From a virus, in IMG/VR virus record IMGVR_UViG_3300045999_006495, positions 13,848-77,847 of that record: a stretch of 64,000 nt of DNA; one strand, 5' to 3'. A program made the position numbers and the translations under genes. This document shows, piece by piece, positions 1 through 64,000 of the stretch. The notes beneath the pieces are model-generated. The model was not told the DNA's origin, ran no database searches, and worked only from the letters and a program-made list of their open reading frames with translations. Numbering within the stretch: position 1 is the first letter of the stretch; each line of letters begins with the position of its first letter.

Positions 1-79
1 TACGCAACACAGGAATAAACAAGATAATAGCCAATAACTCTGCGACCAACTGACGACCCTCTGGTGATATGAAGTACAA
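1..79 (-). CDS. Possible small membrane protein, truncated by the window edge (MYFISPEGRQLVAELLAIILFIPVLR...)
   Basis: Strong SD AAAGGAGGT at 89-97 on the minus strand, TTG start, open hydrophobic frame to the edge. Not in the ORF track. Confidence 0.35.
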   Translation of the reverse strand, partial: MYFISPEGRQLVAELLAIILFIPVLR

Positions 80-528
80 TCTATATGTACCTCCTTTCTA
101 TTACATGTGTATTTTAGCATATATACAGAGAGATAGCAAATGCAGTTTTCTCATCTTCCTTTAATGTTTTACGGGCGATGTCTTTTTCCGTATATATACA
201 GATACATATATAGATATATACAGAGATACACAAGGGTAGGGCCATGGCACTTGTATATAAAGGCCCTTGGAGAGTTTAATTTGTAGCTAATTGGCCACTT
301 TTGCACAACTTTGGTCACTTTTTGTGCACATTTGTGGACATAGAGAGTATGGAGAGTTACATAACTACCTCATTTTCTTCCACATTTCTTCCACACTTTC
401 CACATTAACTTGAGCAGTTCTCTTTGGTATAGAGTAAGGGATCAGACTAACAGGGTACTTCTATTGCTCTTTGGGGACACGGTCTACCTCTTACTTATTT
501 TTGTGTATATATTTTTGTAGATATAAAA

Positions 529-610
529 AATAACAGAGCGCGGAATTTAAATTTCAAATCTTGGATTCCAAAACCCAAATTCTAAAACTTAATTTCAGCA
601 CTCTGTTATT
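529..610. repeat. Imperfect inverted repeat, 22-bp arms
   Basis: aataacagagcgcggaatttaa (529-550) matches the reverse complement of 589-610 at 19/22 positions. It lies just downstream of ORF 619..1146. Confidence 0.7.
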
Positions 611-618
611 CTCACTCA

Positions 619-1146
619 CTACATCATTGTGTCTTTACCCTCTGTACTTGGCATAGTTACATTGATGTAATATGCTAGAGTATTTCTCCAAGCTTCCAAC
701 CAAGGGTACTTCTCTTTATCATATCCATACTTTAGTTTATCTTGGTAGTATTTAAGGATATGGTAGGTAAGCACCGGCGAGATTTTCTTGTCTGTGTAGT
801 TATCTACAACAAGACTGAGGTAAGTTCTTTCCCAGTAAGTTCTTGATGAATCATATACTGGTACTAATTCATACAATACAATAGGCTCTGTGATAATAGC
901 CCCGGCTGTCTCTGCTCTGGAGTCCACCCAGACCCTACAGTAAAACTTATCATAGGAAGCTGTGGTAAAGTTGTTGCTGAGTTGCATCACGTAGAACACA
1001 GGGCTTCGTGAGGACTCTTCCAGAACAACCACAGTCTCAAAACCCAACTTATGTAGATTCTTGAATGTATCAAGGCCTACGGTGGCATAATGGTAAGGTG
1101 AACCTAGGAATAAGTGATTATCATCAAAGGGTTTATAGGTTGACAT
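619..1146 (-). CDS. Hypothetical protein
   Basis: 175-aa ORF co-oriented with the minus-strand arm. Confidence 0.7.
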   Translation of the reverse strand: MSTYKPFDDNHLFLGSPYHYATVGLDTFKNLHKLGFETVVVLEESSRSPVFYVMQLSNNFTTASYDKFYCRVWVDSRAETAGAIITEPIVLYELVPVYDSSRTYWERTYLSLVVDNYTDKKISPVLTYHILKYYQDKLKYGYDKEKYPWLEAWRNTLAYYINVTMPSTEGKDTMM

Positions 1147-1233
1147 AATATATAAAAACTAACTCCAAACTAAAATAAAAAAATCCCAAAAACCCAAAAT
1201 CTAAAAATCAAAAACTAAAATACGAAATCCAAA

Positions 1234-1623
1234 TTACCACTGAGAGTAAACATAGAACTCGTCTCTGCCTATAATGTCTAGCTCTGCCTGACTAAACAAC
1301 ACGTCCTTAGGAAAGTTTGCGGAGTTTAGAACAGCCTTAAGACTCTCAGATGAGTAAACCAAATCGTGTTTATATCTTAATTCATATCCATCTGGTTCTA
1401 TACTGTTCTCAAAACCATCTGCATAGAGTGTGGTGTCGCCAACTTGCATTAGCAATTTAAGACACCAGTCACCTTTGGCATACCAGAGAAGTTTTCTAAT
1501 TTCTTCTCTGGTCATACCATCTACCAACTCAATAGCCTGACTTAGAATGTCTTTTTCCAAGAGTTCTTCTTGGTTTCCTGACCCACAGTTACAACTCTGT
1601 CCTTGACAGCTACAACAGCCCAT
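1234..1623 (-). CDS. Hypothetical protein with Cys-rich N-terminus
   Basis: 129-aa ORF; GGAG upstream of ATG; overlaps the upstream gene. Confidence 0.55.
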   Translation of the reverse strand: MGCCSCQGQSCNCGSGNQEELLEKDILSQAIELVDGMTREEIRKLLWYAKGDWCLKLLMQVGDTTLYADGFENSIEPDGYELRYKHDLVYSSESLKAVLNSANFPKDVLFSQAELDIIGRDEFYVYSQW

Positions 1624-1913
1624 ACTGCTTCTCCTATATCACTTGTACTACCATCTTCTTCCTCAACCAAGGCATAGCCTAGGTGAGCTAAAAACTCAAC
1701 TGTATAACCCTTAGGAATTTCCTCACCCTCTTGAACCATGATGGCCTCTACTTTTTCAATAGGGGCTTCTGTGTCGCCCTCTAAATACAAAAATAGATTT
1801 TCATCATCTTGTGTGAAGTAGAATGAACCACCAATAGGTACATCAAAGATAAACTTCCCCGGAATTTCCTCAACACTGATTGGATGTACCTTAGTCACAT
1901 TAAAGATTCGCAT
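1542..1913 (-). CDS. Hypothetical acidic protein
   Basis: 123-aa ORF translationally coupled to 1900..2757. Confidence 0.65.
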   Translation of the reverse strand: MRIFNVTKVHPISVEEIPGKFIFDVPIGGSFYFTQDDENLFLYLEGDTEAPIEKVEAIMVQEGEEIPKGYTVEFLAHLGYALVEEEDGSTSDIGEAVWAVVAVKDRVVTVGQETKKNSWKKTF

Positions 1914-2757
1914 CGCCAGTCCCTTTCTTTACAGCTGAGTTATATGCTTTTGTCCATTTAATTTGGTTCTTACCAAATCCTCTGTGACCCCCGCTGATTC
2001 TGCTACCATTTTCATCTACAAGCACTGTGTAGATTCCCGGAAACTTTTTCTGCAAAATCATACCATCATTCCAGACAGTCTCTGCATTATGGTTTTCCCA
2101 GAATAACGAAGTCATTTTACGCTCAACACTATTGTTAGCTCTGACAAACTCAGAACTCTGTTTAGTGCCATAGCCTCTAGACAATGCAGTAAGGCTAAAG
2201 TTAATGTCCTCTGATGAACTGACACAGAGTAAGTCCCAATCATCAAAGTTCTCATTAGCCAAGTCAATTCCATTGATCCAAGAAGCCCCAGTAGCCCCTT
2301 TGTTTTTTATGATAATCTTCTTCTCTGGTGGTAACTTTCTTGACCCTAAGCTACAGATTGTAACATCAGGCTCGTCCAACCAAGAGTCCATCATATCAAA
2401 CAAGTCAAAAAAATCTTGTTCTGTACATCGTCTTTGTGACTTTTCCATACTACTTGGTAGGCCAAAGTATTTAGTATTTCGCCTAATGATAGAGAAGTCA
2501 TCATCTATCATTAGATACTTCATACCCTTACCAAGCTCATAAATAAGCTTACGAGTTCTGGCTATACAGTACAGGTCTTTGAAATGATACTCAGGGGTAT
2601 CTGGAAGAACAAAGTAATCTGCGTCAAACTTATACTGCTCAGCTTCCCATGCTTGTACCACAAACGTAACTCTTTTCTTGAGTTCCTCTGGTAAGCTATT
2701 GTAAGTGACTTGATTATTGATTCTGTTGACTGTGGGAATAAAGATTCGCTCAATCAT
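1900..2757 (-). CDS. TAGT/GREB1-like (TET-associated) GT-A glycosyltransferase, paralog 1
   Basis: N-terminal IFIPTxxR, IDDD metal motif and ED catalytic-type motif; clear paralog of the adjacent gene. Confidence 0.7.
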   Translation of the reverse strand: MIERIFIPTVNRINNQVTYNSLPEELKKRVTFVVQAWEAEQYKFDADYFVLPDTPEYHFKDLYCIARTRKLIYELGKGMKYLMIDDDFSIIRRNTKYFGLPSSMEKSQRRCTEQDFFDLFDMMDSWLDEPDVTICSLGSRKLPPEKKIIIKNKGATGASWINGIDLANENFDDWDLLCVSSSEDINFSLTALSRGYGTKQSSEFVRANNSVERKMTSLFWENHNAETVWNDGMILQKKFPGIYTVLVDENGSRISGGHRGFGKNQIKWTKAYNSAVKKGTGDANL

Positions 2758-3601
2758 TCTTTATCCTTTTCTTACTCTGTTGGTAAGCTTTGTTATAATA
2801 TACCCGAACTCTCCCAGTGTTTCTAAACCCGCCCTCAATTAGTTGACCATTATCATCATAGAGTATGTTGTAGATGCCGGGAAACTTCTTTGCAAGAGTT
2901 TGCTTTGTCCGCATTAACTTCTCGTAGTCCTGATGATTCCACAGTACGGACTCCATGTTCTTTTTACGGATGCTCTGGTTCTTAAAGTAGAACTCTTCAG
3001 AACACTTATTACCATAACCTTTAGTAAGTAAGGTAAGTACCATGTTAATGTCATGAGATGTAGAAGTGGCTGTGAGACCCCAAGTATCTAAGTCCTCATG
3101 TGCAAAGTCAGCTCCGTTAAACCAGAATGCACTTGCTATAGTTGTATTGTATCTTGATATTGTACTACCCGGACGGTTTTGTATGTGTGCTAAGCCACCA
3201 AGACTGACTTCTGGTTCATCTAACCAAGAGTCCATCATATCAAACAGCCCCAAAATTTCCTCTGGAGTTAAATCTCTTTGAGATCCAGGTAGGTTATTTG
3301 GCCCATCAAAGTACTTAGTGTTGCGTCTACCAAACCCTAAATCATCGTCAAGCATTGCATACTTGATTGGTCCTGCTGTTTTGTAAATTAAGAGTCTGGT
3401 GTTAGCCAGCCCAAACTCATTAGTATAGTGATACTCATGTGTATCTGGAAGCACTAAATAGTTGCAATCGTACTTGTACTGGTCAGCTTCCCAAGCCTGA
3501 ACAACCAAGGTAACTTTCTTTTTTAACTCATCTGGTAGCATGTTAAAAGTTATCTGGTTGTCAACTCTCTTAACAGTTGGGATATAGATTTTTTCTATCA
3601 T
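2750..3601 (-). CDS. TAGT/GREB1-like glycosyltransferase, paralog 2
   Basis: IYIPTVKR and LDDDL motifs; shares RRNTKYF and LFDMMDSWLDEP with 1900..2757. Confidence 0.7.
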   Translation of the reverse strand: MIEKIYIPTVKRVDNQITFNMLPDELKKKVTLVVQAWEADQYKYDCNYLVLPDTHEYHYTNEFGLANTRLLIYKTAGPIKYAMLDDDLGFGRRNTKYFDGPNNLPGSQRDLTPEEILGLFDMMDSWLDEPEVSLGGLAHIQNRPGSTISRYNTTIASAFWFNGADFAHEDLDTWGLTATSTSHDINMVLTLLTKGYGNKCSEEFYFKNQSIRKKNMESVLWNHQDYEKLMRTKQTLAKKFPGIYNILYDDNGQLIEGGFRNTGRVRVYYNKAYQQSKKRIKND

Positions 3602-3873
3602 GTATACTCCACTAAAAACCCATCTGGGTTATAAGTACCAATAGCAAGGTGCAGGTGCTTCTTAGCCTTACTAACAGCCGTCTTTATTGCGTGTCCCTTA
3701 TAATTCTCAATCAACCTAAAGCTAAATGAAGTCTTTAACCAGAAAGCTGGAGTGGGGCTCCAGCTCCTGTTCCTAAGAGTAACATCAGCTTCCCAGTGCT
3801 CATCATCAAAAGTAAGTACACTGACAACCATACTATGGTGTTCTGATTCTAATTGTGCGTGGTAATCATTCAC
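3598..3873 (-). CDS. Hypothetical protein
   Basis: 91-aa ORF coupled to its neighbours; SD GGAGAG. Confidence 0.65.
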   Translation of the reverse strand: MNDYHAQLESEHHSMVVSVLTFDDEHWEADVTLRNRSWSPTPAFWLKTSFSFRLIENYKGHAIKTAVSKAKKHLHLAIGTYNPDGFLVEYT

Positions 3874-4156
3874 TGGTTCTCTCCTCTGCTAGGCTAAAAA
3901 AGATTATTTGATGTGCTCTGTCTATCATTGACTCAGCAATTCTCTTTATCTCTTCATCAGTCTGCTTACCTACAGTATACCAATCAATACGAACCCACCC
4001 ATCATCAGAGTTCTTACCACCCTCAAAGGTAACCATAATCTGTGTATCAGCATGGTGTTTGTTACGCCAAGCAATCAATCTATACCCAAATACAAACCTA
4101 CGGGTAGTAATCTCTTCCCATAGTGTACCAAAAGCTGACTTTACAGGCTTGTCCAT
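3866..4156 (-). CDS. Hypothetical protein (paralog of 4166..4420)
   Basis: SD AGGAG; shares TFEG and C-terminal IxExxxxRAxxIxF with its neighbour. Confidence 0.7.
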   Translation of the reverse strand: MDKPVKSAFGTLWEEITTRRFVFGYRLIAWRNKHHADTQIMVTFEGGKNSDDGWVRIDWYTVGKQTDEEIKRIAESMIDRAHQIIFFSLAEERTSE

Positions 4157-4165
4157 TTTGTTCTC

Positions 4166-4420
4166 CTAACGCCGCATAAATACAATGTCCCTAGCCCTCT
4201 CTACCAAGTTCTCTATAATCTTGTCCTCGTTGGCCAAGTTAATAGGAACAGCAACTATATCGAGTTCTGAGTAACCACGGGGACCATGTCCCTCAAAAGT
4301 AATCTTATAGATTACATGGTTGTTAAATTCAGTTTTCCAAATAGCAAACGAATAACTGAGTGTGAGTTCTTCTTGATATATAAGCTCATAGTCACACATA
4401 GGGGTAGTTCTAGTACTCAT
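4166..4420 (-). CDS. Hypothetical protein (start re-called at MSTRTT)
   Basis: SD AGGAAA before the ATG at 4420; the longer ORF overlaps the upstream gene. Confidence 0.6.
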   Translation of the reverse strand: MSTRTTPMCDYELIYQEELTLSYSFAIWKTEFNNHVIYKITFEGHGPRGYSELDIVAVPINLANEDKIIENLVERARDIVFMRR

Positions 4421-4424
4421 TTTC

Positions 4425-4835
4425 CTAAATTGGCCAGACATAAGGTATAAACTCCATTTCAAATTGAGGATAATCAGACGGCGACTTATGATACAAATTG
4501 GACTGATGTGACATATGTAATGACTTGTCACCTAACCACCAAGGCATTTCCACAGTTTCTGGTACTGAGTACATAAACATAGTATTCTTGTAGCCGCGCT
4601 TAATCCACTCTTCTATAGCTATATTACAATACAGCTTGAGAGCATTAGGATAACTGCGCCACATTTTAGTTGCTGGGTGATTAACCCAGCCCTTGTAAGG
4701 TTTACCATCTAGAGTAGGTACTTGCTCAATAGCCTTAATTAACTGCATAGCCTCTACACGCTGTTTGCCTAGTCTACGGTAGTCTAGGGCTTGTAATGAC
4801 TCACGAAAATCTGCATATGGTAAGAATGTCTGCAT
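4425..4835 (-). CDS. Pyrimidine-dimer DNA glycosylase/endonuclease V-like protein (MSMEG_6728-type)
   Basis: MQTFLPY...LDxRRLGKQRVEAxQ, HPATKMW and SHQSNL motifs. Confidence 0.8.
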   Translation of the reverse strand: MQTFLPYADFRESLQALDYRRLGKQRVEAMQLIKAIEQVPTLDGKPYKGWVNHPATKMWRSYPNALKLYCNIAIEEWIKRGYKNTMFMYSVPETVEMPWWLGDKSLHMSHQSNLYHKSPSDYPQFEMEFIPYVWPI

Positions 4836-4856
4836 AATTAATTCCTTTCTGTAGCT

Positions 4857-4885
4857 ATTCTAGCACAAAAAGAATTTCATGTCAA
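4857..4885 (-). promoter_or_regulatory. Sigma70-type promoter
   Basis: TTGACA-17 bp-TAGAAT with TG extension, upstream of 4835. Confidence 0.75.
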
Positions 4886-5527
4886 CTGGGTAACTGTCTC
4901 ATATCCGGGGAGACCACCCCACTTTTCTATGTAATAAGCTTGATTTATTCTGAATACTCTATGGTGAAGTTCTAAGTCCTCAGCTGATAAAGATTTAATT
5001 GTAGAGCTTCCCTCGTGGTAGTATTTAGGATCGCCCAAGAATTGCATCTGGACATTGTTTAATTTCATTCTCATAAAATAATCATTGTCCTCAAAGTATG
5101 CAGGATGAAAGTTCTCATCAAACTTACCTACTAGTTTAAACACACTTAAGGGTAAAGTAAACAAAGAGAATGAGTTGTCCCCACCGTAAGCAATAAAGTC
5201 TCTTGGAAATTCCTTTAGCTTATCTAGCATGGTTGATATAGTATCTTCAAATAGAATGATGTCGTCGTTGGCTATTATCACAGCATCTAAGCCTTCGTCA
5301 ACAGCTAATTCACAAAAGAAGTTCCAAGATTTAGCAACACCTAAGTTAGTTTCTGAGTACGAGTAGAAAACTGGTACATTCATAGGGACTTCTAACTTAA
5401 GAGACTTCTCTGGTCTATTAGAATGCACATAGACAAACTCAATACCATCGGTATTTAAACTGGGTAGATGGTTAGTACGTACCCAATCTAACTGATTAAA
5501 TGTTGGTATAAAATAACCTACTCTCAT
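4877..5527 (-). CDS. GT2-family glycosyltransferase
   Basis: IPTFN, NLGVAKSWN, ANDD, GKFDENF..YFEDND motifs. Confidence 0.85.
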   Translation of the reverse strand: MRVGYFIPTFNQLDWVRTNHLPSLNTDGIEFVYVHSNRPEKSLKLEVPMNVPVFYSYSETNLGVAKSWNFFCELAVDEGLDAVIIANDDIILFEDTISTMLDKLKEFPRDFIAYGGDNSFSLFTLPLSVFKLVGKFDENFHPAYFEDNDYFMRMKLNNVQMQFLGDPKYYHEGSSTIKSLSAEDLELHHRVFRINQAYYIEKWGGLPGYETVTQLT

Positions 5528-5528
5528 G

Positions 5529-6086
5529 TTAGCCCCTCAAGTAATTATAATAGCTAATGTATTTTTGTATCTTAAGGTACTTTCCAAATTGGTAAGCTTC
5601 TTTTGCTAAGATACCATCAGCAACATAATCATCCTTAAACTTTAAATTTTTCATAACACTCCCTTTAACCATGTAACAAGCGGTGTCTATATTTCCAACA
5701 TCTGGGTGGTCTGGTGGATTTAATCTAGTCTGACCATTCTTCCAGAGCTGACCCCAACCAAGCATGTTAAAATCTAACTGTACATATTCCAGAACTGTAG
5801 AATACCAGTCTGGGTGAATAATGTTATCATCATCAAGAATGTACACCCAGTCTTCGTCACTCAGATTAATTTTAGATAGTGCATAGTTTCTAGTTGGGTT
5901 ACCGGAAAAGCCTGTGTATGGGGAATGAACAAAAGTAAGATTGCCTACATAACCCTCAGGCGCAGTCTCTCTGTGGTTAATCACTGAGTTGTCATACGAG
6001 ACTACCCAGTTACACTCAAGGGGTACTGAGTTAATCATGTACTTAATGTTTTCTGGTCTAGTACAAGGTGTAATAATATGTATCAT
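5529..6086 (-). CDS. GT-A fold (GT2-like) glycosyltransferase
   Basis: IITPCTRPEN, YILDDDNIIHP, IDTA and ADG motifs. Confidence 0.7.
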   Translation of the reverse strand: MIHIITPCTRPENIKYMINSVPLECNWVVSYDNSVINHRETAPEGYVGNLTFVHSPYTGFSGNPTRNYALSKINLSDEDWVYILDDDNIIHPDWYSTVLEYVQLDFNMLGWGQLWKNGQTRLNPPDHPDVGNIDTACYMVKGSVMKNLKFKDDYVADGILAKEAYQFGKYLKIQKYISYYNYLRG

Positions 6087-6730
6087 TAAACACCTCTAAC
6101 AAACACAAGAAGTTTATCATTATTCCAACCTGTAGAATCTTTATTTACATGCTCTGTCTCAATAAATGTAATGCTTTGATAGTGTGGTATAATCTCTTTC
6201 AGTGCCTCGTAGTACTTTTGTTCTGGAAAGTCTCTGAAAATGTCCTCAATGACAAAGTAACCACCCGGCCGTATAAACTTATGAATAACTTTTGCTATTC
6301 TGATTTGATCCTCAAACTTGTGTGTTGAGTCATCAATAATTACATCAAAAGTAACACCAGAATTTATCAAATTCAAAATAATAGAGTCAACAGATGTAAC
6401 ATCCATAGGTAGATATGTTACTTTTGTTAAATTGTCCATCAAAGCATTCTCTATTTTCTCTGGGTAGTATTCCCAGCCCCACAAGTTAGCCTGAGGAAAG
6501 TATGACCGCCAGCATTTCATTGACTGATTTTGTTCAATACCAATTTCCCCAAAATTAATAGGCAAATGTCTTAGTGGACTAAACAACAAATCATATACAG
6601 CTGTATACGGGTGTCTATGCCCGCTTACGCTTGAGAAATTATACGGTGATTTATCAGTGGGGTAAACAACACCCAGCTCACATAGGTCAGTCCTAGATGA
6701 GCTGGAGTCAATAACTAGTTTATTAAACAT
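6086..6730 (-). CDS. Class I SAM-dependent methyltransferase (sugar O-methyltransferase-like)
   Basis: EIGI motif I, FDVIIDDSTH, PGGYFVIED. Confidence 0.8.
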   Translation of the reverse strand: MFNKLVIDSSSSRTDLCELGVVYPTDKSPYNFSSVSGHRHPYTAVYDLLFSPLRHLPINFGEIGIEQNQSMKCWRSYFPQANLWGWEYYPEKIENALMDNLTKVTYLPMDVTSVDSIILNLINSGVTFDVIIDDSTHKFEDQIRIAKVIHKFIRPGGYFVIEDIFRDFPEQKYYEALKEIIPHYQSITFIETEHVNKDSTGWNNDKLLVFVRGV

Positions 6731-6737
6731 AGGTCTC

Positions 6738-7421
6738 CTAAAGACTTTGCTCTTTTAAATGGTACAGTGATGGAAACACATCAATAATGTTATCCCAACA
6801 CGCTTGAGCAAGTAAGCGGTGTTCTTTTTGTGTCTCAAGTTTTGTGCGTTCTCCGCAGTAGTGAATCCAAGAACGAATTGTACCATTGATAGCAAGCCTT
6901 GAGCGCATAAGACCCTCTGGAAGTACTACTCTGGCCTGTTCCTTAGCAATACCATGGCTACGTGCCCAACGATAAATGGTTTCTGCCTTTACAATCAATT
7001 CAGTCTGCATCTCTTCCCAAGTAGCAGCTACATACTCATGCTCACGATTCCACAAGTCCAGTTCAATACTATTCTGACGGTTATTTGTGTCTTGTAGGCG
7101 AGCTTCTCTAGTTTCAAAACCTAGCTCTGCTGTTGAATCAGCGTAGCGTTGTGAGTATTCTTGGAAACAGAAGCTTCGGTGTCTGAGAATCTGTCGGGCA
7201 ATATCTCGGGTAGTCTCCACCTCCATAACAACATTAACCATCTCAAAGGGTGACCAGTGGCGATGTTTTACAAGGTACTTCAACAAACGAGCTGAAGTCT
7301 CTGTATTCATTTGGTTACTTGGATTTGAGATACGTGCGAAGTAAGCAATCAAGTCCTCTGGGAGCATGTGCTTAATATCTTCATCATAGGCCTGAGTCAC
7401 CGCTTTAATCTTTGCGTACAT
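6738..7421 (-). CDS. thyX: FAD-dependent thymidylate synthase
   Basis: HWSPFE, QILRHRSF..QEYSQRY signature, KEQAR, TQKEHR. Confidence 0.95.
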   Translation of the reverse strand: MYAKIKAVTQAYDEDIKHMLPEDLIAYFARISNPSNQMNTETSARLLKYLVKHRHWSPFEMVNVVMEVETTRDIARQILRHRSFCFQEYSQRYADSTAELGFETREARLQDTNNRQNSIELDLWNREHEYVAATWEEMQTELIVKAETIYRWARSHGIAKEQARVVLPEGLMRSRLAINGTIRSWIHYCGERTKLETQKEHRLLAQACWDNIIDVFPSLYHLKEQSL

Positions 7422-7422
7422 G

Positions 7423-8064
7423 TTACTTCACTTTCTTGATAAAAGATGTAAGGTCGTTAATCCAACCTTGAATATTTGGGTCATTAGACCACCCTGCATT
7501 CATACCCATTCTGATAAGGTAGAATGAATCCCACAACTTTGACCACACAATATCTGCAATTTTTTGCTCAGAAATTTGTGACCCTCCACTGTTATTCTTT
7601 TTAAGCTCTTCAATTTCTCTAGCTTGTCTAGCATTTATAGCTTCTACAGACCCTACACGATTAGTCAGGCGGTCGCAGACTGCTTGCAAGTTAGAAATCA
7701 TCTGCTTAAGCTCTGCTACTTGCTTATCGTTTATATTCACTGTTGTTGAGTTGACTTTGTCATCTGGGTGAATGTAACCCTCAATAGGTATGAGAAACTG
7801 CTTACGATTCTCTGTGTTGAGTGCTAGATATAGCTCCTTACCAATTACATGCAGTGAACCATGCGAACCGGGGAAAGACAGAAGAAGTTGAGGGGGTTGA
7901 TTCTTTGGGGTTTTCCACACATTAATACCAAACGCTACACTAGAGCTGGGTGATCCCATTGAAGTACTGTAGATAGCACCAGTTTTGTCTGGCTCAATCT
8001 CTGTTCGTGTGGCAGTATAATTACCGCCGGGTTTACTAATATCAATCATTTTTGGCTGAGTCAT
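7423..8064 (-). CDS. Hypothetical protein with coiled coil
   Basis: 213-aa ORF, SD AGGAGAG. Confidence 0.7.
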   Translation of the reverse strand: MTQPKMIDISKPGGNYTATRTEIEPDKTGAIYSTSMGSPSSSVAFGINVWKTPKNQPPQLLLSFPGSHGSLHVIGKELYLALNTENRKQFLIPIEGYIHPDDKVNSTTVNINDKQVAELKQMISNLQAVCDRLTNRVGSVEAINARQAREIEELKKNNSGGSQISEQKIADIVWSKLWDSFYLIRMGMNAGWSNDPNIQGWINDLTSFIKKVK

Positions 8065-8094
8065 TATATACTCTCCTGAGTTAATAACCTTTAA

Positions 8095-8170
8095 TGGTAC
8101 CGGTGGAGGGATTTGAACCCCCGACCCACAGTTTAGAAGACTGTTGCTCTATCCACTGAGCTACACCGGC
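8095..8170 (-). tRNA. tRNA-Arg (UCU)
   Basis: 76-nt cloverleaf; anticodon stem acagt/actgt with loop CTTCTAA; GTTCAAATC T-loop; encoded CCA. Confidence 0.95.
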
Positions 8171-8178
8171 ACTGTCCT

Positions 8179-8254
8179 TGGTGGGCCAGACAGGGGTCGA
8201 ACCTGTAACCAACTCGTTATGAGCGAGGTGCTCTAACCTTTGAGCTACTGGCCC
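8179..8254 (-). tRNA. tRNA with CAU anticodon, most likely tRNA-Ile2 (lysidine type)
   Basis: GGGCCAG acceptor stem, loop CTCATAA, GTTCGAC T-loop, A73, CCA; lacks the fMet C1 mismatch and the GGG/CCC anticodon stem. Confidence 0.85.
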
Positions 8255-8528
8255 GTTCTCTGATGGCCCACGTCTCTTTATAAGTCTTTGCAAACTTATT
8301 GAGGATTCTGATGGCTTCTTCATCAGTTGTATATCTGAACCAGTATTCTGGTGCTAACCTTGGGGTAAGTTTAGCTTCACCATCTTTACTGGTAATAAGC
8401 CATCTGTAGTAGATAGAACACTCATTATCTTCTACTACATGCTCAAGCTCAAGACGGGCTTTCTCTGTTATTGCTAACTCTGAAATAACCCGTCTTGTCT
8501 TTTTTGATTTAGGCTTTCTAATCTTCAT
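8217..8528 (-). CDS. Hypothetical basic protein whose 3' end runs into tRNA-Ile2
   Basis: SD GAGG; start overlaps the stop of the TROVE-like gene. Confidence 0.6.
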   Translation of the reverse strand: MKIRKPKSKKTRRVISELAITEKARLELEHVVEDNECSIYYRWLITSKDGEAKLTPRLAPEYWFRYTTDEEAIRILNKFAKTYKETWAIRERASSSKVRAPRS

Positions 8529-17053: not shown

Positions 17054-17662
17054 CTAAATCTCCTTAAGTAAGTCCCTATAATACTCTAGACTCATATGAT
17101 AGTATACCACTTCATTTACTTCAAGTAAAGAGTAGTAAGGTGGTTTGTTAGATAGCTGTGACTTTGGTAGACTAACCACAACTGTTTTTGCACTTGTGTT
17201 GTGCTTGTGTGTTGTTGGTTCTGTATCATTTACTTGCTCTGGGTAGATGCTAAGTTTGTTTAAATCATTCTTAGCTACTAAAATAAAGTCTCCTGATACA
17301 TCATGATAGTGGTATACAAGCACTGGAAATAAGGCGCGCATTGCTTTAGCATCCTTAATCATCTTGTCAAACCATAGCTTATATAACTTCATAGTTGGTA
17401 CATTATCTCTGCGTACCTCACTAAGCTTACATTCAATCATGTACTTACCGGGTCTATTTGTGAAGTCAATTAGAATATCACCTTTAGCTGATCCTGCACC
17501 AGATTGAGGTGTTTGGGTTCCGTCTAGGTAACGGGCTACTCGCTTTTCCATAGCTTTCGCCCGTTGACGGTTGAGTCTGTTAATCTCTTTTCTGCGGTTG
17601 TCCACTTGTTTGAAATTACCTTTACTAGTAATTGGTCTAGGCTCTCTTACTCTATTCTTCAT
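17054..17662 (-). CDS. Holliday-junction resolvase-like PD-(D/E)XK nuclease
   Basis: EKRVA, SGAG..KGD, IECK. Confidence 0.7.
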   Translation of the reverse strand: MKNRVREPRPITSKGNFKQVDNRRKEINRLNRQRAKAMEKRVARYLDGTQTPQSGAGSAKGDILIDFTNRPGKYMIECKLSEVRRDNVPTMKLYKLWFDKMIKDAKAMRALFPVLVYHYHDVSGDFILVAKNDLNKLSIYPEQVNDTEPTTHKHNTSAKTVVVSLPKSQLSNKPPYYSLLEVNEVVYYHMSLEYYRDLLKEI

Positions 17663-18846
17663 GCAATAAACTTCTGGTATGCACCATTGAATACTACTGG
17701 TGAAGTTCCTAAACGACCATTACGATTCTTATGGAACTTAAGATTAATTGCACGCAGACCATCATTAGCAAATTCATCAATAGGTGAAAGTTCTAATACA
17801 GTATCAGCAATTTGAGAAATCTCACCAGAGTCTCGAATAGCATCCATACCCTCTCCTCCCTTATTCATTTGCGAAAGTAACACAACAGCTACACCATTTT
17901 CCTTAGCTGATTCCTTGAGAGCTTGTGCTACCTCACCCAAGTCATAATTACGAAGTCCTGTGTTGAAGTGATTAACAATCTGGACATAGTCCAAGAAAAC
18001 CACCTTACCACCCTTACCAGCAAAGTCCTTAATCTCTTTCTGGATTTGGTCCAGACGAATGCTTGGTGTATCAATAACAAAAATAGGAAGTTGTTGAAGC
18101 TTCATAACAGCCTCTTCTACCTGCTTTCGTTGATTAGTAGTGATTCTGCCTACCAGTAAGTGCGAGGAATCAATCTCTAGCATATAAGATACCCAGCGCA
18201 TAACCAACTGTTCCTTAGCCATTTCCAGACTGAAAAGGAGAGATGGAATGTTATACTGAGAAGCCATTTCAAACATTGACTGGCCTACTAACGCAGTCTT
18301 ACCAGTACCGGGCTTTGCCATAATAACTGTCAAGGTCTTAGGCATCCACTCACCACCCAACATCATATCAAGAAACTTAAGGCCGGTGTGTGTAAACTTA
18401 TACTGACCCGCTGTTTTTTGAAACAGGTCACCCAACATCTTCTGTGCACCGGGGATAATAGTGCTATCTGCCGCTGGAGCAATAGGCTCAAAGTCAAGCA
18501 CATTTGCAATAGTAGTCTCGTCTGGATTAAACCGCTTACTCTGCTCTTCCAACTCTTTGGAGGCCAAGTACAACTGCCGTCGACGGGCAATCAAGACTAA
18601 CTCATCCACAAGGGCACGCTGATTAGCTACTACACCACTAGTAACCTGAGGTGGTACATTACCGTCCATGGCAATACGAAGCCCCTCATAACTAAGCTCA
18701 CCATATTTAATGTATGTGTTCTTCATAGCATCAAAAACATCCTGACGCTCTTCAGTAAAGATTTGCTTGGTAATTGAGTGCATAATATCAGGGTTGTCCA
18801 TCAGTGTTGAAAGTAATCGCCATTCTGCTGTTGTGTCAGTATACAT
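17659..18846 (-). CDS. dnaB: DnaB-like replicative helicase (start re-called at MYTDT)
   Basis: AKPGTGKT, FSLEM, DYVQ, LSQMN, DSGEISQIAD, KNRNG; SD AGGAG. Confidence 0.92.
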   Translation of the reverse strand: MYTDTTAEWRLLSTLMDNPDIMHSITKQIFTEERQDVFDAMKNTYIKYGELSYEGLRIAMDGNVPPQVTSGVVANQRALVDELVLIARRRQLYLASKELEEQSKRFNPDETTIANVLDFEPIAPAADSTIIPGAQKMLGDLFQKTAGQYKFTHTGLKFLDMMLGGEWMPKTLTVIMAKPGTGKTALVGQSMFEMASQYNIPSLLFSLEMAKEQLVMRWVSYMLEIDSSHLLVGRITTNQRKQVEEAVMKLQQLPIFVIDTPSIRLDQIQKEIKDFAGKGGKVVFLDYVQIVNHFNTGLRNYDLGEVAQALKESAKENGVAVVLLSQMNKGGEGMDAIRDSGEISQIADTVLELSPIDEFANDGLRAINLKFHKNRNGRLGTSPVVFNGAYQKFIA

Positions 18847-19717
18847 TAGTTCTCCTCTGTAATTTTGCCCACTCGTGGTATGGTAAGGCATTGTTAATTA
18901 TTGTGCGGTATTCTTCCTCACCCTTTAGAATAATGAACGTATCTATGTCCATCTTCTCACCACCTAGTAGAGGAAGTAAAGCTACATAGGGATTATAAAG
19001 CCTACTAGCTAGTTTGTCAATAGCTCTAAATACAGTCTCACGACTGTGTTTAATCTTACTGGAATCAAAGACAATAATCTGCTTGTTCTGAGTGCTTGAG
19101 GTCATAGCTCTCCAAGAAGATATTCCCGGAAGCCCTACAGCTGGTACACCAGCCTTACTAGATAAGGCAGACTTAATTTCACCCTCAGTAACCACATGGT
19201 CTACTTTAAGGTCTTTGTAGTTATAGGGAAATACAGCCCCTCTGAGCTCTGCTGAACCTAAGGGTGATTTATATCTTGTCTCCTCATTTGGGTCTAGACT
19301 TCTTGCTCTGATGTCAGTAACAGAACGACCAACTAAATAAGGAAAAGAGATTCTATCTCCTAGAACACACTTCCCATTTACATAAAGGCCAGAGTCTCTA
19401 GCCAGCTCTTGATTAAAGTGTAGAGGAATATCTACCGGTATGTAGCCAATCTGAAGCTCTTCTATCATGTCATCTGTGAAGCCTCGCTTGTTTAAGTACT
19501 CTAGCGAGTGCTTGTTCAGTGAACTGTGATAGTAGCGTGAAGCTATGTTGTAGAAATTGCGGATAGATTCTATGTCTGCTTTTGGTTTATATGTATTGTC
19601 TGATGCATTATCAGCACGCTCATAATAACTACAATGAAAGCAATAACCAACACCATTACTAGGTGTAACATAGAAGTCATTGCCTCCGCATCTAGGACAG
19701 TCTGTTTTGTAATTCAT
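18836..19717 (-). CDS. DNA primase (Zn ribbon + TOPRIM)
   Basis: CPRC...CFHC, YLNKRG, RISFP, TEGEIK, FD, DID. Confidence 0.88.
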   Translation of the reverse strand: MNYKTDCPRCGGNDFYVTPSNGVGYCFHCSYYERADNASDNTYKPKADIESIRNFYNIASRYYHSSLNKHSLEYLNKRGFTDDMIEELQIGYIPVDIPLHFNQELARDSGLYVNGKCVLGDRISFPYLVGRSVTDIRARSLDPNEETRYKSPLGSAELRGAVFPYNYKDLKVDHVVTEGEIKSALSSKAGVPAVGLPGISSWRAMTSSTQNKQIIVFDSSKIKHSRETVFRAIDKLASRLYNPYVALLPLLGGEKMDIDTFIILKGEEEYRTIINNALPYHEWAKLQRRTNVY

Positions 19718-19740
19718 CTTTCACCTCAAATAAAATGATT

Positions 19741-19762
19741 GGGGCGTGATTTCTCACGCCCC
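19741..19762 (-). terminator. GC-rich hairpin after the SSB gene
   Basis: ggggcgtga/tcacgcccc 9-bp stem followed by a U-rich run on the minus strand. Confidence 0.6.
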
Positions 19763-19778
19763 ACAAGACAAACACGGT

Positions 19779-20687
19779 CTAGAAAATCTCATCAGTAATC
19801 AGCTGAGGTACATACTGATACTTGTACTGCTTCATAATCTCACCATAGTCTACACCATCCAGAAGTGACCGGATAGCCTCAACATCCCAAGGGCGAGTGA
19901 ATGACTTGAGGTCATACAAAGGAAGTGACAAAACTGACTGTGGAAGAGGCTCACGGTTGATGCCAGCACTCACAGTACGCTTTGTAGCAAGTCCAGTACC
20001 GCTGGTCTTGAGTTCAACATCCACCTCAGTGATAGGCATAAGAACCAACTCAGTGATTGGCATACCCTTGCTATCAATAGCCGGAATTGAAGTCAGCTTA
20101 CCATTCTCGTCCTTTTCATACATAGGTACTTCTTTCCACACAGTCTTTGACAAGTCATCAATGTCATTAAGCAGACCACCTCGGCGGTCAGCACGAGCAC
20201 TTACACTGCCCTCAAGAACCATGATGCTGTTATTTGGCTCTGGTCGAACATCTGTAATCTTCTTAAGACCCGCACTATCTTTCTTCCAATACTCATTGAG
20301 GTGATTAGCATAAACAATTTCACCATCTTGGAGCTTGATTACCCGTGAGCGGTCAAACACATTCAAGAAAAAACGCAACTTGACCTTGCGGCTAAGTGCA
20401 TCACGCTCACCCAACTTCATAACAGAGTCATACTCTGCCAAGAGTGGACGTACAGCATCATTCACAAAGACACGACGCTCAGTGCGAACACCGTCCTTAA
20501 TCACAGGAATCCAAACACTCCAGACAATCTCACCTTGCATAGGCTCTGATGGGTTATTTGGGTCAGGAATACAACGAAATGTACGACTGCCCTCCTTGAT
20601 GTCCAGAAAAACATTAGGCATACGCTGGCCATTACTGCCCTCACTCACAACAGACTTTGCATTGTTCAACATGTTACCGAAACCCAT
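19779..20687 (-). CDS. Probable single-stranded DNA-binding protein (gp32-like)
   Basis: Position before primase/helicase, FRCIP and RFFLNVFD patterns, acidic-aromatic C-terminus DEIF. Confidence 0.6.
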   Translation of the reverse strand: MGFGNMLNNAKSVVSEGSNGQRMPNVFLDIKEGSRTFRCIPDPNNPSEPMQGEIVWSVWIPVIKDGVRTERRVFVNDAVRPLLAEYDSVMKLGERDALSRKVKLRFFLNVFDRSRVIKLQDGEIVYANHLNEYWKKDSAGLKKITDVRPEPNNSIMVLEGSVSARADRRGGLLNDIDDLSKTVWKEVPMYEKDENGKLTSIPAIDSKGMPITELVLMPITEVDVELKTSGTGLATKRTVSAGINREPLPQSVLSLPLYDLKSFTRPWDVEAIRSLLDGVDYGEIMKQYKYQYVPQLITDEIF

Positions 20688-20705
20688 ACGCTTAATACTA
20701 CTCCT

Positions 20706-20870
20706 CTACTTACTTTGATTTGATTTATTGGTATTGGATAGCTCTCTGGCAAGATTGTTCATCTCATCAAGAACATATTTCCTCACAACACTATTAAGTA
20801 TACCAAGTTGCTCGAGCTTTGTCAAGAGCCGTCTCGCATACTTACTTGCAAGCTCTAAATTCTTTTCCAT
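20706..20870 (-). CDS. Small 54-aa protein (MEKNLELASKYARRLL...) not in the ORF track
   Basis: Open frame filling the gap, AAGGA upstream; contains an embedded promoter. Confidence 0.55.
   Translation of the reverse strand: MEKNLELASKYARRLLTKLEQLGILNSVVRKYVLDEMNNLARELSNTNKSNQSK
20797..20825 (-). promoter_or_regulatory. Sigma70-type promoter for the replication operon
   Basis: TTGACA-17 bp-TATACT, TG-extended. Confidence 0.75.
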
Positions 20871-20874
20871 TTAA

Positions 20875-22074
20875 TTAATCCTTAAGTGATTTCATTACAG
20901 CTTTAAAGTGGTCTGCAATGACAGCCCAATCAAACTTAGCCCGTCTAATATGCTTCTCTGCTTTATCGCCAATTTCTTTTCTAAGCTCATAATTAGTATA
21001 CAAAGTATACAGAGCTTCAATAGCTTTGTCTACATCAATAATGTGGTGAATAGTATTCAGGCCCCGGTCAGTGAGACTTGGAAATGGATAACAGTCTACC
21101 ATAAGTGCATTACCACCCGGCCACTCATTGAGGGCTGAGTGAGCTGGAAGCACACAAGGTACTCCTACCGACATGGCCTCTGCAATTGGAAGCCCCCAAC
21201 CCTCTGCGGCTGTGGTAGTGAAGAATACATCTGCACAATTATACACCATATTCATTTGCTCGTCAGTAAGTCCAGTTGATGGGGTAAGGTCTGGGCGGCT
21301 AATTGCCAGACGGTCATCAATACCCAGATACCTACACCATTGAATAATATCAATGCCATAGTCTCGAAGTGCACCGTGGTAGTACACACGAACATTCTTG
21401 GGGAGGTTGTATCTTTTTACAAACTCCGCAAAAACATAGAAGAACAAGTCAAGTCTTTTTCTTGGCTGGTTTCTAGACACATTAAGAACAACAAAGTCAT
21501 CCTCTTTCATCTTCATAGCCTTTTTAACTTTAACTTTGTCCATACGTTTAAATGTATTAAACTCTACACCATGAGGAATAGAGAAGACTTTATTCAGGTT
21601 TGCGCCTGACTCAATCAGTTGTTGCTCACCATACTCAGTGTAAGTGATAATTGCGTCAAATACAGCATCTACTGGCTTAACAAAATCCTCTTTGATATTC
21701 TCAGCGTCGATAGGTGTGTAAAGAATAAACTTAGTCTTAGCATCCGGCATTTCTTTCTTGTACGCCTCAATTCGTTGAGCATACTCAGCCGCAATCCATA
21801 CATCATTAAGAATAAAACAAACCTCTGGCTGAAGCTGTACTAGCAAGCGGTACATCTTCTCGAAGCCGTAAATTTCATTGTCCCCTGAACTTGCAGGGTA
21901 AACCTTTAAACCCTCACAAAGGGGATCATAGTCACCAAAGTAGTTTACCCCAATTACGTAAATTTCATAATCTTTCTTGAAATGTTTAATAAGATTCTTA
22001 GAAACTATTCCAAACCCAGTGGGGACTGGGAAGTCCCCCACGTACAACATCTTTGGTTTTTCACCCTTACCCAT
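20875..22074 (-). CDS. GT4-family (GT-B) glycosyltransferase
   Basis: PTGFG, IPHGV, RNQPRKR, EGWGLPIAEAMSVGVP. Confidence 0.9.
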   Translation of the reverse strand: MGKGEKPKMLYVGDFPVPTGFGIVSKNLIKHFKKDYEIYVIGVNYFGDYDPLCEGLKVYPASSGDNEIYGFEKMYRLLVQLQPEVCFILNDVWIAAEYAQRIEAYKKEMPDAKTKFILYTPIDAENIKEDFVKPVDAVFDAIITYTEYGEQQLIESGANLNKVFSIPHGVEFNTFKRMDKVKVKKAMKMKEDDFVVLNVSRNQPRKRLDLFFYVFAEFVKRYNLPKNVRVYYHGALRDYGIDIIQWCRYLGIDDRLAISRPDLTPSTGLTDEQMNMVYNCADVFFTTTAAEGWGLPIAEAMSVGVPCVLPAHSALNEWPGGNALMVDCYPFPSLTDRGLNTIHHIIDVDKAIEALYTLYTNYELRKEIGDKAEKHIRRAKFDWAVIADHFKAVMKSLKD

Positions 22075-22085
22075 ACATTCTCCTT

Positions 22086-22676
22086 TTAGTAGACCTTAGT
22101 CCCCGTAATAATATTAACAGGCTGTCGACTCATTGTTGGTTGTGCTATTCTAGTAGCAAACACAGTGTTCAGCTCTGTTTGTAAAGTTTCTAGTACTGCT
22201 CTCATTGTATTAGCAGCAGTTGTATTTGTGAATCTAATGTCCTCAGTTGACCATGAAACAAAAGCCGATGAGCTATTGGTTAGCTTAGCCAAGTGAACAA
22301 TATATGCTGTTGCCAAGACAATAGCATCTTCATCGTTCTGCTCAATTACAGGTGGTTGTTCCTGACCAAAAACAACAAAAGGATTTCTAAATACATCATT
22401 ATTTGATAGACCAATAGGAATGTCTGCAATACCATCAATAGTAGATGCTTGAGCATAACCACTAGGTGACGAGCTATTGTCCCCTGTGTAAGTGCCCGAA
22501 GTAACAACTTGGTACTTACTGCGCCACCTCTTTTGTAGGTATTTAATACCAGAGATAAGCGCAGTTCTTATCAGGGTATCTGAGTAGATAGTACCGTCAA
22601 AGTCACCAAGTCTAAGCCTTACTTGGTCTATCATATAGTCAATGTTTGTTGGTGATGTAATCAATTCACCCTCCAT
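22086..22676 (-). CDS. Probable head-tail adaptor/neck protein (start uncertain, 22634-22676)
   Basis: IDQVRLRLGD...YSD N-terminal motif typical of adaptor proteins. Confidence 0.55.
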   Translation of the reverse strand: MEGELITSPTNIDYMIDQVRLRLGDFDGTIYSDTLIRTALISGIKYLQKRWRSKYQVVTSGTYTGDNSSSPSGYAQASTIDGIADIPIGLSNNDVFRNPFVVFGQEQPPVIEQNDEDAIVLATAYIVHLAKLTNSSSAFVSWSTEDIRFTNTTAANTMRAVLETLQTELNTVFATRIAQPTMSRQPVNIITGTKVY

Positions 22677-22703
22677 TATAATAGTTTTACGGTCAGTTGT
22701 CAA
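22675..22703 (-). promoter_or_regulatory. Perfect sigma70 consensus promoter
   Basis: TTGACA (22703-22698)-17 bp-TATAAT (22680-22675). Confidence 0.8.
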
Positions 22704-22968
22704 GTGGAACTTCAGGCCATGGCGTGTTAATAAAATTATTATTGACCGCAATCTCGGGCAGGTCTCTAAGCTTCTGTCGATATTCGTACCATTCTACCTT
22801 GTTTGTGATGGGCGAATCGGGAAGAACTCTCCAGTCAGATTCAGCAAGAAGCCTATTTCGTTCCTGCCTGATAACACCTAGTGCCCACTCCTCGTGGGGC
22901 TCTATCCTAAAATCCTCATCAACTTCTATTCTAGTTATCCGTGGAAAAATTTGAATTATTTCTATCAT
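22693..22968 (-). CDS. Tail fibre assembly chaperone
   Basis: IRQERNRLLAESDW..LPDSP..W..YRQKLRDLP..WP motif; follows the fibre gene. Confidence 0.85.
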   Translation of the reverse strand: MIEIIQIFPRITRIEVDEDFRIEPHEEWALGVIRQERNRLLAESDWRVLPDSPITNKVEWYEYRQKLRDLPEIAVNNNFINTPWPEVPLDN

Positions 22969-22969
22969 G

Positions 22970-25408
22970 TTATCCTACCTTTACTGCGCTTAAGATTGCG
23001 CCGTTATTACCGGTTGAAATAGCCGCATTGGTACCGCCAGTGTTACTTAGCCAAAGTTCAAGTTCTCCGGGATTTAGGTAAAGTAATTTAGACGAGTATG
23101 CACGACCATCTGTTTGGGTTACTGAATTTAAAACTATGCCCGAGTTATATGCACCGCCTGTTACTACCTGCCAAGGTAAGCCAACAGTTGTGCTTACTAC
23201 ACCTGCCACAATCAAGTAAAGACCGGCGTCTACTATGTTTATTTGGTTATTAGTTAAATCATCTAAAACACCATTATTACCGGCTACTTGAAAAGTTATC
23301 TTAGCAGTAACACCAGCATTTACAGTCTGAGCAGTATTTTTAGTCATACTGCCGAAGTTAAACTGAGTAAAGTTAGCATCAACTCTGAAGTCGCCATACG
23401 CTCTAGTGTTTCCAGTAGCAGTGTCCACTGTGAATGTGAGTGCATTTGCACTGTTTCTGGTGCTTAGAGTGCTTTGGGAAGCAGCTACACGAGCATAGTT
23501 ATTAGTGTCCTGTACCTGCACACCCGTGTCTGCGACTACCGTGCCAGTTGTTTCTATGTTTCCAGTGTTTGTTATTCCTATAAATTCAGCCGCACCTGTT
23601 TTAGTGATGGATGCTACAATGGCCGTTTCTGCTGAGTTATAGACAAAGAAGTCACCACCAAGTAAATCAAGATTACCCGTACTTGTTGAGACATCTATAA
23701 TACGGTTTCCTGCACTACTATTAAGTGTAATACCAGTAGTGTTAGCTTTAAATATAAGTGAGTTATCAGTACTATCTCTAAAGAATATGCCGCCGGATGA
23801 CATTTCATACTGAGTATTTGAACCAGAGATACCGTAAACTGCACCAAGTGTACTTATATTACCACTAACTGTTAGGTCACCCTTTAGTGAGCTGTTGCCA
23901 TTACTGTCTATTACAAATAAATCAACCGCTGGTTGGATTGGTAAATAGTCGTCCTGAGGATTTACATATTTAAAATAGTTTTCATTCACTTCTAAGATTG
24001 GTGAAAACTCTTCAATAAAGGGAGATTCTTGAGATATATCTTTATAAACAGTCAAAGTATCTTTAATATTAACGTAGTCTGTTCTGACTCTCAATTCTCG
24101 ACTATCTATAGTAACTCTAGTACCGGGAGTTCCGCCCAAATAACTAAAACCATTTTCACCAGCAGTCATGTTGATTGAACTTGACATATTCTCAGCAACA
24201 TCGCTAGCCCTCAGCGTTAAATAAGATTGACCAGAGGCTACTGTAGAAATGGTTGTTTCAGCATAATCATTACGAAGTCCACTCGATGTTGGGGAGTAAC
24301 CTGTTTGTATTCTAGATGCGTAACCATTAAAGGTACTCGAGGTATTTCCTTGCTCACCTATCTGAGTTGCTGATATATCAAAGTAAGATTCCGGACCAGA
24401 GTAAGGTCCGAGTTGATAATTAAAATTAAAAATACTCGTCCCGGAGTAAACAGACGGGTAGTACCTTATTCTAGACCTAGGAACGTAATTAAAATAAAAA
24501 CCTCCACCACCTCCCGGTCTAGAAAATTCAGCACCAACAACAAAAGAATTGTCTATGGAAAGACCCTCTTTAGTTAGTAAAACTTCTCCGCTGATACTCT
24601 CCCCTGTCCATAAGTAACCAGCCTCGCCAACTGTGATGCCGCTATTAACAAAGAGTGTACCCATGTTTGAGGCTATAGCGTCTAACTGACCTACGCTAAT
24701 TTCATTGGCTGTAATGGTTCCGGGTGTAATTAAAACACCGCTGATTGTTCCCGCAAGAATTTTTTCACCAGTAATACTGCCCGGAGCCAAATCATCAGCA
24801 CTGATTACAATGCTGTCTGAAACCCTAATAGTAACAGCATCAATAACGTCCGCTTCTAAATCGTCTACTTGAATAAGTGTTCTGGGGAGAAACTGACTTA
24901 GTCTGTAAGATTCTCCGGATGCTACCGCTCTGTGATGCAGTTTTATGTAATTCGAAGTATTAATATCCGGTAGAACAAAAACTGATGTGTTGTCTGTAGG
25001 TGCTGTGAATGTAATGCAGTTTGTGATTGCATCTGCTTCGCCCGAGTAATACGTCAGTACTTTGTACGCACCGGATATAGTAGTTGGACCCGAATAAAAT
25101 GATGGACTACCGGAATAAAGAGAACCCAACTCAAAATAAAAGTTAAAGGATTCGCCTGAAAAAGACTTCATTGTAAAGTTTCTATATCTTCCATCTTTTT
25201 CTTTGGAGACCATTAGCCTTTTCCAGTCTGATCCGCTGTACGTAATATACTGTGTTAAGTCATCATTATACAGCTCGTTGGCTTCTTTGTTGTTTACAAA
25301 CTGACTGTAGAATACAGGCCAGTACCTTGGTTGTAAGTCAGATTCATTGTTGTACACAAACTCTAGTTGTGGTGAATCTTGTGGTATGTATGAATTTGAA
25401 TCTGTCAT
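22970..25408 (-). CDS. Tail fibre/receptor-binding protein
   Basis: S/T/G/N-rich beta repeats, ITGEKILAGTI..ITANEI..LDAIASNMG motif; precedes the fibre chaperone. Confidence 0.75.
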   Translation of the reverse strand: MTDSNSYIPQDSPQLEFVYNNESDLQPRYWPVFYSQFVNNKEANELYNDDLTQYITYSGSDWKRLMVSKEKDGRYRNFTMKSFSGESFNFYFELGSLYSGSPSFYSGPTTISGAYKVLTYYSGEADAITNCITFTAPTDNTSVFVLPDINTSNYIKLHHRAVASGESYRLSQFLPRTLIQVDDLEADVIDAVTIRVSDSIVISADDLAPGSITGEKILAGTISGVLITPGTITANEISVGQLDAIASNMGTLFVNSGITVGEAGYLWTGESISGEVLLTKEGLSIDNSFVVGAEFSRPGGGGGFYFNYVPRSRIRYYPSVYSGTSIFNFNYQLGPYSGPESYFDISATQIGEQGNTSSTFNGYASRIQTGYSPTSSGLRNDYAETTISTVASGQSYLTLRASDVAENMSSSINMTAGENGFSYLGGTPGTRVTIDSRELRVRTDYVNIKDTLTVYKDISQESPFIEEFSPILEVNENYFKYVNPQDDYLPIQPAVDLFVIDSNGNSSLKGDLTVSGNISTLGAVYGISGSNTQYEMSSGGIFFRDSTDNSLIFKANTTGITLNSSAGNRIIDVSTSTGNLDLLGGDFFVYNSAETAIVASITKTGAAEFIGITNTGNIETTGTVVADTGVQVQDTNNYARVAASQSTLSTRNSANALTFTVDTATGNTRAYGDFRVDANFTQFNFGSMTKNTAQTVNAGVTAKITFQVAGNNGVLDDLTNNQINIVDAGLYLIVAGVVSTTVGLPWQVVTGGAYNSGIVLNSVTQTDGRAYSSKLLYLNPGELELWLSNTGGTNAAISTGNNGAILSAVKVG

Positions 25409-27303
25409 CCTATAAACTCCATTGTGTAGATATAGCTCCCGTTAGTGTACTGACTGGCGTACTCTTTAGGTATTGACGGTACAAGTCTAATACGGTATCT
25501 AGTTCCTTTTACAAACTTAACACCCACATCTGCAAATATTACTGGTACAGAAGAACCTGTTAGTGTCCAACTTAGTAAAAGAGAGTTGTGAGTTGAAATC
25601 ATTCTAAGGTCGTAGCTTCTGCTTCTGGTATTATTTGGTGTAATATTTACCCAGTTTCCGTTTGTATTTATTTCAACAGATATGCTAAACCTGACAGTAA
25701 GTTGAAATCTTCCGTTGGCAGCTAAGTAATTACCAGCAACCAAACTACTAGCTCTTAAAAAAGAGTTACTTCTATTAAATCTGTCGTAATAGTAGCCGTT
25801 GAGTATTGGTGTACCAAAAGTAGTTTCTAGTTTTTGAATCAAATTAATCTTGTTGAAGTTGTACTCGTATCTGTTTTTAGAGACTCTACCGTTGGGTGCT
25901 ACTAAGTACAAGTCTAGAGATTGTACATTAGTAACATCTAGTTTAAAAGAGTTACCCAAGTTAGTTGCCTTAAATGGATCTTTTATAAAGTACCAATAAC
26001 TACTACCAGACTGTGTTTGATTTAAAGATGTTACTGGGAAAAATCTAGGAATGTACCTAGTAGCCGAACTTATAAGAACTTTATAAATAAGAAGTACACC
26101 GCCAATAGGGGCTAAGTTTTCCTTTCTATAAGTGTATTCTCTGAAACCATCAATTAAGTTTAATACATGCCGCCTCTCTGTTGTAAGTCCATCACTGTAC
26201 ACAGGTATACTTACATCATAGTCCACCTCAACAAGAAAGTTTGGCTTTATTTTATCTTTTGGAAATATAACACCAGCCAAAGTACGTACTGTACTTATTT
26301 CAACTCTGTACTTACTGTTGTATTGTAAAAGACTAGTTGTGTTTGTGAGTGCACTAGAAAAATCATTAAACTTATTGAATCTATTAGACAGCTCACTTAC
26401 ATTTATACGAGCACTTACTCTTTTATCTGGAAAGCTATTTAATCTTCTTCTATATACTTGGTTACTAGAATTGAGTACTGCTGTTGTTGATATGTCATAG
26501 ATAGTTATTTCTATCCAGTCTATAGATGTTTGTGTGAAGTTCAGAATAAATTGGTCGTTGCTAAAGCTCACTGTAAAATCTGAAACATCTGCATTTCTTA
26601 ATTGGTCAGGGCTTAGTGTGTATGAACAAGATACAGGTACTCTAAATAGGAATGGTGCCGATGTTGTGGTGTCGTCTGGCTCTAATTCTTGGTACATGGC
26701 CTGAGCATAAACTCTCATGTTGTACATAGAGTTCTCAAAAATGTCTTTTAGTTCGTCATTGGATTTAGTTCTGAACTCTTCTATTGTTATGTCTACACCA
26801 CTTGCTAGAAGTAACTGGTAAAAATTGTACTTATTAAAAAGCCTGACAATGTGAGAAGTAATGTCAAGATTACCTACCCCTCTGTTATTTGGGCCCACAT
26901 GAGTAACTATACCTGTCACAAATGACACGATGTTTGAGAACCTATCATTCATGTCGTTAAAGTCCTCATCGTCATATCTATCAAAAGTATCTGCCTCAAA
27001 GGATAGGAATATTCTAAGCTTGTAGATGTCTGCGTTAGGGTTTTCCATACGTATAACTAACTTGGGTACTCTAACTGCAAACTCAATTATACCCCTAGAC
27101 AAGTCACTTTCTTTATACAAATTAAGAGGGGTCTTTACCCAGTTAGTACTTGTTTGAAGAAATATTTTATTTCTAGGTTCAGTGCTTTGTCTGATTACAC
27201 CACCAGTATAAGGGTTATATCTAACAGGTTTAGCCCCCGGAGGAGGAGTTTTATTTACTGTTTTCTGGTCAATTACTCGCAGTGGGCTATTTTTGTTTGT
27301 CAT
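25405..27303 (-). CDS. Putative tail/baseplate protein
   Basis: 632-aa beta-rich ORF in the tail module. Confidence 0.55.
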   Translation of the reverse strand: MTNKNSPLRVIDQKTVNKTPPPGAKPVRYNPYTGGVIRQSTEPRNKIFLQTSTNWVKTPLNLYKESDLSRGIIEFAVRVPKLVIRMENPNADIYKLRIFLSFEADTFDRYDDEDFNDMNDRFSNIVSFVTGIVTHVGPNNRGVGNLDITSHIVRLFNKYNFYQLLLASGVDITIEEFRTKSNDELKDIFENSMYNMRVYAQAMYQELEPDDTTTSAPFLFRVPVSCSYTLSPDQLRNADVSDFTVSFSNDQFILNFTQTSIDWIEITIYDISTTAVLNSSNQVYRRRLNSFPDKRVSARINVSELSNRFNKFNDFSSALTNTTSLLQYNSKYRVEISTVRTLAGVIFPKDKIKPNFLVEVDYDVSIPVYSDGLTTERRHVLNLIDGFREYTYRKENLAPIGGVLLIYKVLISSATRYIPRFFPVTSLNQTQSGSSYWYFIKDPFKATNLGNSFKLDVTNVQSLDLYLVAPNGRVSKNRYEYNFNKINLIQKLETTFGTPILNGYYYDRFNRSNSFLRASSLVAGNYLAANGRFQLTVRFSISVEINTNGNWVNITPNNTRSRSYDLRMISTHNSLLLSWTLTGSSVPVIFADVGVKFVKGTRYRIRLVPSIPKEYASQYTNGSYIYTMEFIG

Positions 27304-29708
27304 GATGGCTCCTCAAAAAATTCAGATGCATAAACAATGCTGTCACCGTTTAGAAAATAGTACTGACCATAAGCTAGCTCTTCAATATTATTTAAGTGTA
27401 CAACTACTGTTTGTTCAGCGTCCCCTGATATTATAGACTGAGTTTTGGCAAAAGTAATTCCAACATCACCTATAGGGTGTAGACTTCCCTTGGGGTCATC
27501 CTCACGTTTAAGTTCATCAATTTCTCCATAATGCATTGTAACATTTTTTCCTCTGACAATCAAGATGTTTCCCACACGCTGTTTGGCAAAGAAGAAAAAC
27601 TTATCATTATACTCTTTAAACAAACCAGCTCTACTCAAAACAGATATAGGAGCTCCCCAAAAGAAGTCATACTGAACAAAGTGAGGGTTGTTAATAAACA
27701 TAGACTGGTATAGATTGTCTAAGTCCGTGTTTATGTCAGAAAAATCTTCACATAGCTCAGAGTAAGAGATTGCTGTTTTAGGTGTGTATACTATAGGAGG
27801 ATTGTATAACCGCTTGTCTGGGTTGTAAGCAGACATTCCTAATACCTGAGTGTAAGAAATATAATTAGCCTTTGACTGTGTAGTCCTAGAGTGGTTATCG
27901 TAAATGTTTACAAACACTTGAGAATAACCTTTACTTCCATTCTTTGTAATCCACTTGTAGTCAGAGTTATTATAGGTAGGTACTTGAGTGTATTGCATGT
28001 CTGCTTCATCCTCAGTATTATTAACTACAATCTTATTAACAAAGCCAGCCATAGCATCTGCCTTTGAGGCATCACCAATAAACCCGTATTGGATTGTTTC
28101 ATTATCTACTTGAGACTTTGCTAGGCCCCATTTCTGGGTTGTACCGCTCTCCGCAGTTTTCTCAAAGACTATAGCTACTGAATCTTCCCACATACCAGCT
28201 GTCAAATAAAACTTTGAATATGTGGCTGTGTGGTTGTTGGTGTTTACATTAAACTGAGGGCTATAGACTGGTGTGGTTGGTGACGGTATTCTCACATTGT
28301 ACATTTTGTTGAGGTAGGCTTTAGGGGCACCACTATTAAACACACCTGCTATAGTATTGTGTTTAGTAAATACACTACCGTAGAGGTTTTGACCGCTGTA
28401 GTTTCCTAGGATGTGGTAAGAAAGTCTACCACCAGCATTCGGCCAGTACAGTATTGACCTGCGTGTGCTTGTTTGGGAGACTGGTTGGTCAGGTAAGTCA
28501 ACAAAGATGGCCTGTCTAGCTTCTGTATTACCGTAGAATTTAAAATTAAGGTAAATAGAATTGTACTCTTCAAAGTAAGGGCTCCATGAAAAAGTAGCCA
28601 AATTTGATTGTGCGTTGAGAGACTTGTTCATGTCAATAACTTTTCTTTGATCCTGAGTTTTATCTAATTTACTTAGCCTATTATCTATGGGTAACCAATA
28701 GTTAGATGTATAATAGTCCCACTCACCCGGAACAACATCTTCTTGGTGTAGTCTGACTGATGATGTACCACCAAAAGCACCTATATAGGTAATAGAACCA
28801 GTCAAAGGCATTGGTCGGTTCCTCAACCGTTCTGTTATGTACTTTTGTTTATTAGTAATTATCTTAAGGTTTGGTGCAGATAAAACACCACTACCAGTTG
28901 TCTGAAAAGATGTAGACGGCCAATTTGCAGAGTAAGATAAATCACCATCTACTTTAGCATATAACGTTGAGTAGAAAATATGCGAGTTAGCTAGTCTTAC
29001 TGCGGGTAACTTAGCTTTCCAGAGAAACTTGTTAAAGAAGCTTGTGTACCCTTCACCAAAGTTAGCTGTTAATGTTGGGTCTGAGTGTGTAACAAGAACT
29101 AACTTAATTTCTACAATTTCTGTGTCTTGAAGTCCCAGTGGGTCTAAGTCTATTCTAACTGAGGATTCTCTACTACCTCTAGTTATTACTTGAGTACCTA
29201 ATAAAGTTTCTGTCTGAGTTGGGTCATAGTGTCCATTTTTAATTGTGAATCTATAGTTACCACCGGTGCTTGTTACTGTGGTTGTTGCTACTGTTTTAAG
29301 TGGTACAGCGGCGCAGTGTTTCTTTATGCCAGCAGACTGGTATACTTCCTTGTATGTTGACCCTGTGTACTTAACAATCACTGCCACAGATATATCTGTA
29401 AACTGAGCTAAGTTAAACTCACTGCTTAAGTCTTCTATACCGCTGTCCATTTTTATGTGAAAACCTATGTAGGCATAACGCATACCACTGCGGTACATAA
29501 AACTTCCTTTCCAAATATCATACTCGGGGCTCTGCCAAACCATTGGCATGGCTTTAGGTGCATAAGCATGGCTGTCCATAAACAAGGGCTGAGGTGAGTA
29601 TAAAATATTTTTTGAGGTTACGTTATTATGTAGCAGAGAGTTTAAGTCGTATGCAGATATTGGTTGACCAGTAGTAAACTCTGGTACAGCCTGAAAGTCT
29701 ATATTCAT
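27300..29708 (-). CDS. Putative minor tail protein
   Basis: 802-aa ORF in the tail module. Confidence 0.55.
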   Translation of the reverse strand: MNIDFQAVPEFTTGQPISAYDLNSLLHNNVTSKNILYSPQPLFMDSHAYAPKAMPMVWQSPEYDIWKGSFMYRSGMRYAYIGFHIKMDSGIEDLSSEFNLAQFTDISVAVIVKYTGSTYKEVYQSAGIKKHCAAVPLKTVATTTVTSTGGNYRFTIKNGHYDPTQTETLLGTQVITRGSRESSVRIDLDPLGLQDTEIVEIKLVLVTHSDPTLTANFGEGYTSFFNKFLWKAKLPAVRLANSHIFYSTLYAKVDGDLSYSANWPSTSFQTTGSGVLSAPNLKIITNKQKYITERLRNRPMPLTGSITYIGAFGGTSSVRLHQEDVVPGEWDYYTSNYWLPIDNRLSKLDKTQDQRKVIDMNKSLNAQSNLATFSWSPYFEEYNSIYLNFKFYGNTEARQAIFVDLPDQPVSQTSTRRSILYWPNAGGRLSYHILGNYSGQNLYGSVFTKHNTIAGVFNSGAPKAYLNKMYNVRIPSPTTPVYSPQFNVNTNNHTATYSKFYLTAGMWEDSVAIVFEKTAESGTTQKWGLAKSQVDNETIQYGFIGDASKADAMAGFVNKIVVNNTEDEADMQYTQVPTYNNSDYKWITKNGSKGYSQVFVNIYDNHSRTTQSKANYISYTQVLGMSAYNPDKRLYNPPIVYTPKTAISYSELCEDFSDINTDLDNLYQSMFINNPHFVQYDFFWGAPISVLSRAGLFKEYNDKFFFFAKQRVGNILIVRGKNVTMHYGEIDELKREDDPKGSLHPIGDVGITFAKTQSIISGDAEQTVVVHLNNIEELAYGQYYFLNGDSIVYASEFFEEPS

Positions 29709-29717
29709 GTAAACCTC

Positions 29718-31415
29718 TTAGAAAGATAAAATCTTTTCGTTAGAGCCGCTGTATGTCTGACCTACTACGAATAAGTCACTTTCATCATACAGACCAGAGA
29801 CTGAAATAAGTTCATAGTCTGCTGTTGCTAACGATGTTGAAACAGTATATGAGTAGACCTTAAAGTAATCATCTACATCAGCGAATGTGCTAACTACTCT
29901 AACTATATCACCCAATTTTATGTTTTTATTAAATGGTACTTGGTTTAAAGTTATGCTTGGGCGGTCATTTTGCATTAGATAAGCGGCTATATCTAGGAAT
30001 CTAAAACCTTGTACTTTTGATTGTACATATGGATTGTTTCCTAAGTTTAACTGCCTAAAACCAGATGAAACTCCTGAGCTTGTAATAGGCAGTATACAGT
30101 TGTCCTCTGGTGCGCTATCCAGTGCCCTACCAAATAACTTAACTGTGGCTATATATAAAGAAGATTGGTCTACTATTATATTGTTTTTAACACTTACTGT
30201 GGTGCTCTGACTGGAACTGACACCAGTGTCTTTAGCTAAAGTAAAGTTACCGGGTGTTCCCGTAGATACATATTTAGTTATGTAGTATGTATTATGCGGT
30301 TGTATTTTAGCACTTACCTGTCTGTTAGTGCCAAACAAGTCAACAGCTGTGAAGTTGTCCTCAACAGTCTTATAAGTAGTTGATACTAATGTGTCTGTTA
30401 ACTGACCTGAGATTGTTTTGTTAACCAATTTCCAAACAGGTTTTTCAAACTCAACACGTCTTTCAACCTCATCGTTAAAAGATAGGTATTCATCAAATAT
30501 AGTTGAAAAAACTTCTTGGGAAGCAGACAAAAATCTTGGATTAAACGTAATTACTAATTCTTTATACGGTTCATAATTATAACTACCAAAGGTTAAATCA
30601 CTAAAGTCTTTGTCTGTTAAAACAATAGAGGTGACTTGTTTTTTTAAATTGAATATATTTACATATTCAATAATACCATCGTCATTCTGCCTGAGTAAAC
30701 CTCCACTTGCTTTACACAACAACGATAAGTCCCCAATAAGATTTTCGTAATTAAACCAAACCCACTCTGGGTTTATCACAGAGCTTTCACAGTCATAGTA
30801 AAACAGCGGTGTATAGTTAAGGGTGCTGTAATAAGTTGATGTAGGTTGGAATAGGCTGTAGTATTTATAAGGCCTACCACCCAAAAGCCATAAAATAGAA
30901 TTGATAATACCTACAGTAGAACCCTCAACAATTGTTGGATTCTGTTCTTTAAGTAATTCAAACTTTTGAGCATCAGTAGACCCATTAGGAATGTAGGTAG
31001 ATACTTTTCTGTTTCTAAATAGAGGAGTCTCTATTAAGTTGATATTGAGTAGGTCTATATAACCTCTAGCAACAAATGAAACTGAGTTTCTTGATTCAGT
31101 CCTTTCAAAAAGCAATCCCTCAAAAACTTTTTTGTAGGAAGATCCTGCGTCAAAACTGCTGAATATCTCTACTTTCTTAAGTCTCCATTGGTAATTTCTT
31201 TCTAAGAAGTTAGATATTTCAGTATCTTGGCCAGACTTAGGTTTTAATATTGTAAAAGATGTATTACTAGGATTAGCTACGCCGGTTAGTAATTCTGTAT
31301 TACTTTGAAAAGTAACTGACTGTGTAGGGTCTATTTTTTCAATCAGTCTTGGCGGTATTACAAAAGAACTGTTACCAGTAGTTATTTTTATGTATTGGTG
31401 TGTTTTATAGTTCAT
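29718..31415 (-). CDS. Putative baseplate hub/tail tip protein
   Basis: Position; NPYVQ and IKLGDIVRV C-terminal pattern. Confidence 0.6.
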   Translation of the reverse strand: MNYKTHQYIKITTGNSSFVIPPRLIEKIDPTQSVTFQSNTELLTGVANPSNTSFTILKPKSGQDTEISNFLERNYQWRLKKVEIFSSFDAGSSYKKVFEGLLFERTESRNSVSFVARGYIDLLNINLIETPLFRNRKVSTYIPNGSTDAQKFELLKEQNPTIVEGSTVGIINSILWLLGGRPYKYYSLFQPTSTYYSTLNYTPLFYYDCESSVINPEWVWFNYENLIGDLSLLCKASGGLLRQNDDGIIEYVNIFNLKKQVTSIVLTDKDFSDLTFGSYNYEPYKELVITFNPRFLSASQEVFSTIFDEYLSFNDEVERRVEFEKPVWKLVNKTISGQLTDTLVSTTYKTVEDNFTAVDLFGTNRQVSAKIQPHNTYYITKYVSTGTPGNFTLAKDTGVSSSQSTTVSVKNNIIVDQSSLYIATVKLFGRALDSAPEDNCILPITSSGVSSGFRQLNLGNNPYVQSKVQGFRFLDIAAYLMQNDRPSITLNQVPFNKNIKLGDIVRVVSTFADVDDYFKVYSYTVSTSLATADYELISVSGLYDESDLFVVGQTYSGSNEKILSF

Positions 31416-31786
31416 ACCTCAATTAACCCTATGTCAATGTCATAGACTTTAACACCCCTTAGAGATACTTTAGTGGCTGTCAGTGTTTTGTTGAATGAAT
31501 CTTTTTCGGTCAACACAGAGTACTGACTACCATCAATATCCTGAAAAATGAACTCATCTGGTGTCATAAATACAGTATGTAATGTAGTCAGCACAGACTC
31601 AGATACATTTTGAAATTTTAATTTAAACTGTTTTTTAAAATTTCTGTGGTATCTGTGGGTAGTTCCGTCTAACGCAACTATATCATCACCAATGTTTTTT
31701 ATTGTGGTCTGTATATCGTTAGGTTTTATTTCATAGTTGAACGGGGTACCTCCGGAGAGGTACCCGCTAATATAAATTGTAGCCAT
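31412..31786 (-). CDS. Putative distal tail protein
   Basis: Small ORF directly after the tape measure, ALDGT motif. Confidence 0.55.
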   Translation of the reverse strand: MATIYISGYLSGGTPFNYEIKPNDIQTTIKNIGDDIVALDGTTHRYHRNFKKQFKLKFQNVSESVLTTLHTVFMTPDEFIFQDIDGSQYSVLTEKDSFNKTLTATKVSLRGVKVYDIDIGLIEV

Positions 31787-31793
31787 AATTCTC

Positions 31794-34700
31794 CTATGGT
31801 TGGAAAGTAACTCTGAGTCTATCGCCTACCACGACTCTACCCAAAGTAGTAACAAAGTTAGTGAGTGCTGTTGTATTATTAACAAGAGCATTAGTGTTGT
31901 TGACTGTAGTATTTAACTGTTCTCTAACTAACGGGTCCATGTCCTGAGCTGAGCTTGGTTCTAGTGTCTTAAGAGAAGTAAAAAGTTCCTCAAATACAGG
32001 TCTTAACTCCGGACCAGCAACATCAAGAATTCTTTTTTCACCTAGTTTTACAAAGTTTTGTTGATTTTTAATGGCTTGGTCAGAAGCCCCCATTGCTATA
32101 AGTCTTGCCAGCTGATTTACTTTTGTTCTGTAAACTTCTAACTCTATAACTAAGTTTTTATTTGCTATTTCGCGTTTAGTGGCGTCATCATCAGCCTTTT
32201 TACGGTCTTCTATTGACTTTTTATAGGATCTGTCAATTTCTGCAAGTTTGTCTTTATAGTCTTGCTCTCTTTTAGCTGTTTCAGTTTTAAAATCGGCTGT
32301 TATTTGTTCTTCTTTTCTGCGAGCTTGTTCGACCTCTTCCCTGTCTGCATCTGCTCTTATAACTCTAAGACCTTCAATTTGTTTAATTCTGTTTTCTGCG
32401 TTCAGCTTATCCTGATTAGCCGCATCAATTTTTCTTTGTATTTCAGCTCTATCATCAGCATCTTTTGCATTAGCCATGTCTTTATTAAGCTGTGCAATTT
32501 CCTCGTCTGATTTTTTTATTTCCTCTTTATTATCGAGTACTTCATTATCGTACTTCGCTTGGTTTAGTATCTGCTGAGAACCAGCATCTAAAAGTTCTTG
32601 TGCTGCTGTGAAGTTACCCTCACCTCTTAACTTAGTGGCCTCAGCCTCATAAGCTTTAAACTGGTCAATATAAGAGGCTCTTTGTTCATTAGTTAAGTCC
32701 ATACCAAAAAGAGATTCATAAAAGTCTGCTTTATTACCTCTTTTAGTTATTTCGCTTTCCTCTTGAAGTTTTTTCATATCTTCATAATACTGGTCAGCTA
32801 ATTCTTTCATGTCCTCTTGATAACTTTTTTCTTCATCAGCTAAATCTTCTAGATATTTTTTATGTAGGTCAGCTAACTCATCCCCAGTTTTATTTCCATC
32901 TTGGCTGATTTGGCTAATTAATCCAATGGCTTGGCCAGCAATATTAAAAGCTTCCTCTTGATTTTGCGGTCCTGAATTTCTTCCTATCAAGCTGTTGGGA
33001 TTAAGTTGACTCATTCTAAATGACAACTGGTCTTGGATAGATGTAAGAGGTAGTATAGATCCCATTGTAAAATTCTGCAATGAGCTATTAAATTCAACTG
33101 CTAGGTCAACAATCTGTTGCATACTTAAGTTAAACTTATATGCTTCAGCATTCATGGCCTGTAGGGCACTTACTGACTTTTCACCCTCGAGAGTTTGAAT
33201 AGCTCTGAGTTTGTTTGCTCTACTAATTGCCTCTAGCTGAGCTTGCGTACTAGCTGTAGCTTGGTCAGATGTATCTACAATACCTAACAATTCAGCTCTC
33301 TGAATAGCTAATGCCATTGCAGTCTCATCCCCGCCCTTAGCCAAATCATATTGTTTTATAACCGCATCTGCCAACAAATCATTATACTGACTTGATAGAC
33401 CATTGAGAAACTCAACAGCTGATGCTGTTCTTTCTACACCAAAAGTTTGGTCATTTGCTAATTTTACAATCTTCCCCAACTCTTCTGCAAATTGAGTGTA
33501 CGGGTTAGGTAAAGAGGCTGTAAAAGCTTCGTAGGCTGTTGCTTTTACTTCTTTCTGAGCAAATATTATGTCCGCAAGTATTTGTAGGTATTGGTCAAAT
33601 TCTTTTTCACGTGTAAGTGGGTCTGTGGCTGTTAAGTAGTCTACTCTTTCTTTAGCAATAAGAGCGTTGGCCTGACCAGCGGCAGTAGGACCGCCCATTC
33701 TTTCTAGGTAGTCTTTATCCTCTCTACTTTGGATGTACTGCCTAAGAGCCGCATCCTGAAATCCATATCTTTCTTGATACAGGGCTGTTTGGGCGCGCAT
33801 GTTAACATTTTGAGCACTTAGAGGGACATCTGCGAAAGACCTACCAACTCTTCTGAGAGACTGATTTACTGCATCGTTTAACTCAGACTCTAGTTCTCTT
33901 CTACCAGCATCAATTTCTAGTCGTTGTCTATTTATGTCTATGTCAGTGGTTCGACCACCAAAAGCACCTTGGGCAATATCTGTCTGAGATATTGCTCCGT
34001 TGGGTATTCGACCTGCTAGTCTTTCTAGAGTTGTGTTAAACCTAGGCAACTCTCTGCTCATAGAATCAGCTATAGTTATGATGTTTTGTGTATCTTGGGC
34101 GCCGTATTCAGAAAACTCTCTTACTCTATTAGGGGAAGCTATAAAGTCCCAAAATCCAGTAGCCTGTGCTGGGTCTTGTTGTCTAGCTGATAAAATGTTT
34201 CGTGTGTTTAATCCTAGCTGACTAGCTTGCGTAAACAAGACAAGAAAATCTCTATCAGCCTGAGTAAACAAGGGAATTGGTTCTCTACCCTCTTCAAACC
34301 TAGTCGCATTAATCTGAGCTACATATTCATTAGTTTTAGTTATAAGTTCATTTATAGCTTCTGTTGAGGTATTTACTGATATAGTAAGGTCATCAAAGTA
34401 AGTTGACCCGGGTTTTTCTGAGAACTGTAGTTTAAGTGTACTGAACTCTTCACTTAGGGAGGCTATGCCTCTAAAGGCCGCATTGAATCTCTCTCTTCGT
34501 TGAGTAACCTCACCAAGCTCTGTTGAGAAATTACCTAACCAATCACTAATTGCTGTAGCATCTGGTAAGAAGTATTCTTGGAGAGCTGTACCAATTAAGG
34601 CTGTTGCGTTCTGAAAATTACCTGCAAGTCTATCGTACTCTGCCGCAGTTGATTGTGCTCTGGCCTCAAGAACTGCATTAGATATACCTAGGTCAGCCAA

Positions 34701-37286
34701 AACATCATCAAGTTTTTGAAGTCTCTCTGATTCGTTGGCTACATCTTTAACTGAGTTAAGGGTCTTGCGGTCAATTTCAAATCTTCTAGAAAGTGATGTA
34801 ATATCACCAGCAAAGAATTCCTTAAGTGCAATAGCGGCACCACTGAAGCCCTGCAAAGGGTCAATGATGGCCAATCTACGGGCCACATTATCAAGTTGTT
34901 CTAGGTCTACATTATATCTTCTAGTAATCTGGACTAAGCTAGTAAAACCACTAAGCTGTTCATTGAGAGATCCACCAAACTTTTGTTGTTGAATGGAGGC
35001 AACTCTAACAACATCTGAAAATTTTTCAAAACTACCAGACACAGCAGCTACTGTCGAGGCTGTTCTTTCAATTTCATTAGCTTGTTCAAGAAACTGTTGT
35101 AACTGAGTAGTTGCCACACCAATAGTAGACTGAAGAAATCCCATGACTGCCCCAAATCTACCAGCAAAGGCAGAGAATCGTTCAAAATAGCCACGCTCAT
35201 TTTGACCAGCTCTATTGATTTTAGCGTCTCTTCTTGCCGCATCTTCGAAGTAGTTGGTTACATCTTTCTGAGAAAAACCCATACCAAGAAGAGTGTTTGC
35301 GTCTAGATTACCCATACGCATAACTGCATTTGCTTGGGTAACGGGACCAGTGGCTTGAGTAGGTACTACACCTCTTAAAAACTCTTGCTGTGCTCTAAGA
35401 GCTTGAGCATCTGCTAACCTACCCTCAGAAATGGCTAACTCTTCAGCCGCTCTAAGTTCAGCAAACCTAGTTATGTTGACCTTGTCTACAAGCTCATCGA
35501 GAACTCTGTATGATTGAATTAAATCTTGAATTTGTGATATAAGTTGCTGAGTTACTACATCTAGTTGGTCATTTGTCAGTGTTGGTGCCGCAGCTTGTAC
35601 CTGTGCTCTAATATTTTGAGCATTTAACTGACCAAGTGCATTTACTCTACCAGCTGTAGTTTCTTGGTTGAAGAATCCTGTACCAGAAAGAATATCTCTG
35701 TATAAAGTTCTTGACAACAACTGAGGTAAAGGCACTTGCATACCCGGTATTTTAGAGGCTGGTTGTTGTGATATAAGTGCATCATTGAACCTGTCAATAG
35801 CGGCAGCAAATCTATTATCAATTACATTATTTATTTCAGCATCTAATGTATTAGCGGCTCTTACATAATTGTCTACAGAAGCACTTTGGTTTCTAGTACT
35901 TCCTCTTAAAATGTCAGCTAATTTTGGCAGTGTTGAATCAAATGTTTTTATTTCACTAACAAATCTGTCTGAAGCTAAGTCTGGTTGTCTTGATTTTTTG
36001 CTTGGCTGTATTCCTAGCTGAGTCTGAATAAACTTGTCATTAATTCTCTGTACTTCATCAGTAACTTTTTGACTGAATGCACTTATAGTTGTTTGTAACT
36101 GAGTTTCAACAGCTGATATTGCCGCAGTTAATTGAGGGTCGTTTGTAGCGGCCGCAGCAGACTTCAGCGCAGCTAGTTGGTTGTTTATGTTTTGTATTCT
36201 GGTTCTGACCGAAGCTTCAGCCGCATTTAATTGCTTAGCAAGCTCCAGCGGGTCAGCATCCTTTTTGCCAGCTAATCTATTTACCTCTGCAAAATCAGCT
36301 CTTCTAATAGTAAGGTCTCTGCCAGCTGTTCTTTGAAGACCCGTCTGAGCGCTATTAAGTAATTGCTGTCTTAGAGAACCAGCTACGGTTTGGTCTACTA
36401 ACCCTGATTTAGGTGTAATACCGCTAGGTAATAATTTCTGAAATACCTGTTGGTAGGCCGCCGCATAGTTACCAGCATTTGCTTTTACAGACTCTTTAAA
36501 CAGTTGTTCAGCATTTCTTTGCGCTGTGCCCAGCTCTCTATTAGCTGCCTTAGCTAGACCAGCAATACCTACTTGGAATGATTCTGGGGTTATTCTATTC
36601 TTTAATAGGTTTTCTTCGTACTGCTCTAGTGATTTTCTAATGCTTTCATTGTTCTGACCAACACCTCTAATAAACTGCGTGACAGTTTCTAAGTAGGTAC
36701 TTGCTGGTGCAAAACCCTTAGTTCTGAGCTGGGTGGCAAAAGACTCAATATCAGACCTAGCCTTGTCTGTGGCTTTATTTGCCTTAACTACTCTACCCGG
36801 AACTTGGCTAGCCCTGACATCGTCTGCTAATCTTTCAGCTTCTTCTATTTGAGCCGGTAGTAGCTTTTTGTCTTTTGACCGTGACTTTTTAGCTCGTAAA
36901 TACCTAGCAACTTCACCATAAAAACTAGCTAATTCATCTAGAGGTTTTGCTCCCTCAGCAGTTACAAAAGAAGCACCACTCTCAAGCTTTTTCAGCAGTT
37001 CTGTTCTATTAAACTGCCTTGCATACTTCTTGAGTAACCCAGTAGGGCCAATTTGTGCATCAATAAAGCTTTGTAGGTCTTGGTCAGTTGAGATAGTTCT
37101 AGGTTTTGTCGCCCTATTTCTGGACTGAACTACTGTAGTTGGTGGCGATTGTAGATTTCTACCCGAAGCAGTAGCGGTTACCTCAGATTGTCTATTTATT
37201 TCTGCAAATAATTGCTTCATGTCAGCTTTTACTTGGGGTATACCAGTAGTGCTAACTTGAATTGGTATGTTGATTACACTGGACAC
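31794..37286 (-). CDS. Tail tape measure protein
   Basis: 1830 aa, Ala/Gln-rich helical, located after the tail chaperones. Confidence 0.9.
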   Translation of the reverse strand: MSSVINIPIQVSTTGIPQVKADMKQLFAEINRQSEVTATASGRNLQSPPTTVVQSRNRATKPRTISTDQDLQSFIDAQIGPTGLLKKYARQFNRTELLKKLESGASFVTAEGAKPLDELASFYGEVARYLRAKKSRSKDKKLLPAQIEEAERLADDVRASQVPGRVVKANKATDKARSDIESFATQLRTKGFAPASTYLETVTQFIRGVGQNNESIRKSLEQYEENLLKNRITPESFQVGIAGLAKAANRELGTAQRNAEQLFKESVKANAGNYAAAYQQVFQKLLPSGITPKSGLVDQTVAGSLRQQLLNSAQTGLQRTAGRDLTIRRADFAEVNRLAGKKDADPLELAKQLNAAEASVRTRIQNINNQLAALKSAAAATNDPQLTAAISAVETQLQTTISAFSQKVTDEVQRINDKFIQTQLGIQPSKKSRQPDLASDRFVSEIKTFDSTLPKLADILRGSTRNQSASVDNYVRAANTLDAEINNVIDNRFAAAIDRFNDALISQQPASKIPGMQVPLPQLLSRTLYRDILSGTGFFNQETTAGRVNALGQLNAQNIRAQVQAAAPTLTNDQLDVVTQQLISQIQDLIQSYRVLDELVDKVNITRFAELRAAEELAISEGRLADAQALRAQQEFLRGVVPTQATGPVTQANAVMRMGNLDANTLLGMGFSQKDVTNYFEDAARRDAKINRAGQNERGYFERFSAFAGRFGAVMGFLQSTIGVATTQLQQFLEQANEIERTASTVAAVSGSFEKFSDVVRVASIQQQKFGGSLNEQLSGFTSLVQITRRYNVDLEQLDNVARRLAIIDPLQGFSGAAIALKEFFAGDITSLSRRFEIDRKTLNSVKDVANESERLQKLDDVLADLGISNAVLEARAQSTAAEYDRLAGNFQNATALIGTALQEYFLPDATAISDWLGNFSTELGEVTQRRERFNAAFRGIASLSEEFSTLKLQFSEKPGSTYFDDLTISVNTSTEAINELITKTNEYVAQINATRFEEGREPIPLFTQADRDFLVLFTQASQLGLNTRNILSARQQDPAQATGFWDFIASPNRVREFSEYGAQDTQNIITIADSMSRELPRFNTTLERLAGRIPNGAISQTDIAQGAFGGRTTDIDINRQRLEIDAGRRELESELNDAVNQSLRRVGRSFADVPLSAQNVNMRAQTALYQERYGFQDAALRQYIQSREDKDYLERMGGPTAAGQANALIAKERVDYLTATDPLTREKEFDQYLQILADIIFAQKEVKATAYEAFTASLPNPYTQFAEELGKIVKLANDQTFGVERTASAVEFLNGLSSQYNDLLADAVIKQYDLAKGGDETAMALAIQRAELLGIVDTSDQATASTQAQLEAISRANKLRAIQTLEGEKSVSALQAMNAEAYKFNLSMQQIVDLAVEFNSSLQNFTMGSILPLTSIQDQLSFRMSQLNPNSLIGRNSGPQNQEEAFNIAGQAIGLISQISQDGNKTGDELADLHKKYLEDLADEEKSYQEDMKELADQYYEDMKKLQEESEITKRGNKADFYESLFGMDLTNEQRASYIDQFKAYEAEATKLRGEGNFTAAQELLDAGSQQILNQAKYDNEVLDNKEEIKKSDEEIAQLNKDMANAKDADDRAEIQRKIDAANQDKLNAENRIKQIEGLRVIRADADREEVEQARRKEEQITADFKTETAKREQDYKDKLAEIDRSYKKSIEDRKKADDDATKREIANKNLVIELEVYRTKVNQLARLIAMGASDQAIKNQQNFVKLGEKRILDVAGPELRPVFEELFTSLKTLEPSSAQDMDPLVREQLNTTVNNTNALVNNTTALTNFVTTLGRVVVGDRLRVTFQP

Positions 37287-37287
37287 A

Positions 37288-37665
37288 CTATTGCTCCATT
37301 AAGAGACTTCTAACTATTGCCTCTTCTGCCTGTATTTCTTCCTTTTCTTTTTGAGCGATTTCTTCTTTTCTTCTGGCTATGTCGCCTAGTTTATCTTTTG
37401 TTAAAACTCTAAACAGTATGTCAAAGTCTAGGGCTGTTGCATTTCTCATAGACTTTACATGAAGTAGGTTTAATTTATCTGTAGGTATTAGAAAAGAACA
37501 CCAGTGGGCTGTCTCCTCTAATACAATATTAGCAATTTCTATTGTGTGATGAATACCTACATAATCACTCAGGCTTAGGTAAGTCTCTAAAGTCCTGTAG
37601 TGTCTTGATGTACTCATCGAAAGTTCTCTTGTTAATTCTTCCAAGTTTCCAAATGTGTTCTGCAA
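37288..37665 (-). CDS. Tail assembly chaperone T-like ORF (possibly expressed by frameshift)
   Basis: Between chaperone G and the tape measure; overlaps G in the +1 frame; no convincing start of its own. Confidence 0.55.
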   Translation of the reverse strand: MQNTFGNLEELTRELSMSTSRHYRTLETYLSLSDYVGIHHTIEIANIVLEETAHWCSFLIPTDKLNLLHVKSMRNATALDFDILFRVLTKDKLGDIARRKEEIAQKEKEEIQAEEAIVRSLLMEQ

Positions 37666-37960
37666 GTTCTTTCACCGTTTCACCGTGAGCATCCAAAAGT
37701 CTTTTAGCCTGAGCTGAGTTAAACTTTGGGCGAACGATGCCCTCTATAAGTGTATTGAGTACAAACTCACTGTTGTCAATAACCCCCTCTTTTTGAGAGA
37801 GCTTGTTAATCTTTTCCATCTGAGCAAATGACAGTGCTCTAATTCTAAGTCTCTTGTTCATACCTTGAAGCTGGACATCAATTTCAATTGTCTGGTCGTC
37901 TTGGAGAAAGTCGTCAACATCCTCGTAATAGTCACCAGTTCCCGTTAAAAAGTCAATCAT
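37565..37960 (-). CDS. Tail assembly chaperone (G-like)
   Basis: IRALS and GIVRPKF patterns; position after the tail tube; SD AGGAG. Confidence 0.75.
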   Translation of the reverse strand: MIDFLTGTGDYYEDVDDFLQDDQTIEIDVQLQGMNKRLRIRALSFAQMEKINKLSQKEGVIDNSEFVLNTLIEGIVRPKFNSAQAKRLLDAHGETVKELAEHIWKLGRINKRTFDEYIKTLQDFRDLPKPE

Positions 37961-37975
37961 AAATTCTCCTTAAGT

Positions 37976-38005
37976 AAAAATACCCCCCATGTTAGACATG
38001 GGGGG
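37976..38005 (-). terminator. Intrinsic terminator after the tail tube gene
   Basis: ccccccatgt/acatgggggg 10-bp stem plus U-tract on the minus strand. Confidence 0.8.
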
Positions 38006-38018
38006 AGTTGTTTGTTTA

Positions 38019-38462
38019 TTAGGGCTCGTTGTTTGAATTCTCAGTTGTACTTGCATACAGACTGAAACCACCGTTATCAGTGAAATCAAAGCTCATAGTA
38101 ACTGCGTCGGCAGCACTGTTTGTTACATTGTAACCCGTAATAATTCCCGAGGGAACTTCCCATGTGTAGCCACCCTTAGAGATAAGCCTGAGACCAACAT
38201 CAAGGCCACTGTTAGCGGCATTAATGAGTGAAGTATGAACATCTGTTCTGTTGATTGGCAGAGTCACATCAAAGCTACCAGTAATTCTCTTAGTGGTAGT
38301 GAACGTATAGAGTTTGCCTCCGTCGTTCAAGAACGGACCTTGGTCAACCTGAGTGGTGTTGAGCGTAGCTTGCCATTGAGAAATGAACCTAGCATTAACA
38401 TACTCGTTACTGCCAGAGGCCTTAATCTTAAGCCAACCGTCAAGACCTTTAATAATGGTCAT
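38019..38462 (-). CDS. Major tail tube protein
   Basis: 147 aa, beta-rich, ITGSFD and MSFDF patterns; followed by a terminator and chaperones. Confidence 0.7.
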   Translation of the reverse strand: MTIIKGLDGWLKIKASGSNEYVNARFISQWQATLNTTQVDQGPFLNDGGKLYTFTTTKRITGSFDVTLPINRTDVHTSLINAANSGLDVGLRLISKGGYTWEVPSGIITGYNVTNSAADAVTMSFDFTDNGGFSLYASTTENSNNEP

Positions 38463-38476
38463 TTTTGTGTTTTCTC

Positions 38477-38908
38477 CTAATAGTCATTTGGAAATATATA
38501 AGCTTCCATTGTAACAGCGGCTGTATAAATGTAACCATCTGTTAACCGCTCTACAGGAAAACTTGGAACTTCGTAAACACAGTAGCGTACACTGTGGGGT
38601 ACTGCAACTCCGCTAACTGTTATTGTTTTTGTGGTAGATATTTCAGAAATTAACTCCGAAAGTTTATCCTGCGCCTCTGTAAATGTAGGTGCTAAAGAAC
38701 GAAATGTGATTAGGCCCTCCCAGTAGCTGTCATTTAACATCAGTGTTGCATACGATTGGTTGACTACTGGTTGATAAACTAATAGAGGAAATGTAGAATT
38801 AGCAGGTGCGACCTGATAGTAAACACGCCCACTATACACAGGCATAACACCGCTCAAAGAGCGAGAAATAAACTTCCAAATGTTTGCATAGAGCAGTGGG
38901 TCATACAT
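38477..38908 (-). CDS. Tail terminator/completion protein
   Basis: RVYYQVAP....PLLVY pattern; position. Confidence 0.65.
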   Translation of the reverse strand: MYDPLLYANIWKFISRSLSGVMPVYSGRVYYQVAPANSTFPLLVYQPVVNQSYATLMLNDSYWEGLITFRSLAPTFTEAQDKLSELISEISTTKTITVSGVAVPHSVRYCVYEVPSFPVERLTDGYIYTAAVTMEAYIFPNDY

Positions 38909-38911
38909 TAA

Positions 38912-39754
38912 CTAGGTGTCTCTCCTGTTTCTATTTTTATTTTTAATGGTATTTAATCTTTTTTCAGAACCTCTTAATACAGCAGACCTATCAAACCTTA
39001 CATTTTTGTCAAACCTGCTTTCAGATATAATAAGATTTAAAGGTACTTTAGTCACATTTGAGTTTAAGTTAGATGTATATTTGCTGACAAAGCCCTGCTC
39101 GGGTAATTTAACTCTGTTAAATACATAGTTGGGAACTCTCCCCCTATTGCCTTTGGCAAAAGCTAATGTAAACATTCTAACCATTTGATTAAATCTGGTT
39201 TGGATATTTTTTCTATAATCTTTAACATCTTGTGGTGAGGGTTTCTTTCCCATTGTTGGTTTATCAGTCAACAAAGACTCACCTGCCATAAAAGCACCAA
39301 CTCTTAAATAACCTAAGCCTTTAATTCTGCCAGCTGGATGCCCAGCATACTGACTTTTTCTTTTAGGGTTTGGTTTGTAAGGGACTCTCCACCTAGATAC
39401 TGTATCGTCCCATTTGAGTATACTTGCCCCCTTTTTCATATCTTTAGGATAACCAAACTCCTGAACAATAGCCTTAACGGGTAGTTCAGAATTTACGCGT
39501 GTATCAATACTTACTTCACCCAGATTCTCACTTACATCTGTCTCAATATCATTTTTAAGTCTACCGTGCTCACCACCTAAATCACCGTAGTTATAAGGGG
39601 CTATGCTTTGTACATAGCCTTGTGTTCTTTTTCCGAGCATTTTAGCTATGTTGTTAATACCTTTTTGATACTCATCGAAAAATTTAAGTGAGTTAGTAGG
39701 GTCAGCTTTTCTGATAGCTATTCTAACTACATCTGGTAGCCTAACTCTAGCCAT
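38912..39754 (-). CDS. HK97 gp10-like tail completion protein
   Basis: AP...GRLKNDI and VQEFG patterns; basic; position. Confidence 0.55.
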   Translation of the reverse strand: MARVRLPDVVRIAIRKADPTNSLKFFDEYQKGINNIAKMLGKRTQGYVQSIAPYNYGDLGGEHGRLKNDIETDVSENLGEVSIDTRVNSELPVKAIVQEFGYPKDMKKGASILKWDDTVSRWRVPYKPNPKRKSQYAGHPAGRIKGLGYLRVGAFMAGESLLTDKPTMGKKPSPQDVKDYRKNIQTRFNQMVRMFTLAFAKGNRGRVPNYVFNRVKLPEQGFVSKYTSNLNSNVTKVPLNLIISESRFDKNVRFDRSAVLRGSEKRLNTIKNKNRNRRDT

Positions 39755-40134
39755 TAGTCTAACTCCTCTACAAAGATAATTTGAGCACCCATCAACTCAT
39801 GCCTGACTGGTACATATTTAATATCAAATGCTTTACCATTGTAGATAATCCTATCTCTAAGAGAGACTTGTAAATCATAAGGTATTTGAATTCTGTAAAG
39901 TTGTCTTGTACTAGATTGCTGTAGTGCGCGAAATTGAGCAGCGGCTGAGCTTGTTACATCACCAGACCTATTAATTATTCTACAGATAATATTCTCTGGG
40001 GGTGCGTATTGTTGGATAATACCGCCATCTTCTGTAGTAGTTCCTAAAAATCTAAGTAGTTGTGCTTGGCTTTTTAAAAACTCCTCTGCTTTTTGTCTAA
40101 TAAGTAAAACATCATCAAGATTAACTATTGTCAT
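39754..40134 (-). CDS. Head-closure/stopper protein
   Basis: DRIIYNGKAFDIKYV pattern; position. Confidence 0.65.
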   Translation of the reverse strand: MTIVNLDDVLLIRQKAEEFLKSQAQLLRFLGTTTEDGGIIQQYAPPENIICRIINRSGDVTSSAAAQFRALQQSSTRQLYRIQIPYDLQVSLRDRIIYNGKAFDIKYVPVRHELMGAQIIFVEELD

Positions 40135-40627
40135 TTAGTTCTTTAATGCGGGCTTCGAGTACATGAACTCGCTTTACTGACTTACCCATATCAATCGCAA
40201 ATTGCTTAAGTCGGGTCAGTGTAAGTGAACTTGATAGTTTATTAATTTCAGAAGCGAAGTCCTCATTACTCCTAATAGAGAGAATTTTAGAAAGTTCATC
40301 GTCACTCATTGTGTTAGTTTCATCAACAGTGCTACCTGAACCTGTGTATACTTTAAGGAGTCCACGCTCAATAAGTTTCTTGTTAAGTCTTACAAAGGCA
40401 TCAGCTTCATACTGAGAATACAGCTCAATTACTTCATCTTCGTAAACAAAGGTTTTTTGCTTAGTTTTCTCATCGTAGTTGGAAGCATCAGTCATCAGCA
40501 ACCAACTGATAGTATTCTTCTGGTCATAAGGATCAATGCGAACACCAGCTACTAAGTGAACTGGTACTTTAGCATATCTCTTAACAACCTTATCTGACAG
40601 CTCGTAGTAAATATTTTGTTTTGACAT
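40121..40627 (-). CDS. Hypothetical protein after the capsid gene
   Basis: 168-aa ORF, SD GAGG. Confidence 0.7.
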   Translation of the reverse strand: MSKQNIYYELSDKVVKRYAKVPVHLVAGVRIDPYDQKNTISWLLMTDASNYDEKTKQKTFVYEDEVIELYSQYEADAFVRLNKKLIERGLLKVYTGSGSTVDETNTMSDDELSKILSIRSNEDFASEINKLSSSLTLTRLKQFAIDMGKSVKRVHVLEARIKELNDNS

Positions 40628-40637
40628 AAACCTCTAA

Positions 40638-40655
40638 GGGGGAATTTCTTCCCCC
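40638..40655 (-). terminator. Hairpin after the major capsid gene
   Basis: gggggaa/ttccccc stem; U-tract weak. Confidence 0.45.
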
Positions 40656-40674
40656 GTCCTTTCTATATAGAAAA

Positions 40675-41646
40675 TTAAATAAGTTTGATAACACCCAAAT
40701 TCTCAGCGGCATCAACAACCATACCATACTGCATCCAAGCATTGAGAACATAGTCAGCAGGTTGAATGGTCATGTCAGTGTAGTCCTGATACTCAACACC
40801 ACCGTACATCATAATCTCACCGGCATTGGCACCAACAACAAGAATCTTGTCATCAGGAATCAATCTCTGGCGCATGTTTGGAAGTTGGTTGTTGAATACC
40901 TGAGGTAACTCAACCAAAGTGATACCCTTGTAGGCTGACACTCTGTTGGTGTTGAGGTACTCAAGCAACTTAGGAGTAATTGGATAGGCGATGTTGTTAA
41001 TCGTGTTATCCATATAGGCATACTCACGCCAACCAGCAAACTGGTAGATAGGCATAAGGGCTCTACGGGTACCAATAATTGCTCTGACCTGACCAGCATA
41101 ATCAAGAACATTCTCAATCATGGTGTCCAAAGTCGTGTAAGTAAGTGACGAGGTCTCAACATAGTTGAGAGGGGTGTCAGTCGTATTCCAGACTGACGAA
41201 AGCAAGTTGAACACCTTGGTAACCAAGTTGTCAGTGAGATCCCACTGCATCTGCTGGCGCATACGCTCAACACTAGTAAGGTCACCATTTCTAAGATTCC
41301 AAGTTGACTCACGAGCACCCGCAATCAGCCTATCGAACATGTAGGTGTGAAAATCCTGCACGTCCGTGGGCTGCGAAACCAAATGGTTGGTACCGGGCAC
41401 CATTGACTGTACACCATATCGACCACGTCTTACTCTCTTGATAATAGTATCGCCAAGCGTAGCCTGTCTTACTGGCATGAAAGTGCTGAAGAGGTCAAGT
41501 GACAAGTGATTTGGCTCAACCATCTGAATGATAATCTCAGCAAAAGCTGACTTACCATTTGGGCCTTGGCCCGCAGTCTTTGCGGCCTCAGCTACAGCAC
41601 GCATTAATTCTTGATTTTGTTCCATTACTTTTAAATATTTCTCCAA
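40675..41646 (-). CDS. Major capsid protein (start may be ATG at 41625)
   Basis: ~320 aa after scaffold and decoration genes; YKGITLVELP..IPDDKILV..G HK97-type C-terminal pattern. Confidence 0.8.
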   Translation of the reverse strand: MEKYLKVMEQNQELMRAVAEAAKTAGQGPNGKSAFAEIIIQMVEPNHLSLDLFSTFMPVRQATLGDTIIKRVRRGRYGVQSMVPGTNHLVSQPTDVQDFHTYMFDRLIAGARESTWNLRNGDLTSVERMRQQMQWDLTDNLVTKVFNLLSSVWNTTDTPLNYVETSSLTYTTLDTMIENVLDYAGQVRAIIGTRRALMPIYQFAGWREYAYMDNTINNIAYPITPKLLEYLNTNRVSAYKGITLVELPQVFNNQLPNMRQRLIPDDKILVVGANAGEIMMYGGVEYQDYTDMTIQPADYVLNAWMQYGMVVDAAENLGVIKLI

Positions 41647-42174
41647 TTAGTAAAGAATGATATAGAGGGTCTCGGTCATGGCATCGTATCTGTCAATCTC
41701 ACCAACAGCATTAGCTGAGGCAGTATACTCAAACAAGCCACTTGCGGCAACCTTAATCTTGTTTCCGGGAATCTTAATGTTTGCACTGTCAACAAAACAG
41801 CCGGTTGTAATACCAATCTTGCCCCAGTGAAGAGCAATCAACTCACCGCTGTAGGCTGATGGCTCTTTCCACTGTGAGCGTGGAACAAGGTACTGAGTTT
41901 GTGTGAGAGTTGGGTCACCGTAGATATTGGCATTGTTGATGTTGTAGGTCTGCAAGAAAGGAGCAGTGTACATATCAGCAATAGTCGGACGTGGGAAGTT
42001 ATCCGGGGGAAAAAACGCAACATAAACACCTTGGGTGGTGTTGGCCGAGGCGTAGGTAACATTTGGGAGGTCATATCGAACACCCGAGGCACCTACAACC
42101 ACAGCACGGCCCTCTACAATAGTAGCAGCCGCTACGCCCTGTCTTGAGCGCATTGAAGTAACAAGTACAGCCAT
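41647..42174 (-). CDS. Putative head decoration/cement protein A
   Basis: Directly upstream of the capsid gene; paralog of 42196..42732. Confidence 0.6.
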   Translation of the reverse strand: MAVLVTSMRSRQGVAAATIVEGRAVVVGASGVRYDLPNVTYASANTTQGVYVAFFPPDNFPRPTIADMYTAPFLQTYNINNANIYGDPTLTQTQYLVPRSQWKEPSAYSGELIALHWGKIGITTGCFVDSANIKIPGNKIKVAASGLFEYTASANAVGEIDRYDAMTETLYIILY

Positions 42175-42195
42175 TTTTTATTTTTACCTCTGTTA

Positions 42196-42732
42196 TTAAA
42201 ATACATTTATGTAGAGAAGTCCTGCTTGAGCACTATACCTAACAGTTTCTCCTACAATTATTGGGTGATTTTTATCTACTTTTCTAAAAAGACCGTTGGG
42301 GTCTATAGCTAGACTAGCACCGGGGACTTTAATTTGGTCATTTCCCTGATGGCACTCTTCAGTTATACCAACAATACCCCTAAATAAGGCTAGTCTTTCG
42401 TACCTATGCACTACTGGTGCTTTCATTATGGAGTGTTTCTCTAACCAGAACTCTTCTGTAAAAATAGGGTTTGAGTAGATATTTGAATCTTCTAGATTGT
42501 AAATTGCTTTATATGTAGCCGTGTACAATTCATGTGAAATTGGCTTTATAAAGTTTTCAGGTGGGCATAAAGCAACCCACACTTTAGTAGGATTTATGTG
42601 GTCTGGATATTCTACACTGGGTAAGTCATCCACACCGGCATCAGAAGAGATAATTACAGCTCTTCCCTCAATCACTGCGTGTTTACCAGCAACCGCCTGA
42701 ATACTGTAGCGAGGGTTTACAACTACAGCCAC
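42196..42732 (-). CDS. Putative head decoration/cement protein B
   Basis: Shares EGRAV, DLP.V.Y, PP.NF, YTA, GIT..C, IK.PG and LYI with its neighbour. Confidence 0.6.
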   Translation of the reverse strand: MAVVVNPRYSIQAVAGKHAVIEGRAVIISSDAGVDDLPSVEYPDHINPTKVWVALCPPENFIKPISHELYTATYKAIYNLEDSNIYSNPIFTEEFWLEKHSIMKAPVVHRYERLALFRGIVGITEECHQGNDQIKVPGASLAIDPNGLFRKVDKNHPIIVGETVRYSAQAGLLYINVF

Positions 42733-42950
42733 TTAGAGCGTTTATCCTTAAAGTATTGTTTTACTTTTTGGGCTAGCTCTTTATCTTCAGCGGTTGCTTG
42801 GCTTGGTAATTGTTCTCCGATTGTCAGTGCCATCCAATAGGCTTGAGCTTCCTCAGCTGTCTCGAAGCACTGCATTGGTTTATCGTCACCAACCCGATAA
42901 ACACAGTAGTCATAAACCCTGCCTTGGTTATCACGGTATTCAAACGGCAT
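42723..42950 (-). CDS. Hypothetical protein
   Basis: 75-aa ORF coupled to its neighbours. Confidence 0.6.
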   Translation of the reverse strand: MPFEYRDNQGRVYDYCVYRVGDDKPMQCFETAEEAQAYWMALTIGEQLPSQATAEDKELAQKVKQYFKDKRSKWL

Positions 42951-42953
42951 TAA

Positions 42954-44171
42954 CTACCCCTTTTTAAGGTTCTTAAGAGCCTTAACGATACTATTGACAT
43001 CATAACCGTTTTGACCCAATCTTGGCTCTGGAATAACATCAATGTCCTGATTTTTGTTTGAGGCCTGAGTTCTCTTTGAGGCAAAATCTTTGATAACAAA
43101 CTCCAGTGCCTCATCATCCATTTTCACATAAAACTCAACTTTCTCTTCAGCCTCTGATTGGGTAAAACCTGCTTGAATCAAGCGGTTAATTACATTCTGC
43201 CGCCTTTCGGCTTCTGCCCGCCTTTCATCGGCTTCTTTGTAGGCTTCATTTTGTTGTTGTAGGACACTGATTTCATTCTCCTTTTCTGCGAGTGATGCCT
43301 TAAGCAACTCAATTTCTTTTTGTAATTCTTCCATTTTTTGTTTTTCTGCAACCTTTAAAAGTTTAGTTCGATTTCCATATGCAGGTGTATCGACAATACA
43401 TGTTCCTGCAAAAGTAACATTTCTTAGCCAGTTTACACCGTCTTTTTCGTCAGAAGCAGAGTAGTAAACCTCCCAAGAAGTACCTATGTATTCACGTTCC
43501 TCAGCCACAGACTTTAGAAGTGTGTATACATCTGAAAACTCATCTCCCCAAATCATGGCCTCTGCTTTAATTACTTCTCTACCCTCGTGTGTATCTTCAT
43601 ACACCTTAGTGATAGGTCCGATTGGTACTGCATTAGCATGACCTCCATAAGATGACTCTGACATAGCAATCTTAATTGGCATGTTCAGGGCGGTCTTAAT
43701 AATATTATTTTTCTCTTCGACCGGTATTCCCTCATTATTTGCATTTGGTTCAAAGTCTGTTAAAATTAGTTCTATCTTACGAAGAAGTGGGTTGTTTACA
43801 TCAGCCTCAGCTAACTTCAACTTACCGGGGAGTGCTGTTGATGTTGATTTCTTATCAGCGTTATCCATTTGCCTCACTAGACTGGCGAACCATGCTTTAC
43901 CAGCACCACCACCCCAGAGTAACCAACTCACCCAAGCAGGTGAATCTTTGGGGGCATTAGCAAATCTTGCGTTTCTCCCAAAAAATCTGTTACCCATGCG
44001 AGCACGTTCAGGTGAGACATTGTCGCCACTAACATATTTTCTAGCCCAAGCTACAGTAGCGGCCTCAAGACCACTACCACTTAAGCCTTTCTCGTGTAAC
44101 TCTAGACCTCTTCTAGCTGCGCTTTTCACGCCGTCTGGAGGGCTAAAGTTGATATTACTATACTTGCTCAC
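42954..44171 (-). CDS. Prohead protease/scaffold fusion with extra N-terminal domain (start re-called at GTG 44171)
   Basis: H..AVPIG, TSWE and V..PAY protease-like residues, C-terminal coiled coil; SD GGAGG. Confidence 0.7.
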   Translation of the reverse strand: MSKYSNINFSPPDGVKSAARRGLELHEKGLSGSGLEAATVAWARKYVSGDNVSPERARMGNRFFGRNARFANAPKDSPAWVSWLLWGGGAGKAWFASLVRQMDNADKKSTSTALPGKLKLAEADVNNPLLRKIELILTDFEPNANNEGIPVEEKNNIIKTALNMPIKIAMSESSYGGHANAVPIGPITKVYEDTHEGREVIKAEAMIWGDEFSDVYTLLKSVAEEREYIGTSWEVYYSASDEKDGVNWLRNVTFAGTCIVDTPAYGNRTKLLKVAEKQKMEELQKEIELLKASLAEKENEISVLQQQNEAYKEADERRAEAERRQNVINRLIQAGFTQSEAEEKVEFYVKMDDEALEFVIKDFASKRTQASNKNQDIDVIPEPRLGQNGYDVNSIVKALKNLKKG

Positions 44172-44724
44172 TGCTGTCCTCCATTGTTTCTTCTGTATCT
44201 GTGTCATCGGATGGGGCTAGGCCCAAATATTCCTCTTCAATGATCCAGAACTTACACGCAGCATTCTCTTCTATCTCGCCCCTAACTATTGAACAAGACA
44301 TAGAGTCCTCTGCATAGAACACACAGTTTTTACATGCTATACCCTCACTGGCAAAAACATTTTTCTCAGCAGGGATGTAATGAGCACCCTGACCACCAAT
44401 GCCTTTATCAAACATACCAACATACTCAACACCTGTAATTAAAGTGTCTATAAGGTAACGTTGCATAAGGGTCAGCTCTTCTACTTCAGCAAGTGATTTG
44501 ATTGAGCGTAGTTCAGTTAATTTATGACCTACAAAAGTGTCTGTAGGTTCATAGTTACCATCTGAATCTTTTCTATAAATTTGAATACGGGCCGCTGGTT
44601 CTTCGGGTGTTCCTGTGACCTTTGCATCAATATTAGGAACATCCCCGTTACGGACAATCCTAACTATCTTCCCTCTAGCAGTTCCACCAGAAGAGTCCCA
44701 TTCAACGAACTGTCCTGACTTCAT
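44158..44724 (-). CDS. Tudor-like (DUF2945-like) domain plus HiPIP-like 4-Cys domain
   Basis: GQFVEWDSSGG..RGKI..I N-terminus; CxxCxFY-x6-CxxVxGxI-x5-CxxW C-terminus. Confidence 0.55.
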   Translation of the reverse strand: MKSGQFVEWDSSGGTARGKIVRIVRNGDVPNIDAKVTGTPEEPAARIQIYRKDSDGNYEPTDTFVGHKLTELRSIKSLAEVEELTLMQRYLIDTLITGVEYVGMFDKGIGGQGAHYIPAEKNVFASEGIACKNCVFYAEDSMSCSIVRGEIEENAACKFWIIEEEYLGLAPSDDTDTEETMEDSSEQV

Positions 44725-45510
44725 CTATGCTCCTTTACTTGCGTAAATTTCAAAATCACCACTAACCACTTGAGACGGGCTAATTGTGATAAAAACACCT
44801 GCCAGAGGGGAATCAAGGGCAGGGATGTACTCATAACCACTTCCAGAAATTGTTGTGTTGTAGCACGTAAATGCTTTACCAACTGACTGACCTATCAAGC
44901 CACTTATAGTGCCTAGGTAAATTTGAAAGTCTGTTTCAAACTGACCAAAGTCTGCATACATAGTAACGGGTACTGAAGCCGCTGTAGCATCTGAATCATT
45001 TACCAGAGAGTGTTTAACATAAATAGTAGCTCTTCTAAAACCAGAGCGTGACATAGGAATGTAAACATGTCTTTGTTGTGTATCTGATGTGTATGTAAAG
45101 AATGAAGAATAAGCAGGGACTACAGTACCGGTAAAGGTACCGCTAGCCACAACTACATCGTGGTAATTATTTGAAAGTGCTGATGTAAGTATTGTAACTT
45201 GACCGTCAGAAGCGGCCATCAAGGCTCTTCTGTTGTTTACTCTTACAGTACCCATCTCACCGTCAACCATTTCGGTAAAATCGCCACCTGTTAAGTCATT
45301 GATGTAGACACCACCAATAGGAACTACTGTTCCCTGATAGGTTGATGAAATACTAGCATAACCAGAAATTGCTACATCAGTAGGAAGTGGGTTTGTATAC
45401 TGGATTAGCTGACCCGTATTGTCAGCTATTGTAAATGTTTGATAAAACTCTTCGTTTATCTCTTCAGCCGCTATTGTAATCGGCGTTGAACTAGGAACTG
45501 GTATTCCCAT
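44725..45510 (-). CDS. Putative virion protein, first gene of the structural operon
   Basis: 261 aa, S/T/G-rich, SD AGGAGG. Confidence 0.6.
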   Translation of the reverse strand: MGIPVPSSTPITIAAEEINEEFYQTFTIADNTGQLIQYTNPLPTDVAISGYASISSTYQGTVVPIGGVYINDLTGGDFTEMVDGEMGTVRVNNRRALMAASDGQVTILTSALSNNYHDVVVASGTFTGTVVPAYSSFFTYTSDTQQRHVYIPMSRSGFRRATIYVKHSLVNDSDATAASVPVTMYADFGQFETDFQIYLGTISGLIGQSVGKAFTCYNTTISGSGYEYIPALDSPLAGVFITISPSQVVSGDFEIYASKGA

Positions 45511-45532
45511 GAGGCCTCCTTAACATAAAAAA

Positions 45533-45566
45533 TACCTCTCTACTATTATATACTATTTTTGTGTCA
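45533..45566 (-). promoter_or_regulatory. Putative phage late promoter/operator, copy A
   Basis: TGACACAAAAATAGTATATAATAGTAGAGAGGTA; 31/34 identical to 49350-49383. Confidence 0.7.
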
Positions 45567-45921
45567 AAATTCTGCGGATAGTTTCTCTTGATACAAAAAT
45601 GTCACTTTTCTTACACATCTCTTCAATTTCTCTTACGGATATTTCTGGAAAGTCTTTTTTGATATTCCTGATTAATTCCATGATGACTAAAGACACTTTA
45701 GGTCTACCCTTACGCCTGTTAGCTCTGTAGCTTGGGGTACTAGGTTGGTCATAGATTGAAAATCTTTCTTTGTAATCAATCTGACGTTGTTTTCTCATAA
45801 GCGCAGTAAGTTCAATAAACCAAGGTTCTTTTTCCACCCCCTTATAAATTATTTCACAATCTTTACAGAATATTGAATTACTGGTAGAATAACTATCACA
45901 GACAGCGCACAGTTTATTCAT
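45553..45921 (-). CDS. Zn-finger + AT-hook-like + HTH transcription regulator
   Basis: CxxC..CxxC, RKGRPK, SVREIEE...VSRETIRRIL; SD AGGAGG. Confidence 0.7.
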   Translation of the reverse strand: MNKLCAVCDSYSTSNSIFCKDCEIIYKGVEKEPWFIELTALMRKQRQIDYKERFSIYDQPSTPSYRANRRKGRPKVSLVIMELIRNIKKDFPEISVREIEEMCKKSDIFVSRETIRRILTQK

Positions 45922-45998
45922 ATTTTTCCTCCTGACAATTTAATAGGGTATATTAATACCCAGCATTATTTTAGCAGTTATCGCTAAAAATAGCAAAT

Positions 45999-46027
45999 TT
46001 GACAAGCTTGAAAATATATGTTATATT
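45999..46027 (+). promoter_or_regulatory. Sigma70-type promoter for the plus arm
   Basis: TTGACA-17 bp-TATATT, TG-extended. Confidence 0.7.
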
Positions 46028-46204
46028 AGGGGGGTAGGGGGGTTAGGGACCCAAGTACCCTATAATTAATATACTAGAAAGGATATAATAATTATTAATA
46101 TAGATATTAATACAAACTCTAATAAAGAATTTGATAAACAAGTTAGAGATTCTTTTAGAGAAGTAATTGGGATGCTAGTTAAGGAGGAAATTAAGGAGAA
46201 AGGT

Positions 46205-46531
46205 ATGGAAAACAAAGCTACTGGATATGTAAAGTACCCAGAACAAACCAAGGAACTTGAGGAGATTATGGAGACTCTGCGCCATATTCTTATTGTTAAA
46301 AATCAAGATTATTCCCCTTGGAATATGTTAGGGACTGGTGAGGTTGGATCTGTTGTAAGAATTTGGGACAAGACCGCTAGATTGATGAATCTTTATGGTT
46401 TTGATATTGCCACTGGTACTTTTACTGGACAGAAGAGTCCCAAGAACGAGAGTATTGAGGATAATTTGCTAGATTTAGCGAACTATGCTATAATTTCATT
46501 ATTACTTTTAAGGGGGAAGTGGGGTAAATGA
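46205..46531 (+). CDS. DUF1599/nucleotide-modification-associated domain protein
   Basis: KNQDY, RIWDKTARL, ESIEDNLLDLANYAII; SD AGGAG. Confidence 0.75.
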   Translation: MENKATGYVKYPEQTKELEEIMETLRHILIVKNQDYSPWNMLGTGEVGSVVRIWDKTARLMNLYGFDIATGTFTGQKSPKNESIEDNLLDLANYAIISLLLLRGKWGK

Positions 46532-46923
46532 CACAAGATTACAATACACCAGTTAATGATGAGGGTGAGGATTATGTACCAGCAAATATTGATATGGACA
46601 GTTTACAAGCCTATCAAGACTTTGTTAAGTCCACAAAAGCTTATGACAAAGAGTATACTCTTGTCTATCCAATTCTAGGTCTAGCTAATGAGGCTGGTGA
46701 AGTTGCTGGAAAGTTGAAGAAAATCATGAGAGATGAAGATGGTCAACTTTCCCAAGAATCATTTCATGCGCTTGTAGCAGAGCTTGGTGATGTGGTTTGG
46801 TATGTAACAGCTGTAGCTGATGACCTAGGAATTACTATTTCTGACATCTTCTATGAGAACTACAAAAAGCTCTCAAGTCGTAAGGCCCGAGGAGTTATCA
46901 AAGGCAGTGGTGATAACCGATGA
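46528..46923 (+). CDS. MazG-like NTP pyrophosphohydrolase
   Basis: LGLANEAGEVAGKLKK, ELGDVVWY, GSGDNR. Confidence 0.9.
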   Translation: MTQDYNTPVNDEGEDYVPANIDMDSLQAYQDFVKSTKAYDKEYTLVYPILGLANEAGEVAGKLKKIMRDEDGQLSQESFHALVAELGDVVWYVTAVADDLGITISDIFYENYKKLSSRKARGVIKGSGDNR

Positions 46924-47189
46924 AGATGTATAAGTTTAGTGTGGTTGAGTGGGTTTATAACGAGGACACAAAGGTCTTTACAGTTAAACTATCTGTCGCT
47001 AGTCAAGGAGACGATAATTGCGACTTCATTACTGTTGATGTAGGAGCTGATGTGGATACTCTCAGGGACTTTAACTTCTTGTTGCGTGTACGAGCTCTCA
47101 ATGCTTATGAAGATGCTCTGAAGTTACAAGCATTTAAGGATTCTCTATCACATTTAACTTTTATGTCCAGTGTTGCGTTGCCTGAATAA
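46920..47189 (+). CDS. Hypothetical protein
   Basis: 89-aa ORF coupled by ATGA. Confidence 0.6.
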   Translation: MKMYKFSVVEWVYNEDTKVFTVKLSVASQGDDNCDFITVDVGADVDTLRDFNFLLRVRALNAYEDALKLQAFKDSLSHLTFMSSVALPE

Positions 47190-47209
47190 ATTTATAATAA
47201 GAGGAACAC

Positions 47210-49348
47210 ATGTATCTTAGTCAAGAGTTTTTGAATCGTTACCCAAATAACCCAGAGTGGAACTCACTTCTGGGTCAATTTGTCTATCTTCGTACTTACT
47301 CACGTTGGAACAATGACGAGCATCGTCGTGAGCATTGGAAAGAGACTTGTCAGCGTGTAGTTGAATATAGCATGAGTTTGTATGATGGCCCTGCTACCAA
47401 GCAAGAGCTTGAGGATGAGGCTCAGAACTTGTTTGACAATATGTTTAACTTGAAGTTGTTCACTGCTGGCCGAACCATGTGGATTGGTGGTACTGAAGCG
47501 GCAACTAAGTTTCCGTTGTCAAACTTCAACTGCTCGTTTACAGTAGTTGATGACTACCGCTCTTTCATTGATGCTTTTTATCTGCTTATGCTTGGCACCG
47601 GTGTAGGATTTCGCGTCTTGCCATCAGATGTAGCTAAGCTTAAGGAGATTAAAACCAATGTTGTGGTAGCTCACAAGCCTTATCACCCCAAGCCAAAGAA
47701 TGAGCGTCTTGAAACCACCCATGTCTACAAAGACTCAGGTGGTGTTTACATCATTGTAGGGGACTCAAAGGAGGGCTGGGTTGATGCTCTTCGCATCTAC
47801 TTTGATACTCTAACAAGTGATGAGTTTGTTGAATCTATCATGATTAACTATGACCACGTACGCCCTCAAGGGGAGGCTCTTAAGACTTTTGGTGGTCGTG
47901 CTTCAGGACACACTGCCCTGCGTGATATGTTCAAGCAGATTCACAAGGTTGTTTGCCGAGGTACTACTAAGCTTTCAACTGTTCAGGCCATGGACATTAT
48001 GAATGTTATTGGTTCTTGTGTTGTAGTGGGTGGTGTTCGTCGTTCATCAGAGATTACTCTTTTTGACATTAACGACAAGTCAGTCATGGACGCTAAGGTA
48101 GACCTGTGGTCTGACCCAAGCAAGGCTGAGTTCTACTACCGTGGTATGAGTAACAACTCGGTGTACTTCACGGAGAAGCCCACCAAAGCACAGCTTAAGG
48201 ACATCTTTAACCGAGTTATGAACAATGGTGAGCCGGGCTTTATTAACGCCAAAGCGGCCAGCTTGCGTCGTCCTAACTATGCTGGTACAAACCCCTGTGC
48301 TGAGATTCTCCTTGCACCAAACGGTGTTTGTAACTTGTCAGAGGTTAATGTAGCTTCTTTTGTTAAGTATGACAATAACCTTTACCGCCTTGATGTTGAG
48401 GAGCTTTCAGAAGCTATTCGCTTGGCTACTCGTGTAGGCTTGCGTATGACCAATGTAAATCTGGAGCTTCCTCACTGGGACGAAGTCCAGAAGCGTGACC
48501 GTTTGACTGGTGTTAGTTTGACTGGCTATGTTGAGGCCATGGATGCCCTTGGTGTAGATACATCAAGTGATAGTTCACTTGTTCCCGTAGTTGATGATTT
48601 CTTTGATGTGACTCTTGGTTCATTGTTGCTGACTTTGAACCGTGTAGCTAATCGTGAGGCAATTGCGTATGCATCAGAGATGCGTATTCCAGCTCCTCTT
48701 TTGGTGACCACCGTGAAGCCAAGTGGTACTATTTCACAGCTTCCAACTGTTTCATCAGGAGCACATAGCTCATATGCACCATATTACATTCGTCGTGTTC
48801 GTATTTCTTCATTTGACCCATTGGCTAAGACTATGCTTGCAGTAGGTTACCCTGTCTACCCAGAAGCAACCACAATGCGGCCAGAGGACTTTAGCAAGCT
48901 CAGTAATTTTGAGAAGATGAAAGTTCTTGACACTGCTCAGACTTGGGTGGTTGAGTTCCCAATTAAGACAAGTGCTACTCGCTCAGCTAACACTGAGTCA
49001 GCCTTGGAACAGTTGAAGCGTTACTTTATTCTGCAAGATTGTTGGACCGACCACAACACCTCAATTACTATCACTTTCTCACCAGAGGAAGTTGATGGTT
49101 TGATTGATGCAATTCTTGAGGATTGGGACAGTTATATTGGCGTGTCGTTCTTACCCAAGAATACTACTGCTTACCCATTGATGCCTTATGAGGAGATTAC
49201 TCTTGAGCAGTATGCTAAGCGTAAGAATGAGGTTGAGCACATTAGCTGGCAGAGAATTGTGAGTGAGTTGACCCTCCGTGAGTCAGATTTGAGTGCTGAC
49301 GATGAGTTTGACCCAGACTGTGCTGGGGGGGCTTGTCCAGTTCGCTAA
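47210..49348 (+). CDS. nrdJ: Class II (adenosylcobalamin-dependent) ribonucleotide reductase, monomeric RTPR-type
   Basis: YLRTYSR, NCSF, GGVRRS, NPCAEI, CNLSE, TVKPSGT, C-terminal CAGGACP; no beta subunit gene nearby. Confidence 0.92.
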   Translation: MYLSQEFLNRYPNNPEWNSLLGQFVYLRTYSRWNNDEHRREHWKETCQRVVEYSMSLYDGPATKQELEDEAQNLFDNMFNLKLFTAGRTMWIGGTEAATKFPLSNFNCSFTVVDDYRSFIDAFYLLMLGTGVGFRVLPSDVAKLKEIKTNVVVAHKPYHPKPKNERLETTHVYKDSGGVYIIVGDSKEGWVDALRIYFDTLTSDEFVESIMINYDHVRPQGEALKTFGGRASGHTALRDMFKQIHKVVCRGTTKLSTVQAMDIMNVIGSCVVVGGVRRSSEITLFDINDKSVMDAKVDLWSDPSKAEFYYRGMSNNSVYFTEKPTKAQLKDIFNRVMNNGEPGFINAKAASLRRPNYAGTNPCAEILLAPNGVCNLSEVNVASFVKYDNNLYRLDVEELSEAIRLATRVGLRMTNVNLELPHWDEVQKRDRLTGVSLTGYVEAMDALGVDTSSDSSLVPVVDDFFDVTLGSLLLTLNRVANREAIAYASEMRIPAPLLVTTVKPSGTISQLPTVSSGAHSSYAPYYIRRVRISSFDPLAKTMLAVGYPVYPEATTMRPEDFSKLSNFEKMKVLDTAQTWVVEFPIKTSATRSANTESALEQLKRYFILQDCWTDHNTSITITFSPEEVDGLIDAILEDWDSYIGVSFLPKNTTAYPLMPYEEITLEQYAKRKNEVEHISWQRIVSELTLRESDLSADDEFDPDCAGGACPVR

Positions 49349-49349
49349 C

Positions 49350-49383
49350 TGACACAAAAATAGGGTATATTAGTAGAGAGGTA
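49350..49383 (+). promoter_or_regulatory. Putative phage late promoter/operator, copy B
   Basis: TGACACAAAAATAGGGTATATTAGTAGAGAGGTA upstream of the terminase-portal-lysis operon. Confidence 0.7.
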
Positions 49384-49451
49384 GTTTTATAGGAGTTTTA
49401 CATACCTTAGGGTAGTATACTTCTCTAAAACTACCTCAATTTTTTTATTTT
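49378..49451 (+). terminator. Long hairpin plus U-tract after nrdJ
   Basis: gaggtagtttta (49378-89) pairs with taaaactacctc (49426-37), followed by a T-rich run. Confidence 0.6.
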
Positions 49452-49461
49452 AGGGGCATTT

Positions 49462-50109
49462 ATGGCTAAAAAATCAAGGTTTCAGGAAATATTAGAGGAA
49501 TACAGCCTTAAATATGACTTAGAAACTCTCAACTCACCAAATGACCGAGCAAATCTTGAGATGTTGATAAACAACCAAGTCCTTGTGGAGCGTTTACAGG
49601 CTGAGTTGTTGCAGTTGACTGAGGAGTCTGCTATAGACAATATTGACAGCATTAAAAACATCAGTAATGCTATGCGTGACCTCATTGAAAGAAACTTGCA
49701 GATTGAAAGAGCACTTGCTCTTGACCGCAAGACAAGAAAATCAGAAAACAGTGATAGTATTGCCTCCTACATCACTAACTTAAAAGTTGTGGCGCAAAAT
49801 TTTTTAGAGAAAAGATTAATTAAAGTATATTGTCCAGACTGCAAAGTTCTGGTCGCAAGATTCGCACCCGTAATGGATCACACTGCATTCCATTTTGAGT
49901 GCCAGTGTAGTCAATGCAACAAAAGAATTACTATGACTAGAAAGGCAGCGTCTGAAGGTGTTCTGTTTGACATCAAAGACTACAAGTGGCGCAAGCAATA
50001 CCTCTATGAGGTTGTTCAACCAGACGCAGTTAGAGATAGTCCAGAGCTTGATAGTGAAGAAGAAATGTTTATTATAGAGGAAGATGATGGCTCTACAGAA
50101 AAAGATTGA
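49462..50109 (+). CDS. Probable terminase small subunit (helical + Zn ribbon)
   Basis: Directly upstream of and overlapping TerL; CPDC..CxCxxC. Confidence 0.55.
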   Translation: MAKKSRFQEILEEYSLKYDLETLNSPNDRANLEMLINNQVLVERLQAELLQLTEESAIDNIDSIKNISNAMRDLIERNLQIERALALDRKTRKSENSDSIASYITNLKVVAQNFLEKRLIKVYCPDCKVLVARFAPVMDHTAFHFECQCSQCNKRITMTRKAASEGVLFDIKDYKWRKQYLYEVVQPDAVRDSPELDSEEEMFIIEEDDGSTEKD

Positions 50110-52690
50110 AGAGGCTGAGCTTGCACTCTTAGAGGTTATTGAGGACCCGGTTTGGTTGAGTGAATTCCTGCGCTCAACTAACCAAGGTGACATGAATAAG
50201 AATAACTGGCCCGCAGATGAGTTTAAGCATAGACCATATCAGAAAGAGATTCTGACTGACCAGAATAAACACCTAGTAATAACTGGCGGGCGGTCTATTG
50301 GTAAGTGTCAACCGCCCAGTGCCAGAGTCTACACCACAGAGGGGTACAAGACAATCAGTCAGCTTCTCAGACTCAAGGGGAAGTCATTTATGGCCTATGC
50401 CTATGGGACTGATGGTCAGTTCAGACCCCGTAGAGCCGTGGTGACTAAAGATAAGTGGAAAAAAGTGATGACCCTCACACTTCCTAACGGTATGAAAATT
50501 AGTTGTACGGATAATCATCCGATATTGACGACAGAGGGATTTAAGCTGGCCGGGGATATTAAAATCGGTGATTTGGTCACTGTGACAAACATTTTGCCAT
50601 CAACTCACTGTGTGAACGATAGTTTCTCTTGGTATGAGTTGAGAATGCTTGGGTACTCTGCTTTGAACAGAATTAGACTGGTGGGGTACATGGGAATTAA
50701 ACCCAAGTTTAATCAGATTGCCGAGGAATTAGAGTTAATTGCCAAGGAGACTTACTGTACAGTTAGGAAAGAGGATGGTAAGTATTACTTAGAAAGAATT
50801 CGCACTGGTCAAACTAGACACTACCTCAGGAACTTGTGGCAAGAGATTGGTATGTACTCAGTAGACAAGCGTAGAATTTTGAAGTTGGGGTTCTTGAAGA
50901 AAGAGAAACTTGATAACATCAAGGTTTTCTTAGAGGCTGTGTTCGCTCAGTATGGCACATTATCAAAAGACCATGTTGCCTTAGAGGTATTTAACCTTGA
51001 GTATACTAAGGAATTTCAAGAGTTATTGATGTACTTTGGGGTAAATACCAAAATCACACATACAGAGCGGCGTTTAATTGATAAGTTTAAGTATGAAGTA
51101 GATGACAAGATTTACATACTTGAGACCATTGATAGAGAGAATGCCTATAGGTTCTGGTCTATCTTTAAACTTCCCGGGGTTAAGACTAACTTCCCAGTGG
51201 CTAGTATTGAAGATGTTGAGCTTCTTAGGTGGGAGCCTGTTCAACAAAAGACCCAGAAAAATTATGAAAGCTTAACATATGCAGTATCTGTGTATACAGA
51301 TGAAACATACATATCTGATTATGTCGTGGTGCATAATTCTGTGATTATTGAGGACTTGCTTACCTATCAAATTGTCAACAATGACTTTGAGTTCCCTAAA
51401 ACATCTGAACAGCTTTTGGTGACCCCAAACTCTAGCCAGATGACACCTTTGTTTGACCGACTTGTTTTGAAGTTTACTACCTCAACTCTGTTGAAAGAAT
51501 TCTTGAATAACAATGTGAATAGATCCAAAGGAACTCTAGACTTTAAGTTTGGTAGTAGAAACCACAGATTCTATGCCCGTATTGCTGGTAGTAAAGAATC
51601 TAATAACTTGGTCGGTTTGCACATTCCAAAGATTGCTGGTGATGAGATGCAGTTGTTTCCTATCAGTGCTTTTAATCAACTACAGCCTACCTTGAATAAT
51701 TGGGAGCCTAAAGTTCAAGAAGTATACTGTGGCGTGCCTAATGGTTTAAGAAACTCTGCTTTGTATGAATTGGATATGCGTAGGCCCAAGTATAAAAAGT
51801 ATAGAATACCATCGCCGAATAATCCTTACTTCACTTTAGATGATTGGAATGATGCTCTTAGAAAGTATGGTGGTATTGAGGAAGATATTTTCCAGCAGTT
51901 GGTTTTAGGCCGGCATGGTTCTGCAAGTTTCCAAGTTATTCCCAGAGATGCCTTTTCAATAGAGCCATTTGATTTCTACTCCTATAGATTTGCCAATACT
52001 GACAAACTGAAAGGAAAGAGTTTTGAGGACAATCTAAAATTACATACCCTAAAGGGTTATGATGCTCTTATATTCTCAATAGATACGGGTTTTTCTGACC
52101 CGACAGTGATTCAAGTCATTGGACTAAAGGATGAAAAGTACAGAACTCTGGTTAGATACCGCCTAACTAAAATTGACTACCCAGAGCAAGAGAGAATTAT
52201 TCACTATCTGACTAAGCACTACAACCCTAGTAAAATTGCTATTGATGTTGGTGCTGGTGGTGGTGGTGCTGGGATGTATCAGTCCCTTATTAGTAGAGAA
52301 GAATACGCAACAGGAAAATACAATGAACGAATCATTACTGTTCTTTTTAATGAGCGTGTATCAGTCGGCAGAACCGATGATGACACCGAGCTCTCTGAGG
52401 TATTCCGTTCTTGGGGTTCTAAGGAACTTGCACGCATGGTTACTGAGGGCGTTCTTATTTTTTCAGAGGTTGATGTCGAGGGTTTATCTCAATTAGAGAG
52501 ACTAACAAGACAAAAAAGAATAACTGGTAATGACCATTACTTTATCATGGGTGAGAGAGGTAACGGTGCATCTGATGATGACCACATTTTTGCCTCTTAT
52601 TTGTGTTTTGTATATGCCTTACGGGGTAAGGTACAGACAGTTAGTAGTTTTGGCTTGGGCAAACCATCAGCCAATGTAACATCGAGGTAA
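50084..52690 (+). CDS. terL: Terminase large subunit with intein
   Basis: RPYQ, Walker A GGRSIGK|S split by the intein, Walker B GDEMQ, nuclease IDTGFSDP and DDH. Confidence 0.9.
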   Translation: MMALQKKIEEAELALLEVIEDPVWLSEFLRSTNQGDMNKNNWPADEFKHRPYQKEILTDQNKHLVITGGRSIGKCQPPSARVYTTEGYKTISQLLRLKGKSFMAYAYGTDGQFRPRRAVVTKDKWKKVMTLTLPNGMKISCTDNHPILTTEGFKLAGDIKIGDLVTVTNILPSTHCVNDSFSWYELRMLGYSALNRIRLVGYMGIKPKFNQIAEELELIAKETYCTVRKEDGKYYLERIRTGQTRHYLRNLWQEIGMYSVDKRRILKLGFLKKEKLDNIKVFLEAVFAQYGTLSKDHVALEVFNLEYTKEFQELLMYFGVNTKITHTERRLIDKFKYEVDDKIYILETIDRENAYRFWSIFKLPGVKTNFPVASIEDVELLRWEPVQQKTQKNYESLTYAVSVYTDETYISDYVVVHNSVIIEDLLTYQIVNNDFEFPKTSEQLLVTPNSSQMTPLFDRLVLKFTTSTLLKEFLNNNVNRSKGTLDFKFGSRNHRFYARIAGSKESNNLVGLHIPKIAGDEMQLFPISAFNQLQPTLNNWEPKVQEVYCGVPNGLRNSALYELDMRRPKYKKYRIPSPNNPYFTLDDWNDALRKYGGIEEDIFQQLVLGRHGSASFQVIPRDAFSIEPFDFYSYRFANTDKLKGKSFEDNLKLHTLKGYDALIFSIDTGFSDPTVIQVIGLKDEKYRTLVRYRLTKIDYPEQERIIHYLTKHYNPSKIAIDVGAGGGGAGMYQSLISREEYATGKYNERIITVLFNERVSVGRTDDDTELSEVFRSWGSKELARMVTEGVLIFSEVDVEGLSQLERLTRQKRITGNDHYFIMGERGNGASDDDHIFASYLCFVYALRGKVQTVSSFGLGKPSANVTSR
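50306..51337 (+). mobile_element. Intein (344 aa) with degenerate LAGLIDADG domain
   Basis: Starts Cys75 (CQPPSARV), block B TDNHP, ends VVHN followed by Ser. Confidence 0.92.
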
Positions 52691-52691
52691 T

Positions 52692-54182
52692 ATGAGTAAA
52701 TTAGCAAAGTCAGTATCTGCCTATCAACCATCACCATTTATGGTAAATGGTCAGTTTGTCGCAGGTTATTATGACCCAACAATGCTTCCCTTTGATAACT
52801 CTAAGAAGTACAAGTACCATGAGATTATCAAGTTCTGCCGGTTTTATTACGACAATGATACTATTGTCGGTACTGTGATTGATAGAATGGTTGATATGTC
52901 TATCACAAAACTTAGAAACCGTAAGGACAGGGACAACCCAGAGATGGCTGTTGAGTATTTCAATGCTGTAGCTGAGTATATTCAACCCTATCTTAAATTA
53001 ATTGCCCTTGATTACTTTTTGCATGGTATGGCAATACCAGAGTATAGGTATGAAACTATCATGGGTAACAAGGTAGACCCTACTCTGGGTAGAAAAAGAG
53101 TACAATTCCCCACAAACTTTTGGGTAAGAAATGCTGAGTATATTGAGCTTAGACGCAGACCCTTAGGTACTGAGCGTGCAGTTTTTATTAAGATTCCTGA
53201 TGCTGAGGTCAATTTCATTATGACCAAAGGTATGAGAGATGACGGATCTAGCGACAAAGAGGGTTATCAAGAGTTAGCCAGAGAATACCCTGCTTACATT
53301 AGAGCTATTTTAAGTGGACAAAGAATTTTTCCATTACCAGATGCTAGACCAATCTACAGAAAACTGCGTTCTTATGATGATTACCCTAAGCCGTTCCTGC
53401 AAAATGCTCTGTATGCTCTTCAGCATAAATACTACTTGAAACTTATGGACAGAAGTATAGCCGCAAGAGCCTCAGAACTTCTCAGACACGTCAAGATTGG
53501 TAGTGATACATTTCCAGCTACTGATGATGATATTAAGTCAACTGAGACTGTTTTGGCTAATGCTTCTGTAACTGGTGATAGAGTTTTCAACCTCTTCACT
53601 AACCATACTGTTGAAATTGGGTGGGTAACACCCCCAATGGACGCATTGTTGAATGAGGCTAAGTACATTGAGCCAAATGCTGATATTTTCCTTGCTCTAG
53701 GATTCCCCAGAATTCTTGCAGTAGGTGAAACTATGAGAAGTAATGCAACAGACAACAAGACAGCCTCTCTCGGGCCTATCAGCACTCTTAATGATTTGAG
53801 AGATGCAATTCTGAATTGGGTTGAGTCAACCTATCAAGATTTGGCTGAGAAAAATGGATTTTCTTGGTGGCCTAAGCCATTTTTCAGCCCTATTGCTCTT
53901 CAGGACATCACTGCGCTCACTCAACTTGCAATTCAGGCACAACAAATCGGAGCTATCTCCAAGGACACTATTGCTCAGCTTTACGGAACTACATATGAGG
54001 AAGAGCAGGAAAAAATAGAAACAGAGTATCAAGAGGTTCCACAAGATGATATTAATCAAACCAGAACTACAGAAGAGCAACAACCTACCCCCGGGAGTGG
54101 GCTACAGCCTGAGGAGCCAGAATCTACCGTACAGCAGCCTAGTAGTGCACACAACAAACGGAAGAGTGGGAACAAAGTTTGA
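52692..54182 (+). CDS. Portal protein
   Basis: ~500 aa directly after TerL; ALGFPRIL, ISKDT, YEEE patterns. Confidence 0.8.
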   Translation: MSKLAKSVSAYQPSPFMVNGQFVAGYYDPTMLPFDNSKKYKYHEIIKFCRFYYDNDTIVGTVIDRMVDMSITKLRNRKDRDNPEMAVEYFNAVAEYIQPYLKLIALDYFLHGMAIPEYRYETIMGNKVDPTLGRKRVQFPTNFWVRNAEYIELRRRPLGTERAVFIKIPDAEVNFIMTKGMRDDGSSDKEGYQELAREYPAYIRAILSGQRIFPLPDARPIYRKLRSYDDYPKPFLQNALYALQHKYYLKLMDRSIAARASELLRHVKIGSDTFPATDDDIKSTETVLANASVTGDRVFNLFTNHTVEIGWVTPPMDALLNEAKYIEPNADIFLALGFPRILAVGETMRSNATDNKTASLGPISTLNDLRDAILNWVESTYQDLAEKNGFSWWPKPFFSPIALQDITALTQLAIQAQQIGAISKDTIAQLYGTTYEEEQEKIETEYQEVPQDDINQTRTTEEQQPTPGSGLQPEEPESTVQQPSSAHNKRKSGNKV

Positions 54183-54756
54183 GAATGAAGTTCAGTTTCT
54201 TTTAAACTCACCTAACGTTAGCGCACACTATATAATCAGCAAACAGGGTTTACTCGTACAGATGCTAGACCCTACTAAGTACACAGCTTGGCACGCTGGT
54301 AACGTCTCTAACATTAAGTATTCAAATGCTCAGTCAATTGGTGTAGAGGTACATTATACTCCCGGTGAGGGTGTTTGGACTGGCGAGATGTGGCAAGCCC
54401 TCACTTTCCTAGCAAACATGTACACACAGTTGGAGTTAGTTACTCACAGAGGCATAGCAGTACCTAGAGGTCGTAAAATAGACCCATCAGGTGTGAGTGA
54501 CGGGGAGTTTGCATACTGGAAGTTAAATAAAACTAGACCTAACCACATTGTGACCACAAATGTGCGCTCCAACCTTAGAGAAGCACCAACTACTCAGTCA
54601 AAAATTGTGGCAACAGTACCAGAAAACACTAGTTTGTTCACTTTTAATGACGATGTTATTGATGGTCAAGAAGTGGCGGGTACAAAAAAGTGGCGTAAGG
54701 TTAATTGTGGCGCATTTATTTTAGAAAGTTTAACTTCAGTAAAAGTGGGGAAATAA
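54046..54756 (+). CDS. Endolysin: N-acetylmuramoyl-L-alanine amidase with SH3b-like domain
   Basis: VVHTT, SAHY, AWHAG, SIGVE, THR, KIDP; C-terminal NLREAPT. Confidence 0.9.
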   Translation: MILIKPELQKSNNLPPGVGYSLRSQNLPYSSLVVHTTNGRVGTKFENEVQFLLNSPNVSAHYIISKQGLLVQMLDPTKYTAWHAGNVSNIKYSNAQSIGVEVHYTPGEGVWTGEMWQALTFLANMYTQLELVTHRGIAVPRGRKIDPSGVSDGEFAYWKLNKTRPNHIVTTNVRSNLREAPTTQSKIVATVPENTSLFTFNDDVIDGQEVAGTKKWRKVNCGAFILESLTSVKVGK

Positions 54757-55136
54757 TGTCTGACCAAATTGACAATACTAGTTTAATTGGAATTATCGGT
54801 GGTATTATAACTGGTGTGTTAGGCTCTTTCGTAGCATTTAAAAATAATAAGGCTACATCTGAGTCAAAATTCAGAGATGACCTGCTCTTGCTAATTAAGC
54901 AACATTCTGATAGAATAAGTGTATTGGAGGATGAAAACAAAGAATTGCTCCAAACAAACCAACAATTAGCAAAAGCCAACATTGACGAGCAAAGAAAACA
55001 GCAAGAGATGATGGCTAAAATCACAGAGCTTGAAAGAGAAAAGGCACAGATGGTTGGTCGTATTGAGTATCTTGAGAACAGACTCCGAGAGGTCAATAAC
55101 AATTTAGAGAGGATTTTACATGAGCGAGGACATTAA
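54756..55136 (+). CDS. Membrane-anchored coiled-coil lysis-module protein (start re-called at MSDQ)
   Basis: TAATG coupling; one TM helix followed by a coiled coil. Confidence 0.6.
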   Translation: MSDQIDNTSLIGIIGGIITGVLGSFVAFKNNKATSESKFRDDLLLLIKQHSDRISVLEDENKELLQTNQQLAKANIDEQRKQQEMMAKITELEREKAQMVGRIEYLENRLREVNNNLERILHERGH

Positions 55137-55548
55137 GGCAGTAGAGATGTTATACACTCTACTTACGGGGACAATTATTCCTATTGTGGTTTTGTGGTTG
55201 CAGAGAGTTAGTTGGCCTAGTTATTACAAGTTTGGGCTTGCAGTAGCACTAAGTATTATTGCCGCAACACTGTTAGGTATTGTAAATGGACAATTATCTG
55301 CTATGGAGACTGTAAACAATTTCGTGACTCTATTTACTATTTCACAAACAGTATACTTTACATTCTTTAGAGCACTTAATCTACACGCGTTTCTTTACCC
55401 AGACGATGTATTGACCAACAGAACTAAGGACATTGTAGCCAAGTCTATTGAAATGGCAATCTCACCAGAGCTTGCCAAGGCTATTCTGGATGATGAGAAG
55501 CCAGAGGAGCTTACAGTTAAGATTGATGTAACTGAAGCACAAGGGTAA
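55120..55548 (+). CDS. Putative holin
   Basis: About three hydrophobic segments, in the lysis cassette. Confidence 0.6.
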   Translation: MSEDIKAVEMLYTLLTGTIIPIVVLWLQRVSWPSYYKFGLAVALSIIAATLLGIVNGQLSAMETVNNFVTLFTISQTVYFTFFRALNLHAFLYPDDVLTNRTKDIVAKSIEMAISPELAKAILDDEKPEELTVKIDVTEAQG

Positions 55549-55553
55549 TAGTA

Positions 55554-55584
55554 GCACCCCCTCTGAGAGGGGGTGCACTTTTTT
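55554..55584 (+). terminator. Intrinsic terminator
   Basis: gcaccccctc/gagggggtgc stem plus T-run. Confidence 0.85.
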
Positions 55585-55596
55585 ATTGGAGAAAAT

Positions 55597-56958
55597 ATGA
55601 AATACACATTATTTTTAGGGGACTGTTTAGATAGGCTCAAGTCTATGGAAGATAATTCTGTTCATAGTGTTGTAACAGACCCGCCTTATGGTCTAAGTGA
55701 TTTGTCCTCAGACAAAATTGTACAGACAATGAAAGAGTGGTCTAGTGGAAATCTTTCCTTTATTCCCAAAGGAAAGGGGTTTATGAATAAGGATTGGGAC
55801 TCCTTTGTACCACCGCCAGCTGTTTGGATTGAGGTTTTAAGAGTTTTAAAGCCCGGCGGTCATATTCTCTGTTTTGCTGGTTCTAGAACTATGGACTTGA
55901 TGAGCCTTAGTTTAAGAATTGCTGGTTTTGAAATTAGAGACACAGTTATGTGGCTTTACGGTTCAGGATTCCCGAAATCACACGATGTTAGCAAGGCTTT
56001 AGATAAAGTTGCTGGTGTTGAAAGAGAATTAGTCCCGGCTACGGGTAGTCTGCACAAAAATAGCAACCTAAATGATGATAACTGGTCAAAAATTGGTGAC
56101 TCAGAAGCCACAATGTGGAGTAATAACCCAATTACTGACCTAGCTAAGCAGTGGAATGGCTGGGGGACTGCTCTCAAGCCAGCTGTAGAGCCAATTATTC
56201 TTGCTAGAAAGCCTTTAGAGGGTACTGTTGCAAATAACGTAGCTAATTGGGGGACTGGTGCTTTAAATATTCAAGGCAGTCGAATTGGTTCTGATGTTAT
56301 GCCAGCACTTAAGGCTGGTCAGGCAAGACTGGGTACTTTTGAAAGAGAAGACATGATAACACCAGAGAGAGTTGGTCGCTGGCCAGCTAATCTAATTTTA
56401 GATGAAGAGGCGGCTGAGCTTTTAGATAATCAAAGTGGTCACAGCACTAGCAAAGCCAGCTCAAGCAGGAACGGTAATAATGTACAAGGTGTTACTGGTA
56501 TTATGGCCCCGAGAAGTAAAGACCAAATTAGAGGACATTCAGATTCTGGGGGTGCTTCTAGGTTTTTCTATGTGGCTAAGACTACTGGAAAGGAAAGAGA
56601 AGCCGGACTAGACTCTTTGGAAGAAAAGTTTATTGCTAAAGGAAACCAAGCCCAAGCTGAACTTAAAAGAGGAAATACAGACTTTTCTAGAGATGTAGAT
56701 ACTGCGGGACAAAACAAAGTGTTTGCTAGAAAAAACCATCATCCAACAGTTAAGCCTATTAAGTTGATGACGCACCTGTGCACTTTAGTAACACCAGAAA
56801 ATGGTATTGTCTTAGATCCTTTTATGGGTTCTGGGTCTACTGGAATTGCCGCTGTAACTTCTGGTTTTAATTTTATAGGTATTGAGATGAATGAAGAGTA
56901 TGTAGAGATTGCTAGACTTAGAATTGAGCACCACTCAAACAACAAATTTGACATTTAA
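55597..56958 (+). CDS. DNA N6-adenine/N4-cytosine methyltransferase (beta class)
   Basis: DPPY at the N-terminus, HPTVKP, DPFMGSGSTG at the C-terminus; SD GGAG. Confidence 0.92.
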   Translation: MKYTLFLGDCLDRLKSMEDNSVHSVVTDPPYGLSDLSSDKIVQTMKEWSSGNLSFIPKGKGFMNKDWDSFVPPPAVWIEVLRVLKPGGHILCFAGSRTMDLMSLSLRIAGFEIRDTVMWLYGSGFPKSHDVSKALDKVAGVERELVPATGSLHKNSNLNDDNWSKIGDSEATMWSNNPITDLAKQWNGWGTALKPAVEPIILARKPLEGTVANNVANWGTGALNIQGSRIGSDVMPALKAGQARLGTFEREDMITPERVGRWPANLILDEEAAELLDNQSGHSTSKASSSRNGNNVQGVTGIMAPRSKDQIRGHSDSGGASRFFYVAKTTGKEREAGLDSLEEKFIAKGNQAQAELKRGNTDFSRDVDTAGQNKVFARKNHHPTVKPIKLMTHLCTLVTPENGIVLDPFMGSGSTGIAAVTSGFNFIGIEMNEEYVEIARLRIEHHSNNKFDI

Positions 56959-56976
56959 TTTTAAATACAGTAGACT
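56948..56976 (+). promoter_or_regulatory. Sigma70-type promoter
   Basis: TTGACA-17 bp-TAGACT. Confidence 0.7.
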
Positions 56977-57018
56977 TCTAGTGGTAGTTTACTACCAAGA
57001 AAGAAGAGTAAGTAGGTT

Positions 57019-57219
57019 ATGTGTAGAGTTTACAGTATTTTTGATAATCAGTTTTACATACGAAAGGATTCACAGGAAAATCCTACCCGTTGGCGATGGG
57101 AAGCTGACGCCTACCCTTACGGTATTCACTTCTCTCCGTGGTACAATATGGACGTTGAACCGACTTTGGAGTTATTTGGAAAGTTTGTTGCTGATTCAGT
57201 AGGGTTTGACCAAACTTAG
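57019..57219 (+). CDS. Small hypothetical protein
   Basis: 66-aa ORF downstream of the promoter. Confidence 0.5.
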   Translation: MCRVYSIFDNQFYIRKDSQENPTRWRWEADAYPYGIHFSPWYNMDVEPTLELFGKFVADSVGFDQT

Positions 57220-57231
57220 TCACTAAGTTTC

Positions 57232-57260
57232 TTGACATTTGATTTTAGGTATGGTATACT
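57232..57260 (+). promoter_or_regulatory. Sigma70-type promoter
   Basis: TTGACA-17 bp-TATACT, TG-extended. Confidence 0.8.
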
Positions 57261-57275
57261 ACTGAAGTAGGTTAA

Positions 57276-57440
57276 GCGTAGTTGCTACTCTCCCGGTAGT
57301 CTTTGCAGTGGTAAAGCGAACATGAATGAGGTCATCGCCAAGACCCAACGTTCATGACTTAAAGAGAGGTTAGTTAGAAGAAGCACCTTGGCTTGGCGAG
57401 CCAAAACGGCTAAGTGGTGAGCTACTACGCAATTCACCAC
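57276..57440 (+). ncRNA. Candidate multi-stem pseudoknotted RNA (5' leader of the BMP gene or independent ncRNA)
   Basis: At least six helices, a 7-bp loop-loop complementarity and a 5'/3' long-range helix (see findings). Confidence 0.65.
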
Positions 57441-57458
57441 GCAAATTAATTAGGAGAA

Positions 57459-58616
57459 ATGATGTTGCGAAAATTTTTGTTGCTTCTGGTAGCTTTGGTG
57501 TTCACTGCTTGTAGCACTGCACCGGCTGAGAAGTCAGTTCCAACTATTGGTATGGTCTTGGTCGGGCCTATCAATGACGGTGGATGGAGTCAAGCCCACT
57601 ACGATGCAATGATGCGTGTAGAAAAGGATGCTGGTATCAAGTTTGTCTATGTTGACAAGGTAAACCCAGCTGACCGACCTAATGTCAAGGTTGAGCAAGT
57701 CATTGAGGAGTTGATTGGTCAAGGGGCTACAATGATTATTACCAACTCAGATGACTTCAAGGATGGTACTCGTAATGCGGCTCTCTCACACCCAGAGGTT
57801 AAGTTTGTTCATGCTTCTGGTGATGACCGTATTACTGGTAAAGCACCAGATAACTTGGGTAATATGATGGGTAAGATGGAATACGGCAAGATGATTGCTG
57901 GTTGTACCGCTGCCCTTAGTACCAAGACTGGTAAGATTGGGTATGTTGGCCCGTTGATTAATGATGAGACTCGTCGTTTGATTAATTCAGCATATCTTGG
58001 GGCTAACTACTGCTGGACTGCTCTTCGTGGGGAAACTAAGCCACTTGAGTTTAATGTAGTTTGGGTAGGCTTCTGGTTTAACATTCCGGGTGTAACTCTT
58101 GACCCAGTAAACATCATCACTGACTTTGTAGCAACTGGTCATGATGTAATTATGGGTGGAATTGATACTCCCGATGTTGCTGTACAAGTAGCCAAGCATA
58201 GAGCTGATGGTAAGGATGTGTATTCACTTCCTTACGACCATCCAGAAGCTTGTGAAAAAGGCCCAGAGGCTTGTTTGGGCGTTCCTTACTTCAACTGGTA
58301 TCCAGAATACATGAAGTTGGCAGAATCCCACAAGTCTGGTACATTTAAGCCTGACTTTGTCTGGTTTGGTCCGGATTGGGACAATTTTGGGAGCATGGAC
58401 ACCAATGGAATTGGTTTTGTAAGAGGAAAAGCATTCACTGAGGATGCCGCCCTTGACCAGTTCATTGAGGTTCTTGCAAAAGGGACTAGCCTTTGGAAAG
58501 GTCCGCTTGAGTATCAAGATGGTTCTATGTTCCTTGAGGCAGGTGTAGTAGCTTCAACTGACCAGATTTGGTATCAAAAGAAGTTGCTTAAGGGTATTAC
58601 TGGTAAGTCTGAATAA
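57459..58616 (+). CDS. BMP-family ABC-transporter substrate-binding lipoprotein
   Basis: Lipobox FTAC, GPINDGGWSQAH, GKIGYVG, WVGFWF, YFNW; SD AGGAG. Confidence 0.88.
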   Translation: MMLRKFLLLLVALVFTACSTAPAEKSVPTIGMVLVGPINDGGWSQAHYDAMMRVEKDAGIKFVYVDKVNPADRPNVKVEQVIEELIGQGATMIITNSDDFKDGTRNAALSHPEVKFVHASGDDRITGKAPDNLGNMMGKMEYGKMIAGCTAALSTKTGKIGYVGPLINDETRRLINSAYLGANYCWTALRGETKPLEFNVVWVGFWFNIPGVTLDPVNIITDFVATGHDVIMGGIDTPDVAVQVAKHRADGKDVYSLPYDHPEACEKGPEACLGVPYFNWYPEYMKLAESHKSGTFKPDFVWFGPDWDNFGSMDTNGIGFVRGKAFTEDAALDQFIEVLAKGTSLWKGPLEYQDGSMFLEAGVVASTDQIWYQKKLLKGITGKSE

Positions 58617-58629
58617 CTTATATACACTT

Positions 58630-58657
58630 TTAGGGGAGGCAGAAATGTCTCCCCTAA
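58630..58657 (+). other. Stable GAAA-tetraloop hairpin (no U-tract)
   Basis: ttaggggaggca-GAAA-tgtctcccctaa. Confidence 0.6.
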
Positions 58658-58664
58658 CGCCATA

Positions 58665-59099
58665 ATGGAGGAAATCTTGGCTACACAAAAAGCACTCATA
58701 GATATGCCAGCTACTGAGCAAGAAGAAAAACCAGTAGAGGAAAAATATAGTACAAAAATTCAAGCCCCTATCTATGAACCAAAAAATCAAAAACCACACA
58801 TTGCTCTTCTCTGTGATGACACTAAAACCAAAGCATTGATTAGAGAAATTGAAGCTTCTAATCTTCCAGAGGAAGAAAAGAAGTTCTTAATTGAGGCAGC
58901 GCACAGACACTCTGTGTTTCATTATGAAAAGATTGCTGACTACTACGCTCATGCAAGTCCAGAGATGCAAGACCTGATGGAAAAGTCAGCTTTGGTTATT
59001 ATTGATTTTCACTCAGCTGTTGAGTATGGTTATGTTAGAGTTTGTACTCTAATCCACGAACAGTACTTACAGGAGCATAACAATGAGCCAGCTTCCTGA
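58665..59099 (+). CDS. Hypothetical protein coupled to the TAGT glycosyltransferase
   Basis: YSTKI..PIYEP, FL..AA.RH..F.YEKIADYYAH, SALVIIDF conserved-looking motifs; function unknown. Confidence 0.65.
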   Translation: MEEILATQKALIDMPATEQEEKPVEEKYSTKIQAPIYEPKNQKPHIALLCDDTKTKALIREIEASNLPEEEKKFLIEAAHRHSVFHYEKIADYYAHASPEMQDLMEKSALVIIDFHSAVEYGYVRVCTLIHEQYLQEHNNEPAS

Positions 59100-59955
59100 C
59101 GATTTTTGTATTTTTATTCTTTCTCATGGTAGACCAGATAATATCTGGACTCTCAAAACACTTAAAAAGGGAAATTACACTGGTAAGCTCTACATTGTAA
59201 TTGACAATGAGGATAAAACAGCTGAAAGATACTATGAAAACTTTGGTAGGGACACAGTTATCATGTTTGACAAGAAAGCTGAGGCTGATGATTGTGATGA
59301 GGGCAACAACTTTGATGAAAGAAGAACAATCACTCACGCCAGAAATGCAACTTTTAAGATAGCAAAACAACTGGGTATCAAATACTTTATGCACCTAGAT
59401 GATGACTTTAAGCAAATGGCCTATAAGGTTATTGATAAAGGAATAGCAAAGCAAAAACCTATCAAGGATCTAAACAGACTCTTTGCTAATCTTCTGGACT
59501 ATTACAAAAGCATTGACGCAGCTTCTATTGCTATTGCTCAAGGTGGTGATTACTTTGGCTTCAGTTCTACAAGTAATAGACCCTACACATTCTCAAAAAG
59601 AAAATGTATGAACAGTTTTATTTGCAGTGTTGATAGACCTTTTAAGTTTATTGGGGCTATGAATGAGGATGTTAATACCTATACCACTTTAGGAAGCCGG
59701 GGGGTTCTATTCTTGACCATTCCTAATGCTGGTTTATGGCAAGCACCTACACAGTCCCAGAGTGGTGGTATCACTGATATGTATAAAAGATTTGGCACTT
59801 ACGCCAAGGCCTTTACAACAGTAATGATGCAACCCAGCAGTGTTAAAATAAGCCTTGTTGGTAGTGCACATCATAGATTGCACCATAAGATTACTTGGAA
59901 ACTTACAGTACCTCAGATACTTAGGGAAAAGCACAAGAAACGTAAGGAAGAGTAA
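59083..59955 (+). CDS. TAGT/GREB1-like glycosyltransferase, third copy
   Basis: ILSHGRP, ARN, LDDD, QGGD, NSF, NEDV, GG.T..Y. Confidence 0.75.
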   Translation: MSQLPDDFCIFILSHGRPDNIWTLKTLKKGNYTGKLYIVIDNEDKTAERYYENFGRDTVIMFDKKAEADDCDEGNNFDERRTITHARNATFKIAKQLGIKYFMHLDDDFKQMAYKVIDKGIAKQKPIKDLNRLFANLLDYYKSIDAASIAIAQGGDYFGFSSTSNRPYTFSKRKCMNSFICSVDRPFKFIGAMNEDVNTYTTLGSRGVLFLTIPNAGLWQAPTQSQSGGITDMYKRFGTYAKAFTTVMMQPSSVKISLVGSAHHRLHHKITWKLTVPQILREKHKKRKEE

Positions 59956-60374
59956 TGACAAAGTTGATTTGTTATTTTGACGGGGGGATGCAACACGGGA
60001 GTTATCTTATCTTTGTGGATAACATCTCCCCAAAGACTATTTTGTATCATCACAAGTTTGACATGGATGGTATTGCCGACAGTAACCAAGCTGAGTTTAC
60101 TATGCTTTTACGCATGCTACGGCGACTACATATTCATTATGCTACACCAGACACAGAACCATTGTCAAACTTGTTTATAGATATTTATGGTGATAATACA
60201 TTAGTACCAAAGATGGTAGGTAAGAGAGTTGATGGTATTTGGAAAGGTGAGCTACACACAAATGCCGACTTTACTTACCTAACAGAGAGAATAAGGGAAA
60301 GGCTGGAAGCCTTTAAGGGATTTCACTATTACACAGTAAAGCGAAAGGAGATAGTGGCTAAACTTGGTCACTAG
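59955..60374 (+). CDS. RNase H-like fold protein
   Basis: YFDGG, SNQAEF, IYGDN acidic triad. Confidence 0.7.
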   Translation: MTKLICYFDGGMQHGSYLIFVDNISPKTILYHHKFDMDGIADSNQAEFTMLLRMLRRLHIHYATPDTEPLSNLFIDIYGDNTLVPKMVGKRVDGIWKGELHTNADFTYLTERIRERLEAFKGFHYYTVKRKEIVAKLGH

Positions 60375-60741
60375 CGTTATGTACATTAGATACCGAGATA
60401 TTCAAGATGAGCATACACAAACAGTGTTTATGGCAAATTGTGCGGTGTTTTTCTACGCAAGCAGGGCAGACAGCCTTTTGTTACCACAAACTACATTTAT
60501 GAATGCTGACATTGTTGAAACGGCATCAATACAGTTCAGGCAGTATAACCTACGGACTATTATGGATGAAGTACACCGAAGAATTACCGCTAATATGTAC
60601 TATGCAGACTTCGAGACAGACCCAGCATTTAAAGACAAAGTAGTCCGTTTGAAAAAGGACATTGACTCTTGTAGCGAGGGTTATTGCTTCGCACAACTAA
60701 GGGATTTACTAACCAATCAACTAGTGGAGGTTTCATGGTAG
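60364..60741 (+). CDS. Hypothetical protein
   Basis: ORF with SD AAGGAG. Confidence 0.6.
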   Translation: MVTSVMYIRYRDIQDEHTQTVFMANCAVFFYASRADSLLLPQTTFMNADIVETASIQFRQYNLRTIMDEVHRRITANMYYADFETDPAFKDKVVRLKKDIDSCSEGYCFAQLRDLLTNQLVEVSW

Positions 60742-61217
60742 ATAAGATAGAACCAGTTATTGAAGAATTAAAGGGTAAGATGTTTACCATTGAGGAGTTC
60801 TTCAAGATTATTGATAAGCACAACGCAATCTTTTTTGTGGTAGAGGATGAGTATACCTACTTCCCTAGCCTATCAGGATATTGTGAGGTTAGGGCTAACA
60901 TAGGTACTACACAGATGTATGAAGTTCGTTTGTGTTGTGACGGTGTTGAGGTCAGTATGTACTCTTGGTCTGTGATTCTTAATCCCCCAATTCTGAAGTT
61001 CCTTAAAATGGATGTTGCTAGAAAACCAGTGCTTGAAGCACTTGCGACTACTCTAGAAGAGGCACTTAGACTAAACAGAGAGCAGAGACCTAAGTATCTG
61101 AATATACTAACAAACAAGGTCAAAGACAAGCTTCGTGTTTATGGTATTATTCATGGAACATATGCTAAGATGGACGGTGCTGGTAAGGTATGGGTAACAG
61201 GGTTGCCAGATGACTAA
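60735..61217 (+). CDS. Hypothetical protein (start re-called at MVDK)
   Basis: SD GGAGG. Confidence 0.65.
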   Translation: MVDKIEPVIEELKGKMFTIEEFFKIIDKHNAIFFVVEDEYTYFPSLSGYCEVRANIGTTQMYEVRLCCDGVEVSMYSWSVILNPPILKFLKMDVARKPVLEALATTLEEALRLNREQRPKYLNILTNKVKDKLRVYGIIHGTYAKMDGAGKVWVTGLPDD

Positions 61218-61473
61218 TCTACATGAGCGTTATGAGTTAATCAGTAGACTATGGCGTATGACTAATTACAGAGAATTTGAGATGGAGAATGTCAGCCTTA
61301 TACATACAGTACTACAAAGAGGACTAAACCTAGAGGGTGATTTTGTTGTGCTAGGGTATGGTTCTACATTTTACCATCCGGAGCTTCATGGGTATATCAC
61401 AGCTGTTGTAAAAAGGGACTTCTCAGAGATGAGAGTTGTTGGTATGGAAATTATTGATGAGGAGGTGAGATGA
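61210..61473 (+). CDS. Hypothetical protein
   Basis: 87-aa coupled ORF. Confidence 0.6.
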   Translation: MTNLHERYELISRLWRMTNYREFEMENVSLIHTVLQRGLNLEGDFVVLGYGSTFYHPELHGYITAVVKRDFSEMRVVGMEIIDEEVR

Positions 61474-61522
61474 CATAAACAAAATTAGATGGAGATTTGT
61501 AATTATCTATTGGGCTATTGCT

Positions 61523-62005
61523 GTGACCATGTTTATTCCTCACAGAGTAGAGTACACATCGTCACCAGTCAATAACACATTAATTCATAATAACATTCAC
61601 CAGATATTACCAAAGATTCAGGACTTCACAATCCAGCCCGGGGAAACTTGGTCGTTCAATAAAGCAGTGGGCCATCCAGACCAGTATAAGTTAGATACAG
61701 TCTATAATGTCTATGGTGGTGGCTGGTGTGATATAGCCTCTAGAATTGCAGAGGTAGCTAGAAAGCAAGGCCTTGACTTAGAATTTCAATTACACTCAAC
61801 ACCATTGATTGGTGTGGAAAGGCAGGACAACGTATCAATATGGAACGAAGATGGCTCAGGAGAGCAAAAGCAAGACTTGAGGATTACAAACACAAAATCC
61901 TACCCTATAACTTTCCGGGTGAGCTCAGAGGAAATGAACTACCAAGTACAATCATTCTACTCTCGGCCATTGTTCTTGCGTGCTTCTCTTTTTACTATGC
62001 CCTAA
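61523..62005 (+). CDS. VanW-like protein
   Basis: IQPGETWSFN..VG, GGGWCDIAS, HS, DLRITN. Confidence 0.7.
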   Translation: MTMFIPHRVEYTSSPVNNTLIHNNIHQILPKIQDFTIQPGETWSFNKAVGHPDQYKLDTVYNVYGGGWCDIASRIAEVARKQGLDLEFQLHSTPLIGVERQDNVSIWNEDGSGEQKQDLRITNTKSYPITFRVSSEEMNYQVQSFYSRPLFLRASLFTMP

Positions 62006-62206
62006 TTTATGATTGGATTCCAGACCTTTTAGATAATCCAATCTTTCTCTTGGCTATTCCTATGTGTTTTTGGAAGTACACTTGGTCTGGGGCGGCTATC
62101 CTTATTTTGCTAGATAATACTAACTTCTTCCCCGCCGAGGTTACACTTATCTTTTCTATCGCCTATATCTATGAAATACACAGTGCGCTGTTGAGGGGAG
62201 TTGTCT

Positions 62207-62467
62207 ATGAAACTAGTGAACAAGTTTGATGAAGAGGTACCGCCGTTGAACCTCATTACGGTTAGACTCAAGCTGAAAGAATGGCCAGAGTTTGCCAAGA
62301 TACACAAGCTAATTAGAGAAATTGAGGCCCACACTGGGTCACCTGCCTTTACCATCAATGACTCAACCATGTTCTTGATTCAAGTGCATGTCCAGAGTGT
62401 CAAGCAAGAGTTCTGGAAAGCCATTGAGAATGCTGAGGTCTTCGTTGTAGACATGAGAAAGCTGTAA
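62207..62467 (+). CDS. Hypothetical protein
   Basis: SD GGGGAG, followed by a terminator. Confidence 0.6.
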   Translation: MKLVNKFDEEVPPLNLITVRLKLKEWPEFAKIHKLIREIEAHTGSPAFTINDSTMFLIQVHVQSVKQEFWKAIENAEVFVVDMRKL

Positions 62468-62474
62468 TTTCGTT

Positions 62475-62508
62475 GTTCCCCTAGGGTAACCTAGGGGGAC
62501 TTTTTTTT
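62475..62508 (+). terminator. Intrinsic terminator
   Basis: gttcccctagg-GTAA-cctagggggac plus T8. Confidence 0.85.
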
Positions 62509-62838
62509 ATACCCGAAAACCAATCGGACCTTTCGTAATTTTTGTGAGGATGAGTGTCGCCTAGGAGGGGCTGGGATGCCCCTGTTTTTATCCCCCCTAT
62601 AGGTAGGTAGCCCAAAAAAATTACAGGCATACTGTGGGCAATCGTAGGGGCATCCATGACTATTTCAGTATACTACTTGACCCTATTTTTAGGGTGTATG
62701 CTTTTGGTGGATCTTTGGGGGGGTCAAAAGGGGGCAAAATTGCCCCCCAAAAGCTATTGTATTGACCCTATTTTGTGTTAATATACAGATGGTAGTTTTA
62801 GCCTGACCCCTCGGGGTCAACATGCAAGGAGTAGGGCA

Positions 62839-63513
62839 ATGGGCAAGTCAGTAGTGATATTGATCCCTAACATGGTCAAGTCACAAAAGAAAATCACAGG
62901 GTTCACTATTGTGAATAACCTGTACAAAATCACCACGTCAGCAACGTCAAAGGATCTGCGTGACCTGAGGAACGTCAAGTCAGAACACTACAATGCACAA
63001 TGGTGTTTTTGGGTCTCTGTGTTACAACACAACACAGAAAAGCACACAGTAATTGATGGGGTCAAGTATGCACTAGGGGGTGTATATAGTGGCAAAGAGA
63101 CCCCCCACGTCAGTATTGAGGAGGTTATAGATCCTGAGACTTGCCCCACACGCCTAAAAGGTATTGAGTATCACCCCCAAAGCAAGGGGCGTGTATGTGG
63201 TGTATGTGGTGAGAAAATAGGGGCAAAAGTCAAGTATAAAGCTATTGACCCCAAAGTCAAGGGCAAGGGCAAGGGCAAGGGGCTCCCCACCCTTAATCAA
63301 AGTCATGGCGTCCCGGCTATTTTGGGGGGATCTGCTACAATCAATAATCTTGTTGTGGAGTGTGCATATTGCAATAAAGCTAGATCCATGTTTTTTGACC
63401 CCAAAGTCAGGCAATGGTTGAAGAAAATCAAGTTCGACCTGTATGAATTGCCCCAAAAGGGCAAGGGGTCAAAAGGGGTCAAGGGCAAGGGCAAGGGCAA
63501 GGGGTCAAAGTAG
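62839..63513 (+). CDS. HNH endonuclease-like protein with Lys-Gly repeats
   Basis: CGVC...H..P...GG....NL...CAYCN; SD AAGGAG. Confidence 0.7.
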   Translation: MGKSVVILIPNMVKSQKKITGFTIVNNLYKITTSATSKDLRDLRNVKSEHYNAQWCFWVSVLQHNTEKHTVIDGVKYALGGVYSGKETPHVSIEEVIDPETCPTRLKGIEYHPQSKGRVCGVCGEKIGAKVKYKAIDPKVKGKGKGKGLPTLNQSHGVPAILGGSATINNLVVECAYCNKARSMFFDPKVRQWLKKIKFDLYELPQKGKGSKGVKGKGKGKGSK

Positions 63514-63593
63514 GGATCAATAGCACAGGGGTCAAGCAGGGGGGCAAGTGCCCCCCACCCCTAAAAGCTATGATTATATAAGGAGCTAGGATC

Positions 63594-63878
63594 ATGCAAA
63601 AGTTTGTTGTAATCTACATTGTGATGCTGGGTGGGGTCGAGCACTTGTTTGTCAAGGGGGTGGGGTCAATTGCCGAAGCTAGTGACTTGACAAACAAGTT
63701 GCAACTTGATGGCGTGGTTATGCAGGGGCAGGTGTTGGATGTGTACCACATTGTGACTTACATGCAGGGGGTCAATTATTCACAATGTGTTAATTCATCA
63801 TGCATCAATGATACATACAAACAGGTTATGTTTCATACTGCCGAGGCATACTTTGGAGTGACATACCGCCGAGTATAA
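63594..63878 (+). CDS. Hypothetical protein
   Basis: SD AAGGAG, followed by a terminator. Confidence 0.6.
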   Translation: MQKFVVIYIVMLGGVEHLFVKGVGSIAEASDLTNKLQLDGVVMQGQVLDVYHIVTYMQGVNYSQCVNSSCINDTYKQVMFHTAEAYFGVTYRRV

Positions 63879-63885
63879 AAGTCAC

Positions 63886-63930
63886 TTGCCCCCCTTGACC
63901 CTATAGGGTCAGGGGGGGTCAATTTATTTT
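63886..63930 (+). terminator. Hairpin/terminator built from TGACCC/GGGTCA motifs
   Basis: cccccttgaccc-TATA-gggtcagggggg followed by tttatttt. Confidence 0.65.
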
Positions 63931-63940
63931 ACAGATCCCT

Positions 63941-64000
63941 TGACCCTTTGACCCTTTGACCCCTTGACCCCTTGACCCCTTGACCCTTTGACCCTTTGAC
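63941..64000 (+). repeat. Tandem 8-mer TGACCCYT, 7.5 copies, running off the window edge
   Basis: Read directly from the sequence. Confidence 0.95.

Follow-up and report, generated by a model that had tools for sequence, protein, structure and literature searches.

BMP and nucleoside transporter genes are common targets of purine riboswitches. These RNAs (RF00167; xpt/add) occupy the 5' leaders of genes of the purine-uptake type, are about 70 nt long and contain a three-way junction in which two arms are locked by a loop-loop kiss between L2 and L3. Larger aptamers such as those for cobalamin (RF00174) and lysine (RF00168) are built around multi-helix junctions and also need a conserved kissing loop, which in cobalamin riboswitches connects to the expression platform. 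In preQ1-II/III, SAM-II/V and fluoride riboswitches a pseudoknot lies just upstream of the Shine-Dalgarno (SD) sequence and takes in the SD or its flank, and control is presumed to be exerted on translation initiation and not on termination. A last group comprises orphan candidates and phage structured RNAs that were found by comparison only; as described in PMC5737381 and PMC10690425, they are narrowly distributed, have no known ligand, precede a single class of gene and come from environmental or viral sequence, all of which they share with the leader described here.

This leader belongs to an uncultured lake-water phage with a record of 77.8 kb that is complete by CheckV. We analyzed a stretch of 64,000 nt from this record, referred to as the window (positions 13,848 to 77,847 of IMG/VR record IMGVR_UViG_3300045999_006495). 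A comparison with 50,697 deposited phages yielded no relative of the portal protein, and for the BMP protein only distant matches turned up, in unannotated gut phage records. The original prediction for this DNA was a compact pseudoknotted RNA between a strong promoter and the gene for a BMP-family solute-binding lipoprotein. All of the helices that it listed are present, as are the perfectly complementary loops TCGCCAA and TTGGCGA. The strong promoter and the BMP-family lipoprotein gene flank the leader as claimed, and the SD sequence, expected about 12 nt from the structure, follows the last helix at close to that distance (Table 1).

Table 1. Coordinates of the leader, its predicted structural elements and the surrounding features. 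Domain numbering counts from the first base of AGGUU (57269).
Feature	Window positions	Strand	Domain numbering	Remarks
DNA methyltransferase gene (PF01555) and a small ORF	55573-56958 (methyltransferase)			5' flank of the leader
Sigma70-type promoter	57232-57260	+		-35 TTGACA, 17-nt spacer, TG-extended -10 TATACT; 11/12 consensus matches
Conserved structured RNA domain, ~172 nt	57269-57440	+		5' AGGUURA, P1, P2a/b, P3, P4a/b, P5, L4:L5 kiss, P6
P1	57276-57282 GCGUAGU / 57424-57430 ACUACGC	+	8-14/156-162	7/7 pairs in all sequences
P2a	57285-57287 / 57371-57373 (UAG)	+	17-19/103-105	5' strand belongs to the pyrimidine tract
P2b	57288-57292 (ctctc) / 57364-57368 (GAGAG)	+	20-24/96-100	5' strand pyrimidine tract, candidate anti-SD
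J2/3 junction CCGGUAGU	57293-57300	+		GGUAG invariant in all lineages
P3 hairpin CUUUGC/GUAAAG	57301-57306 / 57311-57316	+	33-38/43-48	One G-U; variable 3-5 nt loop
P4a catgaatg/cgttcatg	57321-57328 / 57349-57356	+	53-60/81-88	One U-G; internal loop with conserved GA between P4a and P4b
P4b ggtc/gacc	57330-57333 / 57342-57345	+	62-65/74-77	Caps the P4 arm (57321-57356)
L4 loop	57334-57341	+	66-73	Contains invariant GCCA
J2/5 junction YKAGAMGRA..ACC	57374-57387	+		Conserved
P5 hairpin UUGGC/GCCAA	57388-57392 / 57400-57404	+	120-124/132-136	Loop L5 UUGGCGA 57393-57399 (125-131), UGGC invariant
Kissing loop	L4 57335-57341 UCGCCAA : L5 57393-57399 UUGGCGA	+	67-73/125-131	Fully complementary in the window
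P6 hairpin GUGGUGA/UCACCAC	57414-57420 / 57434-57440	+	146-152/166-172	13-nt loop carries the P1 3' strand 57424-57430
Shine-Dalgarno AGGAG	57452-57456	+		11 nt beyond the last helix
Start codons ATG ATG	57459-57464	+		
BMP/PnrA-family substrate-binding lipoprotein gene	57459-58616	+		385 aa, lipobox ..FTAC, Pfam PF02608 E 1.7e-17
139-aa gene	59955-60374			In relatives: L028:2652-3068; L002:4155-4556; L009:4152-4553; L003/L008:4162-4563; L007:4186-4587; L220:2424-2825; L222:2352-2732

The phage leader resembles the purine riboswitch in preceding a purine-uptake-type gene and in combining a three-way junction with a kiss that locks two arms. It differs in being about 172 nt long and in the placing of the kiss, in which L4 contacts the loop (L5) of a hairpin that is not part of the three-way junction. 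Within the P2/P3/P4 junction the P3 loop is short and variable (3-5 nt), and there is no kiss of the purine type. Its junction lengths and sequences (GGUAG, AGAMGRA..ACC, AACGR) are also unlike those of the purine riboswitch, which lacks the extra P1/P6 pseudoknot. The B12 box and the lysine-core motifs of the cobalamin and lysine aptamers are missing from the leader, the number and order of its helices differ from theirs, and its two kissing hairpins both lie inside P1, with neither holding the ribosome-binding site. With the preQ1-II/III, SAM-II/V and fluoride group it shares a pseudoknot just upstream of the SD and the presumed mode of control, whereas its SD lies past P6 with no visible sequestration, and there is no sequence or covariance-model (CM) similarity.

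A cmscan search of the whole window against Rfam 15 at the gathering threshold returned only two tRNAs located elsewhere. When the leaders of the window and of two related contigs (L028 and L009, see below) were compared with all 4227 families at E <= 10, there was no consistent match, only scattered chance matches to HIV-1 SL3, EIAV FSE and snoRNAs. No CM match was obtained to the purine (RF00167), cobalamin (RF00174), lysine (RF00168), TPP, SAM, FMN, glycine, ykkC, c-di-GMP or T-box families, in agreement with the original prediction, which had recognized no purine, lysine, TPP, SAM or cobalamin riboswitch. The domain is absent from Rfam 15, and none of the families compared has a fold close to the predicted one. 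We found no description of the motif among named motifs or in the literature searched, which includes general catalogues of candidate RNAs; it may have been listed earlier as an unnamed candidate in the catalogue for viruses (PMC10690425). A T-box, brought to mind by a UGGC loop facing an acceptor-like GCCA loop, was rejected on the missing CM match and on a P6 region unlike conserved T-box sequence.

The searches also bear on whether the leader might be a ribozyme, as the original prediction had allowed. Catalysis would be compatible with a fold that is pseudoknotted, rich in junctions and endowed with invariant unpaired nucleotides, and a self-cleaving ribozyme in the 5' UTR could control the fate of the mRNA by a logic like that of glmS. 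We consider this very improbable because no Rfam 15 ribozyme, including glmS, hammerhead, twister, pistol, hatchet and HDV-like families, had a match in the leader of the window or in those of L028 and L009 even at E <= 10, and no conserved cleavage-site signature was recognizable.

Long and short leaders among related phages

Protein-guided scans added about twelve viral contigs and 15 metagenome contigs that carry the BMP gene. The long leader is found in L025, L028, L009 and L002, where the BMP proteins share 98%, 89%, 89% and 84% amino acid identity, respectively, with that of the window. L002 is identical to L017 and L022, and L009 is identical to L020, L026 and L027. Together with the window this gives five distinct sequences from four lineages, L025 being a near-duplicate of the window; further variants of the leader are most likely to come from the loci of five close BMP proteins (P0002-P0006, 79-90% identity). 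A covariance model, R1, scored 146-191 bits in the five distinct sequences and identified exactly one copy per phage genome, always in the order promoter, leader, BMP gene. The predicted start of transcription lies 6-8 nt 3' of the -10 box and coincides with AGGUU (57269) or falls immediately ahead of it. A distance of 6-8 nt separates the end of the -10 box from the conserved AGGUU in all long-leader lineages, suggesting that the RNA begins at its first conserved base. Across the lineages compared, the promoter and +1 context is conserved and the linkage of the domain to the BMP gene is exclusive.

A strong promoter that sets +1 on the first conserved base, and a compact fold that would be stable when free, would also suit a stand-alone or processed small RNA, one that is released from the leader or ends ahead of the gene and has its targets in trans, in the host or the phage. 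This appears improbable to us. In the window sequence neither an intrinsic terminator nor a U-tract separates P6 from the SD, processing sites are not known, and the element is never apart from the BMP gene and is present in single copy. P6 itself, with a large loop and no U-tract, was rejected as an intrinsic terminator. The original prediction had offered a novel riboswitch-like element, a ribozyme or a stand-alone phage RNA; what is supported of this is a conserved, uncatalogued RNA in the leader of the BMP gene, and the last two options lose ground given the missing terminator, the constant position before BMP and the lack of a ribozyme match.

There is a second type of leader at phage BMP loci of 59-68% amino acid identity with visible upstream sequence (L003-L008, L029-L032, L219 and L222). 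These loci keep the same promoter and have, in place of the long leader, a hairpin of 20-30 nt at +1 followed by the SD. An example of the hairpin is GAGUCCUC...GAGGGA, and an AU-rich spacer lies between hairpin and SD. The short-leader sites lie near 2960-3000 in L003 and L005-L008, near 2950-2990 in L004 and near 1150-1190 in L219 and L222. A promoter of the TTGACA-17-TATACT type was not seen upstream of BMP in L220 and L221. Since the relatives at 59-68% identity retain the promoter and carry only a short 5' hairpin, the domain of about 172 nt is, on this comparison, a module added in one clade and not a general feature of the BMP gene. These sister phages, with the same promoter and gene and a hairpin leader, provide a natural minus-domain control.

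The simple hairpin found exactly at +1 in the short-leader phages suggests that some 5' structure is wanted regardless of sensing. The long leader might likewise be purely structural, with no small-molecule ligand, and serve to protect the 5' end from 5'-dependent RNases, to give the ribosome a standby or enhancer context, or to act as the operator of an RNA-binding protein of the phage or the host. In line with this explanation, no convincing conserved expression platform was found, and the phage encodes a Ro/TROVE-like RNA-binding protein (DUF2828/VWA). On the other hand, a hairpin of about 20 nt suffices for the relatives, and 172 nt with nine helices, a kiss, a pseudoknot and about 30 invariant unpaired bases far exceed the needs of a stabilizer. 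The locus has no candidate binding protein linked to it. We regard a structural or protein-bound, non-sensing leader as a possible but rather doubtful explanation, and as the main rival of a sensor.

Two pattern scans for the leader returned only the known instances and chance matches, which in one of the two lay in a phage tape-measure-like coding region (L040-45). Another scan was too loose to be selective, with at least 120 loci, and a scan of genome contigs gave 33 matches, fewer than expected by chance. A single chance match from another pattern scan (L226) was rejected because it had no covariance-model match. A long hairpin of cyanobacteria (L053, L054, L064, L066 and L067), which is among the 33 matches, was also rejected as a relative since it shares pattern letters only and R1 gave E > 0.3. 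This hairpin is a multi-copy inverted repeat of filamentous cyanobacteria with arms of ~19-30 bp (GUUUCGACUNCGCUCAAC...GGUUGAGCGUAGYCGAAAC), located at L053:374, L054:3694-3728(-), L064:5389, L066:7426-7460(-) and L067:2021. Its carriers are an Elainellales MAG (3 copies), Stenomitos and Leptolyngbya, and it looks like a mobile-element end or a repeat family.

Predicted fold and its conservation

Folded alone, the window leader has a minimum free energy (MFE) of -56.1 kcal/mol, which is no better than that of shuffled sequences (z -0.98), so that the case for a structure rests on comparison. Using a structure-blind MAFFT alignment (A4), RNAalifold gave -27.8 kcal/mol versus -13.7 +/- 3.3 kcal/mol for column shuffles, none of which reached this value (z -4.3, 0/300). 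Removing the near-duplicate L025 changed the z score to -3.7. When the helices were placed by coordinates in each sequence, all nine were paired in 5/5 sequences from the four lineages. The homologues, whose collection had been proposed with the original prediction as a check, carry compensatory changes across these lineages, in seven of the nine helices; P3, P4a, P4b and P6 are altered on both strands. In a second alignment (A6), which was made with the CM and in which part of P4 is still misaligned, 86.7% of the cells were paired, as against 32-44% when the partners were slid by 1-3 columns. Fifteen pairs in this alignment were altered on both sides, compared with 3-8 for slid partners, and the covariation score was reached by 0/500 shuffles. 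These covariation statistics are thin because there are only four independent lineages, all tied to one gene in one phage group. The P4 helices were partly placed by hand.

The strength of conservation was gauged against the coding sequence downstream. Between lineages, the 4-fold degenerate sites of BMP are 31-48% identical, indicating that little neutral similarity is left, whereas the leaders are 57-69% identical. Chance complementarity in an ordinary, functionless spacer, which the single-sequence energy would allow, is already contradicted by these comparative data: the leader is conserved well above saturated synonymous sites, most of its helices show compensatory changes, and its alifold score is far from that of shuffled columns. 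We find this explanation hardly credible.

Conservation extends to bases outside the helices. Across the four lineages 36% of the unpaired columns and 8/10 kissing-loop columns are invariant, and the invariant unpaired bases form the blocks AGGUU.AGCGUAG, GGUAG, GA, GCCA, G.CU..A.GA.A, AGA.G....ACC, UGGC and CUACGCA. The comparison reveals purifying selection on the unpaired junction bases. Junctions that are invariant and stems that covary are together the hallmark of a specific tertiary fold or a binding pocket, and constraint on junctions is typical of aptamer cores. Several pairs in P3, P4a, P2a and P6 are G-U and would turn into C/A mismatches on the opposite strand, which identifies the + strand as functional. 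On neither strand is a reading frame open in all lineages, and a leader peptide or antisense ORF was rejected on this ground. As judged from these alignments, the 5' leader of the BMP gene holds, on the + strand, a genuine, conserved, pseudoknotted and non-coding RNA domain. It is a conserved structured domain backed by covariation, as in the generic definition of a riboswitch.

In the predicted fold (Table 1), P1 closes a multi-helix junction, and P2 bears a three-way junction with P3 and P4. A separate hairpin, P5, would be locked to P4 by the conserved loop-loop kiss between GCCA and UGGC, and the P6 loop, which presents the P1 3' strand, would form a pseudoknot with P1 that ends 11 nt ahead of the SD. 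Pairing in helix 2 is 90%, with three pairs altered on both strands; P2a is CUAC/GUAG in L002 and ACGG/CCGU in L028. The 3' strands of P2 (57364-57373) are purine-rich and SD-like and are bordered by conserved J4/2 on the 5' side and conserved J2/5 on the 3' side. The P3 hairpin reads CUUUGGC/GCCGAAG in L002, CCCUAGU/GCUGGGG in L009 and CUUUGC/GCAAAG in L028. P4 is CUGGUGUU/AACAUCGG in L028, the U-G pair of P4 is a U-A pair in L025, and P4b occurs as GGUC/GACC, AGUA/UACU or GUUA/UAAC across the lineages. The stem of P5 is different in every lineage (ACAGG/CCUGU, UCAGU/ACUGA, GGUU/AACC), and four of its five pairs are altered on both strands.

The kissing loop is 7 bp long in the window, 6 in L028, 5 in L009 and 4 in L002, with 96% of cells paired. 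Its core, GCCA/UGGC, is invariant. A flanking C-G pair is replaced by A-U in L009, which is a compensatory change, and L002 has an A/A mismatch at the flank.

P1 forms 7 bp in the window, or 9/10 pairs when extended to gcgtagttgc/gctactacgc as originally claimed. The P1 sequence of L028, GCGUAGG/CCUACGC, contains a compensatory change from U-A to G-C. P6 covaries at 4/7 pairs (ACGGCGG/UUGCCGU, GUGGC/GCCAC, UGUGGCA/UGCCACA). Whether the pairing of P1 with the P6 loop represents a second pseudoknot or an alternative fold had been left undecided in the original prediction. The two linkers that flank the P1 3' strand in the P6 loop are equal within each lineage (3/3, 3/3, 5/5 and 4/4 nt), and both helices covary. 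We therefore read P1 and P6 as a pseudoknot whose helices form together, and the first of the two options is the one that stands.

The invariant 5' AGGUU (57269-57273) is able to pair with the invariant ACC(U) of J2/5 (57385-57388). This could be a third pseudoknot, on which covariation cannot judge because all of the bases are invariant. An alternative partner proposed by RNAalifold is ACC/GCC of the P6 3' strand (57436-57438), where the bases are invariant too.

The BMP gene, its neighbours and candidate control by the leader

The nearest solved relatives of the phage BMP protein are AtzT (6PI5, E 5.8e-23) and a Brucella protein (3S99, E 9e-21). AtzT binds guanine with a Kd of 110 nM and adenine with a Kd of 2.5 uM, and 3S99 was modelled with adenine (PMC6834077). 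In an alignment, the stacking aromatics of the AtzT site (W43, W206), Ser97 and Glu170 are kept in the phage protein, and the two Asn residues with which AtzT reads the guanine edge correspond to Gly234 and Asp236. From these residues and the distant homology we infer that the phage protein binds a planar, purine-like ligand. Its specificity is uncertain because both guanine-reading Asn residues are replaced. No PHROGs v4 family matched the phage protein. The closest cellular homologues are from Chloroflexota (~55-61% identity), followed by those of a few filamentous cyanobacteria (50-54%; 7/301 genomes). At the two cyanobacterial loci examined, the BMP orthologues stand alone without ABC partners and thus give no hint of a ligand. 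R1 had no match at the cyanobacterial orthologue loci, and no Rfam riboswitch was found near these genes.

Given the conserved fold and the gene that it precedes, we tentatively regard the domain as a riboswitch-like, cis-regulatory sensor of the BMP gene, an assignment that we hold at somewhat less than even confidence. Against a sensor stands the observation that R1 had no match in the bacterial genomes sampled, 151 of Chloroflexota and 151 of Cyanobacteria; bacteria are where most of the validated classes of riboswitch occur. No terminator-like element precedes the SD, which together with the conserved promoter would place the domain in the 5' UTR, and control would be exerted on translation or on stability. 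We infer ligand binding, the nature of the ligand and an anti-SD switch along the following lines. The compact fold would be stabilized either by a ligand, for which the gene served makes a purine-related metabolite most plausible, or by another cellular factor. In this fold the pyrimidine tract of the P2b 5' strand (57288-57292) would be occupied by its internal purine partner. In the unfolded domain the freed tract would pair with the SD and lower translation.

This tract is the sole candidate anti-SD. Its sequence is CUCUCC in the window, CUCUUCU in L009 and UUCUU in both L002 and L028, and in 4/4 lineages it can pair either with the P2b 3' strand or with the SD. The unconstrained MFE fold pairs the tract with the SD in L002 and L009, and the probability that the SD is unpaired is 0.42 in L002, 0.03 in L009 and 0.77 in the window, where it is mostly open. 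The duplex between anti-SD and SD was no stronger than shuffled controls in 3/4 lineages. Constrained-fold energies, for which the SD range of the window was one nt off, did not discriminate between the states. A platform in which the SD is free when the domain is folded and masked when it is unfolded is our best guess, made with low confidence.

We think it possible, but on the whole unlikely, that the leader represents a new riboswitch class confined to this group of freshwater phages. Its ligand would be a purine-related metabolite, be it a base, a nucleoside or a modified or deaza-purine, and it would tune translation of a purine-scavenging BMP protein and of the replication gene co-transcribed with it. 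If the domain does sense a metabolite, it would be a riboswitch class with a new fold, in which a three-way junction is joined by an external kissing hairpin and by a P1 pseudoknot presented by a loop. It would then also be the phage's own RNA sensor for an auxiliary nutrient-scavenging gene of the BMP family. Should it sense nothing, it is still a compact and well-defined RNA with tertiary structure. With the hairpin leaders of the sister phages as a control, it is useful for studying how phages tune the expression of host-like uptake genes, and the comparative evidence is good enough to justify a bench test.

Codons 2-3 (or 3-4) of BMP are UUG CGA A in 4/4 lineages (window 57462-57470; L002, L009 and L028), and they are constant although 4-fold sites elsewhere in BMP are only 31-48% identical. 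The UUGCG of these early codons is able to pair with CGCA(A) in the 3' strand of P1. The start of the ORF may be under constraint at the RNA level.

A gene for a protein of 139 aa lies 3' of BMP in all relatives with enough downstream sequence, and in the long-leader lineages it directly abuts BMP. Its product is predicted to fold as an RNase H1 (pLDDT 92.8; Foldseek TM 0.66-0.69 to the archaeal-type RNase H1 structures 4E19/3HST) and contains a conserved DGG...SNQAE...YGD motif, with no Pfam or PHROG match. Judging from the predicted structure, BMP and RNase H look like a conserved phage gene pair, suggesting that the leader heads a small nucleotide/replication module. In this phage only, an ORF for a ParB-like protein (phrog_620) and one for a TET-associated glycosyltransferase (PF20691) lie between BMP and the RNase H-like gene (window 58665-59955), which hints that DNA hypermodification genes were acquired inside the leader-controlled unit. 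Elsewhere in the window, at 8095-9951 on the minus strand, a gene for a DUF2828/DUF7788/VWA protein (phrog_850 'RNA-binding protein', TROVE/Ro-like) adjoins tRNA-Arg(UCU) and tRNA-Met. Between the BMP stop codon and the next SD, at 58629-58658 of the window, there is a 9-bp hairpin (UUAGGGGAG...CUCCCCUAA) with no U-tract, which might serve in processing or stability or be a weak terminator.
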